From contig OZ176057.1 of NCBI GenBank assembly GCA_964247055.1, forward strand, positions 1,240,001-1,304,000: 64,000 nucleotides of DNA. Reading direction: 5' to 3'. Position 1 is the first letter of the stretch, and every line of letters begins with the position of its first letter. Both the position numbers and the translations under genes were made by a program. Origin of the DNA: Paragordius varius (Eukaryota; Animalia; Nematomorpha). This document shows, piece after piece, positions 1 through 64,000 of this stretch. The notes below the pieces were generated by a model that ran no database searches, was not told the origin of the DNA, and saw only the letters and a program-made list of their open reading frames with translations.

Positions 1-1060
1 GAAAAGTTTCTTTATCCAACTTTACTGAGGATGGTTATCGATATCATCCTAAGCCGCTTTATTTTCCTCCAACAAACCAATGTAATGGCGGTGCAGAGAG
101 ACCACATTCTCCTGACTGTCCATGCCTGCCATGAGAGTGCAGACTACTGCAGGGCCCGGGTCATTGAGGCAGGAAGCGAATCATAGAAAAAGTTCCCTTT
201 ATGTCGTTGCGTTTCAAACGATCCGCGTTGGCTTTGATCCATGCTCTGCGGCGACTCGTTAACACTTATTCCGTATATGAGTAAATTATTTAGTCCCCCC
301 AAATAACTAATCCTCGAGAAGCATGCGTTTGCCTGTTTTTGGAAGTGAGTTAACCAAGCACAGTGGCCCATTCGGATTGACCTATCAAGGGGCGCGGAGG
401 AATCCATGTTACTTGTAGCTCAGCGCAGATCAACAGATGATCTCTGTCTACGTCGTTGTAGATCAAACACATTCTTAACCATCGACAGGTCTTCCCTCCG
501 TATATAGACGAATTTGGGAAGGGCACATATTTCTTGCGATTCTTGTGCACGGACCATGTTGGCCCGGAAGAAAAGTGGTGCTAATCAGTAGATGTTGGTC
601 ATCACAAAAAGATGCAAGAAGTTTACCAGCCTTGGTCAAAGCAGTAAGAATGTGTCTCCCAATAGACCACGAAAATATGTTTCTTCCCAAGGTGCAGTTC
701 ACCAAATATTAGGAGGCGATTTCATGCCGGGACCAAATCTAGAATGGATCCTAAATCGTTCAAAATCAGCATACTCCGAGACATCATGTGGGCCGTAGGC
801 ACTAATAAGCGTATGTTTAGTATTAATTTTTATTTGGAGCTCGGCAAATCTATGAGAATGCGGCACAAAATTAATAACTCGTCCACCTTACCAAGAACCC
901 AACTCTTCCTTTGCTGCTAAAGAGAGTGAACGACCAATTTTTTGACGACCATCGAAGGTGCAGCGAGTTTCTTAAAGGCAAAGAATTGAAGGGGGTTATT
1001 TGAGCAAATCATTCTTACCTTCGCCAATTTTGTTTTGAATGCCAGGAATATTCCAAGAAC
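1..1060 (-). mobile_element. Decayed non-LTR retrotransposon, APE endonuclease region (runs off window start)
   Basis: Minus-strand translation across frameshifts gives AP-endonuclease motifs in the expected order: TLISAYGP, LIFGE(LH) (cf. IIGGDFN), GKLLASFCDDQHLLISTTF (cf. G.RLL.FC....L.I.NTFF), DVDRDHLLICAEL (cf. DSDH.L..A.L). GC is higher than the flanks; there are many stops. Boundary approximate. Confidence 0.7.
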
Positions 1061-1264
1061 CAAACTTGAGGAGATATGGGTAGATATATGAATACAGTAG
1101 TGAATAATAATAAAATTAAATAGATCGATGATGTTGGAATATAGTTGATTTTCATACTTTTTATTATGCAAACGGTTTAAAAACGCTTTAAGATATAACA
1201 CTTTTTCTAAATTTGATTATGCTAAACACAGAATTTTTTTTATATGAACATTAATTAATCAATA

Positions 1265-1762
1265 TATTTTCACCATTTTGTCCTAGTTTACATATTGGGG
1301 TAGTTTTATGTCTCACAGCCCAATGTTAATAAACTACAGTTTTGAAATTATCGAACACTGTTCTCATGTATTAAGTTAAAAAGTTTATATTTTTAACAGT
1401 TTTGTCTCTTCTAAAGTCTAAAAACAGTTCCAAAACTGATTGAAACGAACAGCTGATATTAAAATCAAAATATATCAAGTTTTTCTAATAATATGTAGGC
1501 AGAAAACTTTTTAAAACTTTTACATTTTCTAACCATAATAAACAATTATTTGCCTGTTGCATTAGCGATTAAAAAAAACATAGATAAAGATGGCGGCAAA
1601 AAGTTTGAGATGAGGGTTTTTTACAATTTTACATTTTAAAAAAATATTTTATAATGCGCCTTGAAGATTCAAGAGATCTATAATTCGGCTTGATACATCA
1701 AGTTCTTTTGAATCAAATTTTAAATCGCTCTGGCATATACCCCGGTAATGGAGTGTTTAAAA
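1265..1762 (+). mobile_element. Repeat family C, piggyBac-like non-autonomous element
   Basis: About 0.5 kb, with homologous copies at about 1990-2471(-), 20431-20905(-), 29428-29922(+), 36560-37118(-) and 43500-44085(-). Shared motifs include ttggggtagtttt near both ends, aacagctgatatt and gcggcaaaaagtttgagatgagg. The best-preserved ends read TTAA|CACT...AGTG|TTAA. Confidence 0.6.
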
Positions 1763-1989
1763 CTCAGCCAAATTAAAAGCAAACGAATTACTAAATTTTG
1801 AGGTAATGGAAATGTTTAATATCTTCTCGTTTTATAGAAAGAGTGTTTATTTAATATACTAAAGCGTAATCCGTTATCATGCTTCAAATTAATGTAAACC
1901 TCGCCCAAAATTTTGCTATAATATAATTTCGGAAAAATATTTTGATGTCAAAGTTTATCATGTTTTAAATTTATTATACGGCATTTACA

Positions 1990-2471
1990 CTTTTACTAAC
2001 ACTTTATGACCTGAGTAGTTTTATACCCAAGGCTAATTAAAAGTTAAATAATTTTTATTGGGCAAATAAAATTATATTTTCTTCACCTTTTCGCATGATA
2101 TAATTTTACCTGGGAATATAAAAAAAATTTCTATCTCAAACTATTTAGCCGTCATTTTTTTCTTTTAGTTTTTTATATCGCAATGCAACAGGAAAAACGT
2201 AATTGTTAAAAAATATAAATATATGCTTTAAAATGCTATTTGGCTACATTTTGAGCAAATACTTGCTGTTTATTGATTTTAAACAGCGGTCCGTTTCAAA
2301 TGTTCCGGAGCTATCCAAATTTTGGACTAGAAGTTATAAAACTGTTAAAATATATGCTTTTTTATCTAATAGAGGAAAAATGTTCAATAATTAAGTTTTT
2401 TCCTTTACTACTATAAGTAGAAGTAAAATATCCCCAAAATGTAGCAATATAAAAATATAATGAAGTGTTAA
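1990..2471 (-). mobile_element. Repeat family C, second copy, inverted relative to 1265-1762
   Basis: Reverse-complement homology to 1265-1762; termini taacacttt and gaagtgttaa. Confidence 0.55.
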
Positions 2472-2792
2472 AATGCCCATTTCAAACGGGCTCGAAGTTT
2501 TGAGACTTTGGGAGTTTATTGTTTCCCTTTTTAGTTGTGGATCATAATAATTAATAATATTTATTAATCAATTAGTTCATCAAAAAAATTGAAGTGCGCA
2601 TTTTTTACCATTTTCTGATATGGAGCAGTAGCAATCTTATTGAAATATTACCGTTTTTTTGCGTTTATTATAAAAGCATCCTATTTGATAGGTGCGACTT
2701 TTGGAGGCCAAGTTTAATAATCTAATAAAAATATTGTTTTGCCTCCTCTATATATTTTAACATATTACTAATTTCGACATTCACTATCAAGT

Positions 2793-5700
2793 ATGTTCGA
2801 TCACGGCTTGAATAATAATATGAATCCTAATGCAAAAAACTCAACTCCCATTAATCTAAACAATAAATTAGTTATTAATGGCCAGATCATTAAAAATCAA
2901 GAATTCGAATCCCTTTATCAAGTGGAAGCCTATTATTATTCCTGTATAACGCAGCTTAATACTATGTTACTTTCTTCGATGCATCAAATTTTGAAGGAAA
3001 ACCCTTCAGCAGATTTAAGTCCCAATCTAATGGATTACTTTAGGTATCATAACCAACTAAAACTGGATTTAAACATTAAATTTGTGCCCATTTTTGAGGA
3101 TATGATGTATACATCAAACAATTTTACCCAACACATGGCCAATAATGATGCTAAATTGAATGCATCCCTTCCTTTCTCAGCCAATCCATTTAATTCTGTA
3201 GGGGGAATTAATAAATCATCAGCCAATAACACAAACTCTCACGGTTTTTTGAACACCACTCCAGCTACCATTAAAATGGATCCGTCCGTTAATGATCAAC
3301 TCCTAGAAAACATTTGTGAACAATTACTTACCACTTCAGCAGCCAACTATTATTCATCTTCTGGACAACATAATTCCAGATCAACCCATCACCACCAAAA
3401 TGGATCATTTGGAAATTCTTTGAATAATATCGGTTTTGGAACGATTGAAACTAACAATAGTATGTTGGGAGGCCATACAGGTTCACATAATAACTGTAAT
3501 GTTAATATGTTGAGTAACTCTGCATTGATTGGATTATCATCAACAACTCTTCATGCAAATTCTTCGACGATTGATTCAAAACTTCAAATTCAAGCCTTGA
3601 CTAACATTGGAAAACGACTTGCACAAGAATCGGCCGCTAAAAACGGTAATTTTATTTTTTCTTAAAAAAATTATTTTTATCAGTAAGGAAAGTGAATTTG
3701 ATTTGTCCACAATCATATATGGTTGAATCGTGAAATAAATAAAGATTAGTTCTGTTAAATTAATATTTTCTTATAAAATTTGTCCTGAAATGATATAGTT
3801 GATTTTCCGAAATATGTTTCCATATAGAATCTTTTAAATGGAATTATTTGCCGTTCATAAATAATCGTCTGTCGTACGTAATTTATTTTAAAATGGCCGT
3901 AAATGTCATTTGTTACATATTATGTTGAAATTTGTTGCGTGATAAAATATATTTTTCCCGTTTTAAAGATTTTAGTTAATCTCTATAACTAATTGTCATC
4001 AAATAAAATTTTTTGATTTGATTATGTATATATTTTAATGGTAAAAAATTGAAAAGCGATATATATATTTGTTTTAATTGATTAAGTGATACTCTTAGAT
4101 TCGGCGGTTTCCAACGCAAATATCTTTGCGGACTCCATGATTTGCTGCTAAAAATCCCGCAAAGTGCATTCGAAAAATATATTGAACCCTAAACATAATA
4201 AAAATTGTAATTAAATTCAACTGTTAACTATTTTAACGATTTAATGTGCAAATCGAAAAGAATTATTTAGAAAATTTGTCAGTGAAATAATAATTTTTTT
4301 AATTTATGAGCATACATATATTGGGGAATTTTTTCATTTTTTCGCGGGCCGCTCATAATAACTCGGAGAGCGGCATATTGGATATCCCTGCATCCTGCTG
4401 TTATCTTCATTTAACTCTACGATTATTTCGGGGGTATTTCAAGTTTCTAAGTAAAGATGTGTGAAAAAATTTAAGAAGTCTACAAGTAGTTAAATATGAA
4501 AATAGGCGGTTAGGACTGTTTTTTTCTCGTATAATATTCATTTTTCTTTAACAAGTTGTGAATGAGAATTAATTTTTTTTCGCTTATAGAATCTCACAAA
4601 TCTAAGGGCGGCAAACCACTTAAATCAACAACGAGCTCCAAAAATAATTCTAGCAATAATCATATGAAAAACAATAACACTTCTTCTTTAAATCGCCAAT
4701 CAAACCAAAATATGAATCATGTTGGCACTGAACAATTTAACCACAAACGTGGTGGAAATCTTTACTCATACATAAAAACTGTGGACCAAAGCTACGATCT
4801 AAAGCGTCATAATAATTTGAGGTTTTAACTTAGTTTTTTACTTTTTTTCCATAATAAATAAAATTACCATCTCATTGAGTAAATTCAAATTTACATCTCT
4901 ATTCCCTTAAAACGATACATTTTTATAAATAAGGTTATCTTCGGGTTTAAAAAATATCAGTCCTTTAATTGTGCCCTAATAATCATAGTATTCTGCTTTT
5001 ATAAATTTTAAACTTTTGAATTTGTTTAATTTTTAGATATCATGCATCACATCGTTCAAAAACTATGGAAGGTGAAAAAGTGTATTATTGCTGCACTTAT
5101 ATCCGAGGGGCTAGGTGCCCTGCGCGCCTACTAGTTCTCTATGAACCCAATAACGGTATTCTTTAATTTATTTTACCAATATCCTTTTAAAAGATTTTAA
5201 ATTTTCCGAGTTTTAATTATATGCTCTAACTAATTCATGACTTATAACCAAATCTTATAACATGTCAGTAGCCATCAATAAGATTTTTCGTTTTATATAA
5301 TTTATATTTTCTAAATTGTGAAAGTGTTCAATTATAAAAATGCATCGAATAATTATAAAAACTCCTAATAGGAAACATAGATACAACGAATTAATTCTCT
5401 TTTAGCCATTTAAAATACCGATTAAAAGGCCATTATAAATATGTCTCTTTACTTTATATATTTCATTTTTATAAAATTGTAAATTTTGGTTATGTTTGTT
5501 AAAAATGGTTTCCTGCATTTTACATATTTTTATTATCAACAACAAAAACGATAGTGTGTATACATAGTTTCTATATTTATTTTTATTATGTTATGTATTT
5601 TTGAAAAAAGAGCAATTTTTTATACAAAAATATGTATATCAGTGTAACGATTATTAAATATACGGTATAAAAATATGTTTTTCCATGATAATAATTATAA

Positions 5701-7758
5701 AAAAAATCAAAGGTAGTATTGTTAATCATGGCAAAAAAAGGTTTAATTTTAACCATTTGTTGTTTGTTTCTATACCCTACTGTTATTTTCTTAAGTATAT
5801 ATGCGCACAGTGTAGCTTTTATTCTTGCGCACACATCGATTTTATACATGCGCACACTAATTTTGAACATGCGCACAAATAATTTTATACATGCGCACAA
5901 ATACTATTTTTTAATTTTTATTAGCTATATTTATGCTATTTTATATAGTTATGTATGTATGAGGTTTTGTGAATATAGAGATAGATAGATATTATTGTTT
6001 TTTGTTATATATATATATATATATATAAATTTCGGATAATTATTAAGCGTCTACGATGTTGTAAGGATATTAAGTTAAAAATTTGAAAAGGTTGACTTTA
6101 TTGGCCTTTACAAATGGCTGTAAGTCATACTATTTATTAATCTGGATTGAAAAAACGTTAGAGTAATAAGACCTATTATTAACCATTTCAGTATTCTAAT
6201 TGGATGAATGTGAATTTCAATTAATATATGTTTGTCATCATATATGAAATTTATTATTAATTATATATTTAATTGAACACTCTATTTTTTCCACAAACTT
6301 TCGAATATACACCTTATGCTCATTTATATTAGCCAATTCACATTTATTTTGACCAATTGGTAATACAGTAGCGTATGGGTTAAAACAACAACCGGCTGAA
6401 ATTAAACAATTGTTTCCTATTCCTTACAGCATTAAATTTGTTTATAAGTATACATTGCTAGAAAGTTATTTATTATTGCCAAATAGTAAATGAAACAAAG
6501 GGCAGTATTATGGCTTATAGTTATTTTTTAAACTTTTTACTATTATTATTAGCCAATATTGTATTTACTATTTGGCAATAATAATTAATAACTTTCTAGC
6601 AATGCATACTTTCTCATACTGTAAATAAAAATGAAAAATATTCTCATACATGCTAGCGAGCAGACGTGTAAATAAAACATACTCTTTTGGCCAATTAAAA
6701 TACCAAAATGGCTAATTTATCGTTACTTGTACAAGTGTTCACTAAATCATTTTGTTTGGTTTTTATTTTTCAAACCGTAGTTTGGACCAAAATATATGAT
6801 ATTAATTTTTAATAATTATTAAACTGATAATTGATTGAAAGTTTTTCATTCTTTCTGAAAACTTACAACAATATATTTTTATTAGCAAAAAATTTACCTA
6901 TTATAACCTGCTAAAAAATAATATTTTTTTGTGGAAGCTTCGAATTAAAATTCCTAAGTTTGACCAAAATAGACAATATTTTTTTATATCCTGAAAAAAT
7001 ATACTTTTTTTCGTTCGTAATTGCACTTCATGTTTCCGGATTATTCACATAAGAACTCTGAGATATTTTATAGTAATCCAATTTTTAATAAGCGTGATTA
7101 TTAAAAAATTATAGAGTGATTTTTAAGATTTTGTATTTCAAAAATCGAACCATCCGGAAAAACATTTATAATTAACTTAAAACTATGCGTAAAAGTCCGA
7201 GTATATTCCATTATTGTTGGACATTATGGTTTTTTATGTTTGCACCCCAATAAATTTACAGTAAAACTAGAAATATTTTTTTTAAAAAAAAATAATAATT
7301 TAATTTCAATTGTTATATAATCAGGTATTATAATAATTTACAGCACTTTGTAACTTAAAATTTGTATGTTATAGTTAGTTGTGGTTTAACTTTAAGCTAC
7401 AATATTGGCCTTTTAGTTTATATATATATATATATTCATATATAGCAATATCTCAAATTCAGCCTTGACTTTCTATTAACCCTTTAGTTTAAATTCATCC
7501 TCGAGCATCCTTTACATTAAATTAAATTGTGTGTAAATATATAACTGATCCCTAATATGAATTATTTATTTATGGCATATGTTATAATTTCCTGTATCAT
7601 GCTATAATTTTAAAAGAAATTACTTGGTTTAAACTATAAAATTATCTAGCTAATATTTCATATGCTAAAAAACACAAAATTTATTCGATAATGAATTTCA
7701 AATTGTTCAAGGATGATTTCGAATTGTTCAAGGGTGATTTCGAATTGTTCAAGGGTAA

Positions 7759-7812
<54 letters not shown>

Positions 7813-9347
7813 CATTTCAGGTAAAATCAAATTGTTCGAGAATGATTCACCACACGATCATACGCTGAGGAAATCATCTGGTCTGCACCCCGATATCAAG
7901 GCTCAAATTGATGCACTAGTTGCCCAACAGGGCGGGGCATTCAATGCCCAGGCCATATACAGAGCTTTAGTTGTCACGGGACAACCCAAACCTCGATACC
8001 TACAAATCTTGACTTACCTCCATAACAATCATAAGAAAAAAGTGTTTATATTGCAAATCGTTTTTTTGTTCATAAAACAGTTTTAATTAACCTTTATGTT
8101 CGATAAAAAGAATTACAAAAATGAAAAGTTTATTTTACAACGGTTGTTTTTTTTTTCAACAACATTTTGTCATAAAACAGTTGTTATAACAATAATGGAA
8201 GATGGTATAAACTATTTTTTAATCGGTATGGTTTAAATCGGAAAAATCATAATGTTTGCTTTTACAGTAAAAACTTAAATTATACGGATAAAACGTGAAA
8301 ATATAAAGACAAATATTTTTTTTGAAAAGATAACCATATTTGTTTAATCTTGATTTTTTTATATATAATTCATTGTTTCAAACTCTAAAGTGTAAAATAG
8401 AGATGTATATTGGTAACCCAATCAATTTATGTTTCGATCTATTGAAAGATTATAATAGGATAAATTAAGGTTTAAAAAAGTATGGTTGTCTTTAGAAAAA
8501 AAATTATCTTTATATTTTTATTTTCCGTATAATTTCAATATTTACTGTATTTTCAGCGGTTTTGACAATTTTTCAAAATTTCGTCATGAAACAAGTTTTC
8601 TATTAACTATAAATTTTTTTCGATTGGTATGAGTCTAATCCGAAAAAAATTATGAGATATCTACTATTCTTAACTTACCCTCATAAAAAGAAAACTCTAT
8701 TTTACAACAGTTTTTTGCATTAACTATAGGATATCATGTTATACATTAATTTATTTTCGATTGGTATGGGATTACAATACGAAAAAGCTTTTTTTAAAGT
8801 TGTTATCTCTTAAAACCATTAAAGAACTATGGAAAATTATGTTATAAACTTTTTAAGTCATTTCGATATTGATATGGTTTTAAACCCAATAAAAGATCAG
8901 ATCCATTTGCTTTTTATCATTCAACGGGTTTTTGTCAATTTTTTTACACAGTAATAATTACATAATAATAATTACCTTAAAATTTAAATATATTATATAT
9001 ATATATTTTTGCTCAATATTTTATATTTATGGATTTTAGTGTTAAATGGACATCCAGCCTCTCAGGTTCCCCTTAATTTGGCTTATGAAGAAAACTTGCA
9101 TGGTAAAAATCATGAAAATTCTACACCATATTCCACAAATGCCAACAATAATTCCAATCCAAATCAACATAATTTAAGTAGTAACAATAGTTTCCACAAT
9201 AATAATAATATATCTTTGTTGGAGAATACATTTAATTCTGTACTCTTTGGTTCTAAAAATATTTCAAATCGCATAGTATCAAATGAGTTGAACCAATCAC
9301 AATCTAATCATACCTCTGATCAAACTAACTCTATCTTAAATTTATGA
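2793..9347 (+). CDS. Spliced Asn/Ser-rich protein with a Nup50/Nup2-like central motif
   Basis: Phase-consistent exon model: 2793-3645, 4590-4821, 5037-5071, 9040-9347 (stop TGA). YYSCITQLNTMLLSSMHQILKENPSADLSPNLMDYFRY matches the spacing of the Nup50 conserved motif as I recall it (Y.....LN.........NP..DL(T/S)P....DY..Y). There are three scattered FG dipeptides. The first two exons are well supported; the later joins are less certain. Confidence 0.6.
4102..4390. mobile_element. Old hAT (Charlie-like) MITE remnant, intronic
   Basis: Ends cggcggtttccaa and ttggatatccctg resemble CAG..G.T.CCAA TIRs, with a subterminal gcgggccgc. No intact TSD. Confidence 0.35.
5105..5135 (+). mobile_element. 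Possible Helitron 3' terminus
   Basis: A GC-rich hairpin gggc-taggt-gccc followed about 11 nt later by CTAG|T. Confidence 0.3.
5802..5900. repeat. Five-unit tandem repeat with a TGCGCAC core
   Basis: TGCGCAC starts at 5802, 5826, 5849, 5870 and 5892 (spacing 21-24 bp). Confidence 0.8.
6453..6604. mobile_element. MITE family H, short palindromic, TA-flanked
   Basis: TIR cattgctagaaagttatt / aataactttctagcaatg; a second copy lies at 30145-30309. Confidence 0.7.
7565..7762. mobile_element. MITE family A, partial copy (right arm) abutting a (TA)n tract
   Basis: Three degenerate 21-bp units (gggtgatttcgaattgttcaa) running into (TA)n at about 7762-7810. Confidence 0.65.
7762..7810. repeat. (TA)n microsatellite
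   Basis: Uninterrupted TA dinucleotide run; it accounts for the YIYIYI stretch in ORF 7691..8086. Confidence 0.95.
7821..8045 (+). mobile_element. Possible MULE/Mutator transposase N-terminal fragment
   Basis: GC-rich open frame HDHTLRKSSGLHPDIKAQIDALV...AIYRALVVTGQPKPRYLQILTYLHN resembles the H.H + G+....K..I + helix-turn-helix (P...Q+..YL) region that precedes MULE DDE domains. Recognised from memory only. Confidence 0.35.
8265..8547. mobile_element. MITE family G, Tc1/mariner-like
   Basis: TA|CAGTAAA...TTTACTG|TA termini with long imperfect inverted arms. Related copies at about 19683-19870, 52088-52560 and 61954-62300. Confidence 0.7.
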
Positions 9348-10619
9348 CTATATATTTGATATTTTTTGACGACAAATTCATTTTTTTTTAAATTATAATA
9401 TTAATTATATTTTAAAATATCTTTAGATAATTATTTCTGTCAATTTTTATGTATTTATGCGAATTTATTTGTAATAGATTTACCCCAATCGTATGTTTTT
9501 ATGCATAGTTAGTTATAAACTATTTTATTATTTTAATGATTGTATACTTGAATTAAAATACTTTGATTGATTAGGTGCTTTGATAATTTACGAGTTTTTT
9601 CATACATTTGATGTCATATATTTCTAAAATTAGGACTCTTGGTTTAAATATATTAATTAAAGTGTGTGTGTTATACTGAGAAGAAATTCATAATTTATTA
9701 AACAAATTTTTATTTGAAAATTTCAAAAAAAAAATTCAACATCACGAATTTAATATTTTTTCCTTGACCAATAATTGATAAAAGCAAACTCGCCGCCTTA
9801 ATACATTTATTTCAAGAATAATTTAAACTAGTTTATCTTTATTGGCTTAAGGTCCGTAGTTGTCACCATTTAAAGAATAACATAATGAATGGGTCATATA
9901 CCCTATTTAAACGATATTATATTTGATTTATGATTTCTATTTTTACTTTTAAATTTTTAAACACACATAATATTTTTACTCAATAGTTTCAAATATGTAG
10001 ATTGCTATATAATGTTTTAACCTTATAAGCATATCATAATTATACTTTTGATTGATTTTTTTCCCATAGAAAAATTGCGAAATTATTAGCTTAAATTGTG
10101 CTAATATATTCTGGTGTAACGTGAGTGCTTTCCTAAAAAATAATTTTACTTTTATATTCAAATATAAATATATTGAGGATAATTCATAAAGTAATTTGTT
10201 GTAAACACTTTAAAATATATGTTAAATTAAAGATAAATATGTACGAGAAAGGACATATTGTAAAGATGTAATCAATGAAATTACCGCAGCTATACATAAA
10301 TCATGTAATTACTGATATATCACCGAGGCAACTTTTAAACAAAATAAAAAATACCACACATATCAAAAAAATTTACAATATTTAATTTTATAAATTACTG
10401 TAAATATCACTCTATCTATATAATATGATGTCAAACATTTCTATCACCTCAACATATTAAAATGTGTTTTTCGCGAAAAATCTAGTGAAATCACAATAAT
10501 TATTGATCAATAATATCCTTTTAGAAATGTTCAGGATGAATTTAGAATGATTCTTCTAATACTTTGTGTTTTTGCCGTTATGAATCAGGATAGTAGCATA
10601 TGAAATGTAAAATTTTTTG

Positions 10620-12125
10620 GAATGAATCATTTAGTATTTATCAATATTTTATTTTGTGATCCATAAATGTGGATTATTTTAAAACATTTAATAGTTATGA
10701 TCTCATAGGATTTTCAAAACGGTGCTCCATAGAATTTTCAAAACTGTGCATTCATACTAAGATATTGTTTACTAATGAGGCCCCAAATTGACGGTCAATG
10801 AAACCGCTATACTATAATTTTTACCTTATGGGTATTATTTAAAGCGTTTATTGAACTGTTATGGCTTCTTAAGTTTTTCAAAAGTTAGCTCCAAAACCAC
10901 GCCATTTTCGTATGGCGTCTCAGTTTTAAAACGGTAGAACCCCATATGTTTCCTGAAATTTGGCTCCAAAGGCGTTCTGTATCGATATGGTGGCGCAGTT
11001 GTAAACGGGTAGCTCCTTACTCAGAGGCCAATATAAAAAAGACGTTCGATAATTTTGCCTTTATAGGGGAATACCTGGAATCATCATTCATTCCATATGT
11101 TCTCAATAGTTTTTGGAAGAATTGCCTCAAAACTAAATAATAGGTTAATAATAGCGACATTTTTTAGGGCGTAAGGGGCCTAATTAACGGCTAATATTTA
11201 AAAACCCGACTTAAATTTTTGCCTTTTTACGGGTAATATTTCAGGCCCTTATTAAACTTATATGGTCTGATAAATTTTGTGAAACTCCTAAACAACGCAA
11301 TTTCGATATGGTTGCGCAGTTTTACTCCCTAACCAGAGGCTGATAGATAAAAGTCCTTGATTAAAATTTTTGCCTTTTTTCGGAGAATACGTGGAATCAT
11401 GATTGATTCTATATACATATGTTTTTGGATAAATTGCATTAACTGATACTTTATGGTGACGCATATTTTAGGGCGGGAAAGACCTAATTAACGGCTAATT
11501 TAAACCGCACAACCTGAGTTTTTGCCTTATTACGGGTAATATTTTCAGCACATATTGACTCATTGGCCTGCTAGGTTTTATATAACTTAACCCCAAAGGC
11601 ACGCTATTTCTATATAACGGGGCAGTTTTTAGCGGGTATCTCGTCACCCAGAAGATATAAAAAATGCACGACTAAATTTTTGCCTTTTAACAGCGAATGT
11701 CTGGAATCCTCATTCAATTTATACAGCATACATTGGGTGAATAGATTCAAAAAATTATTTTGTCGACATGGTTTTATAAAAAAAATGGCATTTTACGGGG
11801 GGAGCGGGTAAGAAGAGTGCCTAAATTAAAAAACGAGCCGACTATGTTGGGCGCAATCGAAAAAACGTAAAAAAAATATATTTGAAATCGAATGGACCAA
11901 CATGTTTTCCGGAAATCGTCTCAATGACACGATTTTTGTGGACGTGTTTTTTTCAAAAAAAACCCTCTTCACGGGGTGGGCCCGAACTGGGGGCCTAATT
12001 ATAAAAAGAAATTGTCGCAATCATTAATTTTTATATCTTTTTGACATTAGGGTTGAAATGGGTTTACAAATTTTCCGGAAACAGATCCCAAAGCCAGCAT
12101 TTTCCAATTTTATAAATATATAGAT
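10620..12125 (+). mobile_element. Repeat family E, Helitron-like (Lep1/HINE-type) non-autonomous element
   Basis: Homologous to 35330-36205 and 39350-39840 (gccgactatg..ggcgcaatcgaaaa; cacaaagccagcattttcc). All end in (a)tatagat. This copy has three internal repeats of about 315 bp near 10970, 11293 and 11599. The 5' boundary is uncertain. Confidence 0.55.
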
Positions 12126-12588
12126 GTGTGTGCAAATTTTTGTTATGGATTACTTATTATTACAAAAGTGTATATAACTTTCTCGAATCTTTCGTAAGGG
12201 CTAAAACCAAACATGATAATCCTAATACATTTTCAGATCAAAATATATATCATAGGCTTATTTTTTTATACACCCCGATTTTGTACTGTTATTTCCTTAA
12301 CGACGTTATAATTATGATAAGAAATGTTTTATAAAATTTAACTAGTGGGCCCAGTTTTTTCAATTGATATAATAAAACTACTGAAGAAGACTAATTTATA
12401 CTTCTATAGTCAAATATATATAAGCTAAATCTAAATAAAATTTAGATTTTTTAAAAAGATATTCAACAACTTCAATGCCATTTTGATTAATTTTTGATTC
12501 TAACGCTATTCGTTAAATTTTTTTTAAATATTTATTTAAAATTGATGTAAACATAAACAAGTGGTTTATCTTGCTTTTTTCTCTATTA

Positions 12589-12900
12589 ACACCGATTCGA
12601 ATTGGGGTATCTAAGTACCCCAGAGTATATTTAATGTTTTTAAAAATACACTGAAAGAAACGGTCTAATTAAAATTTATGCTTTTATCCTAATATAATTA
12701 TATGAACCGAAATATCCATATATAATTTAGTTTTAAAAAAAATTATATTTAACTAATGCGACGCCATTTTTATACGGGTTTTAAATAGGTATTATTAAGT
12801 TTTTTTGAATAAATATTTTTATATATTTTGGTTGATCAATGTTATATAATTGCAAATATTAATGGTTGAATTTAAGGCATGCTGCCACTAGATAATCGAC
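12589..12900 (+). mobile_element. MITE family D, piggyBac-like, partial
   Basis: Left end ttaacaccgattcgaattggggtatc matches 34493 and 44182; the right end is decayed. Confidence 0.55.
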
Positions 12901-14019
12901 AAAATTATTGTATCCTATTAACATTTTCTTTTATTCAATAATTTATTGAAAATAAATAGATATAACTTTTTACATATAAATAATAAATATCTTTGATTAA
13001 ATTCTAATATGTTTAGCATACCTTCACTTTTCTCCTGCGATGTACCCGGCACTTTCAAATTATTAGCCAAAAATATATTCAGATTATGAGATAATGTCCA
13101 AATCATATTCGATAAAATTGATGACCATACTACAAGGTATGTCCTTTGAAGAGCATAAAGCTCAGAATGTGTCAAATAAATTATCGATTCTAGAATTACT
13201 ACAAAAGAAGAATTATCTACTGCAATATAAATTTGATAATAAAATATCTTATGAAAATGGCTTGTTTTTTTACATCCATAATCAAATATCCGAAATTGTA
13301 TCAAAAAAAGGATGGTTTGAAAATATATTATTTAATAAAAATGTTTCCGCGGTGAAAATAACTGAGAAACAAGGACACAATTTATCCAAAGCTCCGATCA
13401 ATGAAATAAAAAGTCAGAATTCGGTCCATAATTCAATGGCAAATGGATCTCTTTTCACACAACATAGTATATTTTTTTTTTGAAAAAGCTTGTGATTTTA
13501 AAAAATTTGCAGGCCGAAAAAACGGACGATTGTTATGGTTGATGCCTAATTATTTAAAAGGGAAAGTTCCTAATCACCAGAATCTGGATTGGTTCTTTTA
13601 AATTTTTAGTGGTTTCAAAGCGGTTATATAACATCCACTTAGATTTAAGACCAATATGGCCTTGCCAGCAATATTATTACATTATATAGAGGTTGAGTGT
13701 TTGTAGAAAAGACTAAGCTTTTTAAAATAGTTTAACAATTTCTTCAAATTGGATGTACTCAGAAGGTATGATAATAAGCTTTGTATGTTTTAATTATACA
13801 TTTAATATTTCTTCCAATAATTTTCGCGCGTCTAAATTCACAAAGGCATAAACAACAAATTTTGAGTATGGTTACCTTTTTTAATAAACTCATCGATTAA
13901 AATTGTAATAACAAATCCAGCATGTGAAATTTTGAGATAATGACATATTCATAAACATGGATTTTACAGAATAAAAAATCCTATATTACTTTAATTGATT
14001 GCAACATGAAATATTATTA

Positions 14020-15360
14020 TTACATTACATGTTTTCACTCGTGAGAGCGGTCATGTTATACAACCTGTCTCGCCATAAAACTCTATCTATGGCGTCCTCT
14101 GCATTAAGGTCGTATTCTGCTAGCTCTCTTTTTACTGTATCTATCCATTTCGTTTTAGGTCGCGCACGTCCTCGTTTTCCCTCAACTATATAACCATCTA
14201 TTATTTTTGCAATATAATTAGAATCTCTCCTTTCAATGTGCCCGAACCAACGTAGCCTATTTTTTGCCATTCTTTCCACTATTGATTTAATATCTGTGCT
14301 CCCACGAATAAATCTATTCTCGATTCTGTCCTTTCTTGTTACCCCACACATCATTCTGAGCATTTTCATTTCAGTCACGTTAAAATATCTTCGGATTTTT
14401 TGACACCCCACGTCTGTGAATTATACATCATTGAGGGCTGGACAACTGAACTGTAAATCTTACCTTTCACTCTAACATCAATATTTCGATCGCATAATAC
14501 GCTCGAAATTTTCTTCCAATTTACCCAACTGCTCTTTATTCTTAAATTAATATCATCAGTCAACGAACCATCTGCACTTAGCATAGCTCCCAAATATTTG
14601 CAACTTTCTTTGCCTTTCAGAACCCAACTATCATCAACTACCATTTCATGTTGTGGACCCCCAAAAGTAATAAGTTCGGTTTTTGCTTTGTTTACTTTCA
14701 GACCATATTGATCCAGCATAACAACCCATCTGTTTACCGTTCGCTTTAACTCAGCCAAATCAGACAAGATGATTATGTCATCTGCATACATTAAGTACCA
14801 TCCTGAACTCACATTAACAACCTTGGCTACCTCGTCCATACAAATTATAAAACAATAAGGGGCTGAGTGATGAGCTTTGGTAGACTCCATGCTTTATTGA
14901 AAAGGGCTCTGATAAACCTTGTGGACTTTTAATCCTGGAGGTGTGTGATTCGTACATTTTTTGTAACAACTTAATTATAACTTTTTGGCACCTTTTTACG
15001 ACGGAGACTCCACCAAATAGTTTCTCTAGGAATCCTGTCAAACGCCTTCTCTATATCAATCAAAACCCCGTGTAATTCTTTCTTTTTTTCAATGTGTTTT
15101 TCAATCAACCTCTTAACCGCATGTATAGGATCTACTGTTGACTTTCCTGGCATGAAACCAAATTGATTTCCTTCTATAGATATCATTTTCCTGATTCGCT
15201 TTTCAATTATTTTTTCAAACAATTTCATAGTGTGCGACATAAGTTTTATCCCTTTATAGTTACTACATTCATTTATATCACCTTTTCCTTTAAATAAAGG
15301 CACAGTTGAACTTTCCTCATGAAATATGCTTCTATAAAATTTTATCAATAAATCAAAGGC
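14020..15360 (-). mobile_element. 5'-truncated, frameshifted RTE-clade non-LTR retrotransposon (reverse transcriptase)
   Basis: ORF-track pieces contain KGIKLMSHTMKLFEKIIEKRIR, QFGFMPGKST, DIEKAFDRIPRE, YADD and RLRWFGHIERR (an RTE C-terminal motif), split over four frames, with a short (TAA)-rich 3' tail near 14020. Confidence 0.93.
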
Positions 15361-15654
15361 AACATATTTCTTCTTATCTAAAGAATTTAGCCATATATAA
15401 ATTGTTATTGCGCAATCTCGGCATTTTTGCGTTTATTTTACAGTCCCTTATAGAGGGCCTCAATAATTGATAATTTTCGGAGCCTACATCTAAAAATTAT
15501 TTTTGAAGTTTTCGATTTTTTGGAAGGAAGCATCTAGCTTTTGCCCAAAAAATGATTTGGCATATTTAAGAAATTTGTTTTGTAAAGAAATTACTAAAAA
15601 CCAAAAATAACTTTCTCAAATCATTCCTAAGACAAAATCAAATGCACCAATATA

Positions 15655-15953
15655 TACCATATACAATCGAAATTTACCCTTAAACCATTAATACTCACCC
15701 TTGAACAATTCAAATTCACTCTCGAACAATTCAAATTCACCCTCAAATAAATTATATGTTTTTTAAGATTAAAAATTACCTATATTTTTCAAAAATAAAA
15801 TTGTGTTTAAAATTAAAATCATACTGAAAAAATAATAAACTATGCCATAAAGATATATCTTATTTAATAATGAGTTATATTGTTCGAAAACACATAATTT
15901 ATTTTTAGGGTAAATTTGAATTGTTCAAGGGTGAATTTGAACTTTAAATGGCT
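15655..15953. mobile_element. MITE family A, full copy
   Basis: taccatataca...aaatggct termini, 21-bp subterminal units in inverted orientation, conserved AT-rich core. Confidence 0.85.
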
Positions 15954-16100
15954 TATATACATATATCATCCAAGTTTCCTTTTCTTCAATTTTTTTTTAA
16001 TAAAAAATTGAGTATTAAACCGCCATTTGAAACATTTGTGCGCTTTGATTTTAATATATTAATAATAAGATATCTAATAAATATCTATGAATATTTTTAG

Positions 16101-19100
16101 GAAAAACACAAGATGACGATACTATGATGTCTTTCATTAAAGGTTATTAATTTATTTTATTAACATAATTATTTTTATATAAATTTTAGTACTAATAATA
16201 TTTTGAAACATTCAATATAAATCATACATTTTTATCATTAAATACTAAAATAAAGTATAAATTAAAAGTAATTCTTAAATTTTTTATTACAAGTTTCATA
16301 TATATTACAAAAAATTTATTTTAGATAGTAGTTATATTCAACAACTTTTACAAGACGATGGGAATGGCGATGGAGATAGTAAGGAAACTTCGCAATTAAA
16401 TGTAAGGTTTTAATTAAAAAAACAAATTTTCAAAAAAATTAGGGAATTTTAAACATTCATTCAAGCTTTTAAAACCTTAAAAGATAAAATTATAAAAAAG
16501 TGTATAAAGGCAATTTTTTGAACACAATCATATGCTATGAAATTTTTTAATTTTAAGTTACCTGTTTCTGGAAAAAAAATTTTAAGGAAGAGATGATGTA
16601 TCCTGGTAATACTATGTAATTATTTAGAAAATAAGGTTTGAAAATACTGTTTTATCTATAAAATAAGGCTCTAAGATATTTTTAAGAATTGTACTCTTTA
16701 AAGTAAATTTTCAATTTTTTTTAGGGAAAAATAAAAATGTTTGTAAGTAAACGTATTTATAATAATAAAAATATGATATCTCGTAAAATTTATAAAAAAA
16801 AAGAAAAAAATTTACAATATTTTTAAATTAACATTTTTTAAATGGAACGGATTATCGTTAATATATAATAAAAATTGATTTCACAACAAGAATTTAAGCA
16901 AGAATTTTATTTATCATTATATGGTAGATTAATGTAATAATATTTATGTTGGACAAAGTTTTTTTATAAAAAAATTTTTATGATATAGGAATCTCCAAGC
17001 ATCCCTGTAGGCAATCATGAAAAAAAGCGTAAAGCTTTACAATCTATTCCCATCGATTCAATACTCAAAAGAGGTAAAAACTTTTTAAAAATATTTTTTT
17101 AATTTATATTTTAGAATAATTATTTTAAAAGTTCGATTGTTTTTATATTTTTGAATAATTCGTAATTTACATATGGATTTAATTTGATCTTTTGCAAAAA
17201 AAGAGTTAAAATTATCATTCCAAAAAATTATTAAATAAATTTAAACTCATTTTTACATTGAAATAATTATATTTGTGTGTGTGACCTTTTTATGGATATT
17301 TTATTCATTTTTATTTTATTAGCAGACATCATATTTAACGTATTTTTGGCGCAAAAAATGCAATCTTTGTAGTAAATACTAATTTAATGCAAGAATTGAT
17401 AATTGCTTATTTTAACAAAATTTTTTTATATTTTAATACCTTTTTATAGAAGATATGACGTCCTTTATGCAAGTCCAAAATGTGAACAATACCGAACTTT
17501 TAGCTTACGATATGAGTTGCATGAAATTAAATCAAACCTCTATGATAGATTTTTCTGTGGCCAATCAACAAAAAAATAATGTTTGACCCTAAAAATTATA
17601 TATTATTAAAAATTTTATATAAAAAATATTTTTTAAGTAAAATATTTTGGGATTCCAAGGGTCAGTTTATTGGGTGTTTGCTCAAACTAAGAAATTAATT
17701 AAGATTTATGTTATAAAACATAATTTAATAATATGCTTGACTTAATCTTGAGCTTACAATAAAAATTTATTAATTAAAAAAAGGCAAAAATAATTTTTTG
17801 TGACTCAAATTAATCAAATATAATTAATTATTATAAAAAAAATAAAAACAATATTTCTTAAATTAATAACTTATCATGATAATATTTCCATGGTAAAAAT
17901 TTGCCATTTTATAGTTATAATTTATGATCTATAGAATTTAATTTTTATATTTGATGATTTCAAAAAGTTATTGTATTTCCTTTTAACTTCCATAAAAATG
18001 TTTAGACATCAACATTTCAACCCGAAAAAAAGTCAGTTAACATTAGTCAAAACCGGACATCTTCTCGTCAAACACCTCTTTTAACTATTGATAATTCCAA
18101 CAATTTAAAAATTAATAATAATATGAACAATAATTCAAATAGTACCAATGATATGTCTATGCTAAAATCCATTCTCCGCACAAATTATAACAATAGTAAT
18201 AATAATTTTCACGATAATAATAATGAAAAATTAGCTTGTAATATGACTACGGTAAGGCATAAAAAAATTTTCAATTAACCTAGCGAAAAAAAATTGCTAT
18301 TTTAAAATATTATAAAAACACTTTTTACACACGATTGAATGCGAGTATACTAAATCTTAAAGTATCGAAAAAAATCGTTAAATCATATTTATTTAGTTTG
18401 ATGTAAATCCATTAGTATTATGTGATTATAATCATATAAAAAATTTGGATCTTATATATAACTTAACTATTAATTTAATTAAACCAATATCTCATTACAT
18501 CGATAACTATTAAATCCATAAAACACGCATATATTTTTTGTAAAATTAAATAATTAAGTTATAATGTAAAGTAAGTTAGTTTCAAGCCGCGACTTGTGAA
18601 GTAAATGATAGTGTGTGAATAATTTTACTATATATTTGGTTTTCTTTTTTACAGCCTTTAACTGATTTTATACGGGTTAATGCCCTTCAATCATAGACCT
18701 AAATCGTTAAAATATAAAATAATTATTAAAATTGACAATCTTTTTCTAATTATGATTCGTATTAACTTCGTAAATAATGTAAGATATAAAAATAAATTTA
18801 TTAAAAACTCAAATTTTTGCCCCAAGGCATCATCAGGAGTTGTTAAAAACTGAACTTATTTAAAATTGTAAAACATAAATAAATAACGAAATGTATAACA
18901 AATCAATAATATAAAATTTAAATGGACAAAAAAGTATCACAAAAGAAACCGTTATAATCTCGTATAACGAATGTGGCATATATATAATACAAATATGAAT
19001 ATAAGAAACCTAAACAATAAAAATTCAAAACATGAAAATTAAATATCAATACTATATAACTATATTTTTTATAAAAATTTACCTGTATGTGTATGTCCAG

Positions 19101-19631
19101 TTTTTCTACTCGCCTTTTTAGAGGCAATCTTCTGAGGACTGTAAATAAGGATTCATTATTGATTTGTCACACATTTAAATTTTATTTGTTTTTGTTTTAC
19201 ATTATTTTAAGTTCATTTTTTTAACAATAGATGATGTCATTGGGGGGAAATTGAGTTTTTAAAAGCATTAATTTTATTTTCTACCTTATTCTCGACGTTA
19301 CGAATCTTATTTTACAACCCTTCGTACTTAAGAATTTAATTATTTTTTGGTTTTTTTATGAATAATACTATTTCACATCTTTTTTAATGTACGTTTTTTT
19401 TCGATTTAGGAAATATCATTTTTACCAGACAGTAATTCTACAGTTATAACTGAACGACTTCAACAAAGAAAAAGCCTTGTTTTTCGCCAGAACCGCGCCA
19501 ACTCTACTACCTCTAATAATAATAGCAATCAAAATAAAAATAGAGATAAAAATCGCATCTCTCTGTTTGCTTTTCATGAAAATTATGAGGATATCGAGGA
19601 AGAGGACTCCTTAACTTATAATGAAAATTAA
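16101..19631 (+). CDS. Six phase-consistent exons of an Asn-rich protein of unknown function (5' part lies upstream)
   Basis: Exons 16101-16142, 16325-16401, 16989-17073, 17450-17580, 18006-18251 and 19410-19631 (TAA). All have AG/GT borders, open frames and matching phases (1,1,0,1,0,0), e.g. ESPSIPVGNHEKKRKALQSIPIDSILKR and ERLQQRKSLVFRQNRANS. No recognisable domain. Confidence 0.75.
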
Positions 19632-20430
19632 TATAATATAGATGATGAAAATTATATTTTAATATGCTTTTTTATGATTTTACAGTAAAAATTGAGATAT
19701 ACGGACAAAACGTAAAAATATAAAGACAAAAAAAGACAACCAACCACACTTTTATCAATTTAATTAATCCGACTATAATCATTTAATAAATCGTAAAAAA
19801 TGAATTGATTGTGTTACCAATATCATTTCTATACATATTCTGGTTTGTAATCAAAGATAATAACCATTATGCTGCTATCAAATTGTTACCTAATGTGACG
19901 CCCTATTTTTAAGGAAAAGGGGACATTTGAGCTGTTGATGTGTTCTTGTTTAAAAAATTGAGACACTAGGGTACCTCTATATTAATTTTATAAAAATTTA
20001 TTTTTATTTATTTTAGTGATATTATTTGGAATGCATTTAGCTCTAGCCTAAAAAATTATTTAGCAATTATGTAAGTGTTGCAATTTAGCAATAACTACAT
20101 ATATGTAATTAATGCCCCAAACCAAAATTATAAAAATCTTGTAGATTATCAGAATATATATTTTATCAGGAGGCATAGGCCCCGATTTTGTGCCTAGTGT
20201 TAATCCATGCGAATGATATATTTATACCGCCAATATTACCCTTGTGTCATAATACGTTTATTATTTGAAAATTAATTTTATGCCCTGTTTAATAATATAA
20301 AAGTTCAAATTTAACTCCTTATTTTTTTCAATTTTTTGTATAAAAACAAAACATTCTTCTCATGATAAAAAACTATTTAGATCCAAAACCCAAACGGGTA
20401 TTTTTAATATTGTTATAAAAAATATTTGCA

Positions 20431-20905
20431 ATACTTTAACACTTTATAACCTTTTGGGGTAGTTTAATACAGGTCCTTTTAAAATTTAAATATAAAATAT
20501 ATATAGAATTCCAATTTGAAATAATCTTTCCAGCCTTTTAGGTGCACGATATAAAAAAATATTTTTTTATAAACAGTAAAAAAACCTCATCTCAAACTTT
20601 TTTGCCGCAGACATAAGATGTATAATGGTTAAATGATTTAACTTTAGTAACTAACCTTTATATAACATTTTACCAACAAAAACTTGATATTTATTTTTAA
20701 AATCAGCTGTTTAATTCAGGCGTGTTTTGGAACTCCAATTTTAGACTTTAGAAGCTAAAATACTGTAAAACATATAAGCTTATATATCTAATCCTTGATG
20801 ATTATATTTTAATTATAATAACTTTTAAAACAGTATATTTACAGGATTGAGCTCTGTTATATAAAAACTACCCCAAAAGTCGTCCGGGACTAAAAAGTGG
20901 AAAGG
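20431..20905 (-). mobile_element. Repeat family C copy
   Basis: ttaacacttt...ttggggtagttt left end; cctcatctcaaacttttttgccgc; aaaaactaccccaaaa near the right end. Confidence 0.55.
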
Positions 20906-20925
20906 TTCAGAATATCTAATTAGGC

Positions 20926-21792
20926 TAAAGTGACCAGATAGGCTGTTTTTCGCAGTACAGTACTGGGTTTTCGAAAAAAAACCGCGCCTGTACTGCGCTG
21001 ACTTTTGTACTGCTTTTTGAAATAATTTTTTTTCATAAATATGTTTAATTACCATTTATTTATACAAGTTTTGTTTGTAGAATTCGATAGAGTACCCTTA
21101 GTTAAAATAAATAAATGGTTTTTTTGCTGTAAAAAACTATGGCCTTTAATTTTAATATTTTATTTTCTGCTCTAATTATTCATGGAGTTGAGTTTTGGAC
21201 CGGTCAAATCGCTTATGAATGCAGCCATTCGCGAAGTGGCGGAAACATCAATATCAGACTCCAGATTTAGGCCAACCTTTCACTCAGGGCTTCCGCAAAA
21301 GCGACCTCAAAAATAAACAAAAAATAAATTAATATTTTAGTAAATTTATCTTTTGAAAATTCATTTTGTTTCATATAAGTTTCAGCTAAATTAAATTTAT
21401 TTGAGTTTACTTTAATTATAATTATCAAACGGAAAATTTTTATATTTCCGCAACATATTATTTTTAAAATTCGTTATATTTGGTTTCGATATAACTTTTT
21501 TTTTCTAGGAAAAAAACAACTTTTTTATGTTTTGGGTGGGAGGTATGTTCCTTAATTTTTTGCTTCCCTAAACTTTAATTTTTAGCCAGTTTTCTTTTCA
21601 TTCTATTGTGCATAAACAAATTTATAGACCTATTTTAATTTTGCCACACACACACACACATAATAATTTTTTTTATTAATTCTTTTTATAACAATATCAT
21701 TTAATATAAAACACCGAAAATCCGGTTAAAAAATAGGCAAATTATGTTTTAATTTTGTACTGCGCCAGGGTTCTAAATATCTGGTCACATTA
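20926..21792. mobile_element. Non-autonomous hAT element (Tip100-like) with intact TSD
   Basis: 15-bp TIR taaagtgaccagata / tatctggtcacatta (1 mismatch), perfect 8-bp TSD aattaggc at 20918-20925 and 21793-21800, and subterminal gtactg repeats. Confidence 0.85.
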
Positions 21793-22792
21793 AATTAGGC
21801 TAATAAATATATTTTATGTTTAGAAAATGTAAATTAATTTTAAAAAAAAGCTTTTAGGCTATACAAGCAAATCTTGAATCTACTAATTTTAATAACAAGC
21901 TGTTCTTTTTCATCGTGTTGCTATCCAAATTTTAGGCGGTATAAGTTAGCACCCGGAAATAACACATTTATTTCAGTCTATTGATTTTTATTGAGGTAAC
22001 TAGTGGCCTCAGGCCTGTATAAAATTAAATATGAAAATATGAAACATAAAACCATGGAAAATGTCATTTATATAATGATGAACCAAATTATCAAAAAAAT
22101 TTATTCAGTGTTACTTATTTTATGAATAAAATGAAAGGTGAAGCCCTATATGACGTTTACAATGACAAAGTCATCACCTTTTTTGCTTAAATCAATGTTG
22201 GATGTAATTTTTATAAAAAAATTAATTTAATAAAATAAAACAGGATATTTTGCTAAATGTGAAATATAGCGTTGAATTTGATATGGAACTTTCTTCGAAA
22301 CTAAACTTTAATTAAATAATTTGGCTCATTTCTATAATTTTTGAGAAGCATAATTCAAAATAATACCGCATAATTCAGTAGTTTATTAATAATATTAAGA
22401 TATGGCCTGTGGTCACTAAAAAACTGTAAAGCTTTTTTTATATAATACATGAGGACAATTTTTAATAATTCTATTTTACTATAATATTTTCAAAACAATA
22501 GTTAATTTAAAATTTAAACGGTGGCGTATCAAAAAATAAAAAATAATGTATTTAATTAAATTGTTTATATTAACACTAAATTTTTTATAAAACTGTTGTA
22601 CAGATTAAAAAATCCAAAGAAATAATGGCCTAAATAAGTATGAGTTTATTTTTATTAAATTTTTATTAAATTTTATGTGTTTAAAACGCTAAAAGATGTA
22701 TATTATTTATGGCTTATTTATTTTAATTGAAAAAGCTCTGGAATCTACCCCATAACACGGTGTACACAAAAAATGTCATTAGGAAATATATA

Positions 22793-23123
22793 TACCATTT
22801 ACAGTTAAAATTCACCCTTGAACAATTCAAATTCACCCTCGCACAATTCAAATTCACCCTAAACATAAATTATGTGTTTGAACTAATATAACTCATTATT
22901 TATATAAAATATATCTTTATAGCATAATTTATTATTCTTACAGTATTATTTTAATTTAAAACAAAATTTTATTTTTTAAAAAATATATTAAAATATAGGT
23001 AATTTTTAATCTTAAAAAACATGTTATTTATTTTAGGGTGAATTTGAATTGTTCGAGGGTGAATTTGAATTGTTCAAGGGTGAATTGGAATTGTTTAAGG
23101 GTGAATTTGAACTGTAAATGGTA
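22793..23123. mobile_element. MITE family A, full copy
   Basis: TACCATTTACAG...CTGTAAATGGTA termini inside a TA run; 21-bp units in both arms. Confidence 0.9.
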
Positions 23124-23124
23124 T

Positions 23125-23480
23125 ATATTCCGATAGAAAAATGTATCAGAAATATCATAGTGCTTTTGGTTTTGGAGCTGACAAGGGTTTTAAGAAAGTT
23201 ATAACTTTTGTAGCAAGTGCTATACATCGGAAAATGGCAAAATTTGCGCACAATTATTAAGTTAAATTTTTTTGGCAAAGGCTAAATGTTTCATTCCAAA
23301 AATACCACTAAAATTTATCATACCTAACAAAATTTTTAAAAAAATCAAATTTTTCATGGGCGAAAGTCCCAATTTTTGCTCTTAAAATGGGCTAGTCTAA
23401 AACGCAAAGAGCTTGCGCGATATTTTTAAATACATGCTAAATTTTGATATCAACTAAAAATATTTTTTAAATAATTTCAT
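23125..23480 (+). repeat. Repeat family F, left arm of a long inverted-repeat pair
   Basis: Reverse-complement homology to about 24760-25110 (gatagaaaaatgtatcag...gtgcttttggtt; gaaagtcccaattttt...aaaatgggctagt); another partial copy at about 12130-12260. Confidence 0.7.
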
Positions 23481-23539
23481 ACTTTTTTAATTTAATTTTT
23501 GCACAATTTTGTTTAAGCATTCTTTATATATTTAGAAAC

Positions 23540-24420
23540 ATTATGGAAACTGAATCCCCCTCCAGGAGATTAAAACTCCTCAAGGAATATCAGAGCCCAT
23601 CAAGCATGGAGTCTATCAAGGCTTTATAATATGTATGAAGCCAAAGCTGTTAATAGGTCAGGTTGGTCCTATGTATAACATAATCATCTTGCCTGATTCA
23701 CTGGCTGAGTTAAAGCGAATGGTCAACAGATGGGTTATTATACTGAATCAATATGGTCTGAAAGTAAACAAAGCTTAAATTGAATTTATTACCTTTGGGG
23801 TCCCCAACATGAAATGGAGGTTTATTATGATTGGGTTTATGCAGGGTAAAGAAAGGTGAAATGGGGACAATATTAAATTTATAGAGATAGTTGACCGGCG
23901 ATATTAATTTAAGAATATAGAGCAGTTGTATTGGAAGTAATTTTAAAGCGTGTTATGTGATCAAATATTGATGTTAGAGTGAAAGGTAAGATATACAGTT
24001 CAGTTTACCCAAAATGATGTTTAATTCATACATGTGGGGCATAAAAAAATCCGAATAAAGACATTTTAACGTCACGGAAATGAATGCTTAGAATTATGTG
24101 TGGGGTAACAAGAAAGGACAAAGTTAAGAATAGATATATTCGTGACAGAATTTAAACCAATAATGGAAAATGACAAAAAATAGGCTACGTTTTGGGCACA
24201 TTGAAGGGAGAATTGTAATGCAAAAACAATAGAGTCATATTGTTGAAGGAAAACGAGGACTGGGCGGCCTTTTACGAGATGGATAGACCCGTAAAAAAGA
24301 AAGCTAGCAGAATATGAGCTAAAGGCAGAAGGCGCTATAAATAGAGTTCTATGGCGAGAAGGGAAATTTAATATGACCGCTCTGATGAGTGAAACCTAAT
24401 GTATAATAATAATGGAAACG
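23540..24420 (+). mobile_element. Second, more decayed RTE copy of the same family as 14020-15360
   Basis: Collinear nucleotide homology with the reverse complement of 14020-14960 (aagcatggagtcta, ggctgagttaaagcgaa, atgaccgctct..gagtgaaa); no intact ORF. Confidence 0.85.
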
Positions 24421-24759
24421 GTATAAAAAGGCATTAAGACTTATATAAATACTTTTTTTATATAATTCTATGTTGGTAAACATTTTTATCACCTTAGAAT
24501 TTTAATTTAAAGCTTCATTTGCTTTAAAATTTTGATCAACTTCTGTAGTAAGAAACACAATTTGATTTAAATCTTGAAGATGAACAAATGATTTAAAGTA
24601 TTAGGCGATAGAAATGTTTATGATCATCAAATTATATGGAAAAGTGTTTAGATAATGTCAAAAGCGTTTTTGTTATAATGCCTTAAAATATCATGTACGC
24701 TTTAACACAAATTTGCAAAAGTTATATTTTTGGAAAATGCATTTCAAAAATATTTTTAG

Positions 24760-25110
24760 TTGTTAGTATTTAGCATATATTAAAAGTTTTTATCGCGCAA
24801 GCTTTGCATTTCTGCATTTTTGAGAACACTAGCCCATTTTAGCGAAAAAAATTGGGACTTTCGAAACACACATAAAAAAATTTATGTTTTAATAAATTTA
24901 TGCTTTTTATAGATAGTTTATGATAATTTTTAGTAATATTTTTAAATGATGCATTTAACTTTCGCCAACAAGATATGTGCGCAATTTTTTGATTTTCTTA
25001 TATGGTCTACTTGCCGCAAAAGTGTAGAACCTTTCTTACTTGTAGGCCCTATAACCAAAAGCACGATGAGATTACTGATACATTTTTCTATCAGAATTCA
25101 TCAAAATATT
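24760..25110 (-). repeat. Repeat family F, right arm of the inverted-repeat pair
   Basis: Reverse-complement homology to 23125-23480. Confidence 0.7.
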
Positions 25111-26199
25111 TTTCCTAACTTCCGATTTTGTACACTGTGTAATATGTGTTTGGTACTGCCTAATTAGAGTCTGAAACAATTAAAATGTATAAGATAATAA
25201 GAATAAAAGTTTGGATTATTTACCAATTTTAGTCTTTGGTTTTAGTCCACAAATTTAGTTTTAAGAATTAACCGCAAACATGTACCTTAGCAAATATTTA
25301 AAAATGTAAATTTTTATATTTTTGGTTTAAAGCACAAAATTAAAATAATTTAAATGAATATTTTAATAATATCTATATATATTTTATTGCCCATAGACTA
25401 TTTATTGCAACAAATGTAAATGATCACTTGTTTAGTTTTTCTAAACCGGTCGCTTTGTCGGCGAGGTGTAGTTGGCATATGGATTTTACGGATTAGAAAG
25501 ATTTACAAGTATTATTATTTGATATAATAATTAGTGATGGATTCTTAATATTGATATAACTTTTATTTTATCTCTATTTTTTTATGTATTGCCGCTTATA
25601 TACGCACAAATATTGATGTATAAGTGTTGCACAACTTATTCACATATATTTTATGTATCCAAGTTATATCTGCATATTATTTCATTTTATTTAGTTTATT
25701 ATGTTTTGATGCTAATTCGAGTTTAATAAAATATTTGATTTAAAGTTTTTTATATATATTTTTAGCTTTGGTGATAGGGTTCAAAATTAGTTGTCATTTA
25801 ATTCCCAAATGGATAATATTAAATTATATCAACCTAGTGATTAAACAATGTAAATATTTTGGATTTGAAAATAGGTGTTGTGATAGCCAACATATATTAA
25901 AAGCCTTTTCTAATATGCAGAACTAATTTTTATAACTATCATTATTCATTTTTGTCTAATTATTTATATTGCAACATTGGCTATCATTTCTTGTACAAAA
26001 AAAATATATACAGTATATAGCAAATTCGATTTTTCTAAAACTTTTCCAAACCGAACATTTTATTTAAAGTGTTATAGTATGTGAAAAGTTTTAAAGTAAT
26101 ATATGACAAACCCAATTAATATTTTATTTGTAAAATAATGTGTCATTCAAATATCTAATATGGCTTAGTTTATTATAAACTATCTTTTTGGCAATTTAC

Positions 26200-26490
26200 C
26201 CTAGCGGGCCAACAAAGTCCTATTGCCACCCTCCCGCGGTGTTGGCTGGGGCAAGAAAATGCCTATATGCTAACGGCAAACTCCAGTTTTTGATGATCTG
26301 TAAAATTATTACAATAGTTGTATACAAGGGCATGTGTACTACGTAAAAAAATCGCCTCAGACTATCACGAAGTATAAAATTATATAAATTACTTTGTGGT
26401 ACGAAATCCGAATCTGGAGTCCTACCTATATGGCTAGCAATTTTGCTTTCAAGAATCTTAAAATACTGAAAATCTTGAGCGGACATTATT
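26200..26490 (-). mobile_element. Possible decayed retroviral-type integrase fragment
   Basis: Minus strand gives SHIG, then YTCPCIQ in a shifted frame, then W(Q*)DFVGPL. This resembles the HHCC zinc finger followed by the start of the DDE core. GC-rich island. Confidence 0.3.
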
Positions 26491-28029
26491 TTGAATAAAT
26501 AAAATCCGAAATATTATCATCTCAAATCTTTAACCACTAAGTATTTATTGGTTTTACACTATATTCGGCAACAAATTTTTGTAACCAATTCAGCTGTTGA
26601 AATTGTAAGCTTTTAAAATTATCTACCATTAATAGAGCATTTAAAAGTATTTATCTAAAAGGTAATGTTTTATAAAAATTGTTTGGCAAAACTATTTTAA
26701 TAATAATAACACATTCCGTCGTATCATAGCTCGGCGCACAAATTAAAAAACAAAAATTTTCTCAATAAAAAAATGTATTCACATTCTCTGGGCGCTTTTG
26801 GTTTTAGGCATTTCGAGTCTTAATTTTTAAGATTTTTCTCGATATTGTATTAAATGATTTTCGTGCACCATATGCTTAGGGATATTTAAAAATTATATAA
26901 AACATCTGTGTAAATTTGAATGTTTTTTGTGAAAATTTATTTAATCATTATAGTTCAATAAAAGTGCTGATTTTCTAATTTACGTAAAGATTCGACTAAA
27001 ATTAATTTTTACTAATTCTAAATTAAAAAAAGTATTTATTTAAATATAATATTGCGGTTTAATAAAGAAACCTTTAACCGTCTTTTTTGGTGTGATTTTT
27101 TAAGCTATTATTAGAAAAGATTTGGTTGCCAACATTTTATCCACACATATTATATTTCAAAGTACAGTAATATAAAACGTTAGTAGAGTAAAGAGACAGC
27201 TTTTTAACCTAAGAATTTTGATTTTTTTTATGGTTTTATAATTTTGTTGGGTGGGAAATGGGTACTACAGAGGTTAATTTAAAAAATTACACAAAAAACA
27301 GCTATCATTCACTTTATCATTGCAAATAGTGGCGTTATATGATCTCAAAAATATTAGTTTCACATAACATGAATATCTTGACATATTTAAATGATTTGCT
27401 AATATAAGTTTAAAAGAGTTACTATTGGGTAATAACTGCAGGATTTTAATTTACGTGGTTGAGCATAATTGTTAAAATAATGAAACAAAATATGTTGAAT
27501 TTTTTAATCATCCCACTGCAATTTGTAATTTCAAAAAAAATATTTATTTTTTTTGAGTGGTATTTACGGCCATATACCCAATAATGTTAATAAAATTTCT
27601 TCTGTAACAGTTTACACAAGGAGCTTATGTTTGCATTGTTATAAATTTTAAGTCTTCGTATCTGATAAAAATCTTTTTATCATTAACATAAAATAACTGC
27701 ATTTGACATATTCACCAATTTTTAAGTTTATTTATCAGTTAGGATAATACAGTATTAGCAAAATTACATTGCTATATGTCATAAGTATTTACAAATAGAA
27801 TCGGGCAACATTAAATATAGTACCTATCTTGTTAGCCAATTAGCTATACAATAGCCTATAAATCATTTTTGTCTAAAATTAAATATACATATTTTATATT
27901 GTAAGATAATAAAAAATTGTCAAATATCACCTATTTTTGTTGTTTTTTACTCATACGTTACTGTATTAACAATTATTGGCCAAGTATATTTTGAAGTGGT
28001 CAACAATAAAATGAGTACTATAAAAAAGC

Positions 28030-28391
28030 ATTTTCCGTAATCATATTCTATTTATTAAACATTTATGTTTGAGTTTGCGCATATATCCAAGTTTTTTATA
28101 GTAATATACCTCCAAAGTGGGTCGTAGAGAAATCTAAGGGAGGCGGGAAAATTTTGGAGAATTAAATTATAAAATAAAACTAGAAACAAATTGAATGTTA
28201 ATGAGGATCTGAGGTGACAAATATTATAGATTTGTCCCCGATACGGAAAAAATATTTTAACAATTGCAGACACAAGATTACATTAATTTAATAATATAAT
28301 AATTTTTGCATTTTCTTTTTTGGGAAGAGACGGGGGTGAAATTTTTTTTAAATTGATGGGACGTGAACGAAAAAAAGGTTGGGAACCACTG
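28030..28391 (+). mobile_element. Decayed hAT (Charlie/Buster-type) 3' end with a transposase C-terminal remnant
   Basis: Translates to KTRNKLNVNEDLR...P (hAT C-terminal dimerisation-type motif). Ends with TIR ggttgggaaccactg followed by ttttagag, a Charlie-type target site. Left end not found. Confidence 0.55.
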
Positions 28392-29227
28392 TTTTAGAGC
28401 GTAATTAATACATCATTGGTTAGCCTATAATTATTGCTTTTTTATTTAATAAAAAAGCAATGGTTGATGACATAACTTCCCAATTGTGTGGGTAGTGTAC
28501 CCTCCTTTGGTGAACTAACTAAAGTTAAATTCCAATCACTGCCATAAAAGCATATAATAATTTAAACTTCTAAGGAACACTCAACTGTGCTAAAAACATT
28601 CAATATCCTCACAAATACAAACAAAAAGCTAAAATAAGACGTTTATTTGTTGGATTATGTATAAATTATAATTATATTTCCATACAATAAAATATATAAT
28701 AGAATATAATTACAATTATGTATGGTATGATGATGGGGAGAGGGGTAATGTTCTCAACTTGTGCGTAAAATAACTTTAAATTCCATCAATATTTTTATAA
28801 TGAATGAAATTATTAACTGTATTCCATAGTAATCATACTTTTCATGGGATTAAATTGTTTAGAGGGAGATCAAAAAAGTGTCAAATTTCATAGAACTTTA
28901 AGGGCGTTTTGAGTTTTCATTAAACTTGTAGGGGGAATATTCATTAAAAATTGGGTATGATTTTGTTTGCATTTTCAACATAATTTTTGGGATTGGTTAA
29001 AAGTATTTATGTATACAAAACTAATCATGATATAAATGTCAAGAAAATATAGAGGACAATGTACATACATACACATGTATTCTTAATAATAAAAATAAGA
29101 ATAAATTATTAAACCTATAAAACTAAACATTTTTACATTGTATATGAAAATAAGAAATTTTATTTTTTTCAAAAAAAACATAGAAAAATTATGAATCAAA
29201 TCTTAAACTATATGGAAGAGGGACAGT

Positions 29228-31108
<1,881 letters not shown>

Positions 31109-33677
31109 TTAATGTTATAAATCCCAAGTAGTAAGTAAGTCTGCTAAAATAGATATAAATATAATTTAGTACAATATAAATTGAATTAAATCACTTTAAA
31201 GATTATTAGTGGTAAGGCAAGGAAAGCATTTACTGAGTATGTAATACAATGCCCCTATCACTGGAAAGAATAGATTAAAATTCTCCATATTACAAGGGTG
31301 GGTGAATGATAAAAGATTGCCTTAAATTATATACGGAGCTGCAAACAATGAGGCTTACCAATTAAAGAGCTAGCTTAAATTATTGAAATTCGAATCAAAG
31401 CAACCAACCTTTGTTAAAAAAATATATAAATATAAAAATTTATTAGAAAATTTGTAAATGAAATTATTGTGTGCGATAATGCGACAATTCATAAAATTAG
31501 GTATTTAAGCAATAAAGACTTGTTTTCTTTATATTTAATATTGTAAAACACCTAGATGTAAAAATTATGGAAAACAACACCTTCGAATATGTCTCGTTTA
31601 TTTATCAACGCAAAAATAAGTCTTTAAAAAATATTTTAATAGGCAATCTTTTCTCATTCACCCTTGTAATATGAAAATTTTTTGTGTAAATCTATTCTTT
31701 CCAATGATAGAAATGAATGGTATTACAGTCATGTATCGTTTCAAAAATTTATTTTTTTCCGTTAAATGGGCGTTTAAATATTTGGTAAGGAATAGAAAAA
31801 ACAAGAGTTCTAAGGTAATTTTTATACATTTTTTGATGAATATGATATTGTTAATACCATAGAACTCTTGTTTTTTCCATTCTTTAACCAATTATACCAT
31901 TTAAGGTAGGAAAATAAATTTTTGCCTAAAATAAAGGATACATGACTGTGTAAAATAGAAAAAAAAATTGTGTAAATCTATTCTTTACAGTGTAATAGTA
32001 TAATAAGTTTATACATATTCTTTTTCTTTGAGTAAAATAGTAAAAATTATTATTTAATGGACATAGTAATGTTTGCATGGTCCTTTGTTTTTATAGATTA
32101 TAATATTCATTTTTTACTCCTAACATTTGTTTAATTCTTTATATAACAAATAATAAGAGATTATTTTTAGTGTAAAGTTACAAAAATCGTATAAAGCAGA
32201 ATTTAGGAGAGTTTGTTATTATGGTGACAAGAAAAGATAGGAAACACTAAAATATTACTAGTAGAGTTTAAAAACAAATGTCGTATCAAATCTAATGTTA
32301 AATAAATGCGCATTCTATATTTCATTGAACTAGACAGAAATATTTTTGTTACTAAACCAAATACTCACAATTTGATACATGTAAATTTAAGCAATTTATA
32401 AAAAACAAAAACATGAATAAATTATAATATACCACAAAAAAACACACCAAGAGAAATTATGTATAGAAAGATGGCGGGAAAATACATGACAATTTATATT
32501 TTCTAAAATAACCAGAAATCAAGAAATTACTTTTTAAAATTAAAACATTTTTACAACAAATAAAAATGTTCAACAAAAACAAAATTTAAAATACCAAAAG
32601 GGGATATGAGTGACGTCACAAATACAATAAAAATGAGACGGACATAAAAATAAAAGATAATAATAATCAAATCTAAGGCACAGCATATATTGTGGAAAAA
32701 AAATTTGTCTTTTATAAAATTAACAGTTTTTGTCATTATAATTTTAATTATAATAATGTATATGTATAAATAGTTTATATTATATATGTAATAACCAAAT
32801 TTGAAAAATAAAATTTATTTATAAAATTTGATTTTTAATATTTAATTTAGGGCTTAAAAGGCGCGGAGAGCTGCATATGACACTCCAGGCTTATAAATGG
32901 GGCTTTTAAATTTCAAAAACAGGTCATTTACCATTGTGATGAATGTAGAATAAATATCGTTTTTATGTTGGCTAAAATATCTAACTACTTTTATTTTTGC
33001 ACCAAAATTTTAAAAATCTTTTAAATTAATTAATAATTTTTTTGGGTTTAAAGAGAGATGTTTTGATTAATATTATCATTGGTTAAATTTTCGATAATCA
33101 AAATAGACATTATAGATATAATATGGATGTAATATATGCGCACTCTTTTTATCTCCTTTAATGTAACAAATTATGGAGAAATCGATTTTAATATTTAAAT
33201 ATATGTATAAAAAGATTCTAAAAAAATCATGAATATAATTGCATTTACATATGAATGTAATTCTATTCAGTTTACCAAAACAAAAAGGTAGGATATACAT
33301 GTATCTTTGTTATGCAAAGAAAAAAATGGCGGAAAATACATTAAATTAACAAAACAAACTTACAATTAATTTGATTGATAAAACATTTTGATTTTAAAGG
33401 CAAAATATTTAGTTTTAATAAAACCAAGTTAAAACCAAATTTGATAGAATTTTAGCATAAAGAATAAATCAATATACTTATGTAATTATTATATATATAC
33501 GTACTAGAGGAGATTTTTCCGAAGAATATAGGAAAAATAGATGCTAATTATAAGTAGCTTGACAAAAAAGATGTTTCAGAATTCCAGAAAACTTTGGTGG
33601 AAAAAAACAAAATGGCGATTTAATTAAATTCAGTCTGCTTTTATAAAAAGATTGTAGAATACCAAAAGGGGGTAAAG

Positions 33678-33718
33678 TGACGTCACACACAAACGTAAAA
33701 TTAAATAGATCTGATTGG
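33678..33718 (-). promoter_or_regulatory. Candidate H3.3 promoter elements: CRE/ATF site and CCAAT box
   Basis: TGACGTCA at 33678-33685 and minus-strand CCAAT at 33714-33718, upstream of a minus-strand donor (gtaagt near 33360) and acceptor (near 31146) that would form a 5'-UTR intron. YY1-like AAnATGGCG motifs lie nearby. The function is inferred. Confidence 0.45.
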
Positions 33719-34420
33719 TTCAAACTCCCGCATTATATAGTATAGTTTGTATAAATCAGATTTTAATTTTTTAATTTTAAAATATTATTTGAGTTGCGAG
33801 TAATTAATTTATATTGCACATCAATTGGCAAATTTGCATATGTTTTAAAAAAGTATCGCTTTTTGCATAAAATGTGTTTAAACCTAAATGCTTTTTAGGG
33901 TAAAATTATTAAAAGCCCATAGTGCATAAAATCCGAAGATATAAATTTTCTTGTAAATATATATAATTATATAAATGTTTCTGGTTATGGTGTTATACGA
34001 TTATTAGAAAGTGATTGGTTATGTGGTAGCTGCACCATATCAAAAAAGCTCAAAAATTCCGTCATAAAAGAAAAAATGATTATCTTAATCCATTTGGTTA
34101 TAGAAAAAAAGTAATTTTTGTGGTAACATGCGAAAAAAGAAATTTTGAGTACTCTATGCCGAATAAAATTTTCATTAGCAAAACATAAAGCTTCACTCTA
34201 AACCAGGGCTTCTTAAACTTTTGTAGTTACCGACACCATTTATGATTGCGGGTTTCTTAACGACCCCAACAAAAATAAAAGAAAAATAATATTTTCTTCG
34301 AAATAACACTTAGAAATTTTGTAATATTTATCAGTATTATTTTGGTTGAGATTGACAAAAATAAATTTACATTTTATAAATTTCTATAAAATTTTCTGAT
34401 TTAGTCAATTTTTACAAGAT

Positions 34421-36205
34421 ACTAGCTAGCCCCGTCACGCTTTGCTGTGGCATAATCTCACCAAATTAAATAATAATTTGCAATAAATAGAGTTAACACT
34501 TCGATTCGAATTGGGGTATCTATACCCCAGACTAGATTTAAATTAAAATTTTCAAATAACTACTGAAGGAAACGGTCCCAATTTAAACTTATGCTTCTAT
34601 CCTAATAAATATTACATAAATATGCCAAAGTATCCTGAAATTTTGTTTTGAAAAAAAAGTTCCATCTCAAACTACTTCGACGCCATTTTATTTTACAAAA
34701 ATTTTGCAAAATATCGTCTTCATTTAATTTAAAGGGTAAAACCAAAGCTTATTTTTTATATAAATTACATCTAACATTGATAGAAATAGAAAAAGCGGTT
34801 TATTTTGTATTATTATTTATTTTTTGACACATGTCACGTTGACTAAATTTTTACCTTTCAGTTTTAACTCAAAATAAGTAATATCAAGTATTTTTGAATA
34901 AAATTTTTTATATATTTCGGTTTATTAATGTTATATAAGTGCAAAATTTTGCCATGGTTTCGATTGCTTCCATACTTTTTAAACTATTTGATTTTAGACA
35001 GGCGTAGGGTATCCAACTACCCCAATTTGAATCGAAGGACTAAAATGAATGTGTTCTATCCAATGTTAATGGAGATAAAAAAAATAATAAAAAAAATATT
35101 TAATAAAAAGAATGTCTTTAATTATTTTTTACTGGTTTTTGCATAGGCTGTAATATTGTTTACTCAATATTTATATTTAATCTGTCCCTTATTAAAGTTA
35201 ATATTCAATTATCTTTGGATTTATTTTAAAATTTTCGTTTTGCGAAATCATGGTTAAAAGTTCTATTAGACAGCTGGTATCAAGGGATATAAAAAGTGAA
35301 TCATTTTTGGTCACTTTAAGGAAAGAATGATATTATACTAATTCCCCAGAAATGTGTTTAACTGAACTCGTATGGCTTCTTAAGTTTTTTAAAAATTAGC
35401 TCCAAATCTACACCATTTTTGTATGGCGTCTCAATATTAAAAAGGTAGACCCCTACCCATAGACCTAGATGGAAAAAGCGCTGAGTTAAATTCTTTGCCT
35501 TTAGAGGGCATATATTTGGAATCATTTTTGATACCATCGTCTCATGAGTTATTCGAAAAAATATCTCAACACTAAATAATCGTTATATGATGGCGTATTT
35601 TTAGGGCATAAAGGCCCCAAATTAACGGCTAAAAAAGCTCGACCTTGATTTTTACCTAGATACGGGTAATATTTCAAGCTTTTAATAAGCTCATACGGCT
35701 TCATATATTTTCTGTAAATTAGCTCCAAAACAACGCAATTACTATATAATGGCGCAATTTTAGCGGCTATACCCAGCAGCCAATAATAAAATAACGCAAG
35801 ACTAAAATTTTTGCCTTTTAACAGGGAATACCTGGAATCCTCAGTAATTTTAACGGTTTCATGCCTTGGGAAAAAAATTATTTAATTTTTTGAAAAAAAT
35901 GGCTTAAACGGGAACGGGTAAATAGAGAGCCTAAATTAAAAAAGTAAGCCGACTATGCTAGGCGCAATCGAAAAAAAGTAAAAAACAAATCATATTTGAA
36001 ATCGAATGGTTCAACACGTTTTCCCAAAACCCCGTTTTTTACAGGGGTGGGCCCGAACTAGGAGCCTAATTTAAAAAAGGGCGAAGCTATTGTCGGGGCA
36101 TTCATTAATGATTATTTTTTTTGACATTTGAATTTTAATGCGTCTACCCATTTTCCGGAAACAGATCACAAAGCCAGCATTTTCCATTTTTATAAATTTA
36201 TAGAT
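34421..36205 (+). mobile_element. Repeat family E, Helitron-like element nested in the hAT element
   Basis: 5' actagctagccccgtcacgctttgc resembles Lep1-type starts; 3' tatagat; the 3' half is homologous to 10850-12125 and 39350-39840. Confidence 0.5.
34497..35039. mobile_element. MITE family D, piggyBac-like, nested
   Basis: TTAA|cacttcgattcgaattgggg ... ccccaatttgaatcgaagga|ctaa; homologous to 44182-44660 and 12589. Confidence 0.7.
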
Positions 36206-36559
36206 TATAAGGATCGGAATAGAAATGCTGGTATAAACAGTTTTTCTGAATCAGAAGATTTTATGAATTTATTTACGATGATTGTTATTTTTATTCATAA
36301 CAATGATTTTATAAAAAACAATTTTTGTTAGATTGTATTTTATCACTCGCGACCCCATAATTTTGTTATGCGACCCCAAATGAAGTCGCGACCCATAGTT
36401 TAAGAAGGCCTGCTCTAAACCATTAAAATGAAACATAAACTTATTTAAAAGATTATAAAATTTTATTTTTAGATCTGGGCTACTTAAAGCCTCAAAAGAA
36501 ACGCAGAAATATTGATATTTCATACATATTTTAAATTTTTCATCAACAAAAATTTTAAA

Positions 36560-37118
36560 AATACTATTAAAATTTAACTTTTACCAAAACTATGTTGGTC
36601 CTTAAAGTAATCAAAAGTCCATTAACTTTTGGGTTAGTTTTATATAGCGGACCGATTTCGAATTCAATTATCTGAACAAGCATGCAATATATTAAGCTGA
36701 ATTTAAATATATGCTTTCGTTAGTCTTTTAGAGGCATTATAAGAAATATAAAATGTAAAAAAATCCTTATCTCAAACTTTATTGCCGTCAATTTTTTATA
36801 TAATTTTTTAAATCGGTAATTCAATAGGCAAATTGTATACTATGGTTTCAAAACTTCAAAAACTTTTAAGCTACATTTTAACAGCAACATGTATTTTTAT
36901 TTAATATTAGCTGTTTGTTTCTATCGTGCTTTGGAGCTGTCCTAATTTTAGACTCTAGAACTCACTAAGCTTTTTTGTCTGACACAATGAGAACAATGTT
37001 TGATAATTAAATTTTGACCAAAATAACTTCCAAAACTGTGATTTATTTACAAAATTAAGATCTGGTGTATTAAAACCCAATATCACAGCGGAAAAAGGTG
37101 AAAAGGTCATGAAGTGTT
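36560..37118 (-). mobile_element. Repeat family C copy
   Basis: Reverse-complement homology to 1265-1762 (atctcaaactttattgccg, attagctgtttgttt, atgagaacaatgtttga). Confidence 0.55.
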
Positions 37119-37704
37119 TAATTTTATTGAATAATTGATAAATGGATTTCCGTTAGTTCCGTTATAAATCTTGGGATTTTTAGCATATCGGTGTCCATAG
37201 ACTGCAGTTATTAGCCTGTTCTATGTTTTTTTTATATAATATAGTAAAGAAGTTCCCCATTTTTTATTTGATTTTATTATATTTATTCTGTTCATTAACC
37301 TTTTTCACTGTTTGATTGCAATCGATACCATGTCTTTATTTTTGAGAATATTTTATTTCAATAACTTCTTCCATAGCCATTTTTCGAAAGCGTCATTTTT
37401 TTAAAAAATAGGGTGGTTATAGTGTCACTTGTCAAATATAGTACCAAATTAAAAAATTAATTAATTTGATCCTTGTTTTATAGTTAACTAAGTTTTTCTA
37501 TGCTATTAATGCATAACAAAAAAATTAAAAAAATTAGTGCTATATTTTATAAAATTTTTGATTGTTAAAACGCTCTTTAAAACAATCTCTTAAATAAATC
37601 ATAATTAATGTTTATATGCCTATTATTATTATTATCATCAGTTAAATTAAAATCAAACATTAACTTTCTACAAATTCATATTAACACTAATCAATCTTTT
37701 CTTC

Positions 37705-40700
37705 ATGGGTTTTTGTACTTTTCAAAACAATATAAACAAAAATAAAATTAGTAGCCCTCAACAAAATCGAGAAACCCAAATGAGTTCTGGAGACGCTGGT
37801 CATTTGGGAGATGAAAACAATTCCAATTCGAATGATATAGAGGCCATTCCCTGTATGAATATTGTTTTCATTTTATAAAACAGGCATGTCCAGCATGCTA
37901 TTTTCGGATAGCAAAAGTACTTTAAAAAACTTAAAAAATAAAAAAATTGAATTTCATTCATAATTTTACGATTAATAAGAAAATATATCATACGAAATTG
38001 GGAATAAACAAACCAAAAATTATTTGCAGAATTCAAAGAGATTTGTGTTGGACACCTCTGTAAAAAAAAACTGCAGGCGGTATTTTAGCGTTATTAAAAT
38101 ATTAACTTTACTCTCTAACACAATGGTACTCATCAAAAAATTTTGAAATTACAAAAAAATATTTTTCTGGTTTTAAGGGTCAACATTTCACAGCTGTTTG
38201 ATACATTTGCATTCTGCAGACTGAAACTACAAGTTAGATTGACCTGATTTCACCCCTGATACCGATACTGATTTCCAAATTCTAAATAAGGACACCAAAA
38301 ATTTTATATGATTGGAATGTTTTTATTGATTGGAAAAAAAATACTTCGATTGAGTGGGAAAACATTTTCATTGACTGGAAAAATGTTTTTTGACTGGGGG
38401 CAACGATACATTTTATGTCATTCATCGTCTAGTTTCTTATAATCCCTCCTAATTTATTTTTATTCATAGGTGTTATTCAAAGCAACAACAGTTTGAATAG
38501 TGAAATATCCATAGATTATACTTATTTGTTATCTCAATATGCCCGATTTTTGCGCGTTTTATGGAATAACGGGGAAATTCAAACAGGTGATCTTGACCTT
38601 ATTATCCAAGAAAACTTTCTGAGCGACTGTGCTGACAAAAGTATTACATCATTTTAATATTTATTTATGAAAATTTAAAATTGTCATATGGAATATAGAA
38701 AAAATTATTTTTATTAAAAATAATTTTGACATAAGGACTAGGGTTGAATATAACTGAAAAATTTTATTCCGATTTTCATTAAAGGAATAACACACACAGT
38801 AATGTAGCATGCTGCATAACATGATAATAAGTCTTTAATATAAAAAAATGTATTTGCTTAGACATGGCTTATATTTAGAGATAAATTTGAAATAATTTAA
38901 AATATAAAATTTGGTGATAAACATTCTCAAACCATTTATTAATGGGTTTTAACTATATAGCTTAATATATATTTAAGATAAAAAAAAATATTCGTATTAA
39001 AGTAAATTTCCATATTTTTTTGATCTTAATACCAACTTTAATACCGGGTACCTGACAACATATTAACGTTACACTATATAAATTTTGGGGTAGTTTTCTA
39101 TCCCACTGGGGTTTTCAAACAAATCGACAATTAATTATTATTTTATGCAAAATACAGAAATAAGCCTTATATATACTTTTGGCTCAAACTAGCTAATTAA
39201 ATATTGGTTGAAAAATATAATTCATACCTTAGGTTTTGGATTATGGATCAAAAAATATTCGAATACTAGCGTAAATCTCGTGCTGCTACGCAGCCCGAAG
39301 AAGTCCTCCGGACTTCGGGGAGGGAGCTATTTGAAAAAAGTGACAATAAAATCACATATGTGGATTATTTCGAAACATTATTTAATAGCTACGATCTCAT
39401 AGGAATTTCAAAATGGTGCATTTATACTAATTTGTTTACTTGGGCGAAAAAGAGATTCAAAAATTATTGTTGTGGACTTATTTTTTTCAAAAAAATGGCA
39501 TTTTACGGGGGGGTAAAAGGAGGGCCTAAATTAAAAATGCGAGCCGACTATGTTCGGCGCAATCGAAAATAAGTAAAAAAAATCATATTTGAAATTGAAT
39601 GGTCCAACACGTTCTCCGGAAATTTTCGCAAAGATACGATTTTTGTGGACTTGTTTTCAAAAAAACCCGTTTTTCACACGGGGTGGGCCTGAACTGGGGG
39701 CCTATATCAAAAAAAGGGCGAAGCTATTGTCGGGACATTTAATGATTATATTTTTTCGATATTTGGATTTGAATGGGTCTACCGGATTTTCGAAAAGAGA
39801 TCACAAAGCCAGCATTTTCCATTTTTATAAATATATAGATTATTGATTCCAATCAAGTAGATTTGTTTCTATTTTAAGTAAATTTTAGGCTATATAAGCT
39901 GCAAATAAATTTCATCTATAATAAATTTTAAAGGTTAGAAAACTATGGCAATTAAAATATTATTGAAATTAATTTTATTTTAGATTTTAGGGCTTGGGAT
40001 TTTATTAACTCTAAACATTCATGTAATAATAATTAAGCATAAAAGTAGGTCTTTAAATCCAGTAAATTGTTTTACAAGGGTATTATAGAATATATAATGA
40101 AGTTTATTTTTACTATAATTTTTTTAGTTTTGAGGTCAATCCGAAGCTTTAAAAAGTGCCATAAATTAGAAATTTGTCTTAATTAAAAATTGGAATATGC
40201 TTATTTTATACGTATTGTAATTTTTAAGAGAAAAGAGTCAAATGCTCATAACCGATTCCCATATATCCTTATTTACATTTTAAAGTTTAAATATAGTTAG
40301 TTTTATTTTTATGGTTTCAAACTGGGCCAAAAAACCAGCAGAACCGAAAATGGGTCGATTATGGGGTTTTGGGACCGGTTCTAGAAACCGCTAATTAATT
40401 GGCTCTGAATTTTCAGATAACAACTATTTTCGGTAAATTTTAAAAGATTTTAATACATTTATTGTACGAGGAATAAAATCTTGTACGAGCTAAATAGCGT
40501 AAAGGTAAGGAACTTTATTACAATAATTATTATATTTTAAATATCTGAGTTTTGATTGAACTATGCGATTCCACCTTTCAAAAAACAAATCGAGATTAAA
40601 ATAAAATCAAAAGAGCTTTATTCGACAGACCCCTCAGCCATAAAACTTGAAAATAAGTTCCAATTCCACTGATTTTATATTTCAATAAAATTTTAAACGA

Positions 40701-41477
40701 ACATTTAAATTGCATTTAAACTTTTTTTTCTTCACAGGCACTACAGCTTTGCCAGAAAAACGATTTAAAGCGCATTCGATCGTATTGTTCAGTAAATCCA
40801 AATTTTTGCGTGAAAATGTTTTTGAACAAAATTTACAATCGACTTCTGCCACTAATATACACGCTCCCGCTCTCAATAACATTAATAAAAACTTTGAGAG
40901 ATGCGATGAATGTGCCAAAAAAACAAATTCCACCAACATTCTTGAATCGTCAAAAAAAGGAAATTCAAGACTATGTAATGAAAATACCGAAATTACTAAT
41001 GTTGAAGGCAACAATAATATAAACGATTTAGTAAAATATGAACCCATCACCCTTCCCATTGTCGTAACTCCTAAAGCGTTTCAAGTAAGTGGTTTTTAAT
41101 CAGATTAAACGCTATAATCTTCAATAATTCTTGGGACTTGTTAAAAGCCCTTACTTACTAATTTAGATATTTTATTATCTTAAAACATAAGACATCTTAT
41201 GAATTTTTTAAAAAGTGAATTATGAAACTAGTTAGTTAATTAATTGATTATTTTTTTAAAAGAATCTTGGTTTAAGGGGCTTAATTTTGCAAATTTTAGT
41301 ATAATCACGTATCGTATTATAACCATTTACATTCGTCCCTAGATTATTTTAGAGTATCTGTACACAGGCGTAAGTCGAGTCTCCAAAGAAAATTATGCCG
41401 AAGTCCAAGTTGCTTGTGAAGCTTTAGTGATTGAAAGTGATTCCCTTACGGATATTTGCAAAAATTTTCAGGAATAA
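37705..41477 (+). CDS. Small BTB/POZ-domain protein (about 266 aa)
   Basis: Exons 37705-37852, 38470-38640, 40738-41084 and 41343-41477 (TAA) are in phase. BTB motifs GDLDLII, KRFKAHSIVLFSKSKFLRE, ITLPIVVTPKAFQIILEYLYTG and ENYAEVQVACEALVI...DIC are present. The first exon and start codon are less certain. Confidence 0.85.
39188..39840 (+). mobile_element. Repeat family E copy in BTB gene intron 2
   Basis: Starts actagct and ends atatatagat; homologous to 10620-10760 and 11770-12125. Confidence 0.6.
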
Positions 41478-42121
41478 TTATATATATATATATAATGAAA
41501 TTATCATTTCAAACTAATTATAGAATTTATGAAATGTTTGTGAAAAGATATTCCAGTATTTAAATTATATATTTTTTTGCATAACATCTTCAATTAAATA
41601 AGTAGCAATATCGTGATAAAGTTATTTTTATGAAAAGACATCGAGTGTTTTTTTTACTTAAACGCAAAAACATGAGAATACCAATTCTAAATTTTAATGA
41701 TTGTGTTACTGGCACAAAAAAAATTTTGGTTAATTGACAAATTTAATTTGGCTAAGAAATATGGGTAAACTAAGAGTTAAATTAAATTTTTTGGACCAAT
41801 CATAGTCTAAATATTGCAATTCTATAGAATATAATAATAATAATAGATGATGGTAAATGACGGATTGATTATTTGTAATTACAGTTGTAAAATCCGTAAT
41901 ATAAGAGTGTTTCTTAGTTATTAAATTATTTTCTATGAAATTCCTAAGTAGCTATACTCTAAATCTAGGGTAACCTAGTGTTGTTTCAGTTTACTTTCAA
42001 ATTTTCAGCTTAGTTTTCATAAATATAAATTTAATTTAATTTAAATTCAAACCAACTGCATTTATACCAAAATTGCAAAGTTGGTTATATATACGAAAAC
42101 GATATTTAAAAACCCTAAGTA

Positions 42122-42187
42122 GTCAAATAGTTGTGTCGTACTGATGAGTGCTAACAAGCACGAAACTAGTTTACGATTACTATTGAC
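42122..42187 (+). ncRNA. Minimal type I hammerhead ribozyme (Penelope-type)
   Basis: Stem I gtcgta/tacgat (extendable through tag-at/tac-tat and gtc/gac), core CTGATGA (42141-42147), stem II gtgct-aaca-agcac, GAAA, minimal palindromic stem III (ACTAGT), cleavage triplet GUU with the predicted cut after 42171. Confidence 0.85.
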
Positions 42188-42554
42188 GAAGGGTTTCACA
42201 TATTGTTTATAATTTCTGTTAATAATTAGCTTTCTATTAATTTTCGATTATCATTATATTACACATTTTACAACTGTTATAATAATAATAATAATAATAG
42301 ATTATATCGATTGTTATTGCAGTCTTATACAGCAATCATTAAATAAATAATAGGTGCTAAAAATGGGATAATATTTTGATAAAAAATTAAAGAAATTTCA
42401 AATTCATGCGTTTGATGCAAAAAAATAATAAAAATGGTATGAAGGATGTGTACATGAATACGGCATTAGATTTATGCACTAAAAGCGACTTGAGATTTAT
42501 AATCCCAATTAAGCTACATTTTAGTTAGGATTAAGAATTTGGCCCCTGTAAATA

Positions 42555-42852
42555 TACCATTTACAATTCAAATTCTCCCTTGAACAATTCAAATTCACCA
42601 TCGAACAATTTAAATTCACCGTTTGTACAATTCAAATTCACCCTAAAAAACAATTAGTGTTTCGATCTAATATAACTTATTACTATTTATGGCATAGTTT
42701 ATTATTTTTTCAGTATTATTATAATTTTGCACAAAATTTTATTTTTTAAAAATATATATTAAAATATAGGTAATTTTTAATTTTAAAAAACACATAATTT
42801 ATTTGAGGGTAAATTTGAATTGTTCGAGGGTGAATTTGAATTGTAATTGATA
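42555..42852. mobile_element. MITE family A, full copy
   Basis: taccatttaca...tgtaattgata termini with 21-bp units. Confidence 0.85.
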
Positions 42853-43499
42853 CATAATAATCAGTGTTTTCACTACACACATTTATGGTTGAAGCAGGCA
42901 TCATATCTGCAAAATGTATTTTTAAAACAAACGCAAAGTTTACCGTGTGAATTGTGTTATGATAAAATTAAAAATTGGTATTTCGAATTTGATTAAATTT
43001 AATATACGTAGTATATAAATGATAATAACGTGATAAATATATGCTTGTAGATTTTGATCACTAAATTAATTGATGGGTAGTCTAAAGAATTTTACTGGCA
43101 CCTAAACTAGGTCAAAAATATATATGAAGACTAAAACTGTGTATATTTGCTCATGGAAACCGATAAATTTTGAAAATTTATTAAATAAGAATACATAGTT
43201 TTGCCATTTATTATTTATCATATATCGTAGTGTGATTAATATGACTTTTTTGACTGCTATTTAAACGCTTTCCTCGGTTATCAAATTATATAATCCACAA
43301 TCTACCTACTCATATATTAAAGTCGAGCTTGCATATTTTTCTAACATAATCTGATTTAGGCTGATAAGATAAAAAATGGTTATCTACAAATAAAAATGCC
43401 ACTACATACCCTTTGGGGTATTATTGTAATAAAAAGCAATTAAGAGAGTTTTTATTGGGTCAAATTTAAAAATATTAAACATGCAATATTTTAATAAAT

Positions 43500-44085
43500 T
43501 GTTTGTAAAAGTGTGAAAGATCTTAATCTCAGACAATTTTTTATTATTGTAGTGGGTTTTATTTATTACTTTAAAACCTTTGAGGTAGTTATCATACCAG
43601 AGCGATTTGAAATTTAAATTAAAAATGTTAAAGATATTAAATTGAACTTATAAATATACTTTTAGTTTTTTAGGCACATTATACATTTTTCCAAAGAGAA
43701 AAGGGATCTTTTCTCAAACTTTTTGCCGCTATTTTCTTTCTATAGATTTATTGATCGCGCTAATGCAACATTGAAATAGACGTATATTATAGTTAGAAAA
43801 TGTAAATAATTATCTTTTAAAAGTTTCAAGCTACACTTTACCAGAAAAAACTAGATATTCAATTTTAATATCAGCTGTTCGTTTTGGTAGTGTTTTGGAA
43901 CTGTCCCAATTTTTGCTAGAAGTCACAAAAATGTAATCTTATTAATTCCAAATACATAAGAAGAATGATAAATAAATTTAAATAAAATAATTTTCAAAAC
44001 TGTAGTTTGTTTACAAAATTAAACTCAGGGATATCAAATTACCCAATATGTAAATTAAGTCATAAAAATGAAAGTAAGTGTTTAA
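43500..44085 (-). mobile_element. Repeat family C copy
   Basis: Reverse-complement homology to 1265-1762 (ctcaaactttttgccgct, aatatcagctgttcgttt, ttacccaatatgtaaa). Confidence 0.55.
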
Positions 44086-44181
44086 ATTGATAAATCCCAT
44101 GCAAAACTTCTATGTACATCTTTTTTAAACTTAACTACAAATGATGATTAGTTATATTGAGTGTCAAATTTTTTATCAGTT

Positions 44182-44660
44182 CACTTCGATTCAAATTGAA
44201 GTCTCTAAATACCCCAAAAAATATTTAAATTGATATTTTTTAAAAACTACTGAAAGAAACGGTCATTTAAATTTATGCTTTTATCCTAAGGAAAATTATA
44301 TAAATAAATTGAAATATCGAAATATAGGTTATAGAAAAAAGTTCCATATCAAACTACCCATTTTATTGTACAATATTTTTACATATGGTGTTTATTTATT
44401 TTTAAAGCTAAAGTTAAAGCTTCATATTTAAATCACATCTAACATTAATAGCAACGAAAAATGGCTTTTTTTTTAAATTTACCCTATGCACACAATCATG
44501 TCGACTACATTATAATCTTTGAGTTTTACCTTAAAAGTAATATATTTGAATAAATTTTACATAGTAAGTGCAAACCTTTACCATATTTTCCATATTTTTT
44601 ATAGTATTTAATTATAAACAGCCTTGGGGTATCCAACTGCCCCAATTCGAATCAAAGGAA
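44182..44660. mobile_element. MITE family D copy
   Basis: cacttcgattcaaattg ... cccaattcgaatcaaagg TIRs; internal homology to 34497-35039. Confidence 0.65.
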
Positions 44661-45490
44661 TGAAATGAATGTTTTTTATCCAAAAATACCCATATATATT
44701 TGTGGTTTTAATTTTTTGAATCAAAAATGTGCGCTGTGACTCCATTTGTTTTGTATCCTTGCATTAAAGGCTAAAATGTTAGTTTTTTTGCAACTATGTT
44801 AAAGTCGATTATAATAATGTCAATGTATTGCATCAGACCTAAACAACAAAAAAGATTCACCATCAAATTAAAGTACTTAAAAAATCTATGTTGGATTAAT
44901 TAAAATTTGCTAGGTCTGATGCATTCTTTTAGGCCCTTTTTAACAAACTTTTGATAGTCATTATTACTTTTATTCAAGCGGATATATGATTTTTATATAT
45001 AATGTTCATTAGATTTTCGTCCGCGATGACGCCTTTAGGGTAATTGATGAAAATTTAATTATTCAACATTGTCCTGTTTTAGATAAAAATCTTATATTAT
45101 TTATATTAAATTTTTATTTAGAATTCGAACAGCTCTAAAACCAAATAATCGGATATTAATTTTAAAAATCATTTAATATAAAGTTTTTTAAAATTTAAAA
45201 TTCTTACCATATCTCATATATTTGCCCGTTGTATCAGCAAAGTAACTAATAAAGTAAAGTTGTTCACGCTTTACTTTTTAAGCATGCGCCTTAAAAAAGT
45301 TCAGATAACATTAATTTTTAGTAAAAGCGTTTTTTTAAAGCTATACACCTATGAAATTAAATGTTATTATATTCTTAACAAAGCATTAAATTAAATTTAT
45401 ATTTTGAAATATCAAACTATGTTGATTTAATTTTTTTATTATAAATATATCAGCAGGTACACTATAAAACGCTTTTCCAATATGTAATAC

Positions 45491-48400
45491 ATGCTTTTTC
45501 ACCCCAAGCCCTTGCTGAAAACAATAAAATTTTCCAATCAAAATTTTAAAAAATTTATGTCCCATTTATTGGCTGATATGAAGTCATCAGGAATACGGAA
45601 AAAACAAAAATTTTCTGACAATACTTTTGGAAATGTTCCGACCACTGCTTATTTGGAGGTGATTGGATGTGGGGCCAGGGGTTCTCCTAAAAGCGTGCAT
45701 CTCTTTACAAATACTTTAAGGTTAGATATTATTAAAAAAAATTTTTAATTATTTAAACTATTTTTGAAAAATTTTATTTTTTGGAAGGGCATTTTAAAAT
45801 GCGTATTGAATTTTTACCAAATGCCGATGGTGTGACGAATTTAAAAATATTAATGCTATTATGAATATTTAATAGTTAATAAAATATAAAAGCCAATTAT
45901 TTAATAATTTTATTGTTTGAACAATTTGATATCATTTGCGAAATGGAAAATTCAATTTACTTTGGCAAGTCTTTAATTGTTAATTATTATTTAAAAGTGA
46001 TCATTCGAAACTTACTTTTCTGTAAATAAAATTATTTATATAAAATTTATCTAAACATTATTTATAATCTGATTTTAGCAACAAAACTTTTTATGATTAT
46101 TTTGTAAGAATTTTTAAATCTAAATTTAAATAGCACTCAAGTTAAAAATGTGAAATGTTAAGTTATCATTTAAATTATTTTAGATATATGTTCAATGTCG
46201 GTGAAGGTATTCAAAGGTTAGTCACTGAACATAAATGCAAACTTTCCCGGCTCTCTGGTATATACATATTTTATTGCAATTAAACTGTATTTCGATTTTT
46301 ATCTACTTAATATAATGGATTTATTAATAAATTTTTGGGTAGTAACTCAATCATTATATGTAATATAATTACATTTTTCCCAATACTCATGTGCTATTTG
46401 CAGTTTGAGTTTATTAATTAATTGTTTAACATACTATACATTGCAAATGGTAATAACTAATTAATTAAATATTCTTCGATTATTATCTTGTTATTAGTTG
46501 ATTGTAATTTTAGATATATCAATGTAAACCATTTAAAAATTATATGTACTATTTTGCTGGTAATCGAATTTTTTTTAATATTTTATAATGTATTTTATCC
46601 AAAAAATTTAAGGTATATTCATTACACATTCATCATGGGACAACCTTGGTGGCTTACCTGGCATCCTTTTATGTTTACGAGATATAAACATTAAAAAGGT
46701 TACTTTGCATGGCCCACCCAGGGCTGAGAATCTTTTCATCATGACCAAGGGGTTTATGGAAACGCAAGATATAGAAATTGGTAATAAAAGTGAGTTGCGC
46801 AAGAAATTACAGTAGGAGAAATCGACACTAAATGAGTTAATTGGTTCGGCAATGATTATATAATCATTGGTGCACCAAATAACTATGCAATGTCCTTTTC
46901 TCTGAAAGTTTTCTTGTTAATAAAACATTTAAGCGGTAGAAATATTGTATAAATTAAAACTTATTTAATTATAATTTATTTCACATGGAATAGAACATTT
47001 ATATTTCAGATTTTTCATTCTTTTTGTTTAACTTTATAAAAACTTTATAAAATTTGCCACGATAAAATATTTGTTACCATACTAAATTGCGTATTTTTTT
47101 TCGTTTTGCTTAGAAAAATATGATTACCACAAACAGATATACAATGATGGTTGTATTCAAGTAGAGTATGTACCTATATATCCCACCACGGATTTTAATC
47201 AGGAAAACGCTGTTTCATATGGTGATATGAATGGCCAAAATTCGTGTCCTATCCCTCACGATTTAAGCGCCACCACTGATTATTCTGATCATACGTTATC
47301 CTCTTCCACATCTGACTCCCTTGATATAAATGAAAATAACCAAAAATATAAACTCAAAAAACTTGAAAATACGAGAGAAGCTTTAGGGGATATTGAAAGG
47401 AACAAATCCAAAAAGCCTGGAGACAGAGATACAGTTTTAGCTTTTATAGTTAAGGTTTGATATACATTTGACATTTTATATTTGATTGATTAGTTCGAAT
47501 CTTAGACTCTTCATAGACTTAGCTGATTATTAAGTTAAATGTTAAGTTTTAAAATGTTAGTATTATATAGTTTTTAGAGTGAATGAAAATTGTTGAGTTT
47601 GTTTAAAAGAGTTGTTTTAATATAAATTTTATCAATGAAAAAACTGGATTTATTGAACGTTTAATTATTATTATATGGTTTAAAAATGTTGGGATTTGTA
47701 AAATTTTGCGTTTGATGTAAAATTTGTTTAAAAGAAATGGTGTAATAGTTTAAAGGGGTTGGAGTATGACAAATTTTCAGTAATAATAAACTGTTGAATT
47801 TTTTTAGCTGTAAAATGGTCAATATATATATTTACCCTTTTCAATTCAACTTACAGTTAGCAGATAAACCTGGTCAATTAAATTTTCAAAAATGTTTGGA
47901 ATTCAAGGTTCCCCCAAACAGCCCAAAATTGTCACAACTTAAAAATGGACAAGATATAACATTGGATGATGGCACAATAGTAAATAATTAAATTTAAATT
48001 TTATTTTGATATTTGCAAAATTTACATTTAAATATTGAAAAATATTTTTTTTCCTCTAAAATTTACTAAAATTTTAAGTTATTTTTAATTTTATTTTTAT
48101 CTTATTAAAACATTTAAAACATTTACTCGTCAATATTTTTAATACATTGAAATATTTATAAATATCATTATTAATTAAAAACTCAAAATATTTATATATA
48201 GGTTTAAAGAATAAATACTTTGCCGATACCATTTTTATTCGATAAAAAACAATATTTAATTTTAAACTTATTTAACTCTGAAACTATTTTACATTGTTTA
48301 AAGATGAATATAAACTCCTTAAGCCTATGTATGGAGTGTAAATGGTGTTGAAATTGTTTTTTTATACGTAATAAAAAGTTACAATTTGGACCTATTTTAT

Positions 48401-51400
48401 ATTAAACTTATTAACGTGGTTTGAAATTTAAAGAATTTTTTTTATTTTTTTTTTATTTCTCGTAAATTAAAAAAATCATTAAAATATATTTATAAGATGT
48501 TTTAAACTAAAATTTTATTATATTCATTTTTTTACATTTTTTTATTTATTCAATATTTATAATTAATAAAGATATCAAAATATATTTTTGAAAATACTAC
48601 TTAATTCTATTATATATATACTATTCCATTTACTCCTCAAATGTACAATTTTAATACATCCTTGAATAAATTATGTATTTTTAAATATTATGAATTGCTT
48701 ATATTTTTTTATATTTCTTATCAATTAAATTTCATTCAAAATTGAAATAATACTCAATAAATAGCTTATGCTGCCATATAGAAATATTTCATAATATTAA
48801 TGATGATAAGTTATTTTAGGGTGAATATAGTTTTAAGGTGAATCTGAAATATAATTCAAGGGTGAATTTGAGTTGTTAATTTATAAAATTTAAAAAATTA
48901 TATTTACAATTATTATTTTTATTGCATTTTCAAGGTGAAATCTAGCGATGTGTTAGGTAGCACGGAAAAAGGTCAATCCTTTGCAGTTATTGAATGTCCA
49001 CACGTAAAATATCTCAACAATTTAATTCAAAATACTGCATTTGATCCGTATTTCACACAAAATTACAATTTTGATCATGACAAAAGTATTTATTCTTCTT
49101 ATGGTAATATGTATATCATTTGCACTTCAAGAATGTCCTTAAACACTTTAAGTTAATCCTTGAAACTTCAAATTGGGCCTTGAACATTTCAAGTTCATCC
49201 TTGAACATTTCAAGTTGTTTCTTGAACACTTAAAGTTGGTACTTTAACATTTCAAGTTGGTCCTTGAACACTTTAAGTAGATCCTTGAACACTTCAAGAG
49301 TGTCCTTAACACTTCAAGAGTGTTTAACACTTCAAGTTGGTCCTTGAGCATTTTAAGTTAGTCCTGAACACTTCACACTTCAAGTTAATCCTTGAACATT
49401 TCAAGTTGGTTCTTGAACATTTCAAGTTGGTCCTTTAACATTTCAAGTTGGTCCTTTAACATTTCAAGTTGGTCCTTTAACATTTCAAGTTGGTCCTTGA
49501 CCACTTCAGATTAGTCCTTGAACAGTTCAAGTTGATCCTTAAACACTTCAAGAGTGTCCTAAGTTAGTCCTTGAACATTTCATGTTGGTCCTTGAACATT
49601 TTAAGTTGGTCCTTGAACACTTCAAGTTGTTTCTTGAACACTTAAAGTTGGTACTTTAACATTTCAAGTTGGTCCTTGAACACTTTAAGTAGATCCTTGA
49701 ACACTTCAAGAGTGTCCTTAACACTTCAAGAGTGTTTAACACTTCAAGTTGGTCCTTGAGCATTTTAAGTTAGTCCTGAACACTTCACACTTCAAGTTAA
49801 TCCTTGAACATTTCAAGTTGGTTCTTGAACATTTCAAGTTGGTCCTTTAACATTTCAAGTTGGTCCTTTAACATTTCAAGTTGGTCCTTTAACATTTCAA
49901 GTTGGTCCTTGACCACTTCAGATTAGTCCTTGAACAGTTCAAGTTGATCCTTAAACACTTCAAGAGTGTCCTAAGTTAGTCCTTGAACATTTCATGTTGG
50001 TCCTTGAACATTTTAAGTTGGTCCTTGAACACTTCAAGTTGTTTCTTGAACACTTAAAGTTGGTCCTTTAACATTTCAAGTTGGTCCTTTAACATTTCAA
50101 GTTGGTCCTTTAACATTTCAAGTTGGTCCTTGACCACTTCAGATTAGTCCTTGAACAGTTTAAGTTGATCCTTAAACACTTCAAGAGTGTCCTAAGTTAG
50201 TCCTTGAACATTTCATGTTGGTCCTTGAACATTTTAAGTTGGTCCTTGAACACTTCAAGTTGTTTCTTGAACACTTAAAGTTGGTACTTTAACATTTCAA
50301 GTTGGTCCTTGAACACTTTAAGTAGATCCTTGAACACTTCAAGAGTGTCCTTAACACTTCAAGAGTGTTTAACACTTCAAGTTGGTCCTTGAACATTTCA
50401 AGTTGGTCCTTGAACATTTCAAGTTGGTCCTAGAACATTTCAAGTTGGTTCTTGAACATTTCAAGTTGGTCCTTGAACATTTCAAATTATTTCTTGAACA
50501 CTTCAAGTTGGTCCTTTAACCTTTTTGTTATGTTCTTTTATCAATCAAATTGTAAATAATTTATCTATTTTATTGTTTTTAACCTATTTTCTATTACTTA
50601 ACATAAATTTTAAATCGATATCAACTTGAGAAATTGTATATATCTTTATCAATTTCTTAAAATTATTTTGAATATTTATTAAGTCTTTAACACGTAATTA
50701 AAAAATATATAAGACTTGTTGGTATTATTTTTAATTGTTTAAATTGAAAAAAGATTTTTTAGAATTAAAATATTTTAAATGAATAAATATATAATAAATA
50801 AAGAAAATTTGGTTTCAACATAATAAAATAGAAAAATAAATGCAAATATTATAGTTTAATTAAAATTTAAAAATTTTAAGGTCTAACTTGAAATGTTCAA
50901 GGACCAACTTGGAGTGTTAAAGAACACTGTTGAAAAGCCAATGGTATATATAAATCAAGAAAATCCTTTATATTATGGAATTTTTACCTGTATAATTTTA
51001 ATTTTTACTGTAGATATCCTTATAGCTTTTGCGGTCAAAAATATTTTTCCCCCTCTATAAAAAACAAGATTTTTTCTCTATACATCATTAATATTATTTG
51101 TTTAAAAATTATTCTAAAATTAATAAAAAATAATTTTTATATATATATATATATATATTGATAAAATATATAATTTTCAATTTTAAGAGGATTTTTCTAA
51201 TATTTTACTATATATATATAAAATATCTATAAATTAAATTTATGATCAATATCAATTATTTTAAATATCAAATTAAAAATAGAAAGTGAAAAGACCCTAG
51301 CTGCCATAGTACATTTCAGTCCAGAAAATATTGTTAAACTACCTCTATATCAAGATTGGATTGCAAAGTAATAATTAAATATTTTTTTTCTTTTTTTTGA

Positions 51401-54400
51401 TAAAACATTTCTGAAAAAAACTAATTTTCAGGAATATTTTAGTATTTTATAAATATTTGTAAGTAAAAAAAATTAAGTTATGTTTTATCCAGGTAGATAT
51501 GAAAGCGAAATATCAATTATTTATGAAATTAATGCGGTGTGGCGATATATAAAATATTTTCAAATTTAATATTAAATAGGATTGATTTTATATAAATTTC
51601 CGACATTTTTCGTTAAAATAAGATAAAATTATTTCAATGTTTTGGGCTCATTTTAAATATACTTACTACCGATATTATAATTATAAGTTTTAAAATATAC
51701 ATGGCATAGTTAGATTATTAAAGGAAATATTATATATTGAAATTGTGCTATTTTTTAAATTTGAAAAAATTTTTAAAGATATGATTAAGTTTTTTCAAAC
51801 TTTTTTTTAAATACAGGTGCAAAGGTCGGGACATTTATAGTTAAATTTTCCTCATAATTCTAAATAACTTATTTTTTAATTTTTTTTTTGAAAATTTAAA
51901 CTTATTTATACAACCTATACTCAATTTTTAGGGTGGAAAAATATTGATAATTATCATTAATTTTCCATAAAACTGCTTTTATAATATACAATTTATACAT
52001 TTAAACTATTCATTACATATTTTCCGTAAAAAATGCGCTTTATAAAGAATTTAATTGTAAATATGGAAATTTAAATGATGTATTTGAAATTATACTACGG
52101 ACAAAACGTAAAAATATAAAACGACAAACATTTTTTTCTAAAAGACTACGACCATACTTTTTAAATCTTGATTCATTTTAATATAACTCATTGTTTTAAA
52201 TGGCTGGCAAAGTGTGAAATAGAGTTATAAATTACTAACACAATCAATTCTCTATTTTGCAATTGTAAGTAAATAGCTTATATGGGAAAAATAAAGGTTT
52301 ATAAAAGTATGGGTTGTCTTTTAGATAAAAATATTTGTCTTTATATTGTTTTCTACTTTTTAAATCTTGATTTATTTCAATAACTCATTGTAAATGGCAA
52401 AGTCTGAAATAGAGTTATAAATTAAATTAATCCTATATTTCACAATTGTAACTAAATAGCTTATATGGGAAAAATTAAGGTTTATAAAAGTATGGTTTGT
52501 CTTTTAGATAAAAATATTTGTCTTTATACTATTATGTTCGTATAATTTCAATTTTTACTGTATATATTTATAAAACAAAACAAGGTGTTTATTTCGAATA
52601 AATTTTGTCAAACTTATATAACATAAAACATATATACCATGAAATCTACAAATTTACCCTCTAAATATATCAATGTCACGCTAAAACAAATAGTTTTTTT
52701 TTATATCAAAAAATATTTATAATATTACTTTACATACTATTTACAGTTCAATTTTAAATCCTCAAACAATTTAAAATAATCCACCCTAAAATAAATTAGG
52801 TGTTTTTAAATTTAAAAATTACCTGTATATTTTTTAAAAATGAAATTTCATAACTATGCCATAAGAATATATTTTATGATAATGATAGAGTTATATTAGC
52901 CCCCGAAAACACATATTTAAGTCATTTTTAGGGTGAATTTGAATTGATGGTAATTTTTATATCTTACTCATGAATTCCATAAAAAGTTATATAATACGGA
53001 AAAAATTATATATATCATATAAATTATGTCATATAGATAAGTTTATTAGAAATGTTCAAGGGGGAATTTATAATATAAAGGGTATATTTACTTATATATT
53101 CCATTTACAGTTCAAATTCACCCAACAATTCAAATTCACCCTAAAAATAAATTATGTGTTTTTGAACTAATAAAACTCATTATTAATATATAATATAGAT
53201 TATGTTATAATTTATTAGTTTTTTAGTATTATTTTAATACTAAAACAAAATTTTTATTCGTTAAAAATATGTAAAAAGACTGGTATTTTTGATTTCAAAA
53301 ACATATATATTTTATTCGAGGGTGAATTTGAATTGTTTAAGGGTGAATTTGAACTGTTTAAGGGTGAATTTAAACAGTTTAAGAGTGAATTTGAATTCAA
53401 GGGTGAATTTGAATTGTTCAAGGGTCAATTTGAATTGTTCACGGGTGAAATTGAATTGTACAAAGGGGTGAATTTGAATAGTTCGAGGGTGAATTATTGT
53501 TCAAGGGTGGATTTGAATTGTTCAAAGGTAAATTTGAATTAAGGGTAATTTGAATTGTCCGAAGGTGAATTTGAATTGTTTAAGGGTGAATTTTAATTGT
53601 ACAAGGGTGAATTTGAATTGTTCGAGGGTGAATTTGAATTGTTCAATGGTCAATTTGAACTATAAATGGTATACATTTTTACATAAAAGTTTAATATATT
53701 TTTGCCCTAAAAAAATCTATTTATGATTTTTTTTCAGATTTGGACCACACACTACCCACATTTACATAAATGATGGAAATAACGATTGTTTATCACTGTT
53801 AAGCCCGCTAGAACTTCAAACTAAATTAAACTGCGTGGATTCTAGAATATTCCCGACACCTATTATTAATAAATTTGACCCGACAAGTTTCCTAGAAAAT
53901 GATAAAATTTCACAAAGTTTGTTTGAAAGCAAGCCAGTAGATGGAATAATGACAGAAAAAAATAGTTTTATTCACAATAATATTATTACAATAGGTAGAA
54001 AAAATGGAAATAATTCAGCTTATAATAATATATATGGCAAACCACTTGATAAATTTTATTTGAGACCATATAAAAATAATACTGTTAATGTCAACATTAA
54101 TGAAAACAATGTAATGAACATTAATGAAAATTATGTGCCTTATGCCAATGAGCTGATTTTAGATAGCAATAACAATATGAATAATACCACTGATAAAGGT
54201 TGTTTGAAATATTAAAAAAAAAATTTTATGTCAAAAATTATAATGTTAATATTTTAAAATAAATTTAATTATTTAATAGTAATGGATATATTTTTTTTGA
54301 TTGATTCACGTTTTATTACTTACTGCTTGCTTTTCAAATGCTTTTTTTGCAGTAATAATATTTAGTATTGTTGTAATATTTTCAAATTTTTTTGGTTTAA

Positions 54401-57241
54401 TATTTTTTTTCGCAAATATTTAGAGGTGTCAGAAATATTGACTTATGATAAGGAAGCTTTTATGATGAGTTTGACTAAAGCGAAACGGCTTATTGGTAAG
54501 TAATTTATTAATTAATATATTATAATTTTTTAGGAATTTAAAATTATTGTATCATTAAAATATATTTTTTTACATTTACATCAAACATAAAATAAGATCA
54601 ACATTATAAAGCTAGCAATGATCAAAATGTGCAAAATGAAAATAATCCAACTGTCACGTGGACGTCTACTTCTCAACCAATAAAAATAGGCACCTCACTT
54701 GACCAACAACAAACTTATCAACCAATCAAATCAGACAGCACTGATCTTCAAGATCAATCAATCAATTTAATCAAAACACAAGCGCATGACCCAAAAGTCA
54801 CGTGTCCATCTCTGGCATCTCAACCAATCGAAAAAGGAACCGATTCACAGAATTTTTTAAACTCCTCTTGTCCTTACCCCGAATTTATATTTTTGGGGAC
54901 GGGTAGTGCTGTACCCAACAAGACTCGTAACGTGAGTGCCATATGGTGTAATTTGCGCGGGAAAAATGACTACATAAATCATAATGTAACTAACAATGAA
55001 ACTAATAATATTAAGATTAATACAACAAATAATGTAATTAATGTAACCAATAATGAAATTAATGTAACCAATAATGAAATTAATGATGTTAATGAGACCA
55101 AGAATGAAATTAATGTTACCAAGAATGAAATTTATGTAACCAATAATGAAATTAATGTAACCAATAATGAGATTAATACAACAAATAATGAAATTAATGT
55201 TACTAATAATCAAATTAATGTTACTAATAATAATATTAATGAAACTAACAATTGTAAGATTAATACAACAAATAATGAAATTAATGTGAACAATAATGAA
55301 ATTAATGAGATTTCAATGCTTTTGGATTGTGGAGAAGGTACTTTTGGACAAATGGTGCGATTTTTTGGATTCTTAAATCAAAAATCAGAAAAGAATGGTA
55401 ATTTTTATTATTTTATTAATATTTATTTATGATTTTATTTTACTTTTATTATAATAAACTATGTGTTGATTACACTAGACAACAAATAACTTTTTTTAAA
55501 ATTTAAAATTAATTTCATTAAAGTACATAATTAGTATATCTGAAAAGAAAATTGGTCTTACATGGAAGAATTTTTTTATATTAGATTTTAGTTATAATTT
55601 TTGGCCCCGATTTAACATTAAACTCGAAATTTCAAAAATTTAATGGTTTAGATATGAAGCCATGTTTTTTATATCATTCGAAAGAGCGCAAAAAACTGCA
55701 TCTTTTAAATGGTAGGAAGTCATTTAAATCAATCGGATGTAAAAGTTATTTGGATTTAAATGGTAGAAATTTTCAATGCTTAAATAAGTCAAGAATTTTC
55801 ACAGACAAACTAATTTGAAAATCATATAAATTATATAAATATAATTATTAGGGTTATATTTGTATTTAATTTAAAAAAAAATGTTTGGAAAAGCTTTTGG
55901 TTTGCTTTTTTAATAAAAATTATTATCATAAATATTTTACCTAGTGGATACTAAAATGCATAGTTATAACTGTAAATTTATTACATATTGGCTATAAAAG
56001 ATCAAAAATACCTTAAACTTTGTTTTTATCTTTAAAATTTTGAAATTATCAGCCTTGTAAAGAAAATAAATTAATATTGATGAGATGGTAATTTTTAAAA
56101 AACAAAATACTTAAATATGGCTGTTTTGAATGACATAAAAGCAATAAAAAATGTTTTAATCAAAAAAACTTTCTTGTGTTATTTTTTTAGGACTTCATCT
56201 CCATCTTAAGAAAATTTGAGCTATTTTCATCCATAAGTTTTAAAAATATAATAATTAAAAAAAATGCTCTCGCTTCGCGCGTTTGTCGCTCTTTGTGTCT
56301 AATATTAACGGTCGATGTAATACATATTAGTATACATCTTATAGAGTTTTTAATACTCCAAAGAAAAACATTTTTTAGTAAAATTTTGATAAAGAGGGCG
56401 CATAATCAAAAAAATCAAATTATACAAAATTCTTCCAACGAGTTATAATTTTTATTTCAGATTTACTGTTAAAATGATATTAAATATCAAAAAATGCAAA
56501 AAACTGGAATGGCAGAAAAATTTGTTGTCTAGTGTTATTAGTTTATCTTTTTGATAATTTAAGGTACTATAAATGTTTGATAGAAAAATAAATCTTAATA
56601 TAACACATTTTTTTTAATATAAAAATTTTAATTCGAATATAAATCATATTAAATTTATGTTCATTTTGTATTTAGCTATTATATTAAATAAAAAGTACAA
56701 AAATTAGTTTATTTATTCTTTTTTATATAAAAAATAATTTTTTGCTTTTTTTTATTTATATTTTGAAAAATAGAAAAAAATTATCAACTTTACCCTAGTT
56801 ATTGTCAAACACATATGGATAATGCCCAAATTAATAGAATGTTAAATCAGCTGATCTGCATATATATCAGCCATCTTCATGCCGACCATCATCTGGGTCT
56901 TTTACAATTCATTATGTATGAAATTATTATTGATATTTTTATTTAAAATAATTAATTTTTATTATTTATACATAGTTTAAATTTTTTGGTTTCTATAAAA
57001 TTTTTTATATATATTTATAGCTTTATAAATTAAAAATTATTATAAAAATAAATTATTTTTTTTGATAAGTTTCTTCATAAAAAGTTTTTATAGTTAGTTA
57101 ATTAGTATATTAAATATTATTTATTTTATTTAATGGTTAATTATAAACATAGACGCAATTTTTTAAAAATGTATGTTATAAATCAAAAAACATTAATAAA
57201 TTATCCAATATGGGTTTTTTTGTCATTTTTAAAATAATTTT

Positions 57242-57305
<64 letters not shown>

Positions 57306-60300
57306 AATTCACCCTTGATCAATTCAAATTCACCCCTTAAACAATTCAATTCATCCTATTATCTGTTGTGTTATTTGGTAACATAACTTATCATTAATAT
57401 AAAATACATCTTTATGGCAAATAATTTATTATTTATTTCAGTATTATTTTATTTATTTTATGCAAAATTTTATTTTATTTTTTAATTTAAAAAAATATAG
57501 GTAATTTTTAATATTGAAAATACATAATTATTTTAGGGTGAATTTAATTTGTTGGGGGGTGAAATTTGACTTGTTTAAGGGTGAATTCGAATTGATCAAA
57601 GGTTGAACTGTTCAAGGGTGAATTGAATTGTTCAAGAATAAATTTGAATTGTTCAAGGGTGAATTTGAATTGGCAAGGGTGAATTTGAATTGTTCAGGGG
57701 TGATTTATATTGTTTATGGGTGATTTTAAAATTCAAGAGTTAAATTAAATTGTTTGAGGGTGAATTTTAATTGTTCAAAAGGTGAATTTGAATCGTTCAA
57801 GGGTGAATTTGAATTGTTTAAGGGTGAATTTGAATTGTCAAGGGTGAATTCGAATTATTTAAGGGTGAATTTTTAATTATTTAAGGGTGAATTTGAATTG
57901 TTTAAGGGTGAATTTTTTAATTGTTTAAAGGTGAATTTGAATTGTTCGAGGGTGAATTTGAATTGTTTGGGTTGATTTTGAATTGTTCGAGGGTGATTTT
58001 AAATTGTTTAAGGGTGAATTTTTAATTATTTAAGGGTGAATTTGAATTTAAGGGTGACAATTTGAGGTATAAATGGTATATATTAATTTTTGCTTTGCCC
58101 TATTTATTTAGTGAACGGAAAAAAATATTTAAAAACAATAATATTAATAATGAAAAAATACTAATAATTGGTCCGAAATCCTTACTTAATTTTTATCGAC
58201 CCTACAGTGAGAAACATGAAGAAATTATGTCAGAAATAGAGTATATTTATTATTAACTTATTTTTCATTTATTTTTTATTTTAAAATTAATTTATTTTAA
58301 AATTATTTTATTTATATATATATATATATTTATTTATTTTGAATATATATATATATATATATATATAAATGTATTGAATATATAGTTAAATTATTTTTTA
58401 AAACTTTTAATTAATTTATTTATACAATAGTTATTTTTTTTAAGTAAAATATATAAAAATTAAATTATTTAAATAATATTAAATATATATAAATATTTAT
58501 ATATAATATTAGATTTATACCTATACACTATTTGGTTCATAATTCAAAACATTATGAAACAACGGCTGATTACATTTGTGGGAAATTAAATTTAAAATAT
58601 GTAATTTTTTTATATTAAATATATATATATATATATATATATTTGTCATGAATGTTTTAATTAATTTTTTTAATTCTTTAAATATTTATATATTAATAAT
58701 ATTTTTTTAATATTTTTAAAAATAATATTGTTATTAATTGAAAAATTGGCAAATTCTGTTTTCATTTTATTTTATTTTAATAATTGTTTTTATTAACTAT
58801 ATTTTTGTTTAATTTATTTGATTATTTTTATTTATATTTTTTTTTGTAAAATTAATATTTTTCTATTGTTAAATAATAATAATAATTAATAATAATATTT
58901 AGAAATGAAATATTTATAAATAAATAGTATAATATAATCCGGAAATTTTATATATTTTAAATATATATATATATATTAATTTTCCTAAAATATATACTTA
59001 TTGGTGTTTTAAATTAATTATTTTTTGAAGATTGAAACAGTTTCAGTTTATCATTACAAGCAACCGTATGGCCTTATTTTTGTCACGGAAAATGGTATAT
59101 TTTTAATTTTTTTTGAAATTTTTTTTGAAATTTTTTTATTTTTTTTTAATTTTTTCTAAATTTTTATAATTTTATTATTTTTTTTATTTTTTTTTTAATT
59201 TTTTTTACTTATTTTATAATTTCAATTTTTATAAATATATAGAGATTAATTAAAAAAGGATAATAATAATAATAAAAATTTAATATAATTTATTAAAATT
59301 TGTTCTAACTTTTATTTTTTTGTGGTTTTTCCAGCTGTTTTATAAGAACGATCATCTCAATTTAAAAAATTTTAAATAAAATTAATTCTTTCCATTATAT
59401 TAAATTAAAATAATTAAACAAAAAAAATATTTTTTCACATTTTTTTATGTTTTTCTTAATTTTTTTGTGATTTAATTTAATAAAGTTAAATGTCTTTCCA
59501 ATGAAAAAATTTATTTGATAATTTCTGATGTCGGTTTGCATTAAAATATGGCAAAATATATATTTTATCATATAAAAAAATAATTGAAATTTATTTGAAA
59601 TATATAATTTATATTTTATAAAAACTATAAATTAAATTTTATTTATTGATAAATTAAATAAATTTTATATTTTTAAAAAAAATAGATCGTAAAATAGTGT
59701 ATTCGGGAGATACCCTACCCTGTGAAACTCTAATAAACCGAGCCCAAAAAAGTTACCTCCGATCACCTGTTTCACTTTTAATCCACGAGGCAACCATGGA
59801 AAATGATTTGATCCAAGAAGCCTTTAAAAAACGCCACAGGTTTTTTTTATATTCTAAATTTTATAATTTAATGGAAAAAATTTAATTATAAATATATATT
59901 TATACAATAAAAATTAAGATAAAACGTGAATATTGAAATACATATATTTTTTATGTATTATTATAAAATCTTTATTTTTAAACAACCAATCTTGATCAAA
60001 TTTTTAATTATACAATATATGCATTTTGATGGTTGCTTATTTCACACTATAGAGTATTGGGTAATTTGAAGAACACAACAGTAGTGTATGAAAAAAACAA
60101 CATAACGTTTAATAAAACAATTTTTCTTTCCTTTATATTAGTCTCTATTTATTTTATTTTCAATATATTGTTATTTTTTTCCATATATTACTGTTGTATC
60201 GCAAATCACCTAATATATAGTATAAAATAAACAATCATTATAAAATGCATACTGTAAATCACCGTTTTGCGTTTTCTATGCAATAGACAATATTAACTTA

Positions 60301-62554
60301 TAATATCTAATTATTATATATATATATATATATATACCATTTACAATTCAAATTCACACTTAACCAATTCAAAATTACCCTTAAGCAATTCAAATTCACC
60401 CTTGAACAATTCAAATTCACCCTCAAATAAAATATATGTTTTTTAAGATCAAAAAGATGAGTATTTTTATATATTTTTAACAAATAAAATTTTGGTTTTA
60501 TATTTAAATAATACTGAAAAAATAATAAAATTTACCAAAAACATATATCATATTAATAATGAGTTATATTAGACCGAAGTTTTATAATTTATTTTTAGGG
60601 TGAATTTGAATTGTTCAATGGTGAATTTGAATTGTTCAAGGGTGAATATGAATTGTTCAAGGGTGAATTTGAATTGTTAAAGGGTGAATTTGAATTGTTT
60701 AAGGGTGAATTTGAACTGTAAATGGTATATATATATTTATACAATAAAAATTAAGATAAAACGTAAATATTAAAATACATATATATATTATGTATTATTA
60801 TAAAATCTATATTTTTTGAAAACCAATCTTGATCACATTTTTTTATTATAGAGTATATTCATTTCAATGATTACTTATTTCACACTATAGAATTGGGTAA
60901 TTAAAACACAACAGTAGTGTATGGAAAAAAACAAAAACATAAAGTTGAATAAACAATTTTTGCTTTCATTTACTTAACATTACATTCTGTTTATTTTATT
61001 TTGAATATTTTGTTGTTTTTTTCCATATATTACTGTTGTGTCGCAAATTTCCTAATATTTAGTATGAAATAAACAACCATTATAAAATGCATACTGTTGT
61101 AAATAATCGTTTTACGTTTATAGAAATTGACTTTTAATATCAAATTATTAATATATATATATAAATATACCATTTACAGTTCAAATTCACCCTTAAACAA
61201 TTCAAATTTACCCTCGAACAATTCAAATTCACCCTCTCAAATAAAATATATGTTTTTTAAGATTAAAAATTACCAATATTTTTATATATTTTTAATAAAT
61301 CAAAATTTGGTTTTAAATTAAAATAATACTGAAAAAATAAAATTTACCAAAAACATATATTTAATTTAATGATGAGTTAGTTATATTAGACCGAAGTTTT
61401 ATAATTTATTTTTAGGGTGAATTTGAATTGTTTAAGGGTGAATTTGAATTGTTCGAGGGTGAATTTGAATTGTTCAAGAAGGGTGAATTTGAACTGTAAA
61501 TGGTATATAATTTGAATGGTTTTTGAAAAGTTAGTGGTTAAAATGAAAAAATATTTGTCTTTACCTATTTTCTATGTATAGTTTCAATAAATAATTTTTA
61601 ACGATATTTTATTTAATTGATTTTTATGTGAATTATTTAGCACTGTAGATCAAGCTATTCAAGTCGGTCAAAATATGGGGTCAAAATTTACCCTATTAAC
61701 GCATTTCAGTCAACGATATAGTAAAATCCCTATGTTACCTTTAACACAAAATAATGCAAATACAAATATTCGTGAACATTTGAAAAATAACGCAAATATT
61801 GTCAAAAATATGAATAACCCAAACAATAATGGCGAAATTTCAATAAAATCTAGTCAAATACCGCCACGTATAACTGATAGCAATTGTAAAAATGTTGGTA
61901 TTGCCTTTGATAATATGAGGGTATATATATATATACAATAATATTCATTTTTACAGTAAAAATGAGTATATCCATATAAAGACAAATGTGTAAAAAGTAA
62001 AAGGCGACAATTTGAAAGATAATTATCATATTTTTGAAACATATATATATATATGTTTCAAAATTAACACTTATAATTTTGGATTACAATATAATAGAGA
62101 GTTGTGATGTAAATTGGTTTTATATATATAATTAAATATTATTTACATTTTAATTATTAAAATTTTTTTCAAAAGACAATCATACTTTCTTTTTAAACCT
62201 TACACATCTCTTATATATTTGAATCCAAAACTTATGGTTGGTTGGTTGTCTTTTGAAAAAAAAACATATTTGGCTTTTTGTCTGTCTATCATAATATTTT
62301 TTTTACAGTAAGGATAAAAAAAATTATTTTTTTACCTTTTAATTTAAATATTGACTCTCTAATTTTGTTTAATTTAGTTAAAAATATTTTTTATAGTTCT
62401 ATATCCTACATCCTAGGTGTCATTTAATGAATTAGAAACTTTGCCATACTTGTTGGAGCCACTGGGGTATTTATTTGCCCCTGAAATTGCTGATATGAAA
62501 TTAAGAACTAGTCGCCTTATAACACGAAAAAATAATTGTGATTCAGAAATTTAA
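45491..62554 (+). CDS. ELAC2: tRNase Z, long form (RNase Z / ELAC2 orthologue), 17 exons
   Basis: In-phase exons: 45491-45720, 46184-46257, 46613-46780, 47114-47454, 47857-47979, 48935-49103, 51283-51367, 53738-54198, 54424-54495, 54597-55397, 56774-56915, 58112-58240, 58513-58600, 59031-59094, 59686-59839, 61641-61920, 62417-62554. Motifs: YMFNVGEGIQR, flexible-arm KPG...LKNG.DITLDDG, FLGTGSAVPNKTRNVS (PxKxRN), LLDCGEGT, SHLHADHHLG (motif II), YSGDT, HEAT, HST, THFSQRY. Confidence 0.97.
49114..50946. mobile_element. MITE family B: family-A-related element with a very large left-arm 21-bp array, in ELAC2 intron 6
   Basis: Left terminus tatcatttgcac and right terminus caatggta|tata resemble family A ends. 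The array of ttgaacatttcaagttggtcc runs about 49125-50520, and a few inverted units lie at 50881-50925. Confidence 0.7.
49125..50520. repeat. 21-bp minisatellite with higher-order structure
   Basis: Unit ttgaacatttcaagttggtcc (period 21, checked at 50381/50402/50423/50444). A diagnostic variant block recurs near 49210, 49621, 50033 and 50253, giving higher-order repeats of about 411 bp. Confidence 0.95.
52088..52560. mobile_element. MITE family G copy with an internal tandem duplication
   Basis: The block aaatcttgatt...gaaatagagttataaatta...aaatagcttatatgggaaaa...gataaaaatatttgtctttata occurs twice (about 52160-52345 and 52355-52530); right end tttttactg|ta. Confidence 0.7.
52635..52952. mobile_element. 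MITE family A, decayed copy
   Basis: tataccat... left end, conserved core, gggtgaatttgaattgatggta right end. Confidence 0.7.
53099..53671. mobile_element. MITE family A with an expanded right arm
   Basis: ccatttacagttcaaattcaccc left end; more than 10 units of gggtgaatttgaattgttcaa at about 53315-53660; aaatggta right end. Confidence 0.9.
54975..55315 (+). repeat. Coding 21-bp minisatellite, (NNEINVT)n, within ELAC2 exon 10
   Basis: Unit aataatgaaattaatgtaacc, in frame, between AIWCNLRGK and ISMLLDCGEG. Confidence 0.93.
57250..57302. repeat. (TA)n microsatellite
   Basis: Long TA run directly abutting a family A element. Confidence 0.95.
57303..58078. mobile_element. MITE family A with the largest right-arm expansion
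   Basis: The left arm starts inside (TA)n; more than 20 degenerate 21-bp units at about 57535-58060; ends aaatggta|ta just before ELAC2 exon 12. Confidence 0.9.
60335..60727. mobile_element. MITE family A, full copy
   Basis: taccatttaca...tgtaaatggta in (TA)n; period 21 checked at 60601/60622/60643/60664. Confidence 0.92.
61168..61505. mobile_element. MITE family A, full copy
   Basis: taccatttacagttcaaattcaccc ... gggtgaatttgaactgtaaatggta. Confidence 0.92.
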
Positions 62555-63266
62555 CGAAAAAAAGAAAGAAAAAGCACTTTTTAAAACTTATATCGTCTCT
62601 GGACTCAAAAGTTAAAAATGCTCAAGTTTTGAATATCTTCTGAATTATATCTGTTTGTATTTGATTTTATTGATGAAAATAATTGAATTATATAATTAGA
62701 ATGCAATCAAAATGTGTATAATTTACTTTTTATAAATATTTATACATATATATATATTGTTTTTTAATTTTACAATTAATTTTATCTGCGCTAAATTTTT
62801 TCATTAGGACCGACCATCAGCTCATTTTGGGTTTTTTAGAATATGATTAATTCATCGTAATCTGCTTTGTTAATTGTTGCCATTGTAATATCCCTGAATT
62901 ATACAAAATATAAATGTTAACTAAAATCAACTGTATTTTTTGGGGTTTATATGCGCTTCGTTAAAAGTACATAACTAGAGAGAATACATTAGGATACGAT
63001 TGTGCGTTAAATTTTGTTAAGTTTTGATTGGAAAAGAAATATTTTACGATTTTTTAAAGTAAAATTCCGAACCCAAAACAGGATGGATTATTTTAAAAAT
63101 ATTGGTGGAAAATACGAATGAAGATATTTAAAATATGGCATTAAATTTAGACATCATGTAGGTCATTTATTAAAGTAAAAAGCTTTGTGCGAAAACTTGA
63201 CATTTTTATACATATATATTTATTTCAATTTTACCTTATTCAGGATTTATGTATCAAACTTATATA

Positions 63267-63561
63267 TACCATTTAGAGTTTAAATTTAACCTCCAACATT
63301 TCGAATTCACACTTAAAATAAGTTGTGTTTTTTAAAAATAATAATACCTATATTTATTTATATTTTTAAAAAAAATAAAATTTCGTTTAAAATTATATAA
63401 TACCTAAAAAATAATAAACTAAACCACAAAAATATATTTCATACTAATGATGAGGTTTATTAGCCCGAAAACACATAATTTATTTTCAGGGTGAATTGGA
63501 ATTGTTAAAAGTTCGAGGGTGAATTTGAATTGTTCAAGGGTAATTTGAATTGTAAATGCTA
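63267..63561. mobile_element. MITE family A, diverged copy downstream of ELAC2
   Basis: taccatttagag left end, conserved core, 21-bp units, tgtaaatgcta right end. Confidence 0.8.
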
Positions 63562-64000
63562 TATAATAAACTTTCGTCGTTACCCACATTCAATTTTTGA
63601 TATGTCTTAAGACATTTCATATTTTTTTCAAGAATATTTGGCTCTAAATTAATATTAAGGCCGAAATTCATTTTAAATTTATCAAACTAATTATTTTAAA
63701 GGGTATAACTAAAATTTTAGATGGTATAGGTTATACAAACAAAGTAATGTATAAATTGTATACACTCATTATGTTAATTCTTTAAAATATAGGAAAGAGC
63801 AAATTCCAAAAAAATTGTTAATTTTTCTTTCATATAAAATTTTAAGGACAAAACTTGATTTTAAACGATAATAATTGAAAGTAAGATATATTTTGTCTTG
63901 ATTATACATAAAACCAAAATCATAATTGACTTACTTAGTTACCAATTTACATCTTTGTTCTTTATAACTTTTTATAAGCTTTGTTTGTCAATATAGTCTG

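Follow-up and report, generated by a model that had tools for sequence, protein, structure and literature searches.

A hammerhead ribozyme downstream of a BTB-like gene in Paragordius varius, probably a remnant of an old retrozyme insertion

Why does an intact-looking hammerhead ribozyme lie a few hundred nucleotides past the stop codon of a BTB-like gene in Paragordius varius? Either the gene has come to use it or it arrived with a mobile element and has not yet decayed. The stretch of DNA that we analysed (the window) is 64,000 nt long (G000:C8:1240001-1304000), and we scanned it together with the rest of the genome (110.6 Mb, roughly 26% GC). A preliminary description of the motif had called it a solitary minimal hammerhead, had seen in it the relic of a Penelope- or retrozyme-type retroelement, and had suggested that it might have been exapted as an mRNA-cleavage or 3'-end switch. 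Our view is that the hammerhead is very probably part of an old, dead, ORF-less insertion of a non-LTR retrozyme of the Penelope-dependent type, and that it is drifting rather than being used by the host.

Identity and structure of the hammerhead

The type I hammerhead motif occupies 42122-42187 on the + strand, as judged by direct reading, cmscan, folding, a core pattern, and covariation. By direct reading it runs GUCAAAUAGUUGU-GUCGUA-CUGAUGA-GUGCU-AACA-AGCAC-GAAA-CUAG-U-U-UACGAU-UACUAUUGAC. The core CUGAUGA lies at 42141-42147 and the GAAA at 42162-42165, with A15.1 at 42165. Between them is helix II (42148-42161), which has 5 bp (GUGCU/AGCAC) and the loop AACA. Helix I has 6 bp, formed by GUCGUA (42135-42140) with UACGAU (42172-42177), and is extended distally, past an internal loop, by GUCAAAUAGU/ACUAUUGAC. 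Loop III is CUAG (42166-42169); U16.1 follows at 42170, and H17 is the U at 42171. Helix III is a single base pair (A15.1-U16.1) with the CUAG as its cap, and so ACUAGU forms a 6-nt palindrome. According to the reading and the cmscan alignment, all of the catalytic core positions are filled (C3-U4-G5-A6-N7-G8-A9, G12-A13-A14, A15.1-U16.1, and an H17 that is not G). Cleavage is predicted between 42171 (H17 = U) and 42172.

The core, the 5-bp helix II, the 6-bp helix I with its extension, and the palindromic ACTAGT had all been reported before, and direct reading bears them out. The word "minimal" does not hold: instead, we read the motif as a canonical type I hammerhead of metazoans whose helix III is very weak (a 1-bp stem and a palindromic tetraloop), similar to HHR_Amex1. 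On the other hand, it was right that this type of helix III, a single base pair with a palindrome, is one that is known to need dimerisation. HHR_Amex1 itself, from newt and axolotl, cleaves poorly alone but well as a dimer (PMC7229834).

At its gathering thresholds, Rfam matched no family in the whole window, which is what one would expect if AT-rich DNA had produced the hammerhead consensus by chance. When a 301-nt stretch was searched with cmscan in E-value mode, the best match was Hammerhead_HH9 (25.8 bits, E = 2e-4, as compared to a gathering score of 52), and the UAC(U) that follows helix I falls on the HH9 consensus. The score is short of the gathering threshold because helix III is nearly absent and helix I is divergent. 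So the search with hammerhead models that had been proposed as a check does find the motif in E-value mode, but not at the gathering threshold.

Counts are harder to square with chance. In the 64-kb window we found one match to a relaxed core pattern, where shuffles predict 0.04, and the 30-nt core (with up to 2 mismatches) occurs at least 205 times in the genome, against 0 times for the reversed control. Covariation is also hard to explain by chance. When the window's family was aligned with a second hammerhead family of this genome, one that is unrelated to it, RNAalifold recovered helices I and II, and 10 of the 18 consensus pairs show compensatory double changes between the two families. 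Meanwhile, the core is identical in both, and loop III is palindromic in both (CUAG in the window's family, CGCG in the second). Given the shuffle expectation, the copy number, and the covariation, we reject a chance match and put its probability close to nil. Because of the compensatory pairs and the recovered helices, we consider it confirmed, as far as sequence can confirm it, that 42122-42187 is a genuine type I hammerhead (Rfam clan CL00010).

The second family has helix I GUGUGG/UCACAC, helix II GUCC/GGAC, and loop III CGCG within the palindrome ACGCGU. It is abundant (loci L060-L079, for example G000:C4:786563-786634 and C1:3529103-3529175), it reaches up to 38 bits on the HH9 model, and it forms head-to-head pairs that are 300-600 bp apart. 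Genome-wide, the HH9 model gave 5404 rough first-look candidates, other families included.

In the predicted fold of the monomer, C3-U4-G5 is paired with the CUAG loop, and this fold would be inactive. For two copies of the window's hammerhead, RNAcofold predicted -28.2 kcal/mol for the dimer versus 2 x -12.5 kcal/mol for the monomers, which is a slight preference for the dimer; the textbook double hammerhead was not returned.

The insertion and its relatives in the genome

Whether the hammerhead is solitary depends on where one looks. Within the window there is indeed one copy: our search found only one insertion of this hammerhead family and no other convincing hammerhead. No inverted or direct partner hammerhead lies within the window, where the inverted arm is 57 nt long and lacks the motif, and no Penelope ORF is present there either, just as the preliminary description had said. 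In the genome as a whole, the copies of the core noted above show that it is not solitary at all. Genomic copies and tandem arrangements had been suggested as something to look for with BLAST, and both exist. The 96-nt region around the motif has 335 first-look candidates in the genome, and the 40 that were scored are 93-98% identical.

Some of these copies are direct tandems (C4:11695916/11696360/11696805, C7:1844649/1845104, and C1:4310820/4311266). They are spaced 444-455 nt apart, which gives a unit of about 455 nt. The 455-nt unit is 25.7% GC and its longest stop-free stretch is 62 amino acids, so it is ORF-less and non-autonomous at best. As a circle, it has a minimum free energy of -80.5 kcal/mol (z = -4.3 versus dinucleotide shuffles), which means that it is strongly self-paired.

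We also mapped 35 loci onto the unit. The outer ends of all of their arms fall at unit positions of about 115-123 or about 149-161, some 120-155 nt past the cleavage site. The inner junctions vary from locus to locus, and the arms are unequal in length. In most insertions, a forward arm comes after an inverted one; single-arm copies are also common. The outer ends are of two types, "short" (...ACAACTGTTAT) and "long", the latter with 33-38 additional nt. At each of the six paired loci whose ends we read in detail (L009, L018, L024, L032, L033, and the window), one arm is long-ended and the other is short-ended. The whole structure at these same six loci is surrounded by target duplications of about 10-18 bp, longer than 4 bp as in retrozymes.

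Two insertions of the family that look independent, L014 (G000:C7:~5558200) and L018 (G000:C4:~5137100), have nearly equal flanks (…CATAATATCCCCCT…TTAAGATTATTTTGCAC…). This suggests that both entered another repeat at one and the same site, or else that the locus was duplicated.

Many of the copies are pairs of inverted repeats that have identical, outward-facing ends and are bounded by target duplications. This is also how a cut-and-paste DNA transposon of the foldback or MITE type would look, with terminal inverted repeats that happen to carry a hammerhead. But such an element should not have a different inner junction at each locus and arms of unequal length, nor ends that are systematically unequal, with a tail of 30-38 nt on one side. 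Nor would we expect its target duplications to vary from about 10 to 18 bp, or single-arm copies to be common, or copies to stand head to tail as direct tandems of a 444-455-nt unit. Furthermore, an element that encodes a reverse transcriptase (RT) and a GIY-YIG endonuclease shows the same layout in this genome (see below). A foldback or MITE origin therefore gets very little credence from us, and we reject it because of the variable inner junctions, the unequal ends, the variable duplications, and the direct tandems.

The window's copy fits the pattern of the other loci. It is 433 bp long (41848-42280), which is less than one unit, and it includes a single hammerhead, so there is no dimer partner in cis. 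Its left end is an inverted, 5'-truncated arm on the - strand (41848-41904), which corresponds to about 88-142 of the unit and lacks the hammerhead, as determined by BLAST against the unit, by the inverted repeat I4, and by the ends. The outer part of this arm (41848-41877) is the one-sided 30-nt tail. The forward arm (+ strand, about 41905-42280) has no tail; BLAST against the unit and comparison of the ends show that it runs from about unit position 180 through the hammerhead to about 117-123 and finishes with the short end (...ACAACTGTTAT). It is 85-88% identical to a young tandem unit (from L033). Direct reading identifies the target-site duplications on the left (TATAATAATAATAATAGA, 41830-41847, a flank that is kept in a paralogous locus) and on the right ((AAT)n...ATAGA, 42281-42301). 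The target duplication is 18 nt, the right copy exceeds the left by one AAT, and both lie inside a (TAA)n microsatellite. Overall, the window's copy differs from the family majority by 13.8%, as compared to a median divergence of 2.8% among the copies sampled, and it is among the most diverged of these. The earlier idea that the motif is the relic of a Penelope- or retrozyme-type retroelement is thus upheld by the copy number, the tandem unit, and the insertion signature.

Just downstream of the insertion, at 42549-42860, is another repeat, whose inverted arms (42552-42612 and 42795-42855) are 84% complementary. It is built of subrepeats of about 21 nt (ACAATTCAAATTCACC...) and resembles a MITE or foldback element. 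Hammerhead insertions at L002, L003, L004, L008, L010, and L013 also have it a few hundred nt away.

If the unit cannot move itself, what might move it? A proposal that has recently been argued for is that retrozymes travel as non-autonomous passengers of Penelope-like elements (PMC7229834; bioRxiv 10.64898/2026.07.22.740005). This genome has many lineages of Penelope-like elements, and several of these have open, full-length frames. Matches to GIY-YIG have open frames of up to 788 amino acids and are arranged as head-to-head pairs. For example, a young head-to-head element at L058 (2579-6454, i.e., G000:C6:305579-309454) has an open frame of 743 amino acids. Database relatives of this protein have RVT_1 plus PF28514/PF26215, and some also have GIY-YIG; the best of them are only 31-35% identical to it. 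The arms of the L058 element are 99-100% identical and share a common terminus, yet one arm is 30-36 nt longer than the other. A 10-bp target duplication (ATTAATTTTT) brackets the element, and sister copies are present in L059.

The tails of these autonomous elements bear minimal hammerhead variants, UUGACAA (U3-A8) and CUGAGGA. When we compared our unit by BLAST to 10 Penelope-like loci from several lineages, including their 3' tails, we found only AT-rich noise. This lack of similarity in the loci compared counts against a link with them, and it is the shared insertion signature that points to mobilisation in trans.

We also noticed some other fragments of mobile elements. In the 3' tail of L058, at 6376, there is a U3-A8 hammerhead variant (UUGACAA...GAAA) with a 7-bp helix II. 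Within the window, a 171-amino-acid ORF at 14378-14890 (- strand) matches RVT_1 (E = 1e-11) and, being unrelated to the genome's Penelope-like ORF, is probably a fragment of a LINE. Finally, L045 (G000:C7:6294-9428, near the end of a contig) has an array of CTGACGACGGATAGG...GAAAAATGACTGAC repeats with a spacing of 133-167 nt; next to it are a GIY-YIG fragment, which is broken, and 150 nt of the hammerhead unit. L045 may be a subtelomeric cluster of Penelope-like elements.

We propose the following life cycle. Tandem transcripts would be cut by paired hammerheads, with the palindromic ACUAGU serving as a shared helix III, and the cutting would free RNA of unit length, perhaps as circles. The freed RNA would be copied into DNA in trans by the RT and GIY-YIG endonuclease of an autonomous Penelope-like element. 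This enzyme would cut both strands of the target and prime on both of them, starting from an internal site, which would give head-to-head arms whose ends share one internal position of the template. A purified Penelope-like protein does cleave and extend both strands of its target, and reverse transcription was initiated internally (PMC11167929).

The BTB-like gene and its duplicate

What we call the BTB-like gene is upstream of the insertion, on the + strand. It includes an exon-like ORF at 40710-41096, which matches positions 20-51 of the PF00651 profile (E = 0.086, below the cut-off), and a last exon at 41343-41477, which matches positions 67-105 (E = 0.074) and ends in a stop codon at 41475-41477. 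With an E-value cut-off of 0.01, the exon pieces have no match in Pfam. With a cut-off of 10, BTB is the sole match of each piece and the profile positions are collinear; these scores are for the pieces taken separately. The hammerhead begins 645 nt past the stop codon on the same strand, in agreement with the roughly 650 nt reported before.

Could the hammerhead be part of a long 3' UTR? If it were, then it might dimerise in trans with abundant retrozyme transcripts that bear an identical ACUAGU loop, cut the BTB-like mRNA, and thereby lower its expression or set its 3' end. The position is suitable: it is on the sense strand, and in a local scan, there is no canonical AATAAA from the stop codon to the hammerhead, with the first one at 42342, past the motif. 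However, ATTAAA is present at 41593, 41781, and 41920, between the stop codon and the hammerhead, and any of these could end the mRNA earlier. (The whole window contains 421 instances of AATAAA versus 437 expected, which is uninformative because the DNA is 26% GC.) And a lone hammerhead in a transcript would not be expected to cut well, given that the predicted monomer fold is inactive, with C3-U4-G5 paired to the CUAG loop, and that hammerheads whose helix III is a single base pair are poor at cleaving as monomers (PMC7229834, PMC4209133).

The control that weighs most on whether the host uses the motif is a segmental duplication. Window positions 40438-43566 align over their full length with C8:1327422-1330614 (L047), which is 47 kb downstream on the same chromosome. 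Within the aligned stretch are the exons of the BTB-like gene, the insertion (together with its inverted arm and its target duplications), and the repeat that follows it. The genome has just these two copies of the locus, and both keep the stop codon in the same position. By BLAST, the paralogs are 83% identical overall, with 91-98% identity in a central block (41338-42637) and 53-90% in the introns and the farther flanks. Over the 1.2 kb past the stop codon, insertion included, the paralogs are 91-98% identical, on a par with the exons. This block could be counted in favor of a functional 3' UTR, as it could be a long conserved or constrained one, but gene conversion could fit the high identity equally well.

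Within the block, the hammerhead does not stand out as conserved. Its identity between paralogs is 92.4%, while that of the neighbouring sequence is 91.9-96.8%, and it is the least conserved sub-block of the post-stop region, a difference that is not significant. To assign changes to one copy or the other, we polarised them with the family majority. Outside the hammerhead, the private changes are 17 of 329 element sites in the window's copy and 16 of 329 in the sister. Within the 66-nt hammerhead, there are 4 private changes in the sister and none in the window's copy. H17 is a further site that differs: the window's copy has U, the sister G, and the family C. G17 is disallowed, and the sister also has mismatches in helix I and in helix II, so its hammerhead is predicted to be dead. 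In other words, a motif used by the host should be conserved above its flanks in the paralogous locus, and in the sister it is not. Because the sister's hammerhead decays freely, nothing suggests that the neighbouring gene uses the motif.

The window's own copy deserves a closer look, as it seems to have changed less than it might have. Since the duplication, its hammerhead has had 0 changes (at most 1), as compared to about 3.4 expected from the 17 of 329 sites outside. The Poisson probability is about 0.03 for 0 changes and about 0.15 for at most 1, and this test is post hoc; we view it as a weak hint of constraint that does not convince us. Also, the hammerhead differs from the family majority at just 2 of 66 sites, as compared to 53 of 332 outside (Fisher P = 0.003), and both of the differences should be compatible with activity: H17 is changed from C to U (at 42171), and a U.G pair in helix I has become U-A (with A at 42173). 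These observations would favor use by the host.

However, the hammerhead is less diverged than the rest of the unit in other copies across the family as well, by about 3.5-fold (1.4% versus 5.0%), so this is a property of the source lineages. Furthermore, both of the window's differences recur in a few other sampled copies, and the A at 42173 is common to the window and its paralog. Variants that are shared or that recur imply that much of the divergence lies between source lineages whose ribozyme would be under selection. Our best reading is that the window's intact hammerhead reflects inheritance from a selected source lineage plus chance survival. The insertion would predate the local segmental duplication and would have drifted afterwards.

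So exaptation as an mRNA-cleavage or 3'-end switch, as put forward in the preliminary description, seems very unlikely to us: the hammerhead has many copies elsewhere, the copy in the window is quite diverged, the sister's hammerhead has decayed, and the motif shows no excess of conservation. Copy number, divergence, and decay of the sister are largely what would be seen if the motif were one of many neutrally decaying copies. A narrower proposal is that the window's paralog alone keeps its hammerhead under selection, as a sensor that dimerises in trans via ACUAGU within a long 3' UTR. We would be most surprised if this were so. If it were, then the level of the BTB-like mRNA would be tied to the abundance of retrozyme RNA. 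As a remnant of a retrozyme, the window's motif is an ordinary decaying copy from a known class of hammerhead-bearing retroelements, and it matters little for the question of exaptation. The duplication may be of more use, as it provides a built-in neutral control for how quickly a hammerhead decays outside of the element's life cycle.

Comparison with known systems

Hammerheads have been exapted by hosts in some cases, such as the discontinuous hammerheads in the 3' UTRs of rodent CLEC2 genes. Our motif does resemble the host-exapted intronic HH9 and HH10 hammerheads of amniotes, in that HH9 is its best match in Rfam and it follows a coding region on the sense strand. But host-exapted hammerheads are single-copy and conserved across species, while this one has hundreds of relatives (at least 205), scores far below the gathering threshold of HH9, and has decayed in the paralog.

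The insertions look much more like those of Penelope-like elements. Known features of Penelope-like insertions are 5' truncation, partial tandems, an adjacent inverted and 5'-truncated copy, a tail of 30-40 bp at one end, and a bias towards microsatellites (PMC8557442). The family that we describe shares the variable 5' truncation, the inverted 5'-truncated copy, the 30-40-bp tail at one end, the partial tandems, the microsatellite target, and a hammerhead whose helix III region is palindromic (PMC4209133, PMC8557442, PMC11167929). It differs in that the unit has no RT/GIY-YIG ORF and that its hammerhead is a canonical type I form rather than a min-HHR (PMC4209133). The autonomous elements of this very genome likewise carry minimal variants, and among the 10 loci compared, they have no tail sequence in common with the unit. 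The family's dozens of clean insertions, each with two arms that end at shared internal positions of the unit, a tail on one side, and duplications of 10-18 bp, agree with what the in vitro work on a Penelope-like enzyme would predict. They may amount to a genomic record of cleavage and priming on both strands, with internal initiation, for a non-coding passenger.

The closest match is to the non-LTR retrozymes of metazoans (PMC7229834). Like them, the unit is ORF-less, low in GC, self-paired, and a few hundred nt long, and it has one type I hammerhead. Also like them, the family includes short direct tandems (at the level of the family) and has target duplications of more than 4 bp, and autonomous Penelope-like elements reside in the same genome. 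There are some differences. With its roughly 455 nt, the unit is large as compared to the RNA sizes reported (170-400 nt), at their upper end. The copies are mostly dispersed, truncated, head-to-head insertions instead of long arrays. And helix III is weak, as in amphibians (HHR_Amex1-type), whereas the hammerheads of invertebrates are described as usually having a more stable helix III (PMC7229834). We consider the family to be a new one, of a kind that is already known: a metazoan non-LTR retrozyme with Penelope-style insertion.
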